From the NCBI GenBank assembly GCA_964429815.1, contig CAYSCM010000005.1, positions 1 to 10,856 of the forward strand: 10,856 bases of DNA, written 5' to 3'. How positions within the stretch are numbered: position 1 is the stretch's first letter; the number at the start of each line of letters is the position of its first letter. Below the pieces are notes generated by a model that ran no database searches, had not been told where the DNA came from, and worked only from the letters and a program-made list of their open reading frames with translations. The translations under genes and the position numbers were made by a program. Shown here one piece after another: positions 1 to 10,856 of the stretch. The DNA is from an uncultured Candidatus Saccharibacteria bacterium (GTDB lineage: Bacteria > Patescibacteriota > Minisyncoccia > Phycocordibacterales > CAYSCM01).

Positions 1-62
1 CTCAATGGTAGAGCAGCTCCCTGTTAAGGAGTTGGTTGTAGGTTCGAGTCCTACCACCGGAG
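1..62 (+). tRNA. tRNA-Asn (anticodon GUU), 5'-truncated by the window edge; CCA not encoded
   Basis: D-arm GCTCAATGGTAGAGC-like at 1-14. Anticodon stem gctcc/ggagt (16-20/28-32) with 7-nt loop CTGTTAA gives anticodon GTT. Variable loop tggtt. T-arm gtagg-TTCGAGT-cctac (38-54). 3' acceptor strand caccgga plus discriminator g (55-62). Confidence 0.8.
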
Positions 63-83
63 CAGTAACACTTAGTAACACTC

Positions 84-104
84 CATGCCCGTCGGGCATG
101 TTTC
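84..104 (+). terminator. Hairpin terminator downstream of the tRNA
   Basis: Perfect palindrome catgccc-gtc-gggcatg (84-100) followed by ttt (101-103). Confidence 0.5.
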
Positions 105-146
105 GCCTCCTGCCGGCGGTGCTTCATTCCTGAGAGAATTGCCGGC

Positions 147-362
147 ATGTCTCGCGTCACTATTACGTTTTCGATCTCTTTACTCCCCGACATGGCCGCG
201 GACTTGGATCGCGTTTGCAAAGAGGAGCACCGCACGCGGTCCGAGCTAATCCGAGAGGCACTGCGACGATATTTTGCCCTTCGCACATTTTGGAAAGACA
301 AACTCGACCAGGCTCCGCTGGAGGCTTCATCGCCTCACCCACCGCGAGCTCCTGGGCGGTGA
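147..362 (+). CDS. Ribbon-helix-helix (CopG/ParD-type) DNA-binding protein, putative antitoxin or transcriptional repressor, 71 aa
   Basis: N-terminus MSRVTITFSISLLPDMAADLDRVCKEEHRTRSELIREALRRYF matches the RHH beta-strand-helix-helix pattern (T-I-T-F/L...SELIREAL). Direct repeats tgccggc at ~110 and ~141 upstream could form an operator. No partner toxin ORF lies downstream. Confidence 0.6.
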   Translation: MSRVTITFSISLLPDMAADLDRVCKEEHRTRSELIREALRRYFALRTFWKDKLDQAPLEASSPHPPRAPGR

Positions 363-682
363 ATGAATAAACGCGCGAGCTTGCAGGGATTGATTGTGGG
401 TAATCGAGGCCTATATGGCGCGCTCGGGCAAGGGATTTCTCATGGAGGTCCACATGCCTTGGAGTTCTTGGACTAAGAGCGGAAGCGGTGAATCGAAGAG
501 CAAAAGCGTCGAAGCCTCAAGAAGCTCGAGCGGAAACAGGGAGACGCACCACCTGAGCACGGCAGGAGGTGGACGCCACCACTCCGGCGGAGGCGACAGA
601 GGCAATCACACGCACGTCGTCGTTCAACACCGTGAGGGCCGCAGCACGGCCCACGCCGTCCCTCACAAGCATAATCGATAGA

Positions 683-1096
683 CTATCGGACTTGCGGAGA
701 GCCGCTGCCGCCCCTGAGCAGCGGCTCGATTTTTTTGTACTCTCTTGCTGCATCAAAAGCTTTGTACGACTGACTATATTCATGAGCGCCCTCGCAATAG
801 ACCGACACATCGAGCGCAAAATCTCTGACCTGCGAAGACAGCTGCTCAATTTCTGATATCAGAAAGAAGTAGGCCGAGAGTGGCATGTCGGTCTCGCCTC
901 TCTTGAGCTTTCTGAGCCCATACTCGAGCATGGCGCGTACGTCGATCGCGTCGACATTGAGAAATCCGATCAGCTTGGGGAGATGAGGGTTGTTCTTGTT
1001 ATCTGCCAGGAACTCGGCAAACGACTGACGCGATTCGTCAGAAAGCTTTGCTGCCACCCTTTCTTCGGCTGATGTCATGACGCGAGCATAGCACAC
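683..1096 (-). CDS. Hypothetical protein, 137 aa (131 aa if it starts at the ATG at 1078)
   Basis: The translation has protein-like composition (…KLIGFLNVDAIDVRAMLEYGLRKLKRGETDMPLSAYFFLISEIEQLSSQVRDFALD…), unlike the overlapping alternative-frame ORFs, which are R/S/A-rich. No recognisable motif. No clear SD. Confidence 0.45.
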   Translation of the reverse strand: MCYARVMTSAEERVAAKLSDESRQSFAEFLADNKNNPHLPKLIGFLNVDAIDVRAMLEYGLRKLKRGETDMPLSAYFFLISEIEQLSSQVRDFALDVSVYCEGAHEYSQSYKAFDAAREYKKIEPLLRGGSGSPQVR

Positions 1097-1199
1097 TCGC
1101 TATGAAGATCGGATTGAGCCTCCATCGCGATTGCCGTGGAGAAAAAATGGACTCAGTTCGATAGTGCGCGAGACCCCGCAGTCGAAGGTTTTTGAAAAC

Positions 1200-1379
1200 T
1201 TAGTTCGTCTCGTTTTTATTCGAGTCCATTTCGGGAGTTTGTAAGCGCTCGTGGATGCGCAGAACGACCGTTAGGTACTGACGCAGGTTATAGAGCCCCT
1301 CTTCCCTTCTCGCCTTTCTGGCTCGAGGCATGAGGCTTTGGATAAAAGCGTTCGGGTCAAACTTCTTCTTTTTGATCAT
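1200..1379 (-). CDS. Possible small basic protein, 59 aa (MIKKKKFDPNAFIQSLMPRARKARREEGLYNLRQYLTVVLRIHERLQTPEMDSNKNETN)
   Basis: ATG-initiated ORF missed by the 60-aa ORF cutoff. Lys/Arg-rich N-terminus. Same strand as, and ~100 bp upstream of, the 683..1096 ORF. No SD and no homology recognised. Confidence 0.2.
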   Translation of the reverse strand: MIKKKKFDPNAFIQSLMPRARKARREEGLYNLRQYLTVVLRIHERLQTPEMDSNKNETN

Positions 1380-1467
1380 TGCGGCACCCTACTTGATTGA
1401 TGAAGGAAAGCTACATCGGCGTGAGAATAAGGTACCGATCCGCAAGGGCTGATGAGGTGCGCCCGGT

Positions 1468-1496
1468 GGCTGCATGCTAAAATGAAGCATGCAGCC
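1468..1496. promoter_or_regulatory. Perfect 10-bp inverted repeat ggctgcatgc-N9-gcatgcagcc overlapping the start codon of the 1489 ORF (candidate operator or RNA hairpin)
   Basis: Read directly from the sequence. The right arm contains the ATG at 1489. Confidence 0.45.
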
Positions 1497-1725
1497 GTCT
1501 TCAACTTGGACCCCAGAAGAGTGGCGGGAGTTCGAAGGTAAGCTTCGCCTTCTGCCACTCGATGATCTCGCCGCTCTCTCTGGCAGGACCGGCCTTACAT
1601 TTACACGGCCCGCATCGGAGCTCACCAGAGAGGATTACATTGGCGCGCTCGACGAGTCTGACAAAACAGAGCTCTTGAAGGCGTACGACGAAGTAGTTTC
1701 CCGCCGAGGTCGACAGAACACCTAG
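1489..1725 (+). CDS. Small HeH/SAP (Rho-N-like) motif protein, 78 aa, hypothetical
   Basis: LLPLDDLAALSGRTGLTFTRPASELTREDYIGAL fits the helix-extended-helix pattern LxxLxxxELxxxAxxxGLxxxxxxxK/RxELIxxL of SAP/Rho-N/LEM domains. Protein-like composition. Convergent with doc. Confidence 0.45.
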   Translation: MQPSSTWTPEEWREFEGKLRLLPLDDLAALSGRTGLTFTRPASELTREDYIGALDESDKTELLKAYDEVVSRRGRQNT

Positions 1726-1730
1726 GTCTT

Positions 1731-2090
1731 TCACTCCTTCGCGAAGAGAAGATTTGCAATCTGGCGAATGACTGACTGGTGGTCGTCCTCCTGGATCTTC
1801 TCGATAAACACCGCAAGCTCGTCGAGCGTTGGGTTGTCGCCGCCAAAGTTCGGTGAGAGAGCGTTGACCTCACAGACGACGCTGAACACGAGACAGGCGG
1901 TGCGTTTGTTGCCGTCGGTGAACGGGTGATCTTTGATGAGGAAATAGATATACGCCACAGCCTTCTCTTCGATCGTGGCGTAGTTGGGTGCTCCGTAGTG
2001 GGCGCCCGTGATGTTCACGACGATAGACTCGACGATCTGCTGCGCCGAGACCGTCAGAGGGAATGAGACCAGCCCCTCCTTATGCAGCAA
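1731..2090 (-). CDS. doc: Doc (death-on-curing) toxin, Fic/Doc family kinase. Probable TTG start at 2090; the maximal ORF runs to a GTG at 2159
   Basis: Diagnostic Doc motif H-P-F-T-D-G-N-K-R (HxFx[D/N][A/G]NKR) in IKDHPFTDGNKRTA. N-terminal region IVESIVVNITGAHYG aligns to phage P1 Doc LIALHDANISRYGG. Starting at TTG gives a Doc-sized ~119-aa protein that overlaps the upstream ORF's stop by 11 nt. The GTG start at 2159 would overlap the upstream ORF by 80 nt. Confidence 0.85.
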   Translation of the reverse strand: MLHKEGLVSFPLTVSAQQIVESIVVNITGAHYGAPNYATIEEKAVAYIYFLIKDHPFTDGNKRTACLVFSVVCEVNALSPNFGGDNPTLDELAVFIEKIQEDDHQSVIRQIANLLFAKE

Positions 2091-2271
2091 CTCGTATACG
2101 AGGCAGACGCTTTTCGGCGGTACGAGTTGAAATGTTCTTTTTCCCGGTGTCGTAGTCACGAAGCGATTCTAAGACGGGCAGGTTCTTCTTGAGCTGCCCT
2201 TGTGCAACCTTCTCAAAGGATCCTTTTGCTGTTGTGCGGCGTTTGCTAGCCATACGGCGATTATACCTCAT
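2080..2271 (-). CDS. Putative antitoxin partner of Doc (not recognisably Phd/YefM-like). In-frame starts at TTG 2286, ATG 2271 and ATG 2253
   Basis: Small basic ORF immediately upstream of doc, whose TAA stop is embedded in the doc 5' region. It is placed by its position alone, which matches the toxin-antitoxin operon arrangement. Sequence …MASKRRTTAKGSFEKVAQGQLKKNLPVLESLRDYDTGKK…. Confidence 0.5.
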   Translation of the reverse strand: MRYNRRMASKRRTTAKGSFEKVAQGQLKKNLPVLESLRDYDTGKKNISTRTAEKRLPRIRVAA

Positions 2272-2286
2272 AATCGACACAATCAA
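2254..2286 (-). promoter_or_regulatory. Candidate sigma70-type promoter of the antitoxin-doc operon: TTGATT (2286..2281) - 15 bp - TATAAT (2265..2260), with ATG 2253 only 6 nt downstream (possible leaderless transcript)
   Basis: Hexamers read directly on the minus strand. The spacer is short (15 bp), so the call is tentative. Confidence 0.35.
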
Positions 2287-2407
2287 AAATGAAGCGACGC
2301 GGATACGATTCTAAGAGTCTAGAGTTGCATCCTTGGCTACCTAGACAATTTCTAAACGTGTGGTTGTATTCAGTTGGAGACTAACTGGTTCGAAGGGAGC
2401 AAAATCC

Positions 2408-2713
2408 ATGTCACTCGATCAGTGGCTTTTTCTAATCGGCGCAGGTTGGTGGCTCATCGTTGGAATGATCAGTACGCTCGTCAGCGAATACCGCACACAG
2501 TCCATCGTCGTGGTGATCGCCCAGATCCCGATCTGGGTTTTGATGCCATTGTGCTGCGTCGCTTGGCTAGCAAATAATTGGGCGACGAGTGAAGGCGGTG
2601 TTGCCGGTACAATCGTATTGGCCGCGATCTGCTGGCCCATTGCGGCGTTTCTCATGCATGCACTTGTCAAAGACCTTCGCGGTCATGGAGACCACGAGCC
2701 GCAGCACACCTAA
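2408..2713 (+). CDS. Small integral membrane protein (2 predicted TM helices), hypothetical, 101 aa
   Basis: MSLDQWLFLIGAGWWLIVGMISTLV… followed by IPIWVLMPLCCVAWLANNW…GTIVLAAICWPIAAFLM. GGGAG lies 10 nt upstream of ATG 2408, one of the few SD-like sites in the window. The longer ORF from 2360 lacks an RBS. Confidence 0.55.
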   Translation: MSLDQWLFLIGAGWWLIVGMISTLVSEYRTQSIVVVIAQIPIWVLMPLCCVAWLANNWATSEGGVAGTIVLAAICWPIAAFLMHALVKDLRGHGDHEPQHT

Positions 2714-2991
2714 GCACCCTTCGTCAGCGCCGTTCGCCACTGTGGTGGATGGCGCCTTCTTTTATGCCGTCCCCAACTCTTTCTCGACCTGCGTGGTAAA
2801 GTGTTTCAACAAGACGTCGAATGTTGCCTTCACGGCCATTCGAGGTGTGTCCCGAACAAGTGAGCAAACGAGAGCCGCGCGAAAGCGTGCTTCCGCATGA
2901 CCGAGCTTGCAACGACGGCAAGCCCTGCTTACCGCCGGAGTTTGATATTTTGAGCCATGATTTTGCCTACCCTTGCGGGGGGTTAAAGCTT

Positions 2992-3020
2992 TTGAAGATT
3001 CAGATAATTGGTAATATACT
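2992..3020 (+). promoter_or_regulatory. Candidate promoter TTGAAG-17bp-TATACT for the 3075 gene. An alternative -10 TATTAAT lies at 3054-3060.
   Basis: AT-rich island in a GC-rich window, with near-consensus hexamers and 17-bp spacing. Confidence 0.4.
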
Positions 3021-3074
3021 AGTCGCAAAACCGTCTTATACGGTAATTACAAGGTATTAATTTTATTTCATCAT

Positions 3075-3752
3075 ATGAGAAGAATTGCATTAATGCTTGG
3101 ATCCCTTGGGTTTCTTGCAGTAGGTAGCGTGGCGTTCGCGCAGACAGCGTCCACGACTACTAGTGGCACAACAACTGCAGCCCCCGCACAGCAGATAGTT
3201 CTGCAGATTGGCCCCACAGGCAAGGTTCTTTTGCGCGGCACCATTGATTCAGTGTCGGCGACGTCTCTCACCGTCAAGAGCTGGGGCGGTGATTGGACTA
3301 TAAACGTACCCGCGTCTGCTGGGGTCATGCCGCAGGGCGTTGCGCTCTCAAGCTTCCATCAGGGTGACTTTGTCGGAGTTCATGGAACGGTCAACCAAAG
3401 CAGCAGTTGGACCATTGACGCAACCCTCGTGCGCGACTGGACCGCGCGTCAAGCATTGAATCAAGAGATAAAGAACAATGTTCAGACGGTACATCGGGAA
3501 ATGGCAGCCGGACCGAGAACAATCCAGGGAGTCCTTAGCAACCTGAATGCGTCAGCACAGACCTTCACGCTCACATCCTCAGAGGGTACCGCTTACTCGG
3601 TTACGCTGGCTTCGGGCGCAAAACTTCTCGCTCAAAATTGGGCGACGCTTGATCTTAGCAAGGTGAGCAACGGGGATACGGTTCGCGTATACGGAACGAT
3701 CTCGGGCTCGGCAATATCAGCGACGATCTTCCGAGATGTGTCGGTGAAATAA
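3075..3752 (+). CDS. Secreted protein with two tandem DUF5666-like beta domains, 225 aa
   Basis: Sec signal peptide MRRIALMLGSLGFLAVGSVAFA|Q, then a T/S/A-rich linker. The ~85-aa module is present twice (GKVLLRGTIDSVSATSLTVKSWGGDWTINV…GDFVGVHGTV…TIDATLV and RTIQGVLSNLNASAQTFTLTSSEGTAYSVTL…GDTVRVYGTISGSAISATIF). The pattern G-V/I-…-TLTV/TFTL…GD-V-V-G matches the DUF5666 family from memory. Confidence 0.75.
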   Translation: MRRIALMLGSLGFLAVGSVAFAQTASTTTSGTTTAAPAQQIVLQIGPTGKVLLRGTIDSVSATSLTVKSWGGDWTINVPASAGVMPQGVALSSFHQGDFVGVHGTVNQSSSWTIDATLVRDWTARQALNQEIKNNVQTVHREMAAGPRTIQGVLSNLNASAQTFTLTSSEGTAYSVTLASGAKLLAQNWATLDLSKVSNGDTVRVYGTISGSAISATIFRDVSVK

Positions 3753-3772
3753 TCCGGGGTCGAAAGTAAAAA

Positions 3773-3806
3773 CAAACGACGGTCACGCGACCGTCGTTTG
3801 TTTTTT
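3773..3806 (+). terminator. Rho-independent terminator: perfect 12-bp stem caaacgacggtc / gaccgtcgtttg, loop acgc, then TTTTTT
   Basis: Read directly. Lies 21 nt after the 3752 stop. An A-run upstream makes it potentially bidirectional. Confidence 0.85.
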
Positions 3807-4102
3807 GTGGCCACGTTCAGATTAAATAGCGCAAGCTAAGATAGAGAGGCATGTGAATCTTATCCGCCCATACTTATCCATGCCCTAACGGCTTTAAATG
3901 CGCGAAGCTAAACCTTGCTGCGATAAATTCGTTAAAATAGTAAAATGAGGCATGTTTTTAGGAAAGCAACATGAGAGGAGGATCAATAAGCTGCTCTCGG
4001 GCGGCTTTTTGTTTTGAGAAACCAGGCTTCTACGCGCATGGATTCTGAGCAGTCGGTCGCAAAGCGAAGGAAGCCTTCTTCACGCGAAACGTACAGTCGA
4101 TT

Positions 4103-4111
4103 TGGTATACT
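4103..4111 (+). promoter_or_regulatory. Extended -10 element TGgTATACT upstream of the VOC gene pair
   Basis: The same TGgTATACT nonamer recurs at 6533-6541 (panD). TATACT is also the -10 of the 3075 promoter. Confidence 0.35.
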
Positions 4112-4138
4112 GCCCCGGTTACTAGTAAAAAAATCTCT

Positions 4139-4543
4139 ATGAACCCCGTCGTTCACTTCGAGATGCCCTACGAGAACCGCGATCGTATGGCGGACTTTTA
4201 TTCGCAGGCGTTCGGATGGCAGCTCAATAAGCTGGGGTCTGACATGGGCGACTACGTCGTCGCTATGACCTCGGAGCGCTCCGACCCGAGAGCCCGCCCG
4301 GAGAAGCCCGGCGTTATCGATGGTGGCTTCTTTAAGAAAAGTAAGCAAAACCAGGTGCCGGGCATCGTCGTAGCCGTCGACGATATCAAAGCCGCGATGA
4401 GGAAGGTCGAGGCTTCCGGCGGAAAAATAATCGGCGCGAGCCAAGGAAAGGAACCTGACGACATCCCCGGCGTCGGGCTCTATATCTCGATTCAAGATAC
4501 CGAGGGTAACCGCGTGGCGCTTCTTGAGCCGCGAGGAATGTAG
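4139..4543 (+). CDS. VOC (glyoxalase/bleomycin-resistance/dioxygenase) family protein, 134 aa
   Basis: N-terminal VHFEMPYENRDRMADFYSQAFGW, a beta-alpha-beta-beta-beta module start typical of PhnB/glyoxalase-like VOC proteins. C-terminal …GLYISIQDTEGNRVALLEP. Confidence 0.8.
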   Translation: MNPVVHFEMPYENRDRMADFYSQAFGWQLNKLGSDMGDYVVAMTSERSDPRARPEKPGVIDGGFFKKSKQNQVPGIVVAVDDIKAAMRKVEASGGKIIGASQGKEPDDIPGVGLYISIQDTEGNRVALLEPRGM

Positions 4544-4545
4544 CC

Positions 4546-4932
4546 ATGTTCAAAAACACTCCGACATTTACGAGCATCTCCGCTCCCGACATTGCCGCGA
4601 TGAGGGCCTTTTATGGCGACGTACTCGGACTTCCGGTCGATGAGGCTCCCGAGGGACTCACCGTCAAGCTTTTCGGCGGCGGCCACTTCTTCATCTATCC
4701 TTCAGAGGAGTACCGCGCGCCTGAACATACGGTCCTCAATTTCATTGTTCCCGATATAGACAAAGCCGTGGATAGGCTCAATGCCAAGAGCGTCACGATG
4801 GAGCAGTATCCGGAATTCCGGACCGATGAGAGGGGCATTTGCCGCAACGACGGGAAGCGGCCCGGACCCAAGGCCATCGCGTGGTTCAAGGACCCGGCAG
4901 AGCACATCCTCGCGGTGATAGAGGAAAAGTGA
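4546..4932 (+). CDS. Second VOC/glyoxalase-family protein, 128 aa. Starts 2 nt after the previous stop, so likely co-transcribed.
   Basis: AMRAFYGDVLGLPV…HTVLNFIVPDIDKAVDRL…AIAWFKDPAEHILAVIE, a VOC-fold pattern. Confidence 0.75.
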   Translation: MFKNTPTFTSISAPDIAAMRAFYGDVLGLPVDEAPEGLTVKLFGGGHFFIYPSEEYRAPEHTVLNFIVPDIDKAVDRLNAKSVTMEQYPEFRTDERGICRNDGKRPGPKAIAWFKDPAEHILAVIEEK

Positions 4933-4969
4933 CACTCGTGAGTAGAAACTTAGCAGGTAATAAAAAAAT

Positions 4970-5305
4970 ATGAAGAAATTTTTAGCACTCCTCAATGCCC
5001 CGCTCGCCTCCTTCGATAGGGCGCTCAAAATGCCAAAAGAGGATATGGGCCCGGCAATGGAGGCGTGGAACACATGGATGGCCGCGCACAAGAAAGATCT
5101 CATTGACCCGGGTGCTCCTGTCGGCAAGAGCATGAAAGTCACTCCCGCCGGAGCAGAAAAGTTCCGCAACCAGGTCGGCGGCTACATGGTGGTCCAGGCG
5201 AAATCGCTCGAGGAGGCGGCCAAACTGTTCGGTAAAGGCCACCCGCACTATATGCTCGAGAACGCATGGGTCGAGGTGACGGAAATACTGCCGATGGATA
5301 TGTAA
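4970..5305 (+). CDS. YciI-like / dimeric alpha+beta-barrel (Dabb) family protein, 111 aa
   Basis: MKKFLALLNAPL… …GGYMVVQAKSLEEAAKLFGKGHPHY…VEV resembles the YCII-related domain signature. Confidence 0.55.
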   Translation: MKKFLALLNAPLASFDRALKMPKEDMGPAMEAWNTWMAAHKKDLIDPGAPVGKSMKVTPAGAEKFRNQVGGYMVVQAKSLEEAAKLFGKGHPHYMLENAWVEVTEILPMDM

Positions 5306-5402
5306 GCACGCTCGCAGAAATTTTTTAAGCCCTTGCCCTACCCCAAACCCCTTAAAAAATTTCAGCTCGCTCCCGGCGGAAAAGATTCTAGATGCAGTAT
5401 AG

Positions 5403-5434
5403 AAAAACGCGCGGCCCAGGGGCCGCGCGTTTTG
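5403..5434. terminator. Strong bidirectional rho-independent terminator shared by the convergent YciI-like and PLP-enzyme genes
   Basis: AAAAA-cgcgcggcc-cagg-ggccgcgcg-TTTT: a 9-bp GC stem with an A-run on one side and a T-run on the other. The minus-strand gene's stop is 14 nt away. Confidence 0.85.
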
Positions 5435-5447
5435 TCGTTCACCCACT

Positions 5448-6443
5448 TTAGTCCACTACGTCGAGGATGGTCGAGTACTTGTCCGCATAGCTCTCTCCCA
5501 AATCGGGACAAACGAACGCGGCCTTGATGCTCCCATCCCTGCCGCGTAGCGCATCGAGCCTTCCTGAATCTTTCTCCTTCCGAAGAAAGTCAAGAAGTCC
5601 TACGTAGGCAAGGCCGGAACTTGGCCCTGGGCAAACGCCGAGCGCTCTGCGAAGGTCGAGGCTCGCTTGGTAGGCGCGCGAACGCTTCCCGAGCGTCATG
5701 AGGGCACCCTCGGAGATAGCGCTTCTCCAAGGGAGACGCACGAGCTCTAGGGATAGTTTGCTTTCGGCGCGAACGCCGGGCACCGGTCCCTCGTCCCCTT
5801 CCGCGCACACCACACCGACGACCTTGGTGGAAAATTCGCAAGCCCGTATGTAACGGGCAAGACCCACCACGGTGCCGCCGGTACCGACACCGGCGGCGAC
5901 CGCTGAGAGGGTTGCCTCGAAGGGGTCGAGGATCTTCGGCGCAAGGAATTTCTCGAACGCCTTCGGATTGTCGTCGTTGTCGTACTGGTCGAGGTTGAGG
6001 TATCCGGGTTCTTTGCCCTTTTCTCGCGCACGCTCGATGCAGGTAGCCTCTCCTTCACGTTCGGGAAAATCCTGGAAGCGTGCGCCGTAGAAACGCAGAA
6101 GCGCGAGCTTAGTGAGTGGTGTGTCCGAGCGCACGTAGAGCTCGACTTTGAGACCGAAGGCCGGCGCCGCGATCGCAAGCCCAAGCCCGGTGTTCCCTGA
6201 CGTACCTTCGACGATTGTATGTACGCCCTCAAGACGTCCGGCTTCATGCGCGCGAAGGAGCATGTACACCGCCGGGATGACCTTGTGCGGGAGTCCTGCC
6301 TTGTCGAACCCGAGTGCCGCAAAAATCCTGACCTGGTCCGTGATGAGTGGGTCAAACCCCGTCGGAATCCTCACCAAGGGGACGCTTCGGTTTTGGGGAT
6401 GGAGGAACTTTAAAATCCCCCCACTCCCGTTTGGCGTCTTCAT
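5448..6443 (-). CDS. PLP-dependent fold-type-II enzyme of the cysteine synthase / cystathionine beta-synthase family (CysK/CysM/SbnA-like), 331 aa from ATG 6443
   Basis: PHKVIPAVYMLLRAHEAG (PLP-Lys region). IVEGTSGNTGLGLAIAA matches the VEPTSGNTGIALA motif. QYDNDDNPKAFEKFLAPKILD matches QFxNPxNPxxHxxTTGPEI. AAGVGTGGTVVGLARYI matches the G-rich loop GVGTGGT. GGAGAG SD lies 8 nt upstream of ATG 6443. The longer ORF to 6557 would run into the panD promoter. Confidence 0.85.
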   Translation of the reverse strand: MKTPNGSGGILKFLHPQNRSVPLVRIPTGFDPLITDQVRIFAALGFDKAGLPHKVIPAVYMLLRAHEAGRLEGVHTIVEGTSGNTGLGLAIAAPAFGLKVELYVRSDTPLTKLALLRFYGARFQDFPEREGEATCIERAREKGKEPGYLNLDQYDNDDNPKAFEKFLAPKILDPFEATLSAVAAGVGTGGTVVGLARYIRACEFSTKVVGVVCAEGDEGPVPGVRAESKLSLELVRLPWRSAISEGALMTLGKRSRAYQASLDLRRALGVCPGPSSGLAYVGLLDFLRKEKDSGRLDALRGRDGSIKAAFVCPDLGESYADKYSTILDVVD

Positions 6444-6549
6444 AGTGCTCTCCGTAGTCGTTGAACGGTATGCGGCCGCGCCGCACATTCCGCCTAGAGC
6501 GTAATCCGCCCGTGCCACGCTGTCAAAGACGGTGGTATACTTTGGTGCC

Positions 6550-6927
6550 ATGCTCATAAACGTCTGTATAGCGAAGATCCATCGAGCGACTGTGACCGAT
6601 GCGGACCTCGACTACGTAGGCTCCATCACCATCGACCAAAACATCCTCGAGGCGGCCGGGCTTCGTCCTGGGCAAATGGTCCAGATAACCAATGTTAGCA
6701 ACGCCGTGCTCTGGCGGACCTACATACTCGCCGGAAAAGCCGGGAGGGGCGATATCGTTCTCAACGGCCCCCCGGCGCGCCTTTTTAAAAAAGGCGATAA
6801 GGTCATCATCCTCGGCGAGGCATATCTCGAACCCTCAGAAGTCAAAGATTCGCATCCGACCGTCGTGTTCGTCGACGAAAAAAATAAGATCATCCGCGTC
6901 GAGGAGAGCGCCTGGAAGAAGTCGTAG
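6550..6927 (+). CDS. panD: Aspartate 1-decarboxylase (pyruvoyl-dependent), PanD; alternative GTG start at 6532
   Basis: Near-full-length match to PanD: AKIHRATVTDADLDYVGSITIDQNILEAAGL…Y…GRGDIVLNGPPARLFKKGDKVIILGEAYLEPSEV…PTVVFVD. Includes catalytic K and H, the Gly-Ser self-cleavage site (VG|SITID) and the C-terminal pattern seen in Thermus-type PanD. ATG 6550 gives the canonical N-terminal length. An extended -10 at 6533-6541 suggests a near-leaderless mRNA. Confidence 0.9.
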   Translation: MLINVCIAKIHRATVTDADLDYVGSITIDQNILEAAGLRPGQMVQITNVSNAVLWRTYILAGKAGRGDIVLNGPPARLFKKGDKVIILGEAYLEPSEVKDSHPTVVFVDEKNKIIRVEESAWKKS

Positions 6928-6930
6928 GAC

Positions 6931-7542
6931 ATGTGGTGGTCACCGACCCATTGGGTGAATGTCATTTTGGCCGCTTCGGTCCCCCACCACTGGCTCATGC
7001 CGGTCTCTATCATCGCCGGCACATGGATCCTCGAAGACCTGACCACCATTCTCGTCGGCATCCTGGCCGCGGACGGACTTATCAAGATAGGAGTAGCACT
7101 CATCGCCCTTTGGATAGGCATCATCACGGGCGACTACGGCCTCTACTTCCTTGGTATGCTTGCCAAAACCCATCCGCGCATCCGGCGGTTTGTCGAACAC
7201 GAGCGGCTCCTCCCCATACGACGGCGCCTTGAGCGCAATCTGCGTGAGGTCGTCATTTCGACGCGCTTCATTCCGGGATTGCGACTCCCCACCTACGTCG
7301 CCTGCGGATTTTTCCGGATGCCGTTTTGGGAATTCGCGCAGTCGGTCGTCCTTGCAACCCTCATCTGGACCACAGGGCTCTTCGCCGTGGCGTACCTCTT
7401 CGGTCAATCGACCTCTGACTGGCTTGGTTTCTGGCGGTGGCCGATCGCGATAGGGGTGTCAGCTTTTTTCTTTTTTATGGCGAAGCGAAGAGCGAAGCGC
7501 ACTGCGTATGAAGACAACAATGAACGAACCGACCCCCGCTGA
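6931..7542 (+). CDS. DedA / SNARE-associated (VTT domain) family inner-membrane protein, 203 aa
   Basis: Multi-TM hydropathy. DedA signature …GLYFLGMLAK…STRFIPGLRLPTYVACG (R-F-IPG-R…AG). Starts 4 nt after the panD stop, so same operon. Confidence 0.85.
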   Translation: MWWSPTHWVNVILAASVPHHWLMPVSIIAGTWILEDLTTILVGILAADGLIKIGVALIALWIGIITGDYGLYFLGMLAKTHPRIRRFVEHERLLPIRRRLERNLREVVISTRFIPGLRLPTYVACGFFRMPFWEFAQSVVLATLIWTTGLFAVAYLFGQSTSDWLGFWRWPIAIGVSAFFFFMAKRRAKRTAYEDNNERTDPR

Positions 7543-8638
7543 CATAGACCGGAGATGGCATGAACTTTCGGGGCGCCTTCCCGGTGAGCCGATTTTCAGT
7601 TTTTTCGAGAATTGGCCGGGTTCCTTTTTCTACATTCCTGTCGCGGTGGCGTGGTTTTTCTACGCGCTGCGCTACCGAAGCTTCACGCTTCCGCTCCTCA
7701 GCAATCCGTCGATAGAATTCGCGGGGCTGTGCGGAGAGAGCAAGTGCGGGGTCCTCAGCCTCTTGGGATCCTCCGGAAAGGAGCGGGTAGCCTCCTACAT
7801 GCGATTTGAAAATACCACCGGGCGCGCGAGCGCGGATGAGCTCTTGGGTAGTGCCACCGCTGGCGGCCTCCGGCTCCCCTTCGTTCTCAAACCCGACATC
7901 GGACGGCGCGGCACGGGGGTGCGCATCGTGCGGACGAAGGAAGACGTCGAAGCCTACCTTGAAGCTTTTCCGCGAGGCCGCGCTCTCATCGTCCAGCGGC
8001 TTATCGAAGAAGAAGGCGAAGCGGGGGTCATGTACCTGCGCTACCCCGGCGAAGGACGGGGGAAAATCATCTCGCTTACCCTTAAGTACTTCCCTGCCGT
8101 CGTCGGCGATGGCAGAGCAAGCCTTCGGGAGCTCATTTTGCGCGATGAGCGCGCCCGCCGGCTTGCCAAGAGCTACTTCACGTACCACAAAGATTCTCTG
8201 GAAACTATCGTGCCGCGGGGGAAACGCATAAAGTTGGTTGCTGTCGGAAACCACGTGCGCGGTTCTCTCTTTCGGGATGGCCGCCCGTTCATAACGTCGG
8301 GCATGACCGACGCATTCGACAAGATCGCGCGTGAAATCCCGCATTTCCACCTTGGACGGTTTGACGTGCGCTTCGAGAAACTCTCTGACCTCGCCGTCGG
8401 AGAAAACTTCACCATCATCGAGGTAAACGGCGCCGGAAGCGAGGCGACCCACATTTGGGACCGCCGTGCGAAGCTTTTTGACTCCTATCGAACGCTCTTT
8501 GCGCATGCCAAGGCGCTCTTCGACATCGGCCTCCACTACAAACGCGAAGGCCGTAGAGCTCCCTCGTTCGGGGAAATCGCTCGGGCCTATGTCGCGGAAA
8601 AAAAACTTCTCGCTTCGTATCCCCCGCTTACGGAGTAG
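7508..8638 (+). CDS. ATP-grasp ligase (RimK / alpha-L-glutamate-ligase-like) with an N-terminal transmembrane anchor, 376 aa
   Basis: N-terminal TM helix SFFYIPVAVAWFFYAL. ATP-grasp core: LPFVLKPDIGRRGTGVRIV (K-P…G-x-G-V), ALIVQRLIEEE, and the Mg-binding IIEVNGAGSE (E-x-N motif as in RimK/Ddl). The start overlaps dedA by 35 nt. An in-frame ATG at 7520 is an alternative. Confidence 0.8.
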   Translation: MKTTMNEPTPADIDRRWHELSGRLPGEPIFSFFENWPGSFFYIPVAVAWFFYALRYRSFTLPLLSNPSIEFAGLCGESKCGVLSLLGSSGKERVASYMRFENTTGRASADELLGSATAGGLRLPFVLKPDIGRRGTGVRIVRTKEDVEAYLEAFPRGRALIVQRLIEEEGEAGVMYLRYPGEGRGKIISLTLKYFPAVVGDGRASLRELILRDERARRLAKSYFTYHKDSLETIVPRGKRIKLVAVGNHVRGSLFRDGRPFITSGMTDAFDKIAREIPHFHLGRFDVRFEKLSDLAVGENFTIIEVNGAGSEATHIWDRRAKLFDSYRTLFAHAKALFDIGLHYKREGRRAPSFGEIARAYVAEKKLLASYPPLTE

Positions 8639-10856
8639 AGAGCGTCGTTGATGACGTTGATGACGTTGATGACGTTGATGACGTTGATGACGTTTCGACT
8701 ATAACGGTGCGCGTGCTCGTCGCGGTGTTTCCCGCTGCATCGGTCGCGACGTAGTCGATAGTATGGGTGCCAGGAAGACCAGTATTGAGAGAAACTTCCA
8801 TGACAGCGACCCCATCGACGTAGGTCGTATATCCGAGGTTTTGGCTCACATTGTCGGAGACGGTGGCGCCAAGGTCGGAATACGCCTCTCCCACGTGAAT
8901 GGTGGCGGGGTTATTACCTTGTATGACGATAGTCGGCGGCGTCGAATCCAAAGAGGTTTTCGAGATACTCCCTCCCGATGATGTGCTGCTGGAACTTACG
9001 CTCAAGCTTCCTGTTGTACCTGCCGCCGCGGAGGCTGAGAGGAGTTTCACGAGGTCATCTTTCGTCACGCACACGCCGCTGACGCACAACTTTTCGACAT
9101 AGACAATGTCGGAGTGGACTTCCTTTGCGAACACGCGATCGAACACTCCGGCCGCAGCGTAGATAGCGCCGTCGAATGCATGGACGAGTAGTTGTCCGAG
9201 AGAGGAGAGCGCGTCACGAAGTTCCTGAGAGCTGTCGGAAAACGCTCCGGCTCCTGCGACGCTCGACGTTGCCGCACCGGGAGGTGCAACGAGATATGAA
9301 ATCGTCGTCGTCGGCAAAAGCGGAGCGACAAGGGCATGGAGCTCCTGGACGGCGGAGACGAGGTAGGGGGTAAAGCCCGCATAATTGAGGGCGAGCGTCC
9401 CCCAACTACTTTGATATACCAGATCGGGTGCGATCTTCTGAACTTCTTGCGCAAGAAAACCTGTGTGAGTCGGGGTTCCTGAAGCCTCGGCAAGCCAGTT
9501 ATAGGTCACGGGATTAAGGGACAAGACCGTTCCAAGTGCGGGGGCGAGCTTCTCGATATTATTTTTAAGCGTCGCATCGGACGAACAGGTAACACCGGTC
9601 GTCGGGATGATCCAACAACCGCCAGCAGCATTACCGAAGGCAGCGACGGCAGTGGCGGCGCCCACGGAAGCATTGCCAACGGAGAGAAGGGACGAGGTTG
9701 CGGTTGTTGTGCCGATACCGACACTGCCCGTGTAGTTAATCGTGATGGTCGAAGTGCTCGTCGTTGCAAAGCTATCCGAGCTCGTGGCGATGTAGAGGTT
9801 CCCGCCGTTGGAGCGTATAGACCAGTGCTTTTGGTTAGACCCTGCGCTCGGATCGGTAAGGGTAAGCTGTGGACCGGTCGAAGATGCGATTTGAAGTGCC
9901 CACTGCGGAGTCGTGGTGCCTATGCCCAAAATCCCGCTCGGGGCTATCGTAAGAGGCCCGGGGCCTGATGAGGTCGCATAGGTAGAAGGAGAGGATGTCG
10001 AGAAGTACAGAAAGCCGCCGGCATTTCTGAAGCTCCAGTGAACGTTCGTAAGGGAGGATGGGTCCGAGAGCGCAAGTTGTGCTCCGGTCGAGCTCGCAAT
10101 TTGGAGGGCCCACTGCGGTGAGGTCGTGCCGATGCCGACCTTGAGCGCTCCGGCGAGGGCGAGCGCAGTGGTATCGGTCGTCGAAGTTGCCCATTGAGTA
10201 CAGCCCGCCGCAGTGATGAGCCCATTTTTGTCCGTGCGCAGACAGGCTGTATTGGTACCCCCTAAACTTGAAAGCCAGAAATTTGTCGTTGAGGCATTCG
10301 TGCTCACAAAGTTTGTCGTGGTCGCCGAGGTGCCGGTCGCGTTCACGAAGGTGAAATTCTGGAGCGTCGTGGAGCCAGTGGCCAGAAGAGTGCTGAAGGT
10401 GCCGAGTCCCGTCGAGGTGATGTTGCCAGCGGAGAGGACGGTGGCGAAGAGATTGGTGGAAGAGGCGGTGGTTGAGAAAATGGTCGAGCTTGTGGCATTC
10501 CCCAAGGTCGTCGTGGCAAGGGTGGCGAATGAAGCGAATACGTTCGTTGAGGAAGCTGTGGTCGTAAACAACGTCGAGCTCGTGGCGTTCCCTAGTGTCG
10601 TCGTCGCCGCGTTGAGGTTGCTAGCAAAGAGATTGGTGCTGCTGGCGGTGGTCGAAAAGATGGTCGACGAGGTGGCATTCCCTAAAGTCGTGGTGGCAAG
10701 AGTGATAAAGGAAGCGAACAAGTTCGTCGAAGAGGCGGTAGTGGCAAAGAACGTCGAGCTCGTGGCATTGCCTAGAGTTGTCGTAGCCGCGTTGAGATTA
10801 CTGGCAAAGAGGTTGGTGGAGGAGGCGGTCGTTGCGAAGAAAGAGGTGCTGGTTGC
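8631..10856 (-). CDS. Large Thr/Ser/Ala-rich repetitive fibre / tailspike-like protein with a C-terminal S74 intramolecular-chaperone domain, an Ig-like (DUF5011-like) domain and a (TSS)5 tail. The 5' end (N-terminus) lies beyond the window end.
   Basis: The minus-strand frame stays open from 10856 to the TAA at 8628-8630. The apparent start at 10721 is a TTG inside a repeat, and upstream codons continue the same 30-aa repeat. 30-aa repeats ATTTLGNATSSTxFxTTASSTNLFAS… span ~10390-10856. A duplicated module IGTT(S/T)PQWALQIASSTG…W S(F/I)R(N/S)(A/N)GG(F/N)LY lies at ~9700-10140. The S74 signature CSS|DATLKNNIEKLAPALGTVLSLNPVTYNWL…GFLAQEVQKIAPDLV…GTLALNYAGFTPYLVSAVQEL (SDxxxK; cleavage Ser codon ~9579-9581) is followed by a ~160-aa chaperone body. 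PTIVIQGNNPATIHVGEAYSDLGATVSDNV…THTIDYVATDAAGNTATSTRTVIV lies at ~8694-8939. Confidence 0.85.
8647..8691. repeat. Perfect 9-bp x5 tandem repeat (gttgatgac)5 encoding (TSS)5 at the C-terminus of the fibre protein
   Basis: Read directly. Partial copies flank it (8644-8646, 8692-8694). The unit length is a multiple of 3, so copy-number change keeps the frame. Confidence 0.9.
10390..10856. repeat. Imperfect ~90-bp (30-aa) tandem repeats, at least 5 copies in an alternating two-flavour (60-aa) pattern, continuing beyond the window
   Basis: Protein-level repeats (…NLNA-ATTTLGNATSSTxF-TTASSTNLFAS-FxTL-ATTTLGNATSST…). DNA copies are recognisably similar but carry synonymous and near-synonymous differences. 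Confidence 0.8.

Follow-up and report, generated by a model that had tools for sequence, protein, structure and literature searches.

A patch of small accessory genes beside tRNA-Asn in an uncultured Candidatus Saccharibacteria bacterium, including a convergent gene pair that may form a toxin-antidote module

Introduction

Type II toxin-antitoxin (TA) systems, like Phd-Doc, consist of two small adjacent genes that are transcribed in the same direction as an operon, the antitoxin gene preceding that of the toxin, and that encode a basic, better conserved and an acidic, faster evolving component. Mobile elements and defence islands are their usual locations, and orphan putative antidotes as well as the swapping of partners are found among them. 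A basic nuclease toxin is combined with an acidic inhibitor in barnase-barstar and in the colicin DNase-Im pairs, and the immunity gene of pore-forming colicins lies on the opposite strand. Classical tRNA-linked islands are a further point of reference, as their integrase is normally located inside the island beside the tRNA 3′ end and not upstream of the tRNA. Convergent transcripts with overlapping 3′ ends have been described for type I TA systems, e.g., yonT/SR6 of B. subtilis (PMC5848175) and examples from S. aureus (reviewed in PMC4885055). In this type, a small hydrophobic membrane peptide serves as the toxin and is countered by a non-coding RNA.

The window analyzed here comprises the first 10,856 nt of a contig of an uncultured Candidatus Saccharibacteria bacterium (CAYSCM010000005.1). 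The initial annotation of its first part (63-2300) had proposed an accessory or defence islet integrated at a tRNA-Asn, with two minus-strand ORFs of 137 and 59 aa as a candidate defence pair. Accessory, selfish-type genes are indeed present, namely those for a Doc toxin and an RHH regulator and a gene pair, S-A, that is found elsewhere in mobile and defence contexts, but the proposed pair is incorrect and no sign of an integration at the tRNA was seen in the window. The segment is read here, at slightly less than an even chance, as a small mosaic of accessory genes of the addiction type next to tRNA-Asn and not as a demonstrable integrase-borne island, the core of which would be S-A as a mobile toxin-antidote-like module.

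Results

tRNA-Asn border and composition of the patch

The 3′ portion of a tRNA-Asn(GUU), cut by the window start, is located at positions 1-62 on the plus strand (Rfam RF00005, 49.6 bits, E-value 2.2e-8, model positions 11-71). Its anticodon loop CUGUUAA gives GUU and thereby the assignment to Asn made initially, whereas ARAGORN made no call because the 5′ end is missing. The first accessory gene, encoding the RHH protein, begins at position 147, 85 nt past the tRNA 3′ end, and fills the slot that an island integrase usually occupies.

A search with a 24-mer, allowing up to three mismatches, detected no repeat of the tRNA 3′ end elsewhere in the 10.8-kb window, and positions 1-80 share no k-mer of at least 10 nt with the rest of the window, in agreement with the initial annotation, which had found no such repeat. 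Furthermore, no integrase or recombinase Pfam domain was detected among the sizeable ORFs tested across the window. By exact-protein look-up, the contigs matching the window proteins were all 100% identical and came from SRR12313479/80 only, and when GTDB genomes were scanned with the PALP enzyme encoded nearby, the sole match was an unrelated alphaproteobacterial locus (26% identity).

The GC3 of gene A amounts to 0.61 compared to 0.68-0.73 in seven of eight downstream reference genes (DUF5666: 0.57), so that the lower GC3 reported for 683-1096 relative to the metabolic genes further on could be verified as a modest gap. GC3 ranges from 0.58 to 0.66 over the genes RHH, S, A, o59, and o78. Codon log-odds are negative in RHH (-0.32) and S only, the usage of which is atypical for the core genes of the window, whereas the codon usage of Doc is host-like (GC3 0.73, log-odds 0.33).

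RHH and Doc genes

The gene at 147-362 on the plus strand encodes a 71-aa RHH (CopG-type) DNA-binding protein (Pfam RHH_1, E-value 2.5e-10; PHROG CopG-like repressor, 7.8e-7), as initially annotated. It may be either an orphan regulator or antitoxin-like.

A Doc-type (Fic-fold) toxin of 142 aa is encoded at 1731-2159 on the minus strand (Pfam Fic, 5.8e-10; PHROG Doc-like toxin, 3.8e-14). It carries the motif HPFTDGNKR, which is of the HxFx(D/N)(A/G)NKR type, and its score against TIGR01550 (33.3 bits) stays under the NCBIfam cut-off of 38.65. The length of the ORF is normal, because the alignment with the PDB Doc 9vzc (E-value 0.006) sets query residue 58 against chain residue 52. A TTG start further downstream, which would reduce the overlap with the upstream ORF to 11 nt, was rejected, as it would presumably, by comparison with P1 Doc, remove the first Doc helix. 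In plasmids, the closest matches are to the C-terminal Fic/Doc domain of RhuM-family proteins, and the PADLOC matches are to PDC-S23 candidate models over the C-terminal part only.

A 57-aa basic ORF (2080-2253, minus strand; 68 aa from 2286) is a candidate for the Doc antitoxin by its position upstream of Doc. Its ATG at 2253 follows 6 nt after the end of a perfect TATAAT, a leaderless-type arrangement. The ORF is not among the genes of the gene caller and gave no match in Pfam, NCBIfam, PHROG, PADLOC, or PDB. Of the doc module described initially, the toxin is confirmed and the antitoxin is a candidate only; this sole upstream ORF, without a family match, shares 80 nt with the Doc gene.

Orphan ORFs o59 and o78

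The basic, Lys-rich 59-aa ORF at 1200-1379 (o59), which shares the strand of A and lies upstream of it, was predicted by the gene callers as well. It is a putative gene and an orphan: its 90% cluster has one member, Pfam, NCBIfam, PHROG, and PADLOC yielded no family match, and tblastn was empty in plasmids and near all A and S homologues. Its codon log-odds of 0.01 is still the top of the six frames.

On the plus strand, an acidic 78-aa ORF (o78, 1489-1725, pI 4.8) is located tail-to-tail with Doc, with 5 nt between the ORF ends. It had been described as HeH-like; the ORF exists and is putatively coding (codon log-odds 0.05, marginally positive and best of six frames), but the HeH-like assignment is not confirmed, as it has no Pfam match, HeH/SAP included, at E ≤ 1, and its PHROG match is at chance level (E-value 0.21). 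Plasmids contain no match, phage matches are likewise at chance level only, and o78 was not called in the Logan contig L001. A palindrome with a 14-bp stem lies in the divergent o59/o78 intergenic region (1465-1499; RNA fold -22.6 kcal/mol, z -3.0). Two of 200 shuffled sequences were equally stable, TAAAAT is located in the loop and the o78 ATG in the right arm. It could possibly represent an operator or a regulatory hairpin.

Gene S

Gene S (454-681, plus strand) encodes a basic, Gly/Ser/His-rich protein of 75 aa (pI 11.3) and is supported by tblastn, a family HMM and a Shine-Dalgarno (SD) sequence. It had been missed initially, when the region was treated as spacer, and has no called-gene record in the population of the window. 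Homologues were found by tblastn in the same relative position, with 68% identity over 73 aa in locus L006 and 38% in L011-14; additional S loci were sought with a hand-built degenerate DNA pattern. The family comprises 16 database proteins of 65-87 aa with E-values down to 1e-32. Its alignment shows the invariant residues M1, W6, K17, G46, H52, H54, G62, and K72, i.e., an invariant HxH, and a third histidine that is nearly invariant. GGAGG precedes the ATG in the window by 5 nt, and a similarly strong SD is present in most other S loci.

An ORF that follows A in the same direction had been predicted in L006 (6403-6618, plus strand). It was rejected, as its frame contains stops in L011-14, where the S frame on the opposite strand stays open and is conserved. 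In L011, the S frame alone is open through the region and the A-strand frames contain stops. S has an ACG where the ATG is expected in L006 and a probable frameshift in L024; the partner gene is intact in both.

AlphaFold2 predicts a four-strand beta sheet for S with moderate confidence (pLDDT 70), for which weak fold matches, including Whirly-like ones, were obtained. S has no match in Pfam, NCBIfam or the PDB sequences, and none in the plasmid collection or viral contigs. A match to phrog_22683, a family of unknown function, was discarded as low-complexity noise (5 of 17 members, best E-value 8.6e-4, over the Gly-rich loop).

A terminator-like hairpin follows on the plus strand at 699-736, with a perfect GC-rich 10-bp stem (699-708/718-727) and seven T residues at 730-736. 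It starts 17 nt past the S stop, within the 3′-terminal part of the A ORF, has a predicted energy of -22.9 kcal/mol (z -1.8), and was found in a shorter version by the terminator scan. If this hairpin is used, the S transcript would run antisense to the A coding sequence over its final ~55 nt.

Gene A

Gene A (683-1078, minus strand) is convergent with S, its stop codon being 1 nt from that of S, and encodes an acidic, all-helical protein of 131 aa modelled at pLDDT 94. The initial annotation had correctly recognized the ORF but begun it at GTG 1096 (137 aa); the start at ATG 1078 is more likely according to the gene callers and the alignment of homologues. A word-indexed search with the 137-aa protein returned only itself, while an exhaustive phmmer search revealed 47 further representatives (48 including the query), all previously unannotated acidic helical-bundle proteins. 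No known family was found for A, which gave no match in Pfam, NCBIfam, PADLOC, or, by sequence, PDB, and none in the plasmid collection or phage records. PDB fold matches of the S and A models are generic only. With PADLOC-DB v2.0.0, zero families were obtained for S (as a 95-aa ORF), A, o59, o78, and RHH.

Linkage and genomic contexts of S and A

An HMM search of six-frame ORFs showed S and A adjacent and tail-to-tail in eight of nine independent A-containing contexts; about 12 contexts were examined in all, and those fetched via S or A are biased towards holding S or A. The convergent pair occurs in the window, L006/7, L011-14, L015 (with the related L026), L016, L017, L018-20, and L030, always with a gap of -4 to 64 nt between the 3′ ends, and A is found without S in one context (L008-10). 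The o59 ORF was rejected as the partner of A, as nothing similar to it was found by tblastn near any A homologue; the initially proposed pairing of the 137-aa and 59-aa ORFs is hence replaced by the convergent S. A conserved two-gene module S-A is well supported, and S and A belong to real families.

The two proteins are oppositely charged, with a median pI of 4.9 (charge -6.7) for A and of 10.35 (charge +6.4) for S. Mean identity is 58% for S versus 36% for A, and S and A show weak co-evolution (Mantel r 0.41, p 0.06). The hosts are diverse, as the GC content of the loci spans 0.41 to 0.60. Among the contexts there is a conjugative one with a Replic_Relax relaxase and T4CP/VirB4-like genes; in L015/L026, S comes after the relaxase gene and A is the last gene of a T4SS ATPase operon. 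Others contain rve transposase fragments or large serine recombinases. Within a few kb of S-A, a Hachiman HamB (1159 bits) is encoded in L016, a Multi_ubiq/E2/E1 system in L017, and CHAT and bacterial gasdermin genes in L018. A GhoS-like gene is also found among the contexts, and an RHH_1 gene near S-A in L018/L019 shares 46% identity with the window RHH over the RHH core.

A second lineage pairs S with a very acidic protein B of 88-97 aa (pI 4.2-4.4). B was rejected as a relative of A (hhalign probability 8.6%), and the alternation of A and B beside S is, judged from the sequences, a partner swapping around a constant S. In this low-GC lineage, the S-B pair is located between the housekeeping genes ProS and MreB, a setting that suits a non-selfish cellular role equally well.

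Discussion

S-A may be a new toxin-antidote pair. This reading is suggested by the better conservation of S compared to A, as is usual for a toxin versus its antitoxin, and A without S in L008-10 looks like an orphan antidote. S would be the effector or toxin, probably acting via nucleic acid binding, and A a stoichiometric protein antidote that would neutralize S through charge-complementary binding; the convergent, 3′-overlapping transcription may add antisense control of the relative expression of both. The module would stabilize the mobile elements and defence islands in which it occurs, or be carried as their passenger. In the window it lies beside the RHH regulator and the Doc toxin gene, which belong to its ecological class, with o59 and o78 as local orphans outside the module. 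More broadly, and as a tentative view that is rather doubtful, S-A and S-B could represent an undescribed two-protein toxin-antidote or abortive-infection class, in which a basic beta-sheet HxH effector of 65-87 aa is combined with interchangeable acidic helical antidotes, the S-A form being convergent and 3′-overlapping and using protein neutralization and antisense control together, and which would be spread on conjugative elements and defence islands across distant bacteria.

Compared to type II TA systems, S-A shares the two small adjacent genes, the basic better conserved and acidic faster evolving components, the association with mobile elements and defence islands, the orphan putative antidote, and the partner swapping (A or B). 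In contrast, S and A match no Pfam, NCBIfam, or PADLOC TA family, the putative antidote A has no recognizable DNA-binding domain, and the genes are convergent, which counts against a type II assignment because this order is atypical for protein-protein TA pairs. Type I systems share the tail-to-tail arrangement with abutting or overlapping 3′ ends, which permits antisense control, and here the terminator-like hairpin of S lies within the A coding region. However, S is not a hydrophobic membrane peptide but a hydrophilic, basic protein for which beta strands are predicted, and a conserved protein stands opposite S where type I systems have a non-coding RNA. With barnase-barstar and colicin DNase-Im, the pair has in common a small basic putative effector with conserved histidines against a small acidic, all-helical protein, and the placement of A on the strand opposite to S recalls the immunity genes of pore-forming colicins.

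Two other functions were considered for the pair, both of them unlikely. S-A could be a dedicated anti-phage defence of the abortive-infection type, in which infection would release or activate S. The Hachiman, ubiquitin-like and gasdermin neighbours and the nearby Doc gene of the window fit this, but three defence neighbours make for a weak case of guilt by association, a number of contexts resemble conjugative elements or transposons and not defence islands, and neither protein is matched by a PADLOC model; S was not found in viral contigs nor A in phage records, which provides no link to phages either way. It is similarly improbable that S is non-toxic, i.e., a small basic nucleic-acid-binding or stress protein with A or B as its acidic chaperone or regulator, e.g., in conjugative DNA processing or in nucleoid or ribosome association. 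The position of S after a relaxase gene with A closing a T4SS ATPase operon, the stable location of S-B between ProS and MreB, and the weak Whirly-like matches would agree with such a role, whereas the patchy spread over very different hosts and the recombinase, transposase and defence neighbours suit a selfish module better, and a decayed S beside an intact partner is easier to explain if S is costly.

For the patch as a whole, a classical genomic island, put as the 63-2300 segment or a longer one into the tRNA-Asn 3′ end by an integrase now lost or outside the window, is quite unlikely. The patch does begin right after the tRNA 3′ end, as in tRNA-linked islands and integrative elements, with accessory-type genes, and the GC3 and codon scores of RHH, S, A, o59, and o78 are somewhat below those of most downstream genes. 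The compositional shift is small, however, with a fully host-like Doc, and with neither an integrase nor a flanking, att-like direct repeat in the window, and an RHH gene holding the integrase position, the site-specific insertion suggested initially is not supported. It is less probable still, and indeed very unlikely, that the patch is nothing special, i.e., an ordinary lineage-specific stretch of small orphan ORFs, some of them not genes, that follows the tRNA by chance. This would agree with o59 and o78, which are without detectable homologues and have codon scores near zero, and with a Doc antitoxin that is only a candidate; for S, A, RHH, and Doc it is largely refuted, as each of them is backed by family-level evidence and the S-A linkage recurs in eight independent contexts.

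For the window itself, the analysis corrects which genes form a unit and leaves the tRNA-island reading without its defining features. Should the small S-A module (~650 bp) act in toxin-antidote pairing or in defence, the known addiction and defence systems would gain two protein families without recognizable relatives, together with an unusual architecture of convergent genes with abutting stops. This architecture is easily missed, because S of the window has no called-gene record and the opposite strand was called instead in L006, and searches for TA or defence pairs that are built on co-directional operons would overlook it.

A conserved pair of small protein genes, S and A

The initial annotation had proposed a 137-aa ORF on the minus strand and a Lys-rich 59-aa ORF (1200-1379, minus strand) as a candidate defence pair. 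The 137-aa ORF proved to be a genuine gene, and the family it belongs to is unannotated. In a word-indexed search, the 137-aa protein recovered only itself, and an exhaustive phmmer search of 1.84 billion representatives (E<=1e-3) yielded 47 further family members, nearly all with a length of 96-166 aa. Their alignment is characterized by the motif EYG..LP..(D)..L..YFF.LSEI..LP.E.RDFA.D.M.YCE and backs the start codon ATG 1078, which is also used by the gene callers, resulting in an acidic helical protein of 131 aa (683-1078, minus strand), termed A.

All small ORFs of the window were searched against the contigs bearing A homologues. For the 59-aa ORF and a 78-aa ORF (1489-1725, plus strand) no match was obtained on these contigs. 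An ORF that had not been listed before (394-681, plus strand) matched directly 3′ of the A homologue in the loci L006/7 (68% identity over 73 aa, E 4e-18) and L011-14 (38% over 76 aa), in both cases on the strand opposite to A. Six-frame inspection revealed a conserved small protein, while the A-strand frames of L011 are interrupted by stop codons. The pair suggested initially was therefore replaced by this protein, termed S (75 aa, 454-681, plus strand), and A.

The S protein of the window (MPWSSWTKSGSGESKSKSVEASRSSSGNRETHHLSTAGGGRHHSGGGDRGNHTHVVVQHREGRSTAHAVPHKHNR) starts at ATG 454 with a GGAGG five nucleotides upstream, and similar Shine-Dalgarno motifs precede S in most of the other examined loci. 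With the S profile, 16 database proteins of 65-87 aa were found (E 1e-32 to 2e-5). M1, W6, K17, G46, H52, H54, G62 and K72 are invariant, and G47, A66, H67 and R75 nearly so. The two families are complementary in charge, with a median pI of 10.35 for S and 4.9 for A. The S gene of the window is absent from the called-gene record, and in L006 the caller took the wrong strand (6403-6618); databases probably under-annotate genes that, like S, are small, convergent and unusual in composition. In L006/L007, ACG replaces the ATG of S (L006 6655-6657) behind an intact Shine-Dalgarno motif, and the S gene of L024 (1611-1822) is split over two frames by an apparent frameshift next to an intact copy of B, the partner gene of another lineage. 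From their sequence, these S genes may be attenuated or decayed copies.

Geometry of the pair and exchange of the partner

HMMs of S and A were built from the two alignments and run on the six-frame ORFs of every fetched locus. The two genes lie next to each other in tail-to-tail orientation in the window, L006/7, L011-14, L015, L016, L017 and L018-20. The same arrangement is present in L030 and L026, two loci from a degenerate-pattern scan of a metagenome collection, of which L026 represents the element family of L015 (relaxases 86% identical). The distance between the 3′ ends is 1 nt in the window, 42 nt in L006, 25 nt in L011, 64 nt in L015, 57 nt in L016, 4 nt in L017, 11 nt in L030 and 62 nt in L026, and in L018 the genes overlap (-4 nt). 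A hairpin with a perfect GC-rich stem of 10 bp followed by T7 (699-736) is located 17 nt past the S stop codon, where the final codons of A lie. Termination at this hairpin would give an S transcript that overlaps the 3′-terminal part of the A mRNA in antisense. In one context (L008-10), A occurs without S. Sequence conservation is far higher in S than in A (mean identity over eight pairs 58% vs 36%), and the distance matrices of both proteins are weakly correlated (Mantel r 0.41, p 0.06).

In the low-GC contigs L021-L029, S is located between ProS and MreB and has a different partner, the extremely acidic protein B (88-97 aa, pI 4.2-4.4), which is encoded divergently (head-to-head) adjacent to S, e.g., in L027 (3827-4385) and L022 (6041-6692). 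B has no Pfam match, and a relationship to A was rejected by profile-profile comparison (probability 8.6%). Between ProS and S of these contigs, genes for a LigT-like 2′-5′ RNA ligase and an AAA_18 kinase-like protein are variably present.

Genomic context of S-A

In the window, the pair is neighbored by genes for an RHH protein and a Doc toxin. In L015, a Replic_Relax relaxase precedes S, and A is the last gene of an operon with T4CP/VirB4-like ATPases. Fragments of rve transposases lie near S-A in L011-14, an NYN-domain gene in L006 and a GhoS-like gene in L030. L017 encodes a large serine recombinase and a Multi_ubiq/Prok-E2/ThiF(E1) trio (4395-6508). L018/19 also carry a large serine recombinase, together with ParB_N, PRiA4_ORF3, DUF1232 and an RHH_1 gene that overlaps with a small ORF downstream of it; in L018 only, these are followed further on by a CHAT protease and a bacterial gasdermin (13137-15611). 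In L016, the Hachiman helicase HamB (2357-5461, PADLOC 1159 bits) is located 1.4 kb from S-A. Known or candidate defence genes are thus found within a few kb of the pair in L016, L017 and L018. These neighborhoods and the G + C content of the loci, ranging from 0.41 to 0.60, indicate a unit that moves horizontally and comes to rest in mobile elements and in regions rich in defence genes. We are highly confident that S and A constitute a true module that is both conserved and mobile.

The tRNA border of the 63-2300 patch

The 3′ two-thirds of a tRNA-Asn(GUU), cut by the window edge, are located at 1-62 (Rfam tRNA 49.6 bits, E 2.2e-8), with the anticodon loop CUGUUAA identifying GUU and hence Asn. 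ARAGORN reported no tRNA at this position because the 5′ part is missing. All ORFs that had been named in 63-2300 are present in the sequence. A lower GC3 had been described for the gene at 683-1096, and the value of 0.61 for this 131/137-aa gene vs 0.68-0.73 in seven of eight downstream reference genes bears this out; the gap is real yet small. The GC3 of the Doc gene is 0.73. An accessory islet at the tRNA had been proposed for this patch, and an accessory nature of its content is plausible. Features typical of integration at a tRNA are missing within the window: no integrase or recombinase domain was detected among the larger ORFs tested, a copy of the tRNA 3′ end is absent throughout the window, as stated before, and the shift in composition is modest only. 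Directly 3′ of the tRNA (64-82) are two tandem copies of the 9-mer AGTAACACT (AGTAACACT-T-AGTAACACT). Behind them lies a short hairpin, CATGCCC-GTC-GGGCATG, with TTT (85-104). The stretch 64-104 might represent a scar or serve as terminator of the tRNA.

Doc and the remaining ORFs

The RHH gene (147-362, plus strand) encodes a CopG-type ribbon-helix-helix protein of 71 aa (Pfam RHH_1, 2.5e-10). The Doc-type Fic protein (1731-2159, minus strand; Pfam Fic 5.8e-10, PHROG Doc-like toxin 3.8e-14) contains the motif HPFTDGNKR, and its length of 142 aa is normal as judged by alignment to the solved Doc 9vzc. With NCBIfam DOC_P1 it scored 33.3 bits, under the cut-off of 38.65 bits, and the nearest plasmid-borne sequences are C-terminal Fic/Doc domains of RhuM-family proteins. 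The sole upstream antitoxin candidate is a 57-aa ORF (ATG 2253 to stop 2080, minus strand). The doc "module" of the initial annotation is unconfirmed, because this ORF lacks a family match and shares 80 nt with the Doc gene.

The 59-aa ORF has no family match and the 78-aa ORF, formerly described as HeH-like, only a chance-level PHROG match (E 0.21), so that no model backs HeH; both are also devoid of meaningful matches in plasmids or phages. Their codon log-odds (0.01 and 0.05) are hardly above zero, compared with 0.12-0.35 in core genes, each being the highest among its own six frames, and the 78-aa ORF was left uncalled in the Logan contig matching the window. This ORF is acidic (pI 4.8) and tail-to-tail with Doc, with 5 nt between the ORF ends, a layout resembling that of S-A. 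By this analogy, the 78-aa ORF instead of the upstream 57-aa ORF is a possible partner of Doc.

The 59-aa and 78-aa ORFs are divergent, and a strong palindrome in the intervening region (1465-1499; 14-bp stem, -22.6 kcal/mol, z -3.0) contains TAAAAT in its loop and the ATG of the 78-aa ORF in its right arm, and looks like a putative operator over a leaderless-type promoter. A -10-like box lies 5-6 nt before the ATG, without a Shine-Dalgarno motif, in the 57-aa ORF (2253-2275; a perfect TATAAT ending 6 nt 5′ of the ATG), A (1078-1095; TGcTATGCT) and the 78-aa ORF (1475-1491; TGCTAAAAT), which suggests leaderless mRNAs. Several core genes instead have A/T-rich upstream regions without Shine-Dalgarno motif, in contrast to S with its strong GGAGG.

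Further downstream, the gene of a 697-aa Peptidase_S74/Ig-like surface protein carries about five copies of the 9-nt unit CGTTGATGA at its 3′ end (8646-8694) and 90-nt (30-aa) repeats at its 5′ end (10429-10856), running past the window edge. This repeat-rich protein is possibly variable. At 7475-8638, two long ORFs of 376 aa (plus strand) and 353 aa (minus strand) overlap on opposite strands; neither has a Pfam match, and both gene calling and codon scores point to the plus strand gene (372 aa from 7520).

Possible function of S-A

In toxin-antitoxin (TA) pairs generally, a basic conserved toxin is combined with an acidic fast-evolving antitoxin, and orphan antitoxins and decaying toxins occur. 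S-A is similar to these pairs in its basic conserved S, acidic fast-evolving A, orphan A and decaying S, and differs from them in gene order. Among type I systems, convergent 3′-overlapping layouts are found, e.g., for yonT/SR6 (PMC5848175; see also PMC4885055); unlike S-A, these systems consist of a hydrophobic peptide toxin and an RNA antitoxin. A toxin-antidote mechanism is a tentative reading, to which we assign somewhat less than an even chance. S would be the effector or toxin, probably binding nucleic acids, and a role in metal binding or catalysis is possible for its three best-conserved histidines. The protein antidote would be A, or B in the low-GC lineage, and the S:A ratio might be tuned by the convergent overlapping transcription.

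Alternatively, S-A may be a dedicated abortive-infection defence system, or S may be a harmless nucleic-acid-binding protein with its acidic partner acting as a chaperone, which is favored by the location of the S-B pair between ProS and MreB. We class S-A as the novel element of the patch; it combines two families without annotation, its architecture is unusual, and it is putatively of the toxin-antidote or defence-module kind.

Follow-up and report, generated by a model that had tools for sequence, protein, structure and literature searches.

Doc has been reported to phosphorylate EF-Tu and to arrest translation (Castro-Roa et al. 2013, as cited in PMC10440598). Antitoxins other than Phd that are paired with Doc are already known (PMC1626090), and a stabilised Phd-C helical element alone, presented in a SUMO-Phd-C experiment, neutralises a Doc without the need for a globular or DNA-binding domain (PMC10440598). 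The neutralisers of Doc are bent helices, and those of different systems are not similar in sequence (PMC13034048). That Doc can swap partners is established by the MazE-Doc pair TasA-TasB (PMC1626090) and by the Doc:PanA pair with Phd-C (PMC10440598); the antitoxins of these pairs carry a globular domain (AbrB/MazE or Panacea), whereas the partner described below, a protein of ~57 aa, has none and belongs to an unannotated family. That Doc has an unconventional partner is not, on its own, a novelty. The new elements at the present locus are the unannotated partner family, the absence of a DNA-binding domain, a long overlap that is selected in both reading frames and a conserved start that is predicted to be leaderless. 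No description of such an overlapping pair of Doc and small partner was found in the literature that was searched, a limited library.

The locus lies in a window (the whole stretch of DNA that was analysed) of 10,856 nt on contig CAYSCM010000005.1 of assembly GCA_964429815.1, derived from an uncultured Candidatus Saccharibacteria bacterium; this contig is present in run SRR12313482 as well. The features on which the analysis bears are collected in Table 1. We consider it reasonably likely that they form a two-gene module of the toxin-antitoxin type, in which a helical 57-aa neutraliser of Doc and a Doc-type Fic kinase are encoded by genes that overlap by 80 nt and are carried on a leaderless mRNA; the function of this module is a prediction.

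Table 1. Features of the doc locus in the window; by inspection of the sequence, all of them are carried by the minus strand
Feature	Position (nt)	Strand	Basis and remarks
-35-like hexamer TTGATT	2281..2286	-	sequence; 15 nt from -10 box
Alternative -35-like hexamer TTTTGA	17 nt from -10 box	-	sequence
-10 box TATAAT	2260..2265	-	sequence; 6 nt before ATG 2253
Small partner gene (putative antitoxin, AT)	2080..2253	-	57 aa + TAA; MASKRRTTAKGSFEKVAQGQLKKNLPVLESLRDYDTGKKNISTRTAEKRLPRIRVAA; MASKRR...RIRVAA spans 2253-2083, TAA is 2082-2080
Conserved core of the small protein, E29-T43	2125..2169	-	ESLRDYDTGKKNIST; its 3' 35 nt (2125-2159) are shared with doc
Doc-family gene	1731..2159	-	142 aa; GTG start at 2159, within AT codons R32-D33 (cGTGAc)
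Dual-coding overlap, 80 nt	2080..2159	-	doc in the +1 frame relative to AT
Catalytic loop HPFTDGNKR (H78-R86)	1902..1928	-	sequence; Doc-type with Lys85
TTG, rejected doc start	2088..2090	-	codon L24, inside helix 1

A first-pass annotation of this DNA had reported the HPFTDGNKR loop, the upstream ORF with its TAA stop and two candidate overlaps (11 nt if doc starts at TTG 2090, 80 nt if it starts at GTG 2159), and the coordinates of each were correct. The promoter-like series that it described (TTGATT, a 15-nt spacer, TATAAT, 6 nt and ATG 2253) was likewise present as given. A search of the minus strand found no intrinsic terminator 3' of doc.

The product of the downstream gene was compared with domain profiles. 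The 142-aa ORF scored 40.3 bits against Pfam Fic/DOC PF02661 (cut-off, 24), a domain that is present in all listed Doc homologues, and it was matched by the PHROG entry 'Doc-like toxin' at 3.8e-14. Against NCBIfam TIGR01550 DOC_P1 it scored 33.3 bits, which is under the cut-off of 38.65, so by its profile scores the window Doc is a member of a divergent Doc-like clade and not an equivalog of P1 Doc. Some 195 Doc homologues were retrieved, nearly all of them 135-144 aa long, and those with a named source all come from metagenomes of Patescibacteria (CPR). In an alignment of 97 Doc members, H78, F80, D82, G83, N84, K85 and R86 are invariant. The loop thus satisfies the Doc-type pattern H-x-F-x-(D/N)-(A/G)-N-K-R, in which Lys replaces the Gly of Fic. 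The first-pass annotation had called the protein a Doc-type Fic with a Lys-containing kinase motif, an assignment that the Pfam score and the loop sequence bear out.

An AF2 model of Doc built from the 97-sequence alignment had a pLDDT of 92.4 and contained six helices (residues 15-27, 37-51, 63-76, 84-98, 112-121, and 127-139), with residues 1-5 disordered and residues 6-14 an ordered coil. The loop H78-R86 is placed between the helix at 63-76 and that at 84-98. When this model was searched with Foldseek, the top matches were the P1 Doc chains 3K33 (3k33_A), 3DD7 and 3KH2 (probability, 1.00; TM, 0.68/0.77), and FICD proteins ranked after them. The Doc family profile also matched the Doc of E. 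faecalis (9VZC, 139 aa) at 7.6e-8. Based on the motif, the profile scores and the AF2 and Foldseek results, the 142-aa protein is, as far as sequence and modelled structure can tell, a Doc-fold, Doc-motif member of a divergent CPR clade. By analogy with other proteins that carry this motif, it would be toxic and its target would be EF-Tu.

The position of the doc start determines the extent of the overlap. Whether 30 or 97 members are aligned, the first ~25 residues of Doc (MTxEKKxFQPxxSxxVCxxYELL) are conserved: L25 never varies and L24 hardly does, whereas Y22 is invariant among the 30 and at least 90% conserved among the 97. In the comparative and modelling data, GTG 2159 is the start of doc and the only in-frame start that retains this conserved N terminus. 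The gene caller applied to the window's own contig reports the 142-aa Doc and no small ORF. Across 23 loci, doc starts with ATG in 22, and in 21 of those the ATG is embedded in the AT codons Y34-D35 (tATGAy). The window instead has TAC GAC at this canonical position and uses the GTG two codons upstream. No Shine-Dalgarno sequence was found ahead of the doc start.

The first-pass annotation had preferred TTG 2090, from which doc would encode 119 aa and overlap the small ORF by 11 nt, as in an ordinary translationally coupled toxin-antitoxin operon, and it had deemed the 80-nt overlap the less likely layout. Short overlaps are indeed the usual arrangement in such operons, the sequence AAGGAGG lies just 3' of the antitoxin stop, and some gene callers that include the small ORF report a truncated Doc of 103-122 aa. 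We nevertheless reject TTG 2090, because a start there loses the conserved Y22 and most of the helix at residues 15-27. This TTG is codon L24, which like Y22 is at least 90% conserved in the 97 homologues and precedes the invariant L25; beginning at this codon would remove 23 N-terminal residues that are conserved in about 100 homologues, together with most of helix 1, which is modelled at a pLDDT of ~97. Moreover, the E. faecalis Doc, at 139 aa, is about equal in length to the 142-aa form, and 22 of the 23 loci have an ATG at the conserved upstream position. The AAGGAGG (2075-2081) was also considered as a Shine-Dalgarno sequence for doc and rejected, as it lies inside doc, is followed by no in-frame start and is not conserved (the residues at this position are HKEG in the window, and HNSG, RSQG and others in relatives). 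A start at TTG 2090 is therefore very improbable, and the comparative data make the 80-nt overlap the real and conserved layout.

The absence of the canonical ATG raises a separate possibility, namely that the pair in the window genome is degenerating or silent, the TAT GAY that provides the doc ATG having been replaced by TAC GAC. Of the 23 loci, only the window lacks an ATG at the canonical position or beside it, and frameshifted copies occur elsewhere (L028, L030, and L032). However, both window ORFs are intact and retain every invariant residue, a GTG two codons upstream of the lost ATG can serve instead, and the called start of a relative with 73% identity (P0003) is likewise Val/GTG, with the same MTTTP... 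N terminus. A silent copy is thus quite unlikely, although the use of GTG in place of ATG might mean that window doc is expressed at a very low level.

The upstream ORF was analysed through two alignments of the small protein, A2 with 29 sequences and A3 with 112. Residues S30, D35, G37, K39, I41, and T43 are invariant in both, and L21, N24, L31, Y34, K38, S42, and L50 are nearly invariant, giving a core of the form QLxxNxxVxESLRDYDxGKKxIST. Among the 29 sequences, which diverge to ~32% identity from the window protein, eight residues are invariant. A single-sequence search with the small protein returned only four homologues, in contrast with the 212 called homologues returned by a profile search, a difference that fits the suppression of the small ORF by most gene callers. 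In one locus where the small ORF was called (L090), Doc was truncated to 103 aa. The named homologues are all 'hypothetical', none of the 212 has a Pfam domain, and they are short: the best 120 of the 212 are 54-90 aa, mostly below 70. When 1.84 billion representatives were searched exhaustively with an HMM, 72 matches were obtained, nearly all shorter than 100 aa; the larger ones were a phage-like protein of 204 aa (P0290) and one of 1075 aa (P0299). From these matches we conclude that, at the level of sequence, the small-protein family is complete in itself, as opposed to a piece of some larger known antitoxin.

The first-pass annotation had noted that the upstream partner shows no obvious Phd/YefM, RHH or AbrB signature, and this held in every comparison made. 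Neither Pfam nor NCBIfam gave a match for the window small protein or for the 29 family members, PHROGs and PADLOC returned nothing for it, and a PDB profile search found only a designed protein (E = 1.6). An hhalign comparison with the verified P1 Phd sequence gave a probability of 0.09, that is, no similarity to Phd. The AF2 model of the small protein, built from 112 sequences (pLDDT, 77), is all-helical, with a long helix at residues 6-36 that is joined by a loop (GKKNIST) to a short one at 44-49; it contains no RHH, AbrB or YefM fold and no recognisable DNA-binding domain, and a Foldseek search of the model against PDB found nothing. The Phd/YefM domain PF02604, a beta-sheet DNA-binding fold, was absent both from the sequence searches and from the AF2 model. 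Classical autoregulation is left unexplained by a protein with no recognisable DNA-binding domain.

Two more specific ideas about the small protein fared less well. The suggestion that it neutralises Doc through a C-terminal tail received no direct support, in that the most conserved part is the centre (residues 21-43) and the tail is variable. Neither A2 nor A3 contains a conserved copy of the inhibitory motif of Fic systems, (S/T)xxxE(G/N): its spacing is wrong for S30, which has Y at +4, and the invariant G37 is preceded by any of E, A, Q, T, S, or K. The small protein is usually basic (median charge, +5) and Doc has a median charge of -2; charge complementarity between the two was considered and set aside, being weak and inconsistent between loci.

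Linkage of the two genes was counted in 26 full-length Doc-family loci from GTDB genomes, which represent Saccharibacteria, Paceibacterota, Nomurabacteria, Moraniibacteria, Kaiserbacteria, and a few bins labelled otherwise. In 25 of these, doc is preceded by a homologue of the small ORF, which is read each time in the +2 frame with respect to doc and stops 148-166 nt before the codon for the catalytic His; the remaining locus (L028) has a frameshifted copy. The reverse look-up, from the small protein, identified two loci (L090 and L092), each with a Fic gene directly downstream. Because the ORF is conserved at the protein level and shows synonymous third-position variation in 25 of the 26 related loci, we conclude from this comparison that the upstream ORF is a genuine protein-coding gene, beyond what chance would produce.

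The surroundings of the pair vary. The genomic neighbourhood differs among three relatives, as is typical of the mobility of toxin-antitoxin modules, and the locus has the generic type II layout of small, adjacent, co-directional genes with conserved co-occurrence and variable context. Among the distant relatives of the small protein, a few are solitary, lie in phage-like contigs or are found beside a non-Doc gene. The core motif recurs in three proteins (P0285, P0290, and P0277) whose genes are not overlapped by a Doc frame, and in these the pattern IST-x-x-(V/I/L)-x-x-x-(F/Y/L) is kept after the core; two of the three, P0285 and P0290, come from a phage context. Because some distant relatives have no Doc neighbour, the motif is not exclusive to pairing with Doc.

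The overlap between the two genes measures 62-80 nt among 23 loci, with a mode of 74. Upstream of doc, variability is highest at the third codon positions of the small ORF, which is the signature of a coding frame, and this signature runs on through the first ten overlapped codons, Y34-T43. There, invariant AT residues are specified by several synonymous codons; AT G37, for example, is encoded by GGA, GGT, GGG, and GGC while the Doc residue read in the other frame varies (E, V, G, or A). Past AT T43 the pattern flips, such that the wobble positions of Doc are variable, as is the tail of the small protein, and Doc Y22 and L25 are invariant in the overlap loci. In Doc codons 10-21, T-ending codons that would create a stop in the small ORF are avoided at 62 of 63 sites, compared with a T-ending share of 43% at equivalent sites in the rest of doc; the single exception is a locus (L014) whose small ORF terminates early. 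Similarly, Doc Y22 is encoded by TAC in 21 of 22 loci, whereas elsewhere Tyr is TAT in 16 of 23 cases. By these codon-level measures, purifying selection acts in both frames of the shared segment. Its first ~30 nt encode the invariant core of the small protein together with the disordered N terminus of Doc, and its last ~45 nt encode Doc helix 1 together with the variable tail of the small protein. In the alignments, then, the constrained segment of each protein pairs with a tolerant segment of the other.

These observations also bear on the reading that conservation of the upstream ORF reflects a regulatory element in RNA or DNA, or is a by-product of doc coding, with no second protein involved. 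Part of the conserved block (Y34-D35, tATGAy) does serve also as the doc start codon, and the Doc codons TCN, TGY, and TAC impose the hydrophobic residues found in the AT tail. Against this, the ~100 nt of the ORF that lie upstream of doc vary most at third codon positions, RNAalifold found 0 pairs and no consensus structure in the overlap, the window RNA folds no better than its shuffles (z = 0.25), and the motif persists in proteins without an overlapping Doc frame. We regard this reading as largely refuted and scarcely credible. A programmed frameshift or slippage at GGAAAAAAA that could fuse the two proteins was rejected as well, since the window has only A5 there and three loci have A3-A4, so that the run is not a conserved feature; the databases do contain one example of a fusion of the small protein to Doc (P0279).

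Transcription of the pair was assessed from the sequences upstream of the small ORF in 25 loci. The ATG follows the element TAnnnT after exactly 6 nt in 14 of these and after 7 nt in 3 more, and the position matrix reads TATAAT from -12 to -7. Positions -35 and -34 are rich in T (17/25 and 14/25, respectively), and conservation of the -35 region is weak. An SD-like tetramer precedes the small ORF in a single locus. With a TATAAT box 6 nt away, transcription should begin on the A of the ATG or on a nucleotide beside it, which would leave the mRNA leaderless. The leaderless arrangement put forward in the first-pass annotation is thus upheld: 14 of the 25 loci share a -10 element at 6 nt and 24 lack a Shine-Dalgarno sequence, data that give good comparative backing to a leaderless transcript of the small ORF and doc with a predicted transcription start; the module is probably transcribed as one such mRNA from the TATAAT box. 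ATG 2253 (57 aa) is favoured over ATG 2271 (63 aa) because the longer version contains the -10 box, and the spacing from ATG to core in the family fits ATG 2253. Genome-reduced bacteria seem rich in starts that lack a Shine-Dalgarno sequence or are leaderless.

We propose the following mechanism for the module. The small protein would bind Doc through a helical element, in the manner of the bent C-terminal helix of Phd, and thereby block its kinase activity; Doc left free would phosphorylate EF-Tu and bring about translation arrest. The doc start, with no Shine-Dalgarno sequence, would lie beneath ribosomes that are translating the small gene, an arrangement that may cause translational interference, and Doc would consequently be made at a lower rate than its partner. 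Judged by what is generally known of reinitiation in bacteria, termination of the small ORF, 74-80 nt downstream of the doc start, would be too far away for it. Because terminating ribosomes would be too distant to reinitiate and a Shine-Dalgarno sequence is absent, doc is probably initiated independently and inefficiently, which would leave the partner in excess.

The small ORF may instead be translated into a product that is not a neutraliser of Doc, and that could be a regulatory upstream ORF gating doc, or else an adaptor, an activator or a nucleic-acid binder. The family has no detectable homology to antitoxins, its ORF stays open over the doc start and the region coding for helix 1 in spite of a variable tail, the protein is basic, with a median net charge of +5, and there are motif-bearing relatives without a Doc neighbour, all of which would suit such a role. 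However, eight invariant residues in 29 sequences, and six in 112, point to a structured protein-protein or protein-ligand interface and not to the mere act of translation; the upstream position, the size and the strict co-occurrence are the classic signature of a type II antitoxin; and Doc neutralisers are known as helices of diverse sequence. We therefore hold a non-neutralising role to be possible but unlikely, and neutralisation of Doc by the small protein remains the reading that we prefer.

A more far-reaching version of the neutraliser proposal can be offered only tentatively, as its odds are rather low. The 57-aa protein would found a new Doc antitoxin class, reduced to a helical neutralising element and lacking a DNA-binding domain, with its dosage relative to the toxin set through the evolutionarily maintained, dual-coding ~74-80-nt overlap on a leaderless mRNA in place of transcriptional autoregulation, and the phage-like copies (L087 and L088) would be mimics that disarm abortive infection by Doc in Patescibacteria.

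If the neutraliser is confirmed, a domain-minimal antitoxin family will be added to the repertoire of Doc partners, and the locus will provide a clean bacterial case of a long out-of-frame overlap in which both frames are selected across a phylum-level radiation. It would also suggest how genome-reduced bacteria could set the toxin:antitoxin ratio at the level of translation, with no need for a DNA-binding antitoxin. The overlap would be useful for the study of how constraint is partitioned between overlapping genes. Such pairs are systematically missed or mis-called, as gene finders drop the small ORF or truncate Doc, and the locus would be a test case for annotation pipelines, which at present forbid long overlaps.

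When the locus is set beside known systems, it most closely resembles Phd-Doc of phage P1 (3K33 and 3DD7) and of E. faecalis (9VZC). These also have a small, single-domain, six-helix toxin of the Fic fold, and the HxFx(D/N)(A/G)NKR loop is common to them and the window Doc, which matches P1 Doc best in structure and E. faecalis Doc best in sequence. In both arrangements the toxin gene is immediately preceded on its own strand by that of the partner, and the window partner is predicted to be helical, as is the C-terminal helix through which Phd binds Doc. The window partner differs from Phd in that it has neither the N-terminal Phd/YefM DNA-binding domain nor detectable sequence similarity. The Phd-Doc genes overlap by a few nucleotides, whereas in the window family the overlap is 62-80 nt and out of frame, and, unlike Phd-Doc, the window operon appears to be leaderless and its toxin falls under the TIGR01550 cut-off.

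The class I Fic pairs (VbhT-VbhA and FicT-FicA) likewise place a small helical protein of ~60 aa just upstream of a Fic-fold toxin, but the inhibitory motif of VbhA and FicA, (S/T)xxxE(G/N), is missing from the window partner, and their toxins are AMPylating (GNGR) whereas the window toxin is Doc-type (NKR). In leaderless toxin-antitoxin operons of mycobacteria, the upstream regulator is similarly expressed from a leaderless transcript. In long same-strand overlaps of prokaryotic and phage genes, such as those between the C-protein and endonuclease genes of restriction-modification systems (PMC2997769), the downstream gene also begins inside the upstream one, and this could set relative expression; the overlap in the window family (74-80 nt) is much longer than overlaps of this type and shows selection in both frames across a phylum-level radiation.

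The codons for the G-K-K residues of the small protein form an A-run within the overlap between its ORF and doc (window positions 2133-2143). In 13 of 23 loci this run is A7, whereas the window has A5. In a single database protein, P0279 (95 aa), the N-terminus of the small protein is joined to the N-terminus of Doc by a frameshift at this A-run, a fusion that could reflect either an assembly error or slippage. Frameshifted copies were also found among the related loci, affecting the small ORF in L028 and the N-terminal part of doc in L030 and L032; these copies may be pseudogenes or assembly errors.

The core motif of the small protein, SL[KR]D[YH][DN]EGKKxI[SPA]T, is also present in three database proteins that lack a Fic/Doc neighbor (P0290, P0285, and P0277; see the table). 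The contig that encodes P0290 is 50 kb long and contains many small ORFs together with DnaB. These three proteins may be phage-borne mimics of the putative antitoxin.

A Shine-Dalgarno sequence is absent from most genes of the window, and several of them have a -10-like box 5-9 nt upstream of the ATG (examples in the table). Leaderless or Shine-Dalgarno-less initiation may be general in the source organism and not peculiar to the toxin-antitoxin pair.

Features of the window and proteins that carry the core motif of the small protein
Feature	Location	Strand	Description
tRNA gene, 3' part	window 1-62	+	Rfam RF00005, 49.6 bits; cut by window start
Ribbon-helix-helix ORF	window 147-362	+	CopG, PF01402, 40.4 bits; 71 aa
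-10-like box	window 1489	+	TAAAAT, 5 nt before ATG 1489
Acidic ORF	window 1489-1725	+	78 aa; convergent with doc, end 5 nt from doc stop
-10-like box	window 6550	+	TATACT, 9 nt before PanD ATG 6550
-10-like box	window 6557	-	TATACA, 7 nt before ATG 6557
Ser/Thr-rich protein	window 8628-10721	-	697 aa; repeated ATTTLGNATSSTIFSTTASSTNLFA units
P0290	L087 2380-2994		204 aa; zinc-ribbon-like
P0285	L088 2501-2770		89 aa; integrase nearby
P0277			81 aa; hydrophobic C-terminus

Among the other genes of the window, the tRNA was missed by ARAGORN because the gene is truncated by the window start. The CopG ORF is uncalled on L001, the identical public contig, and no obvious toxin partner adjoins it. The acidic ORF, for which no family match was found, is called on L001 and uncalled on the related contig L002. 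The Ser/Thr-rich protein is probably a surface protein.

In a comparison with PADLOC models, the Doc domain of the window (1731-2159, - strand) matched the C-terminal part of PDC-S23 (58 bits) and PDC-S05, both of which are candidate single-gene defense proteins. This sequence match hints at a role for Doc-like domains in phage defense.

Follow-up and report, generated by a model that had tools for sequence, protein, structure and literature searches.

A DedA–ATP-grasp membrane pair encoded together with a PLP enzyme and a PanD-like decarboxylase in a Candidatus Saccharibacteria locus

Cyanophycin synthetase, GshF, Ddl and RimK are ATP-grasp enzymes which couple a carboxylate, activated as acyl phosphate, to an amine. 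MprF is a lysyl-phosphatidylglycerol synthase which carries its flippase in the same polypeptide; it uses aminoacyl-tRNA as donor and forms an ester product. PanP is a PLP-dependent aspartate decarboxylase and an analogue of PanD. In ADC, Arg54 is strictly conserved, contacts the distal carboxylate of the substrate and determines the substrate specificity; Ala74-Ala75 is also conserved (PMC3314653). Fda4 and AMA synthase are fungal beta-replacement enzymes of the PALP+rhodanese type (PMC12751119). In Gluconobacter cerinus, cerilipin is formed by an ATP-dependent transfer of taurine to ornithine lipid, an orphan enzyme activity (PMC12971839).

We analysed a stretch of 10,856 nucleotides from an uncultured Candidatus Saccharibacteria bacterium (the window). 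A first-pass annotation had placed in it a panD–dedA–ATP-grasp ligase operon divergent from a PLP enzyme, and had read this set as a module ligating beta-alanine or another amino acid at the membrane. This interpretation is partly supported. All four genes were confirmed where they had been placed; profile or fold matches agree with their identities, and the operon layout is likewise supported (Table 1).

Table 1. Features of the four-gene locus, positions counted from the first letter of the window
Feature	Position	Strand	Remarks
CysK-superfamily PLP beta-replacement enzyme	5448..6443	-	331 aa from Met39; ORF could extend to 6557
Divergent intergenic region, 106 bp	6444..6549	.	one sigma-70-like match; no Rfam family
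PanD-like pyruvoyl-dependent decarboxylase, 125 aa, altered substrate pocket	6550..6927	+	PF02261, TIGR00223
DedA/VTT-domain membrane protein, 203 aa	6931..7542	+	PF09335
Membrane-anchored ATP-grasp carboxylate-amine ligase (predicted), 376 aa	7508..8638	+	AF2 fold, invariant residues

The gap between panD and dedA is 3 nt (6928-6930) and not 4 nt as first given. The reading frames of dedA and the ligase do overlap, by 35 nt if ATG 7508 is the start and by 23 nt if it is ATG 7520. Since the relatives of the PLP enzyme are 325-345 aa long and align from Met39 of the ORF, 6443 is its likely start, and with this start the divergent region has the length of about 106 bp that had been proposed. The sigma-70-like site in this region carries an extended -10 element (6512-6541, plus strand) and ends 8 nt 5' of the panD ATG; one such match against 0.9 expected from shuffles is chance level. 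No pan genes occur in the approximately 21 kb that were read (the 10.9-kb contig together with another 10 kb from a contig of 98 kb). The neighbouring serine/threonine-rich gene, which had been taken to hint at a modified surface polymer, has no homologue among about 140 related loci and is unrelated to the module.

The ATP-grasp protein gave no match in a Pfam search, RimK included, and weak NCBIfam matches to cyanophycin synthetase and RimK. AF2 predicts an ATP-grasp fold for it (pLDDT 89.9), and the top Foldseek matches are the G domain of cyanophycin synthetase (CphA1), GshF, Ddl and RimK (probability 1.00, E values from 1.6e-10 to 1e-6, sequence identity 12-22%). All of these closest folds are carboxylate-amine ligases. 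With the CphA G domain, the C-terminal domain of GshF, Ddl and RimK the protein shares the fold, the ATP-binding lysine and the R-x-D ... E-x-N Mg/catalytic motif. K128 (ATP-binding), E171, R284-x-D286 and E305-x-N307 (Mg ligands) are invariant in 27 sequences, which argues against a pseudo-enzyme. Known ATP-grasp ligases possess an N-terminal substrate domain, whereas the window ligase has in its place a hydrophobic anchor, in which a separate set of residues is invariant; E34, Y42, P44, P67, G73 and K79 are conserved in the N-terminal part. The anchor is an aromatic-rich helix of 17-19 residues (residues 38-56). Thus a hydrophobic helix is present as first described, but it is only moderately hydrophobic, with a 19-residue Kyte-Doolittle window staying below 1.4, and it could be transmembrane or monotopic.

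Named ligase types were rejected as identities. The RimK/alpha-L-glutamate ligase type suggested earlier scored 17.3 bits versus 143.4 (TIGR00768), and cyanophycin synthetase 24 bits versus 850 (TIGR02068) in an alignment confined to part of the G domain. In public databases the family is annotated as D-alanine--D-alanine ligase; the NCBIfam matches include no bacterial Ddl model, the N-terminus is a hydrophobic helix, and the structural identity to Ddl is 12-16%. From the model we predict a carboxylate-amine ligase of an uncharacterised family, which comprises 1592 clusters at E<=1e-30.

The DedA protein matches the VTT domain (PF09335) with 53.9 bits against a cut-off of 33.9 and contains several hydrophobic segments. 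It shares with UptA and YqjA/YghB the VTT domain, two adjacent acidic residues of the first hydrophobic segment (E35-D36) and the R-x-x-P-x-x-R motif (R-F-I-P-G-L-R at residue 112). Its top NCBIfam match is the UptA undecaprenyl-phosphate transporter equivalog (NF052604), a weak match of 26.6 bits versus 250, and this identity was rejected. Unlike UptA and YqjA/YghB, the subfamily is defined by its partnership or fusion with the ATP-grasp ligase. Among the papers returned by a full-text search, none links DedA with ATP-grasp, judged by title and abstract.

Neighbours of the ligase were analysed by means of stop-to-stop ORFs and BLAST clusters in the best-scoring 80 of at least 584 species loci, nearly all of them from Proteobacteria. 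DedA is found within the ligase flank in 74 of these 80 loci, in 71 cases immediately upstream on the same strand. Moreover, 91 of 149 family representatives carry both in one polypeptide (85 DedA-ligase, five alpha/beta-hydrolase-DedA-ligase and one TANGO2-hydrolase-DedA-ligase fusion). This comparative evidence shows that DedA and the ATP-grasp protein are an obligate pair and form one machine, in agreement with the earlier idea that the ligase works at the membrane together with DedA. In this obligate pairing or fusion the family differs from CphA, GshF, Ddl and RimK. The two-protein DedA-ligase machine of the membrane, the core of the locus, is widespread and unstudied; many bacteria make it as a single polypeptide. 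None of the 80 proteobacterial loci encodes PanD or the PLP enzyme, and the two are also missing from the loci L082, L144 and L146. Consequently, these two proteins are lineage-specific accessories and do not have the general role first ascribed to them, and the ligase is not generally dependent on a locally encoded amine.

The PLP enzyme matches PALP (PF00291; ORF 5448..6557, minus strand) with an E value of 1.3e-34 and 120 bits. It shows the features of fold-type II PLP beta-replacement enzymes and shares with the CysK superfamily the PALP domain, a conserved lysine, the asparagine loop and the glycine-rich phosphate loop. Across the 16 aligned members of its clade Lys55 is invariant, and S83-G84-N85 (the S-G-N asparagine loop), G188-x-x-G191-T192-x-x-G195 (also written G-x-G-T-x-G-T) and P275-S276-S277-G278 are kept. 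K55 would be the Schiff-base lysine. None of the named equivalogs was accepted: CysK/CysM, SbnA and the cysteate synthase CapA are among NCBIfam models scoring 111, 99.5, 95.7, 90.4 and 58.8 bits against cut-offs of 344-600. The clade is rare, with the nearest relative being 46% identical. The best solved relative, 8H4H/8H4Q (E 8.5e-37), is a PALP+rhodanese protein, an architecture also found in Fda4 and AMA synthase, whereas the window enzyme has no rhodanese domain. A CysH-like PAPS reductase is encoded nearby in eight loci, a YeiH-type transporter is present and relatives are fused to rhodanese. This gene context hints at sulfur as the nucleophile, but a C-N product is possible.

The PanD-like protein passes the cut-offs of PF02261 (E 2.5e-39, 134 bits versus 25) and TIGR00223 (119.9 bits versus 106) and has the fold of PanD. 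In a gap-free alignment with the enzymes of E. coli and M. tuberculosis the Gly24-Ser25 self-cleavage site, the catalytic residues Lys9, His11, Tyr22, Thr57 and Tyr58, and Asn72 are all retained. In public gene calls the protein is 111 aa long, as compared to 125 aa here. It differs from PanD in the substrate pocket. Arg54 is replaced by Leu here, and each of the 12 PALP-linked PanD-like proteins has Leu, Phe, Tyr or Ile at this position; all 12 also have Pro-Pro in place of Ala74-Ala75, and Trp55 is invariant throughout this clade. As both conserved elements (PMC3314653) are lost, beta-alanine, the product assumed by the first-pass annotation, is unlikely. The partners differ too: PanD is found with panB/panC, the window protein with a beta-replacement enzyme, and relatives of the latter protein are, unlike PanD, fused to a CofE-like ligase domain.

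The PLP enzyme directly adjoins a decarboxylase gene in 31 of 46 unique metagenomic loci, or in 19 of 22 where the flanks are long. Two unrelated decarboxylase folds, either the PanD type or a PLP decarboxylase, share this position. Comparison of the loci shows that the PLP enzyme and an amino-acid alpha-decarboxylase are a second conserved unit, as expected if both belong to one small pathway. Near approximately 29 of the 31 pairs the ATP-grasp gene is missing. The amide-forming partners of the pair belong to three unrelated enzyme types: the ATP-grasp family of the window (window, L084), a CofE/F420-ligase-like domain which is sometimes fused to PanD (L085, L091, L099, L128, L139) and an asparagine-synthase-like protein of 611 aa (10 loci).

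The proposed link of this pathway to the ligase was found again elsewhere. L084/L092, from one other lineage, contain the same four genes as the window in another order and orientation. L083 and L141 have the gene order DedA-ligase-PLP decarboxylase, and in L142 a DedA-ligase fusion is divergent from the same PLP decarboxylase; the three decarboxylases are orthologous and 48-87% identical. For the PLP decarboxylase of related loci, PanP is the second NCBIfam match (124-162 bits versus 606), below diaminobutyrate decarboxylase. The arrangement of the genes is beyond chance because of the DedA/ATP-grasp adjacency, the fusions and the rearranged four-gene set.

Ornithine-lipid-type acyltransferases (OlsF-, OlsA- or OlsB-like) are encoded no more than 6 kb away in 42 of the 80 proteobacterial loci (again the best 80 of at least 584), in shuffled gene order. 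BacA or PAP2 adjoins the DedA-ligase pair in L084, L082, L025, L042, L049, L067 and L143. G. cerinus carries a member of the ATP-grasp family (P0379); its neighbours are BacA, MlaD, an amino-acid permease, PBP5, MltB and RlpA-like genes, and no Ols genes are found within 10 kb.

We tentatively prefer a reading which is plausible but falls somewhat short of probable: the two conserved two-gene units form one module, in which an amine is made and then ligated by an amide bond, at the membrane, to a lipid bearing a carboxyl group. The PLP enzyme would convert an activated serine to a beta-substituted alanine. The PanD-like protein lacking Arg54 would remove the alpha-carboxyl group, giving a 2-substituted ethylamine, for example of the cysteamine or taurine type. 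Judged from gene context and one active-site change in the decarboxylase, such a small unusual amine, not beta-alanine, is the probable product of the two enzymes. The ATP-grasp domain, working at the cytoplasmic face, would then convert a carboxyl group on a molecule embedded in the membrane to an acyl phosphate and form the amide with the amine, and DedA might present the lipid or transfer the product across the membrane, following the logic of MprF. Candidate acceptors are the carboxylate of an acyloxyacyl aminolipid, some other acidic lipid or a precursor linked to polyprenyl phosphate. The following was counted against this amine-to-lipid reading: the absence of PanD and the PLP enzyme from the 80 proteobacterial loci and from the three others named above, the pairs lacking an ATP-grasp gene nearby, the lack of an aminolipid synthase among the genes of the 21 kb that were read and the moderate hydrophobicity of the ligase anchor.

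We weighed three alternatives. The two units could be independent, with the PLP enzyme and the PanD-like protein making a soluble metabolite (an osmolyte, a cofactor or a natural-product precursor) and DedA-ATP-grasp doing an unrelated job in the envelope. Each pair is indeed far commoner without the other: DedA-ATP-grasp occurs in at least 584 species and PanD/PALP in none of the 80 examined, and about 29 PLP enzyme-decarboxylase loci are without ATP-grasp. Nevertheless, we regard this separation as unlikely, given that panD, dedA and the ligase are tightly packed in the window, that all four genes are together again in L084/L092, and that an orthologous PLP decarboxylase stands beside DedA-ATP-grasp in three further loci. 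We find it harder to believe that PanD is a genuine aspartate 1-decarboxylase and that the ATP-grasp enzyme ligates beta-alanine, alone or with the amino acid from the PLP enzyme, at the membrane. The passed TIGR00223 cut-off, the retained self-processing site with Lys9, Tyr58 and Thr57, and PanP as second match of the alternative decarboxylase speak for it. However, position 54 is hydrophobic in every PALP-linked member and Ala74-Ala75 is altered (PMC3314653), the decarboxylase is so closely paired with a beta-replacement enzyme that the product of the latter suggests itself as its substrate, and the PanP match stays far under its cut-off and is weaker than that to diaminobutyrate decarboxylase.

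Least credible to us is peptide formation by the ATP-grasp enzyme on cell-wall or soluble substrates, in the manner of Ddl, an L-amino-acid ligase or a cyanophycin/RimK-like polymerase, with DedA recycling undecaprenyl phosphate or exporting the product. This would agree with the public annotation, with Ddl, cyanophycin synthetase and RimK being among the closest folds, with BacA/PAP2 beside the pair in several loci and the PBP5, MltB and RlpA-like genes in G. cerinus, and with UptA as the weak top match of DedA. Yet no Ddl model was matched, and a conserved hydrophobic helix region takes the place of the usual N-terminal substrate domain. The fusions to DedA, alpha/beta-hydrolase and TANGO2 and the clustering with OlsF-, OlsB- and OlsA-like genes point to lipids and not to peptides as the target.

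Under the preferred reading, ligation of an amine to a membrane lipid, the activity would resemble cerilipin formation in its need for ATP, in coupling the carboxyl group of a lipid with an amine of the decarboxylation type and in having a membrane substrate. The producer G. cerinus has the ATP-grasp family, which clusters with Ols-type acyltransferases as described; the family is much more widespread than the known lipid, occurring throughout the Acetobacteraceae and far beyond and thus also outside the cerilipin producers. By analogy with MprF, a head-group-modifying domain on the cytoplasmic face would be linked to a domain dedicated to translocation across the membrane. The two systems belong to unrelated protein families, and that of the window is ATP-dependent and presumably amide-forming.

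All four genes of the module were found in the region 5448-8638, which confirms the set described in the first-pass annotation; the window, a complete contig of 10,856 bp, is also contained within a 98-kb Logan contig. The genes and the other features of the window are listed in the table.

Features of the window with their positions and strands
Feature	Position	Strand	Remarks
tRNA gene	1-62	plus	5' end cut by contig start; Rfam RF00005, 49.6 bits
Ribbon-helix-helix (CopG-like) small protein	147-362	plus	
Fic/DOC-family protein	1731-2159	minus	
Small ORF	2080-2286	minus	precedes and overlaps the Fic/DOC gene
Secreted DUF5666-like protein	3075-3752		
Glyoxalase/VOC-family protein	4139-4543		tandem with the next gene
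Glyoxalase/VOC-family protein	4546-4932		
YCII-like protein	4970-5305		weak
PALP-domain enzyme	5448-6557	minus	given as ORF; CysK superfamily
PanD-type decarboxylase	6550-6927	plus	
DedA/VTT membrane protein	6931-7542	plus	
ATP-grasp protein	7508-8638	plus	376 aa; without Pfam match
Serine/threonine-rich protein	8628-10721	minus	697 aa; Peptidase_S74 intramolecular-chaperone and bacterial Ig-like domains

The PALP enzyme has relatives of 325-345 aa, whose alignment begins at Met39 of the window protein; its start was therefore placed at 6443, and with this start the proposed divergent spacer of 106 bp holds. In the public gene calls the PALP enzyme is extended to 367-369 aa and PanD is cut to 111 aa, beginning at Val21, which drops Lys9 and His11 (window 6532-6927 and 5448-6557; locus L001 9085-9420). 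Judged by the lengths of the homologues, these calls are almost certainly wrong, PanD starting at the ATG at 6550. The panD-like gene and dedA are separated by 3 nt, and dedA and the ligase gene overlap by 35 nt. No credible terminators were found inside the operon, and for its single promoter-like site shuffled sequences give as many. The operon region of the window and seven related loci gave no Rfam match to a riboswitch or other RNA, and none of the five proteins matched a defence system in PADLOC.

The DedA protein and the ligase form the conserved core of the module. In tblastn searches with the window proteins a DedA gene was detected in 74 of the best 80 loci from at least 584 species, loci that are biased to Proteobacteria, and in 71 of the 80 it lies directly upstream of the ligase gene on the same strand. 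Three of the six loci without a detected DedA lie at contig ends. The neighbours were taken from ORFs, not from called genes. Of the 149 best representatives of the family, 85 fuse DedA to the ligase, five are alpha/beta-hydrolase-DedA-ligase fusions and three are hydrolase-ligase fusions, with one fusion each of the types DinB_2-ligase and TANGO2-hydrolase-DedA-ligase. From the adjacency and the fusions we conclude that both proteins act as one machine, in agreement with the earlier proposal that DedA and a membrane ligase work together. Judged by title and abstract, none of the three papers that a full-text search gave for DedA together with ATP-grasp links them to each other.

The longest architectures deserve a separate remark. 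P0542 (1121 aa) reads TANGO2, alpha/beta-hydrolase, DedA and ATP-grasp, and P0467, P0502 and P0538 (855-879 aa) read alpha/beta-hydrolase, DedA and ATP-grasp; in these four proteins the domain order mirrors the proteobacterial gene order. Through such fusions a TANGO2 homologue of bacteria would be tied to a system for membrane lipids.

The 376-aa protein matches NCBIfam models only weakly, namely those of cyanophycin synthetase and RimK. Its relatives share the invariant motifs K-P-D-x-G-x-R-G-x-G-V, E-A-G, G-R-F-D-V-R-F and E-x-N-G-A-G. The AlphaFold model, built from a 27-sequence alignment, is confident (pLDDT 89.9); among solved structures its fold comes nearest to those of the cyanophycin synthetase G domain, the ATP-grasp half of GshF, D-Ala-D-Ala ligases and RimK. 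Taken together, the weak scores, the motifs, the model and the nearest folds characterize the protein, as far as sequence and predicted structure can tell, as an ATP-grasp carboxylate-amine ligase with intact catalytic residues that belongs to none of the cyanophycin synthetase, GshF, Ddl or RimK families. The RimK type assigned in the first-pass annotation was therefore given up, and the motifs speak against the pseudo-enzyme lacking the ATP-binding Lys that it had named as a refutation. The N-terminal transmembrane helix it described is present as a helix (residues 38-56); being rich in aromatics and only moderately hydrophobic, this helix may span the membrane or be seated in one leaflet.

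A word search gave at least 898 homologues of the ligase, and the family comprises 1592 clusters (50% identity, E<=1e-30). It occurs in at least 584 species, mainly Alpha-, Beta- and Gammaproteobacteria, in a scan with one genome per species. NCBI and UniRef label the family 'D-alanine--D-alanine ligase' (P0245-P0399 from Acetobacteraceae and many proteobacterial proteins). The Ddl N-terminal domain is absent and no Ddl model was matched, so the tests do not support the name, which looks like a propagated misannotation.

The second conserved pair consists of the PALP enzyme and an amino-acid decarboxylase. The PALP enzyme is one of a rare clade and shares 46% identity with its nearest relative; some clade members, basidiomycete proteins among them, are fused to a rhodanese domain. 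Among solved structures the closest relative is 8H4H/8H4Q, a PALP+rhodanese protein (E 8.5e-37, compared with 3.6e-25 for ordinary cysteine synthases), named 'rhodanese domain-containing protein' by its depositors; to connect this entry with AMA synthase or Fda4 is guesswork. Scanning metagenomes with the clade alignment yielded 52 loci, 46 of them unique. The PALP gene adjoins a decarboxylase gene in 31 of the 46 unique loci and in 19 of the 22 with long flanks, which supports the idea that the PLP enzyme and the decarboxylase are part of one small pathway. The partner is in some loci PanD-like (58-75% identical to that of the window), in others a group II PLP decarboxylase unrelated to it. 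That two unrelated decarboxylases share one slot argues that the PALP product is the decarboxylase substrate.

Further genes recur near this pair: a CysH-like PAPS reductase in 8 loci (148 bits, cut-off 154), a 611-aa protein resembling asparagine synthase in 10, a CofE/F420-ligase-like domain in 5 (at times fused to PanD) and a YeiH-type transporter. As three unrelated amide-forming enzymes surround the pair, we argue that the resulting amine is ligated to something. At L085 (8590-10014, minus strand) the PanD-like enzyme has a CofE/F420-0:gamma-glutamyl-ligase-like domain (474 aa) as fusion partner or direct neighbour, and the genes of the PALP enzyme and of a CysH-like PAPS reductase are close by; the same combination of PanD-like enzyme and CofE-like domain occurs in L091, L099, L128 and L139. 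The CofE-like domain looks like an alternative ligase for the same amine. The 611-aa protein is encoded between the PLP decarboxylase and the PALP enzyme at L086 (3074-4909) and in nine other PALP loci; it has no Pfam match and a weak likeness to asparagine synthase and lasso-peptide cyclase models.

All 12 PALP-linked PanD-like proteins compared show no gaps in alignment with their counterparts from E. coli and M. tuberculosis, and they retain Lys9, His11, Tyr22, Gly24-Ser25, Thr57, Tyr58 and Asn72. In these 12 sequences position 54 holds Leu, Phe, Tyr or Ile instead of Arg, Pro-Pro replaces Ala74-Ala75, and Trp55 does not vary. Arg54, Ala74 and Ala75 are strictly conserved in aspartate decarboxylases, and Arg54 determines substrate specificity (PMC3314653). 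The PanD-like enzyme is thus probably not an aspartate decarboxylase, and the role as a source of beta-alanine that had been ascribed to it is unlikely. Because the cationic Arg54 is lost, aspartate would be disfavoured, cysteate somewhat so, and a neutral side chain favoured. The clade looks like a pyruvoyl decarboxylase no longer acting on aspartate, and panD matches need not mean beta-alanine or CoA synthesis, above all in small or incomplete genomes. CysH, YeiH and the rhodanese-fused relatives point to sulfur chemistry; characterized fungal PALP+rhodanese enzymes, however, form C-N bonds on O-phosphoserine (PMC12751119). Our leading guess for the amine is an ethylamine of the cysteamine or taurine type.

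We considered whether the two pairs belong together. At the locus of the closest PALP relative, L084 (duplicated as L092), the four genes of the window recur in another order and orientation: BacA, an unknown, ATP-grasp and DedA, divergent from PanD-like, two unknowns and PALP. Two ligases 51-54% identical to that of the window, P0005 and P0003, lie in the order DedA, ligase, PLP decarboxylase (L083 and L141), this decarboxylase being 48-52% identical to the PALP-linked ones. In L142 a DedA-ligase fusion is divergent from a PLP-like 537-aa gene and the same decarboxylase; the 537-aa gene is also present in L140, at a contig end. These loci favour a link. Against it counts the locus of the closest ligase relative (L082; P0002, 60% identical), which consists of PAP2, DedA and ligase and lacks a decarboxylase. 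In L144 and L146 the operon is made up of DedA and ligase alone, and neither decarboxylase nor PALP genes occur in the 80 best proteobacterial loci. Their absence from all of these suggests that the amine genes are lineage-specific accessories of a general machine.

A conserved protein of 470-540 aa, encoded at L140 1-1413 and L142 2741-4354, matches no family and carries a fold-type-I-like S-G-S-K-F motif; its gene is divergent from DedA-ATP-grasp fusions and in L142 adjoins the PLP decarboxylase and a Rieske-type oxygenase.

Between genera the proteobacterial DedA-ligase clusters are shuffled in gene order and persistent in content. They contain an OlsF-like bifunctional acyltransferase (22 of 80 loci; 443 bits against a cut-off of 620), an OlsA/GlsA-like O-acyltransferase (13/80) or an OlsB-like N-acyltransferase (8/80), together in 42 of the 80 loci. 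Further neighbours are DinB_2 (30/80), alpha/beta-hydrolase (24/80), YHS (23/80), a DoxX-like membrane protein (18/80) and TANGO2/NRDE (15/80). Acyloxyacyl aminolipids carry a free carboxyl group. BacA or PAP2 adjoins the DedA-ligase pair in seven loci, which keeps a polyprenyl-phosphate-linked acceptor in play. The ORF clusters c42, c43 and c24, 3' of the alphaproteobacterial acyltransferase, were considered as a GNAT gene and rejected as arginine-rich antisense artefacts.

To our knowledge, the gene of the taurine:ornithine-lipid ligase has been unknown since the 1970s. In Gluconobacter cerinus taurine is transferred to the ornithine-lipid carboxyl in an ATP-dependent reaction of unknown gene (2026 review, PMC12971839). 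Members of the ligase family occur in G. cerinus and throughout the Acetobacteraceae, and the DedA-ATP-grasp family is a concrete candidate for this orphan activity. The G. cerinus locus, however, reads DedA, ligase, MlaD-like, BacA and amino-acid permease, beside PBP5, RlpA-like and MltB-like genes, and has no Ols gene within 10 kb.

In the best-supported model for the four genes of the window, the PALP enzyme and the PanD-like enzyme lacking Arg54 would make a small amine, which the DedA-ATP-grasp machine would join by an amide to a carboxyl-bearing membrane molecule. The identities of amine and acceptor are inferred, as is the part of DedA as a presenter or a flippase. Comparative data show both pairings, the gene fusions and the preservation of the catalytic residues. 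The interpretation of the first-pass annotation is supported in part; its beta-alanine, RimK and fibre-gene parts found no support. A more far-reaching reading, which we hold to be rather unlikely, makes DedA-ATP-grasp proteins a class of lipid head-group amidoligases whose proteobacterial members include the taurine:ornithine-lipid ligase, the window being self-sufficient with its own route to a sulfur ethylamine. DedA would then be the built-in lipid-handling subunit, and CysK-like beta-replacement followed by PanD-like decarboxylation would supply the cysteamine- or taurine-type amine for the lipid. If true, the lipid substrate of a DedA protein would be defined, and a novel specificity of pyruvoyl decarboxylases would come to light. 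As far as we know, the cargo of DedA proteins is a long-standing open question; the substrate comes within experimental reach in a DedA subfamily that adjacency in hundreds of species and fusion in most family representatives tie to an amide ligase and, in some bacteria, additionally to a hydrolase and a TANGO2-type domain.

The serine/threonine-rich gene is convergent with the ligase gene, the stops overlapping by 11 nt. Its protein contains three copies of a unit of about 23 residues (TTLGNATSST.F.TTASSTN.FA), and the GC skew of its region is strongly positive (0.18-0.22). A homologue is absent from every related locus; we therefore place the gene outside the module and dropped the suggested link of this fibre gene to a modified surface polymer. 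The Fic/DOC and CopG-like genes are probably of the toxin-antitoxin type and unrelated to the module. Just upstream of the PALP gene stand the glyoxalase/VOC and YCII-like genes; L146 likewise has a YCII gene after DedA-ATP-grasp, perhaps by coincidence. The DUF5666-like protein and the fibre gene with its S74 chaperone domain may point to a lineage outside the Proteobacteria, perhaps among the candidate phyla. A counterpart of the DUF5666-like protein is encoded directly after PALP in L084 (7092-7967), which fits this hint, suggesting that the source organisms of the window and of L084 are related.

Follow-up and report, generated by a model that had tools for sequence, protein, structure and literature searches.

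The window, the whole 10,856-bp stretch of DNA analysed here, carries a fibre gene on its minus strand at 8631-10856, translated as one uninterrupted open reading frame (742 codons without a stop) and closed by a TAA codon at 8628-8630. The frame is still open at position 10856, the contig end, and since the window appears to be the whole contig, the 5′ part of the gene lies beyond the assembled sequence; a TTG at 10721 is just the first codon resembling a start. Residue numbers refer to this 742-aa fragment and equal those of a first-pass annotation of the same DNA plus 45. We excluded a frameshift or two-ORF artefact because the frame is single and dozens of loci conserve the identical contiguous domain order, in agreement with the first-pass assignment of the downstream domains to one gene rather than to a separate ORF. 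Exact-protein look-ups for the upstream continuation, using panD, DedA, the PLP enzyme and a 372-aa neighbour, yielded nothing but short Logan contigs ending within the (TSS)5 repeat near the 3′ end of the gene (the short-read contig L001 stops at about window position 8675), and an exact 40-mer from the fibre gene was absent from JGI metagenomes. A 98-kb sister contig of the window exists in the sequence index.

Neighbouring genes encode PanD, a DedA/VTT protein, a PLP enzyme, two glyoxalases and a Fic/Doc toxin, and the 8.6 kb downstream of the fibre gene hold solely metabolic or housekeeping-type genes. Phage, tail, sheath and baseplate genes were absent from the window and none of the neighbours gave a PHROG structural match, as expected from the earlier observation of panD, dedA and metabolic genes with no phage genes nearby. 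The contig also bears a tRNA fragment alongside the Doc toxin. The best named matches of PanD were mostly from Patescibacteria (CPR), and the C-terminal region clustered with CPR-only sequences, which suggests a CPR origin, judged from a single protein and a crude NJ tree. When the 94 fetched loci were searched by tblastn, homologues of the neighbour proteins were found in none, thus a conserved gene partner was rejected, and the fibre shaft gave a single weak match (L031). We also rejected a second fibre pseudogene within 1-3200; tblastn gave no matches, and the region consists of the Fic/Doc toxin and small ORFs.

The fragment begins with five in-register 30-aa tandem repeats (residues 1-150; 10407-10856, minus strand, as are all features below) of the unit ATSSTxFxTTASSTNLFASxxxxATTTLGN, recovered from the protein register and by TRF (period 90 x 4.2 and period 180 x 2.0). 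This array, which runs past the contig end, is the fibre shaft, and the tail fibre family phrog_5668 aligns to residues 18-511. A pre-S74 fibre region follows at residues 236-403 (9648-10151), with two ~70-aa units and a partial third that start with (V/L)GIGTT(S/T)P..(A)L and contain HWS(F/I)R..GG.LY. While a single-sequence phmmer search against the PDB gave no match, a family profile (A1) matched this region to mosaic adhesive trimer (MAT) fibres of Bdellovibrio (8ond, 8ojn and 8ol4; E 4e-6 to 6e-5) and to the tail fibre 8jov (E 2.6e-15); the MAT structure 8oml was also matched by profile search. The six Cys of the fragment fall into three close pairs (205/219, 413/424 and 591/596), which we take to be typical of extracytoplasmic disulfide loops.

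Residues 424-513 (9318-9587) form a peptidase S74, or intramolecular chaperone auto-processing (ICA), domain recognised by Pfam, AF2, Foldseek and PHROG. Pfam Peptidase_S74 (PF13884) matched residues 426-481 across its full length (profile 1-58 of 58; 58.1 bits vs a cutoff of 22; E 1.1e-15). The first-pass annotation had identified this domain by its SSDATLK dyad, and its Ser codon lies exactly where that annotation placed it. SSDATLK occupies residues 425-431 at the domain start and supplies the motif S-D-x-x-x-K as S426-D-A-T-L-K431 (Ser426 codon 9579-9581; Lys431 codon 9564-9566); both residues are invariant in the family alignment (24/24 members of A1), and the dyad is kept in 229/230 S74 domains of the clade. 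The AF2 monomer model shows the ICA fold with its C-terminal helix at 492-513 (pLDDT 85-94 over the domain, helix included). Using Foldseek, the S74 part matched the ICA of MyRF (7dc3_B; E 7e-4 over 107 columns) and 187 viral S74 models (E<=1e-3; rmsd about 2-3 Å), and the family profile matched MyRF at E 9e-10.

PHROG tail-fibre C-termini align up to residues 507-513, and these profiles together with AF2 place the canonical chaperone end at about residue 513 (window 9318). About 229 further residues follow, rather than the ~135 of the first-pass estimate, and the domain does not hold the extreme C-terminal position of its phage counterparts. Since T5 pb1 is cleaved N-terminal to its catalytic Ser, at Thr1263/Ser1264 (PMC4690869), the predicted scissile bond here is Ser425/Ser426 (9579-9584). 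The catalytic Ser had been located correctly in the first pass, with the cut set after it (Ser381 in that numbering) to give ~316 aa; following the T5 pb1 precedent, cleavage would instead yield residues 426-742, a fragment of 317 aa and 32.3 kDa. Catalysis in phage ICA domains uses upstream residues acting in trans, an Arg and an Asp in T5 pb1.

The C-terminal extension begins with a variable linker (residues 514-588; 9093-9317; mean family identity 23%) in which AF2 predicts, at low confidence, a helix at about 542-568. Next come a two-Cys β-hairpin and helix at residues 589-611 (9024-9092), defined by the A1 alignment and AF2 (pLDDT about 60-73) and carrying the motif (E)LCvxxxCVTxxxLxxLL, with Cys591 and Cys596 invariant in A1, and a Ser/Thr/Gly-rich spacer at residues 612-639 (8940-9023; AF2 pLDDT <50). 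An Ig-like domain, PF16403 (formerly DUF5011), spans residues 640-720 (8697-8939), and the protein ends in a Ser/Thr tail, E(TSS)5TTLSTP, which with the TAA stop covers 8628-8696 and is encoded by a perfect 9-bp x 5.4 repeat (8646-8694); both the Ig-like domain and (TSS)5 had been noticed previously and are confirmed here. No transmembrane segment was detected in residues 514-742, and a MyRF-like transmembrane helix after S74 was rejected, the highest Kyte-Doolittle 19-mer in the fragment scoring 1.41.

The Ig-like domain was matched by Pfam Bact_surface_Ig-like at residues 644-720 (46.4 bits vs a cutoff of 27; E 4e-12), was modelled as a β-sandwich at pLDDT about 95 and resembled the cadherin-like modules of SraP (4m02), Big_3 (2kpn) and PKD domains in Foldseek. 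It is the best conserved C-terminal segment, with a mean pairwise identity of 58% vs 43% for S74, and it is conserved across two phyla, whereas the pre-S74 region varies across the family. Because it is the most conserved part, we infer that the Ig module either has a part in biogenesis, such as keeping the C-terminal ends soluble or in place at the envelope while folding is completed, or works as an independent module. We do not think that it is a variable receptor-binding tip.

The order S74-Cys-Ig is common to at least 36 genome loci (15 CPR, 16 Alphaproteobacteria and 5 unclassified) and at least 35 metagenomic proteins, with the full-length architecture confirmed for relatives L021 and L052. 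At least 100 residues follow S74 in 124/150 of the closest S74 clusters, and a non-terminal S74 is therefore the rule in the clade of the window protein; the layout is not the singular case that it had seemed, and MyRF and Bdellovibrio provide precedents. Among the 144 nearest representatives, a local HMM found the Cys motif after S74 in 76, and the Ig domain was present in 46. The architecture is thus widespread in a large protein family that has gone unstudied; literature searches on S74 with DUF5011, Patescibacteria or CPR, incomplete in coverage, found no description of it. Complete relatives are about 1,000-3,700 aa long; those examined for export signals span 1,016-3,327 aa or longer, and where the ORF was closed upstream the N-terminus carried a signal peptide or membrane anchor in 13/19 cases. 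A conserved N-terminal module (SYxPGQTLNPxCxPxDxxC) occurs in relatives. Many members bear cleavable signal peptides instead of anchors, and L038 and L012 carry an N-terminal transmembrane anchor. Some relatives contain two to five S74 domains, one has an SGNH/GDSL hydrolase domain in its shaft, and another lies beside a GH5 gene.

Genes of relatives adjoin ATP synthase, gap/rpi/tkt, SecA/SecDF/gatB and TRAP/leuA genes, and capsid, terminase, sheath, tube and baseplate genes were found in none of the 20-kb contexts of seven relatives. Several adjoin recombinase, integrase, ArdC or primase genes, and the family may be linked to mobile elements. The combination of S74 and Ig was not found in a scan of 2.9 million viral contigs (IMG/VR), which gave Ig-domain matches only, and viral structure matches were restricted to the S74 part.

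Known S74 systems share parts of this layout. In Bdellovibrio, both the surface location and the S74 self-cleavage of cell-encoded fibres were demonstrated in 2024 (Caulton et al.; PMC10769870). The MAT S74 fibres of B. bacteriovorus, such as Bd3182 (8ojn/8onb/8onc), are likewise encoded in a chromosomal, non-phage context, are about 1,000 aa or longer and begin with a signal peptide, seen here in relatives. Their trimeric β-helical shaft, whose (V)G(I/G)G..P...L capping motifs precede an S74 bearing SDxxxK, resembles the window protein, which would likewise be a trimer, and the proposed role, recognising another cell's surface, may also be shared. In contrast, MAT S74 fibres end in S74, while the window protein adds about 229 residues (Cys hairpin, Ig and S/T tail). 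In MAT fibres the signal peptide precedes a conserved ~130-aa β-rich N-domain; the relatives here have signal peptides and a different conserved, Cys-containing motif, and the organisms are CPR and Hyphomicrobiales rather than a predator. The phage C-terminal chaperones of K1F endoNF (3GW6), T5 pb1 (4UW8) and the phi29/GA-1 neck appendage (3gud; MEROPS S74) match by HMM and fold, have equal Ser-Lys spacing and directly follow a fibre with GIGTxxP-type motifs. However, they lie at the very C-terminal end of the protein (133 aa in pb1), which folds in the cytoplasm, whereas the window S74 is internal, its relatives are exported and its context is cellular.

Among solved structures the ICA of MyRF (7dc3) matches the S74 model best, and the domain is non-terminal in both proteins. 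In that solved internal ICA, trimerisation gates cleavage and the upstream stalk has no folding role (PMC8326128). As a transcription factor of the eukaryotic ER membrane, MyRF carries a DNA-binding domain before the ICA and a transmembrane helix after it, whereas the window protein lacks such a helix, belongs to an extracytoplasmic setting and continues into an Ig-like domain. The terminal Ig-like module and S/T-rich spacers of the window protein also recall serine-rich and Ig-repeat adhesins with PF16403 or cadherin-like modules, such as S. aureus SraP (binding region 4m02/4m03), but those adhesins are monomeric and sortase-anchored, without S74 or a trimeric shaft.

We conclude that the window probably encodes the last 742 residues of a giant homotrimeric fibre or adhesin exported to the surface of a Patescibacteria (CPR) cell, not a phage or tailocin part, and that S74 would cut this fibre and shed the Ig-bearing piece. 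The first-pass suggestion of a host surface or adhesive fibre using tailspike folding machinery is upheld by the cellular contexts, the export signals or anchors of the relatives and a search of IMG/VR that did not find the architecture. In the proposed pathway, the precursor would be exported via Sec, and outside the membrane S74 (424-513) would trimerise through its C-terminal helix and nucleate C-to-N folding of the upstream β-structured shaft. After correct trimer assembly, the Ser426/Lys431 dyad would cut Ser425/Ser426, exposing a mature tip made of the GIGTT units ending at Ser425 and detaching a trimeric 317-aa pro-piece with S74, the disulfide hairpin, the Ig-like domain and an S/T tail that is probably glycosylated. 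Counting against this explanation, it seems wasteful that a conserved Ig domain should merely be shed, the ICA of MyRF cleaves with its upstream stalk playing no part in folding, and the recombinase, integrase, ArdC or primase genes beside several relatives may point to mobile elements.

In a rival reading, S74 would be mainly a trimerisation module and the C-terminal piece would stay on the fibre, uncleaved or non-covalently held, with a trimeric Ig as the distal, ligand-binding adhesin tip. We consider this unlikely. The Ig domain is indeed terminal, well folded and similar to adhesin modules (SraP, Big_3 and PKD), the C-terminal extension is conserved rather than decaying, and MAT fibres without S74 end in β-sandwich, TNF-like or lectin tips (PMC10769870). 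Yet the near-universal retention of Ser and Lys is hard to explain without catalysis, long disordered S/T linkers (AF2) separate S74 from Ig, and receptor-binding tips usually vary more than any other part of a fibre, whereas here the Ig is the most conserved and it is the pre-S74 region that varies. Somewhat less probable still is a MyRF-like switch, in which the S74-Ig piece is held at the envelope (by Ig or the S/T tail on the wall or S-layer) and gated cleavage frees the N-terminal trimer, for instance as a depolymerase or bacteriocin-like agent. Release of an N-terminal product by an internal ICA is established for MyRF (PMC8326128), and the SGNH/GDSL hydrolase domain, the adjoining GH5 gene and the cleavable signal peptides of many members would suit such a role; however, no transmembrane segment or known anchoring motif follows S74, profile search detected no wall-binding family in the tail, and the N-terminal helix of L038 and L012 would keep the fibre on the cell regardless.

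We regard as very improbable that the protein serves a prophage, tailocin or extracellular contractile injection system (eCIS) as its tail fibre or tailspike, with the remaining genes past the contig end. Its top PHROG matches are tail fibre and baseplate families, S74 fibres are known from eCIS loci (PMC12923769), the contig end truncates the gene and leaves its upstream neighbours outside the window, and a Doc toxin and a tRNA fragment share the contig. Against this, the 8.6 kb downstream are metabolic or housekeeping-type without a PHROG structural match, phage and contractile genes were found in 0/7 contexts of relatives, those relatives bear Sec signal peptides or transmembrane anchors, the scan of viral contigs gave Ig-domain matches but no S74-Ig combination, and viral structure matches cover the S74 part alone. 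The tailocin or contractile module raised in the first pass is thus unsupported, because such genes are absent from the window and the relatives' contexts and exported precursors misfit cytoplasmic particle assembly.

The window protein, probably a processed surface fibre, represents a family of exported bacterial proteins that have incorporated the phage S74 chaperone in a novel arrangement, with the domain placed internally and a highly conserved Ig module after it, giving a bacterial counterpart of the internal ICA domain of eukaryotic MyRF. The label "tail fiber domain-containing protein" in CPR or Hyphomicrobiales genomes is consequently no indicator of a prophage. CPR genomes are roughly 1 Mb, and the four to six paralogues that they can hold, some >3,000 aa, amount to a large investment in surface structures. 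Apart from the type IV pili of Saccharibacteria, little is known of how ultra-small CPR bacteria locate and attach to other cells (PMC12206443). More speculatively, S74 may be no disposable end cap but an extracytoplasmic, trimerisation-gated processing site in giant secreted precursors, with multi-S74 relatives being polyproteins that yield several fibres and cleavage freeing a conserved trimeric Ig module with its own function; we tentatively suggest that these fibres could be the organelles, long sought, by which Paceibacterota-type CPR episymbionts recognise their hosts, and that they could have been exchanged repeatedly with Hyphomicrobiales on mobile elements.

The fibre gene of the window occupies positions 8631-10856 on the minus strand, an ORF of 742 codons with no internal stop that ends at a TAA at 8628-8630 and is open at base 10856; the TTG at 10721 is merely the first start-like codon in its frame. 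We numbered residues on this 742-aa fragment, which adds 45 to the numbers used in the first-pass annotation. The fragment is rich in Thr (18%), Ser (15%) and Ala (13%). Reading along the same minus strand, it opens with five in-register 30-aa repeats (residues 1-150), an array that runs off the contig end, and continues with two ~70-aa units and a partial third, each starting (V/L)GIGTT(S/T)P (residues 236-403). An intramolecular chaperone auto-processing (ICA, or S74) domain follows (residues 424-513), then a poorly conserved linker (514-588), a two-cysteine hairpin with a helix (589-611), an S/T spacer (612-639), an Ig-like domain (640-720) and an E(TSS)5TTLSTP tail (721-742) coded by a perfect 9-bp x 5.4 repeat.

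We found that the whole Peptidase_S74 model matched residues 426-481 (Pfam; 58.1 bits, cutoff 22, E 1.1e-15), with the dyad-bearing motif SSDATLK at residues 425-431 and the Ser426 codon at 9579-9581, exactly where the first-pass annotation had put it. The DUF5011/Ig-like domain claimed to follow S74 was also recovered, as Bact_surface_Ig-like PF16403, the former DUF5011 (Pfam; residues 644-720, 46.4 bits, cutoff 27, E 4e-12). An AlphaFold2 model of residues 404-742, built from a 24-sequence family alignment, had pLDDT values of 85-94 for S74 (C-terminal helix at 492-513) and ~95 for the Ig domain, with a weak region between them. In Foldseek searches the S74 part matched the crystal structure of the ICA domain of MyRF (7dc3_B; E 7e-4, 107 columns), and the Ig part resembled SraP cadherin-like modules, Big_3 and PKD domains. 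The family profile matched solved tail fibres (8jov, 2.6e-15; 6f45, 1.6e-10), MyRF (9e-10) and a phi29-type neck appendage, as well as four structures of Bdellovibrio mosaic adhesive trimer (MAT) fibres in the pre-S74 region. The HMM match, the dyad and the fold all identify it as a true S74/ICA-domain protein.

Thirteen PHROG tail-fibre and baseplate families matched the fragment, and those matches that reached the end of the S74 region stopped at residues 506-513, 6-33 positions short of the C-terminal ends of the phage profiles. This puts the end of the canonical chaperone near residue 513, with ~229 residues beyond it. As the first-pass annotation stated, S74 is not C-terminal, although the extension is longer than the ~135 residues given there. 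The non-terminal S74 is real and far beyond chance. Phage-type S74 domains lie at the extreme C-terminus and the S74-bearing MAT fibres end in S74, features that this protein lacks, and it also has no counterpart of the TM helix found after ICA in MyRF.

In phage T5 pb1, the bond between Thr1263 and Ser1264 is cut, Ser departs with the chaperone, and only the processed fibre binds receptor (PMC4690869). The pb1 cut places the expected cut of the present protein between Ser425 and Ser426, and the predicted released fragment would comprise residues 426-742 (317 aa, 32.3 kDa). Release of a chaperone-Ig-S/T piece, as first proposed, is what the pb1 analogy would predict, with the cut falling before the catalytic Ser rather than after it. 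The six cysteines of the fragment form three close pairs (205/219, 413/424 and 591/596), the second directly before the scissile bond, and we infer that they fit an oxidising, extracytoplasmic location. The Cys-x10-Cys loop that immediately precedes the Ser-Ser bond, GGCWIIPTTGVTC (window 9582-9620, residues 413-424), is kept as GSCYINPTTTSLSC in the closest subfamily of the candidate phyla radiation (CPR) whereas the 'TQSSDQRLK' subfamily lacks it; the two cysteines could form a disulfide that positions the cleavage site.

The first-pass annotation had implied that this architecture was unique, which the searches do not support. A search with residues 405-742 returned 56 proteins; both S74 and PF16403 were present in at least 35 (30-43% identity, ~84-100% query coverage), and the named ones were Minisyncoccia or Parcubacteria. 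When one genome per species was scanned, 36 of 67 loci spanned S74 through Ig (15 CPR; 16 Alphaproteobacteria, mostly Hyphomicrobiales; 5 unclassified). Isolates are represented among the alphaproteobacterial loci (Bradyrhizobium sp. LTSP885, B. manausense), as is the complete Methylocystis parvus chromosome, and a genome may hold up to six family loci. When the 101-aa S74 region was searched against 1.84 billion cluster representatives, 36,020 matches were obtained at E<=1e-3; among the best 150, 124 had at least 100 residues after S74 (median 178). Local HMMs on 144 of these best 150 detected a Cys motif after S74 in 76, Ig in 46, and two or more S74 domains in 28. Databases label the family proteins merely "tail fiber domain-containing protein".

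Conservation extended past the chaperone. Ser426, Lys431, the GFxAQ motif, Gln504, Cys591, Cys596 and many Ig positions were invariant in the 24-member alignment, and the dyad positions were Ser/Lys in 229 of 230 S74 domains of the clade. Mean pairwise identity in the C-terminal region was 58% for Ig, 43% for S74, 40% for the Cys hairpin and ~25% for the linkers. Most family C-termini carry an S/T/A-rich tail that ends in Gln (...TSTAQ, ...TTSQ, ...STNQ, ...DAFQ); the terminal residue is Pro in the window protein, in L021 (a Kaiserbacteria/Paceibacterota locus) and in a few others. The ORFs are large, with lengths of 1,016 aa (Bradyrhizobium), 1,324 aa (Methylocystis) and 3,327 aa (a Kaiserbacteria genome), and of >3,700 aa where contig ends cut them. 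An N-terminal signal peptide or TM helix was present in 13 of 19 ORFs closed upstream (for example MKSRFNLLIITGTLLLSFPLIASA|TSYLPGQTLNPSC...). Together, these results place the fibre protein in a large clade, so far uncharacterised, of exported bacterial fibres whose S74 is internal. Two gene calls, L093 (P0015 in the S74 search) and P0030, begin inside S74 past the catalytic Ser (MLKLNPVTYNW...), P0015 in a transposase-dense region, and probably represent pseudogenes left by truncated family members.

Several members have unusual layouts. P0173, a 5,473-aa cluster representative, holds four intact S-D-x-R-L-K S74 copies at ~1489, 2655, 3741 and 4929, followed by a variant S74 (S-T-E-T-S-K) at 5062 and then Ig, and looks like a self-cleaving fibre polyprotein; P0117, P0118, P0141 and P0058 are further multi-S74 representatives, and a tandem layout of S74, variant S74 (STxxAK) and Ig recurs across separate 50%-identity clusters. 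Two loci, L038:5453-6052 (Adlerbacteria) and L012:811-1410 (Hyphomicrobiales), have an HTH_17-like N-terminal segment (24.9 and 26.9 bits, below the cutoff of 27), a single TM helix at ~115-143, fibre, S74 and Ig, in that order. Judged from sequence, such a protein would link an HTH tethered to the membrane with a giant fibre outside the cell, a domain set that recalls MyRF in a different order; at L092, another relative's locus, a faint HTH_17 gene adjoins a 2,770-aa gene. A GDSL/SGNH hydrolase-like domain lies in the shaft of the Bradyrhizobium sp. LTSP885 protein (L011:7697-10747; residues 309-477, E 7e-7, under the Pfam cutoff), and a GH5 cellulase-family gene directly follows the fibre gene of Methylocystis parvus (L049:10789-12234), which hint at a polysaccharide-modifying activity like that of phage tailspikes.

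A motif after the signal peptide, A(S/T)SY(L/Q)PGQTLNPxCxPxDxxC(I/V)VV, is near-identical between L021, L052 and L042 (Kaiserbacteria/Paceibacterota) and L011 and L014 (Bradyrhizobium), and a crude NJ tree intermingles the C-terminal regions of CPR and Alphaproteobacteria. The Bradyrhizobium loci (56-57% GC) adjoin a serine recombinase and a primase-like gene, and the Methylocystis copy adjoins ArdC. This suggests repeated inter-phylum transfer of fibre genes on mobile elements. In the same crude tree, the S74-to-C-terminus region of the window clusters with CPR-only sequences; with the panD matches given below, this makes a CPR bacterium the most likely source of the window.

The window itself, which a cluster look-up indicates to be a complete contig of 10,856 bp, opens on a tRNA that the contig start truncates, leaving its 3' part (1-62; Rfam RF00005, 49.6 bits, model positions 11-71); ARAGORN makes no call for it. 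The longest ORF of the following ~3 kb (62-3075) is at most 142 aa, a coding density unusually low for a small genome, and the sole family match there is a Fic/Doc toxin (1731-2159, minus strand) among small unassigned ORFs, near a possible 68-aa antitoxin ORF (2080-2286, minus strand). None of the remaining small ORFs of this stretch has a Pfam or PHROG match or resembles the fibre family. The rest of the window encodes a DUF5666 protein, two glyoxalase-fold proteins, a PLP-dependent cysteine-synthase-like enzyme, panD (best named matches mostly Patescibacteria, Paceibacterota or Kaiserbacteria, 69-74% identity), a DedA/VTT protein and an unassigned 372-aa protein on the plus strand. The last gene ends at 8638 and converges on the fibre gene's 3' end (stop 8628-8630), overlapping it by 11 bp. 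A PHROG search of the window's unassigned proteins gave zero family matches. Short-read contigs of the locus break within the (TSS)5 repeat just inside the fibre gene, among them the Logan contig L001, which stops within the 9-bp repeat at window ~8675; the repeat probably fragments assemblies, and its length may vary.

Among demonstrated systems the Bdellovibrio MAT family comes closest: chromosomal, signal-peptide-bearing trimeric fibres of ~1,000 aa that sit on the surface of the predator or where it contacts its prey. Thirteen of them end in S74 with SDxxxK; in Bd3182, self-cleavage at Ser782 is abolished in S782A (PMC10769870). By analogy, the precursor would be exported by Sec, S74 would nucleate trimerisation and C-to-N folding outside the membrane, the Ser426/Lys431 dyad of the formed trimer would cut between Ser425 and Ser426, and the mature fibre tip would be exposed. 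What is new relative to known systems is the 229-aa extension after S74, which may belong to a trimeric pro-piece that is shed or stays attached transiently, and which might aid biogenesis or have a binding function of its own. We favour a pro-piece over a variable receptor-binding tip because the extension is conserved across phyla above the level of S74, has disordered S/T linkers and showed no TM segment or known anchor motif; this is the explanation's weakest step. An S74 that trimerises without cleaving, with Ig domains as the fibre tip, is disfavoured by the near-universal dyad and the conserved Ig domain. In a MyRF-like switch, the envelope would retain the C-terminal piece while the fibre is set free; members with cleavable signal peptides could work in this way, although no anchor motif supports it and some members have an N-terminal anchor.

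A phage, tailocin or extracellular contractile injection system (eCIS) fibre accords with the S74 domains that eCIS fibres can bear (PMC12923769), and the upstream side of the window's gene lies outside the contig. Relatives' contexts, however, are cellular (an ATP synthase operon; gap/rpiB/rpe/tkt; gatB/SecA/SecDF/FtsW; a TRAP transporter with leuA) or mobile-element-like (recombinase, integrase, ArdC, primase or transposase genes), with zero virion or tail genes in those examined. Predicted viral structures included 187 S74 proteins that matched at E<=1e-3, over the ~90-110 columns of S74 only, and 2.9 million viral contigs gave Ig-domain matches only, S74 and Ig not being found together. 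Along with the export signals, these observations disfavour such a fibre, including the tailocin module offered earlier as an alternative, and support the first-pass annotation's leading reading of a cellular fibre with tailspike folding machinery.

The searchable, incomplete literature yielded no description of S74 followed by PF16403, or of S74 fibres in CPR. The predicted self-cleavage is open to a clean, cheap biochemical test, and the multi-S74 giant precursors and the fibre copies interleaved between CPR and Hyphomicrobiales are worth following up. These fibres may bear on how CPR bacteria attach to their hosts.

Follow-up and report, generated by a model that had tools for sequence, protein, structure and literature searches.

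The locus analysed here raises the question of why a perfect 9-bp microsatellite stands at the very end of a surface-protein gene, close to the point where this gene meets a convergent neighbour. In the window, the whole 10,856-nucleotide stretch of DNA under analysis, direct reading finds five perfect full tandem units of GTTGATGAC at 8647-8691, a copy figure whose source is the window's own assembly alone, flanked in register by one further base before and three after. Tandem Repeats Finder describes the periodic tract (8646..8694) with period 9, 5.4 copies, 100% matches and a score of 98, which confirms the array of five units with partial flanking copies described in the initial annotation. 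On the minus strand the units read ACG-TCA-TCA (Thr-Ser-Ser), and the frame across the array is ...TRTVIV-E-(TSS)5-T-T-L-S-T-P-stop. Translation and Pfam together bear out that the protein has a Peptidase_S74 domain of the tail-fibre type and carries (TSS)5 in frame at its C-terminus, and a 9-bp unit does change copy number without a frameshift.

No other perfect tandem repeat in the window reaches 20 nt. By chance, 1.6e-20 runs of 40 consecutive lag-9 matches would be expected in 10.9 kb, and 50 shuffles produced no more than 22 nt. The 1.37 Mb of bacterial loci that we fetched hold eight perfect repeats (period 3-30, at least three copies, at least 30 nt) and 0.43 Mb of fibre-family loci hold none of that kind, so that the claimed rarity of such repeats in coding sequence roughly holds. 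The 9-mer was also considered as an iteron or DnaA-box, an idea that we dropped because by eye there is no resemblance.

The gene that carries the array encodes a fibre-like surface protein (8628..10856, minus strand, 742 codons). Its reading frame runs open to the window end, and the N-terminus therefore lies outside the window. The Peptidase_S74 intramolecular chaperone/autocleavage domain (9414..9581, minus strand) matches PF13884 over its full length (1-58/58) with 58.2 bits against a cutoff of 22. Inside this domain lies the motif S-D-A-T-L-K (9564-9581, minus strand). It aligns with the phage-fibre motifs SDERLK and SDRRIK as well as with MyRF ICA, and in the family alignment all 21 relatives keep its Ser12 and Lys17. 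The catalytic Ser and Lys stand five residues apart, as in S-D-x-R-x-K, with Thr in the place of the Arg. A PDB search with the single fibre sequence gave no match; the fibre-family profile matches 8jov (3.5e-14), 6f45 and 7dc3, and Foldseek matches the S74 region to the MyRF ICA domain 7dc3. The protein thus shares with the S74 domains of phage tail fibres and endosialidase and with MyRF ICA the Ser/Lys dyad and, in sequence and fold, a likeness to 8jov, 6f45, 7dc3 and 3gud. The conservation of the motif leads us to predict that the C-terminal part is released there by autoproteolysis. This part comprises about 230 residues after the S74 domain, namely a linker, a Cys pair, a bacterial surface Ig-like domain and the tail; by analogy with MyRF, this fragment may act in its own right. 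The Ig-like domain (DUF5011 type; 8697..8927, minus strand) matches PF16403 with 46.5 bits against a cutoff of 27, is predicted by AlphaFold with pLDDT >90, and is matched by Foldseek to the Big_3 domain 2kpn and to SraP.

The S74 domain is terminal in phage profiles, whereas here it is internal and the gene lies among cellular housekeeping genes. Upstream on the contig, the genes to which Pfam assigns a family are cellular ones (e.g., MreB, PriA, RRF, def, fmt, S30AE, PanD and DedA), and we rejected a phage or prophage tail fibre on these grounds; the 5' side of the fibre gene lies beyond the window. The label "fibre" is apt for the tail-fibre-type S74 domain, but what carries this domain is a chromosomal gene of an ultrasmall Patescibacteria cell and no tail-fibre gene of a phage. 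A literature search found nothing on S74 proteins in CPR bacteria, nor on the accessions of the sequencing runs SRR12313479/80/82, whose assemblies contain this locus. The chimeric MAT fibre proteins of Bdellovibrio, a bacterium living on other bacteria, are likewise non-phage and chromosomally encoded (PMC10769870; PDB 8ojn, 8ond, 8ol4). Our fibre-family profile matches them weakly (E 6e-4 to 1e-2) and only in the fibre segment before S74, and in comparison with them the host-recognition role of the Patescibacteria family is only putative. Relatives of the window's protein are distant. A protein search with the fibre C-terminus gave at best 42% identity over most of the query, together with a partial match (P0008) of 66% identity over 27%, and a metagenome scan with the family alignment gave at most 41% over most of the query, with short partial matches up to 66%.

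The array makes up most of the C-terminal tail, E(TSS)5TTLSTP with its stop TAA (8628..8696, minus strand), which is of low complexity and predicted to be disordered: pLDDT is 93-97 in the Ig-like domain and drops to 53 and 47 for the two final blocks of ten residues. In the family alignment conservation ends at TRTVIV. The 53 complete tails of relatives, taken from metagenomes, measure 1-70 aa (median 21), and T, A, S and P make up 67% of them. The window's tail is close to the family median in length (22 aa); its Ser and Thr share is 86%, against a family maximum of 57%. None of the 53 homologous tails contains a perfect DNA repeat of at least 15 nt. This suggests that programmed length variation is not a family trait, and the proposal of a length-variation locus is weakened to that extent. 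The proposed surface exposure of the tail is weakened as well; the tail sits C-terminal to the conserved Ser/Lys motif, past the predicted site of autocleavage, and may therefore be absent from the mature fibre. The last residue is Gln in about half of the family tails, and TTP closes some of them; this hints at a function of the tail end, and spacer length might matter.

The codons of the array bear on its origin. All ten of its Ser codons are TCA, a codon that accounts for 12% of the Ser codons elsewhere in the fibre gene, and such uniformity by chance has a probability of 0.12^10, or about 6e-10. This points to a recent duplication at the DNA level without later decay, and not to a selected peptide repeat, though selection that keeps homogenising the array could likewise account for the lack of decay. 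We consider it likely that the array is a recent, neutral-type slippage expansion in the unconstrained tail of an S74 fibre, and that the fibre gene and its neighbour overlap as a side effect of tight packing and not through evolved regulation. Under this explanation a single 9-bp unit (ACG TCA TCA) would have expanded in frame, recently and in this lineage specifically, with replication slippage as the mechanism that we infer. The expansion would have taken place in the Ser/Thr-rich tail, disordered and free of constraint, that a Patescibacteria S74-type fibre precursor carries after its Ig-like domain. The tail would then be at most a flexible, possibly glycosylated spacer of nearly neutral length, and the whole C-terminal part, tail included, would be cut from the mature fibre by S74 autocleavage.

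An alternative explanation is that the array is an adaptive variable-number repeat, in which (TSS)n forms a hypermutable spacer or O-glycosylation module with a copy number that varies within populations. Copy number would then adjust how far a host-attachment protein reaches, its glycan load or its antigenicity, comparable to the SD repeats of staphylococci. The tract is indeed perfect and in frame in a surface-type protein, tail length varies widely among family members, and in-frame Ser-rich repeats of adhesins vary reversibly in copy number (PMC3324548). However, the 53 homologous tails lack a microsatellite, and the tail is unconserved, predicted to be disordered and located downstream of the predicted autocleavage site; the flanks are 100% identical in three runs of the same study, although this is uninformative on copy number. 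We therefore regard an adaptive repeat as unlikely. Comparison with the Clf/Sdr adhesins of staphylococci (PMC3324548) illustrates both sides. Their SD arrays are also in-frame, Ser-rich tandem DNA repeats in a surface protein that change copy number without a frameshift, and the younger stretch of such an array keeps the DNA consensus perfectly, as the tract described here does throughout. Yet SD arrays have 18-bp units in tens to hundreds of copies with documented variation, and they serve as the stalk that connects the ligand-binding domain to the wall anchor, whereas here five copies of 9 bp stand at the extreme C-terminus without an anchor motif.

Simple-sequence contingency loci, which change by slipped-strand mispairing, resemble the locus in having a perfect short repeat in a surface-protein gene and presumably the same mutational mechanism. 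Phase-variable loci of this type shift the reading frame or promoter spacing; the unit found here is 9 bp long and in frame inside coding sequence, and as a multiple of three it allows changes in length only and no ON/OFF switching. Another protein with 9-bp coding units is BclA of Bacillus anthracis, in which the number of collagen-like (GPT)n repeats reportedly sets the length of the surface filament (Sylvestre et al. 2003). The Thr-rich repeat of BclA is O-glycosylated and forms a structured collagen triple helix within the filament; in contrast, the TSS tract is predicted to be disordered and lies beyond the last folded domain. In our judgement, a more specific version of the adaptive explanation is quite improbable: an episymbiont would make the precursor of a host-attachment fibre, and on the C-terminal Ig-like fragment of this precursor (TSS)n would serve as a spacer or O-glycosylation module, hypermutable and variable within the population. 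If true, this would make the tract the first contingency-like length-variation locus described in the Patescibacteria phylum, in an uncharacterised fibre family whose members have an internal S74 domain followed by an Ig-like domain and a tail with Gln or TTP at its end.

The convergent neighbour of the fibre gene is a plus-strand gene for a membrane-anchored ATP-grasp-like ligase of 376 aa (7508..8638). No Pfam match was obtained for this protein at E<0.01, RimK scores 13.5 bits against a cutoff of 21, and the NCBIfam matches to cyanophycin synthetase and RimK are weak and far below their cutoffs. A profile of 13 homologs, however, matches only ATP-grasp enzymes in the PDB, over about 200 residues and with a best E of about 4e-6, among them the cyanophycin synthetase-related 7ta5, a RimK-domain protein, cyanophycin synthase and Ddl. 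The ATP-grasp identity given in the initial annotation stands at the level of the superfamily: judged from this profile, the protein is a distant ATP-grasp relative that falls below Pfam thresholds. Homologs align up to residue 372-373, so the end of the plus-strand reading frame is genuine, and a strain variant at NCBI (P0180) is identical at 374 of the 376 positions. Directly upstream lies a gene for a DedA/VTT-domain membrane protein (PF09335; 6931..7542, plus strand), a conserved partner, for a DedA homolog takes this position in 74 of 80 ATP-grasp loci. Among the matches listed in a genome scan with the ATP-grasp protein the best reached 52% and all are in Proteobacteria, which is also where we otherwise found the two-gene DedA/ATP-grasp module. 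A foreign origin of this module is probable.

The two reading frames share an 11-bp 3'-3' overlap (TTACGGAGTAG; 8628..8638), in which the fibre stop TAA is the reverse complement of 8628-8630 and the stop TAG of the plus-strand gene occupies 8636-8638. The interleaved stops were read directly, and because of them any two full-length mRNAs must overlap, as had been claimed for the convergent transcripts. The array was said to be embedded in this overlap, but it merely adjoins it: it starts 8 nt past the last base of TAG, 7 nt clear of the overlap, and lies as a whole outside the plus-strand reading frame. Homologs of ATP-grasp, DedA, PanD or PALP occur in none of 80 fibre-family loci, and no fibre homolog occurs in any of 80 ATP-grasp loci. 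The absence of this adjacency elsewhere suggests that the overlap is lineage-specific and argues against an evolved antisense coupling, so that the suggestion that the overlap couples expression by antisense or interference effects loses ground. Convergent overlaps account for 7% of 42,055 overlaps in 338 genomes (PMC2478687). Like the short prokaryotic convergent overlaps described in that study, the one found here is tail-to-tail, a few codons long and made up of codons for non-conserved C-terminal residues, and nothing is distinctive at this locus. The overlap would have resulted from tight gene packing where the fibre gene meets the DedA/ATP-grasp module, at a junction that would be unique to the lineage.

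We give little credence to the reading of the array as a regulatory element, in which the ATP-grasp mRNA would end in a hairpin that acts, with no U-tract, as terminator or stabiliser and that, together with the overlap, couples the two genes by antisense or interference. A canonical terminator is indeed lacking: a consensus scan of 8000-9300 on either strand found no intrinsic-terminator-like site, in agreement with the initial annotation, and an inverted-repeat search for a terminator hairpin was negative. The plus-strand RNA of 8639-8700 folds at -22.1 kcal/mol (z = -2.86, with none of 200 shuffles as stable) into a hairpin that starts 2 nt past the ATP-grasp stop. This stability is significant against shuffles, but it is matched by arrays of other units. 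Among 144 synonymous units that encode TSS, the one found here takes 49th place, and of 500 arrays from permuted units 24% fold at least as well. The fold is not significant in the larger context of 8590-8730 (z = -0.78), no U-run of a Rho-independent terminator follows the stem, and the adjacency of the genes is not conserved. The minus-strand RNA of the array is unstructured, and as DNA the repeat forms weak hairpins on either strand. The RNA hairpin stems from the periodicity and would arise in any such array, and we rejected the idea of a T-run-free terminator inside the opposing coding sequence.

That the tract or its copy number was made or mis-sized by the assembler is hardly credible: exact-protein look-ups returned only Logan k=31 contigs (SRR12313479/80/82), 100% identical to the window, which break inside the tract, and the five-copy figure comes from a single assembly, but two contigs from independent runs carry identical flanks and 30 nt of repeat (at least 3.3 copies) up to a common end at 8675, ordinary short reads easily span a 49-nt tract, and the reading frame and Ser/Thr-rich product fit the tails of the family.

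Taken as a whole, the locus looks like an ordinary coding microsatellite in a low-complexity tail, next to an overlap that looks like routine gene packing. The tract is of some practical use for marking strains, and it should put assemblers on guard, for at k=31 the assemblies of three runs break at exactly this place. More interesting than the repeat is the protein family around it. Host attachment in the episymbionts among the Patescibacteria is still poorly understood, and chromosomal fibre proteins with an internal autocleavage domain of the phage type are plausible candidates for it.

Read on the minus strand, the fibre-like gene ends in ...TRTVIV-E-(TSS)5-TTLSTP-stop, which bears out the in-frame (TSS)5 that the initial annotation placed at the C-terminus of the protein. 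The underlying DNA is a perfect period-9 tract at 8646-8694 (5.4 copies, 100% matches, TRF score 98), whose five full units, GTTGATGAC, occupy 8647-8691. Forty consecutive lag-9 matches have a chance expectation of 1.6e-20; nowhere else in the window does a perfect tandem repeat reach 20 nt, and the longest in 50 shuffled windows was 22 nt at most. Perfect repeats of this size are uncommon, as had been claimed: the fetched bacterial loci (1.37 Mb) contain eight with a period of 3-30, at least three copies and at least 30 nt, and the fibre-family loci (0.43 Mb) none. All ten serine codons of the array are TCA, a codon that elsewhere in the gene supplies 12% of the serines, so the tract formed at the DNA level, through duplication of one 9-bp unit. 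It is either too young to have decayed or is kept homogeneous.

The tail of 22 residues that contains the tract is of ordinary length for the fibre family: across 80 metagenome loci, the 53 tails that are complete measure 1-70 aa (median 21). The serine and threonine content of the window's tail, however, is 86%, against a family maximum of 57%. Threonine, alanine, serine and proline account for 67% of the residues in the 53 family tails, and perfect tandem DNA repeats of at least 15 nt are absent from all of them. Conservation in the family alignment ends abruptly after TRTVIV, and AlphaFold predicts the tail to be disordered (pLDDT 53 in the penultimate block and 47 in the last). Over most of its length, the fibre C-terminus shares no more than 42% identity with its relatives; one partial hit, P0008, reaches 66% identity across 27% of the query. 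Taxonomic labels, where present, are Minisyncoccia/Parcubacteria, the majority of relatives being unlabelled; common to the relatives are an S74 domain, a cysteine pair, a Ser/Thr linker and an Ig-like domain.

The best reading of the tract, and one we consider reasonably probable, is recent neutral slippage: slipped-strand mispairing would recently have expanded the 9-bp unit in a tail under little constraint on length or sequence. The functional importance of the tract is probably small. An adaptive repeat of variable length, as initially envisaged, appears rather unlikely. The tract does resemble the GPT repeats of BclA. It also behaves like the serine-rich repeats that bacterial adhesins carry in frame, for example the SD repeats of staphylococci (PMC3324548), and is a further instance of an already known type of repeat. 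A phase-variation switch was ruled out, since the 9-bp unit length is divisible by three.

A regulatory role, with the array coupling the fibre gene to the convergent ATP-grasp gene, is very improbable. The fibre stop TAA (reverse complement of 8628-8630) and the stop TAG (8636-8638) of the plus-strand ORF at 7508-8638 define an ORF overlap of 11 bp, which is genuine because homologs of the ATP-grasp gene product align to residue 372-373 of 376. The array had been described as embedded in this overlap, but it starts 8 nt past the TAG and thus adjoins the overlap, outside the plus-strand ORF. As argued before, mRNAs of the two convergent genes must overlap if transcription of each reaches its stop. 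Short overlaps of convergent genes are a minority class already on record, making up 7% of the 42,055 overlaps surveyed in 338 genomes (PMC2478687). Evolved coupling, in contrast, is opposed both by the hairpin and by the gene neighborhood. The hairpin that the array forms in the ATP-grasp-sense RNA (-22.1 kcal/mol, z = -2.86) is unremarkable: among 144 synonymous TSS units the real one ranks only 49th, permuted units give an equally good or better fold in 24% of arrays, no U-run follows the stem, and the fold of the wider context is not significant. Near the junction there are no promoter-like or terminator-like sites and no inverted repeats. No ATP-grasp, DedA, PanD or PALP homolog lies within 4 kb in any of the 80 fibre-family loci, nor is there a fibre homolog in the 80 listed ATP-grasp loci; among the loci compared, only this genome has the fibre and ATP-grasp genes side by side.

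An assembly artefact is the least credible explanation, because two contigs from different runs (ends of L001 and L162, from the same species) both stop at 8675, after precisely 30 nt of the repeat, which shows that the repeat is real but bears on its existence, not its copy number. The repeat is a systematic breakpoint of de Bruijn assemblies for this species, which is represented by 100% identical sequence in Logan k=31 assemblies of SRR12313479, SRR12313480 and SRR12313482.

The ATP-grasp gene product has no Pfam match at threshold, but weak NCBIfam matches to cyanophycin synthetase and RimK, together with a 13-sequence profile that matches only ATP-grasp ligases in the PDB (~200 residues, E about 4e-6), sustain its label at the superfamily level. 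An NCBI strain variant of the protein (374/376 identical) is encoded on a 96,997-nt contig. With the DedA/VTT gene this membrane-anchored ATP-grasp-like gene forms a conserved two-gene module (6931-8638, plus strand): a DedA homolog lies directly upstream in 74 of the 80 listed loci, all proteobacterial and at 39-54% identity. The presence of a proteobacterial-type module in a Patescibacteria genome suggests horizontal acquisition, and the junction with the fibre gene, found in none of the other loci compared, looks like the edge of the acquired module. On their shared strand, the DedA and ATP-grasp genes overlap by 35 nt (7508-7542), and a potentially frameshift-prone run of eight A (8598-8605, plus strand) lies within 40 nt of the end of the ATP-grasp coding sequence. 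Just upstream, at 5448-6927, are genes for an SbnA/CysK-like PLP enzyme (minus strand) and the aspartate decarboxylase PanD (plus strand), which with the module could constitute a small pathway for ligation of an amino acid (beta-alanine or diaminopropionate); among the 80 listed ATP-grasp loci, PanD co-occurs in one and PALP in none. A Fic/DOC family gene (1731-2159, minus strand, 142 aa) amid short unannotated ORFs may be half of a toxin-antitoxin pair.

A phage origin of the fibre gene was ruled out by the labels on named relatives of the fmt protein encoded on the contig (Kaiserbacteria, Paceibacterota, Patescibacteria group, and one just "bacterium") and by cellular genes in the 20 kb upstream (MreB, PriA, RRF, def, fmt, S30AE); judged from these sequences, the fibre gene belongs to a Patescibacteria (Paceibacterota/Kaiserbacteria-like) cell. 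The fibre ORF (8628..10856, minus strand) is open to the window end over 742 codons. Its 5' part carries imperfect 90/180-bp tandem repeats (10447-10829, minus strand; TRF, 64-80% matches) that encode ~30-aa repeats (ATTTLGNATSSTxFxTTASSTNLFAS); the end of the window falls within this region or shortly beyond it, which may be a breakpoint of the source assembly. A Peptidase_S74 domain (58.2 bits, cutoff 22) follows, then a bacterial surface Ig-like domain (46.5 bits, cutoff 27) and, in the ORF translation, the tail. Both domains are predicted confidently by AlphaFold, with Foldseek matches to 7dc3 and 2kpn. A family profile of 21 relatives matches phage tail-fibre C-terminal chaperone domains (8jov, 3.5e-14; 6f45), the MyRF ICA domain (7dc3), the GA-1 neck appendage (3gud) and, more weakly, Bdellovibrio MAT fibres (8ojn, 8ond).

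In the S74 family, which includes endosialidase, phage fibres and MyRF, the precursor cleaves itself at the motif serine. The window protein has the motif SDATLK, whose serine and lysine are invariant across the family alignment, and by analogy the precursor should cut itself at this serine. The Ig-like domain and TSS tail would then be carried on a C-terminal fragment, off the mature fibre. Between the S74 domain and the stop (8628-9581, minus strand) lie a helical linker, the conserved cysteine pair, the Ser/Thr linker, the Ig-like domain and the tail, which ends in STP. Among the 47 tails of at least 6 aa in the fibre-family loci, 24 end in Gln and eight in TTP, after a non-conserved spacer; a conserved last residue behind a variable spacer hints at a candidate C-terminal processing or attachment signal. 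Whereas the S74 region is terminal in phage PHROG profiles, it is internal here, with ~230 residues after it. This MyRF-like layout would imply an independent role for the C-terminal fragment, and the fibre family is a more promising lead than the repeat.

Follow-up and report, generated by a model that had tools for sequence, protein, structure and literature searches.

A diverged 30-residue repeat array in a tail-fibre-like surface protein of a Patescibacteria bacterium

A protein encoded at the end of the window, the window being the whole stretch of 10,856 nucleotides that was analysed, carries in its N-terminal visible part an array of 30-residue units. These units form a true protein repeat, in frame and of ancient origin. 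The array is one local amplification of an uncurated Thr/Ser/Asn-rich block that is common in tail-fibre-like surface proteins of the ultra-small Patescibacteria. The protein itself, encoded by a Patescibacteria (Parcubacteria-type) bacterium and not by a phage, is a tail-fibre-like surface protein and an ordinary member of an uncharacterised family. We consider it fairly probable that the array, tandemly amplified from a family-wide module, serves a surface fibre as its beta-rich shaft or as a spacer, and that this fibre is matured by a Peptidase_S74 domain.

Gene and protein features

The gene is located on the minus strand, where an open frame of 742 codons spans 8628-10856 and closes with a stop codon at 8628-8630. 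The frame contains no start codon, and the 5' end of the gene lies beyond the edge of the window. The array and the frame continue past this edge, and the protein is larger than 742 residues, as the earlier note had stated. In the order from the N- to the C-terminus the visible part consists of the array, a conserved 40-residue module, two modules of about 85 residues, the Peptidase_S74 domain with Ser426 and Lys431, an Ig-like domain and an (SST)n tail (Table 1).

Pfam gave no match within residues 1-420. In the AlphaFold2 prediction of the whole protein the two modules at residues 240-412 are beta-rich, with pLDDT values of 65-84, and the S74 domain and the Ig-like domain reach 80-93 and 90-97, respectively. 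The loop with two cysteines that begins downstream of the 40-residue module reads in full C…GLITAAGC, and the same pattern occurs in homologues. The C-terminal tail is coded mostly by a perfect 9-bp tandem repeat of 5.4 copies (8646-8694).

Table 1. Features of the fibre-like gene, listed from the N- to the C-terminus of the product.
Feature	Position	Strand	Basis
Partial unit U0, aa 1-23, ATSTSFFATTASSTNLFASNLNA, cut by window end	10788..10856	-	Translation, unit alignment
Unit U1, aa 24-53, joint FITL	10698..10787	-	Unit alignment
Unit U2, aa 54-83, joint NLNA	10608..10697	-	Unit alignment
Unit U3, aa 84-113, joint FATL	10518..10607	-	Unit alignment
Unit U4, aa 114-143, degenerate joint VLSA, last tandem copy	10428..10517	-	Unit alignment
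Canonical long-form module, aa 155-194, STLLATGSTTLQNFTFVNATGTSATTTNFVSTNASTTNFW	10275..10394	-	Alignment to family modules
Conserved segment 3' of module, first Cys of two-Cys loop (LSSLGGTNTAC…)	10209..10274	-	Homologue comparison
Two ~85-aa modules 'GIGTTxPQWALQIASST…HWSxRxxGGxLYxxTSS', aa 240-412	9621..10139	-	Sequence and AlphaFold2
Peptidase_S74 intramolecular chaperone / auto-processing domain, aa 426-481, Ser426 and Lys431	9414..9581	-	Pfam
Bacterial surface Ig-like domain (PF16403 / DUF5011), aa 644-720	8697..8927	-	Pfam, E 4e-12
C-terminal tail (ET)(SST)5TLSTP and stop codon	8628..8696	-	Translation

Classification of the protein

The Pfam model Peptidase_S74 (PF13884) matches over its entire length (profile positions 1-58 of 58) with an E-value of 1.1e-15 and a score of 58.1 bits, the cut-off being 22. 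Among 51 aligned homologues, all have Ser426 and at least 90% have Lys431. The two residues are spaced by five positions, as are the scissile Ser1264 and the activating Lys1269 of pb1 from phage T5, whose S74 domain is a trimeric chaperone that is auto-proteolytically removed once folding is done (PMC4690869). Tail-fibre families of PHROG match residues 350-511, approximately.

The protein has 490 homologues, with a highest identity of no more than 71%. Those with a named source come nearly all from Patescibacteria, including Parcubacteria, Minisyncoccia, Kaiserbacteria, Vogelbacteria and Saccharimonadales. Full-length relatives open with a signal peptide or a transmembrane segment, and some of them possess an N-terminal cytoplasmic HTH-like domain together with a transmembrane helix. 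The other genes of the window encode a PanD-like decarboxylase, a PLP enzyme, glyoxalases, a DedA-type protein and a Fic protein. Three homologues likewise have housekeeping neighbourhoods, and no phage genes were found in the window or in these three neighbourhoods. The S74 domain is internal and not placed at the extreme C-terminus: 261 residues follow residue 481, among them the Ig-like domain. This layout is common to many of the relatives from Patescibacteria.

The repeat array

Over 10447-10829, Tandem Repeats Finder detected a period of 90 bp (4.2 copies, 64% matches, score 255) and a stronger period of 180 bp (2.0 copies, 80% matches, score 472). A tandem repeat of 30 residues with at least five copies had been proposed; the repeat is confirmed, and the count is corrected to four full units and a 23-residue partial one (10428-10856). 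The units share the consensus ATTTLGNATSSTxFxTTASSTN(L/V)FA(S/T), to which a joint of four residues is added. Along the array the joints read NLNA, FITL, NLNA and FATL, followed by the degenerate VLSA. Alternate units (U1/U3: 87% amino acid and 78% nucleotide identity; U2/U4: 90% and 74%) are closer to each other than adjacent units (73-80% and 60-68%), so that the two-flavour super-period of 60 residues (180 bp) is real. The joints and the unit identities thus agree with the alternation of NLNA and F(I/A)TL and the 60-residue super-period described earlier.

Each unit can be divided into six pentads, NATSS-TFFAT-TASST-NLFAS-(FITLA/NLNAA)-TTTLG. The array is built from an alphabet of nine residue types (T, S, A, F, L, N, G, I, V), of which F, L, I and V contribute 23%, and it contains neither proline nor charged residues. 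Serine and threonine together make up 48% of the array, not about 60% as had been estimated, and 46% of residues 1-205. The recurrent N-A-T or N-x-T/S motif was recovered as noted before: GNATSST is present in 4/4 full units, and NIT, NFT, NAT and NAS occur in the segment that follows. This segment had been taken for a degenerating end of the array; residues 155-194 are instead the canonical and best-conserved form of the family module and not a decayed copy.

The family-wide module

The module of the family reads …LLxxGSSTLQNFTFxNATGT(S/N)ATTTN(F/L)FSTTASSTNLF… and was found 71 times, spread over 32 of the first 120 homologues. Its A, T, F, N and L positions are 77-100% conserved, several columns reaching 90-100%. 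The copy at residues 155-194 shares up to 87% identity with modules in small, unrelated proteins of Patescibacteria. The array unit corresponds to a short form of the module that lacks the STLQNFTF lead and one pentad. A core T-T-A-S-S-T-N-L-F, preceded by x-F-x and N-A-T, fits 4/4 full units as well as residues 155-194. Tandem short-form units of 30 residues also occur in the homologues P0135, P0129 and P0179, and members of the family amplify blocks of the module at many periods, from 17 to 120 residues.

A filter-free scan of 1.84 billion representatives delivered 79 proteins at E <= 1e-3, a count that is depressed by composition correction. The matches include giant proteins from Parcubacteria of 2,747, 5,078 and 6,101 residues with 27, 22 and 7 matching stretches, respectively. 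A homologue search with the array alone gave six matches, the low number probably being due to composition correction. Against phages, tblastn gave no match to the array, a negative that carries no information because low-complexity sequence is filtered. No model in Pfam, NCBIfam or PHROG covers the module or the array, sequence searches of the PDB gave no match to the module, and a word search of the papers covered found no occurrence of its motif.

It is conceivable, if doubtful, that the module is an undescribed structural repeat used throughout Patescibacteria, either a Thr/Asn-ladder beta-solenoid or a trimeric fibre repeat, which would act as a building block for host attachment and might be glycosylated. 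The solenoid would then be uncharged and built from pentads, with about 30 residues per coil, the module would be shared by host-attachment fibres in proteins ranging from 300 to 6,101 residues, and glycans could be carried on its Thr/Asn faces.

Age and selection

Where adjacent units have identical residues, the codons match at 0.30-0.39, against 0.32 expected by chance from the gene's own codon usage. In alternate units the match is 50-52%. Several serines shared across units use codons of separate families. The two 180-bp super-units differ with a dN of 0.14 and a dS of 0.91; the ratio of about 0.15 is noisy, as it is drawn from only 60 codons. Synonymous divergence among the copies ranges from a dS of about 0.9 to saturation. 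The chance level of codon agreement and the dN/dS of about 0.15 indicate long-standing duplicates whose protein sequence is kept by purifying selection. Frequent recombination among the copies is unlikely. The last growth of the array may have been a duplication of a two-unit block of 180 bp, which would account for the alternation of two flavours.

The DNA copies had been described as diverged, with an identity of 75-85% by eye; they are diverged, and the measured identity is 60-78%. From this divergence the earlier note had derived selection for a stable repeat number. Such a reading goes too far, because old duplicates under purifying selection give the same divergence.

Structure and proposed function

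In the reading that we favour, a beta-rich shaft, each unit would fold as regular beta structure, either as one coil of a single-chain beta-solenoid or as part of an intertwined trimer. The array would act as a rigid spacer, the copy number of which sets the length of the fibre. The conserved Phe, Leu and Ile would pack the core, and the conserved Gly-Asn and the Thr/Asn positions would form turns and ladders and not glycan sites. From its domain family, the S74 domain is expected to trimerise as in phage fibres, to chaperone the folding of the upstream shaft and then to cut at Ser426.

With an alignment specific to the array, AlphaFold2 predicted residues 1-215 as a repetitive all-beta structure, in which each unit has three strands, with turns at G-N, S-T and A-T (pLDDT 55-73, mean 57.6). 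In the prediction of the whole protein, in which the columns of the array were poorly aligned, residues 1-203 had pLDDT values of 31-45 and no secondary structure. A monomer prediction is a poor test of the shaft, since an intertwined trimer is expected to score low. Foldseek against the PDB with the array model returned nothing at E < 1. The fibrous or beta-helical shaft suggested earlier is the most plausible structural reading, and on the order of the shaft the two AlphaFold2 runs are in conflict.

A glycosylated stalk, with an N-glycan on each NAT and/or O-glycans on Thr and Ser making a mucin-like, protease-resistant spacer, is unlikely. The motif GNATSST in 4/4 full units, the further N-x-S/T at residues 145, 167, 172 and 187, the Ser+Thr content of 48%, the extracytoplasmic location of the region by homology and the placement of the NAT asparagine in a turn of the low-confidence model, where it would be accessible, all speak for it. 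Of the 13 asparagines in the array, however, only four stand in N-x-S/T (all NAT), compared with 6.2 +/- 1.7 in shuffles (P for at least the observed number 0.94), and sequons are likewise not above the chance level of shuffles over residues 1-205 and in the whole protein. D/E-x-N-x-S/T does not occur in the 742 residues, and the array has no acidic residues. Across the family the sequon asparagines are 56% and 46% conserved, often being replaced by Ser, Leu or Thr, whereas the non-sequon asparagines of T-N-L-F and T-N-F-F are 90% and 68% conserved. The threonine two positions after the sequon asparagine is kept at 93-97% with or without that asparagine. This pattern of conservation points to structural Asn and Thr and not to recognition by a transferase.

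The conserved aromatic and aliphatic positions and the lack of proline are also unlike mucin-type regions. Genes for glycosyltransferases or an oligosaccharyltransferase (STT3/PglB-type), for which a check had been proposed, were found neither in the window, nor in L001, nor beside three homologues. Among the papers covered, the pairing of 'Patescibacteria' and 'oligosaccharyltransferase' was found solely in one on archaeal pili. As a glycosylation signal the NAT sequon is not supported: it is not enriched, D/E is missing at position -2, and its asparagine is less conserved than its non-sequon counterparts. O-glycosylation of the Thr/Ser-rich surface is possible. Neither the claim of a glycosylation sequon nor that of selection for a stable number of copies is borne out.

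It is improbable that the region lacks a defined fold and is a low-complexity, intrinsically disordered linker. Such a linker would agree with the whole-protein prediction for residues 1-203 (pLDDT 31-45, no secondary structure) and with the composition correction of HMMER, which strips most matches to the array. The conservation is, however, position-specific and goes beyond composition, and dN/dS is about 0.15, the synonymous sites being almost saturated. Zero proline, zero charge and 23% bulky hydrophobic residues are not typical of a disordered linker and agree with beta structure. The array-specific alignment leads to regular strands in AlphaFold2, an intertwined trimer is also expected to give low monomer confidence, and the alignment of the whole-protein run is poor at the array columns.

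It is very improbable that the array forms a quadrilateral beta-helix of the pentapeptide-repeat (Rfr) type, in which the 30 residues of a unit would make up 1.5 coils, each coil taking 20 residues. A given face would then return only every 60 residues, which would explain the two flavours; the pentads (small / N-or-T / hydrophobic / x / x) resemble A(D/N)LXX, and the family module has an Asn every five residues. Against this, no Pfam pentapeptide match was obtained for the array and four relatives even at E <= 10, and the model shows three strands per 30 residues and not six short faces. The period-5 power in the array is partly a harmonic of 30, and outside the array only Asn shows period 5 (z = 3.9). 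Membership in the pentapeptide-repeat family was rejected, and the helix is kept only as a structural analogy.

Soundness of the assembly

An assembly artefact, be it a collapsed or a chimeric repeat, can practically be dismissed. In its favour, the window edge falls inside the array, and a Logan assembly made independently, which agrees with this locus at 100% identity over 1-8675, stops at the opposite end of the gene, in the 9-bp repeat. On the other side, the copies differ at 22-40% of bases and share no identical stretch longer than 17 bases, the frame is kept, the substitutions are mainly synonymous or conservative, and comparable 30-residue arrays are present in independent assemblies of other species. 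With copies so diverged and a longest exact direct repeat of 17 bp in the array, collapse is unlikely, which bears out the earlier expectation of reduced collapse.

The sole contig with the neighbouring gene stops within the 3' (SST)n repeat of this gene. Exact-DNA scans of genome and metagenome contigs gave no match to the full gene, nor did an exact protein look-up of the truncated product. A scan for related loci delivered only one relative, from Paceibacterota, with 32% identity.

Comparison with known systems

The S74 domain scores far above the Pfam threshold here, as it does in phage fibres and tailspikes with this domain, such as the K1F endosialidase and T5 pb1 (PMC4690869), and in the ICA domain of MYRF (PMC8326128). 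Common to the phage fibres and the present protein are the Ser with a Lys five residues on, a repetitive beta-rich upstream region and the matches to PHROG tail-fibre families. The present gene, in contrast, stands amid housekeeping genes of Patescibacteria and not phage genes. The chaperone of the phage fibres is C-terminal, whereas S74 is internal here and followed by a linker, the Ig-like domain and the (SST)n tail. Among solved and curated fibre repeats, none matches the 30-residue repeat.

The module NATGTxATTTNxFSTTASSTNLF is shared with proteins of Patescibacteria named 'tail fiber' or 'DUF5011 domain-containing' and with giant hypothetical proteins (MBX4195606.1, MBX4189076.1). Many of these relatives have the same S74 and PF16403 architecture, and their module blocks are tandemly amplified. 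They carry two to three short-form units, or their periods are different ones between 17 and 120 residues, whereas the present array has at least four short-form units at a strict 30-residue spacing with a two-flavour super-period of 60 residues.

Serine-rich repeat regions of Gram-positive adhesins are of near-dipeptide low complexity and are accompanied by dedicated glycosyltransferase and accessory-Sec genes. Unlike these regions and mucin-like stalks, the array has a unit of 30 residues in which hydrophobic positions are fixed, and genes of this sort are absent from its vicinity. It has no sequence-family match to pentapeptide-repeat proteins. The likeness to beta-solenoids (pectate-lyase-like beta-helices, curli CsgA and Thr-rich ice-binding proteins) is that of the model with a mean pLDDT of 57.6, from which the second run differed.

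Significance

The array in the window is only one more example of module amplification. The wider finding is a strongly conserved, uncurated module in hundreds of surface proteins of Patescibacteria, coupled to a folding chaperone of phage type. For their life on the surface of other cells Patescibacteria use an attachment machinery that is for the most part uncharacterised. The module may reasonably be regarded as a candidate shaft element of attachment fibres and would merit the definition of a family and a structure.

Internal repeats

Immediately before its S74 domain, the fibre protein has a second internal duplication, unrelated to the first, which consists of two modules of about 85 aa with the motif GIGTTxPQWALQIASSTGxQLxLxDP…HWSxRxxGGxLYxxTSS. 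This motif is also present in many homologues, and AlphaFold2 predicts beta structure for the modules with pLDDT values of 65-84. The C-terminal (SST)5 tail is encoded by a perfect tandem repeat of 5.4 copies of 9 bp (CGTTGATGA). Because these copies are 100% identical, in contrast to the diverged 90-bp units, the repeat is a plausible candidate site for in-frame slippage. An independent Logan assembly of this locus, 100% identical across window positions 1-8675, stops exactly within it.

Features of the fibre gene and its neighbor
Feature	Window position	Strand	Residues (aa)
Two ~85-aa modules	9621-10139	minus	240-412
Post-S74 region	8631-9413	minus	482-742
(SST)5 tail, 9-bp repeat	8646-8694	minus	~722-737
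Fibre gene stop codon	8628-8630	minus	
ATP-grasp-like ORF	7508-8638	plus	

Gene neighborhood and base composition

The ATP-grasp-like ORF is convergent with the fibre gene, and their 3' ends overlap by 11 bp (8628-8638). Over the fibre gene, the plus strand has a strong GC skew (+0.18 to +0.22 at 9500-10500), which stems from the C-rich Thr, Ser and Ala codons of the minus-strand coding sequence and does not mark a replication signal.

Architecture of the homologues

In the homologues P0038, P0065, P0032 and P0131 an N-terminal cytoplasmic HTH_17-like domain (…YISAxRAAKxIGYASDYIGQLCRAKKIP…) and a transmembrane helix precede the fibre modules, a layout resembling that of MYRF, a membrane-tethered, S74-processed transcription factor. 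The small homologues P0121, P0122, P0123 and P0125 (270-360 aa) combine an anchor at the N-terminus with the conserved segment 'VVTHSTQHxNANDAIEALQAKLGI', one canonical family module and a distinct C-terminal domain. The canonical module is thus used within several protein architectures.

In the fibre protein the S74 domain is internal. Downstream of it come predicted helices, a pair of cysteines with conservation of at least 90% (C591 and C596), the Ig-like domain PF16403 and the SST tail; this layout is common to many relatives among the Patescibacteria. If cleavage at the predicted scissile Ser426 occurs, a fragment of roughly 317 aa (aa 426-742) would be set free or kept non-covalently.
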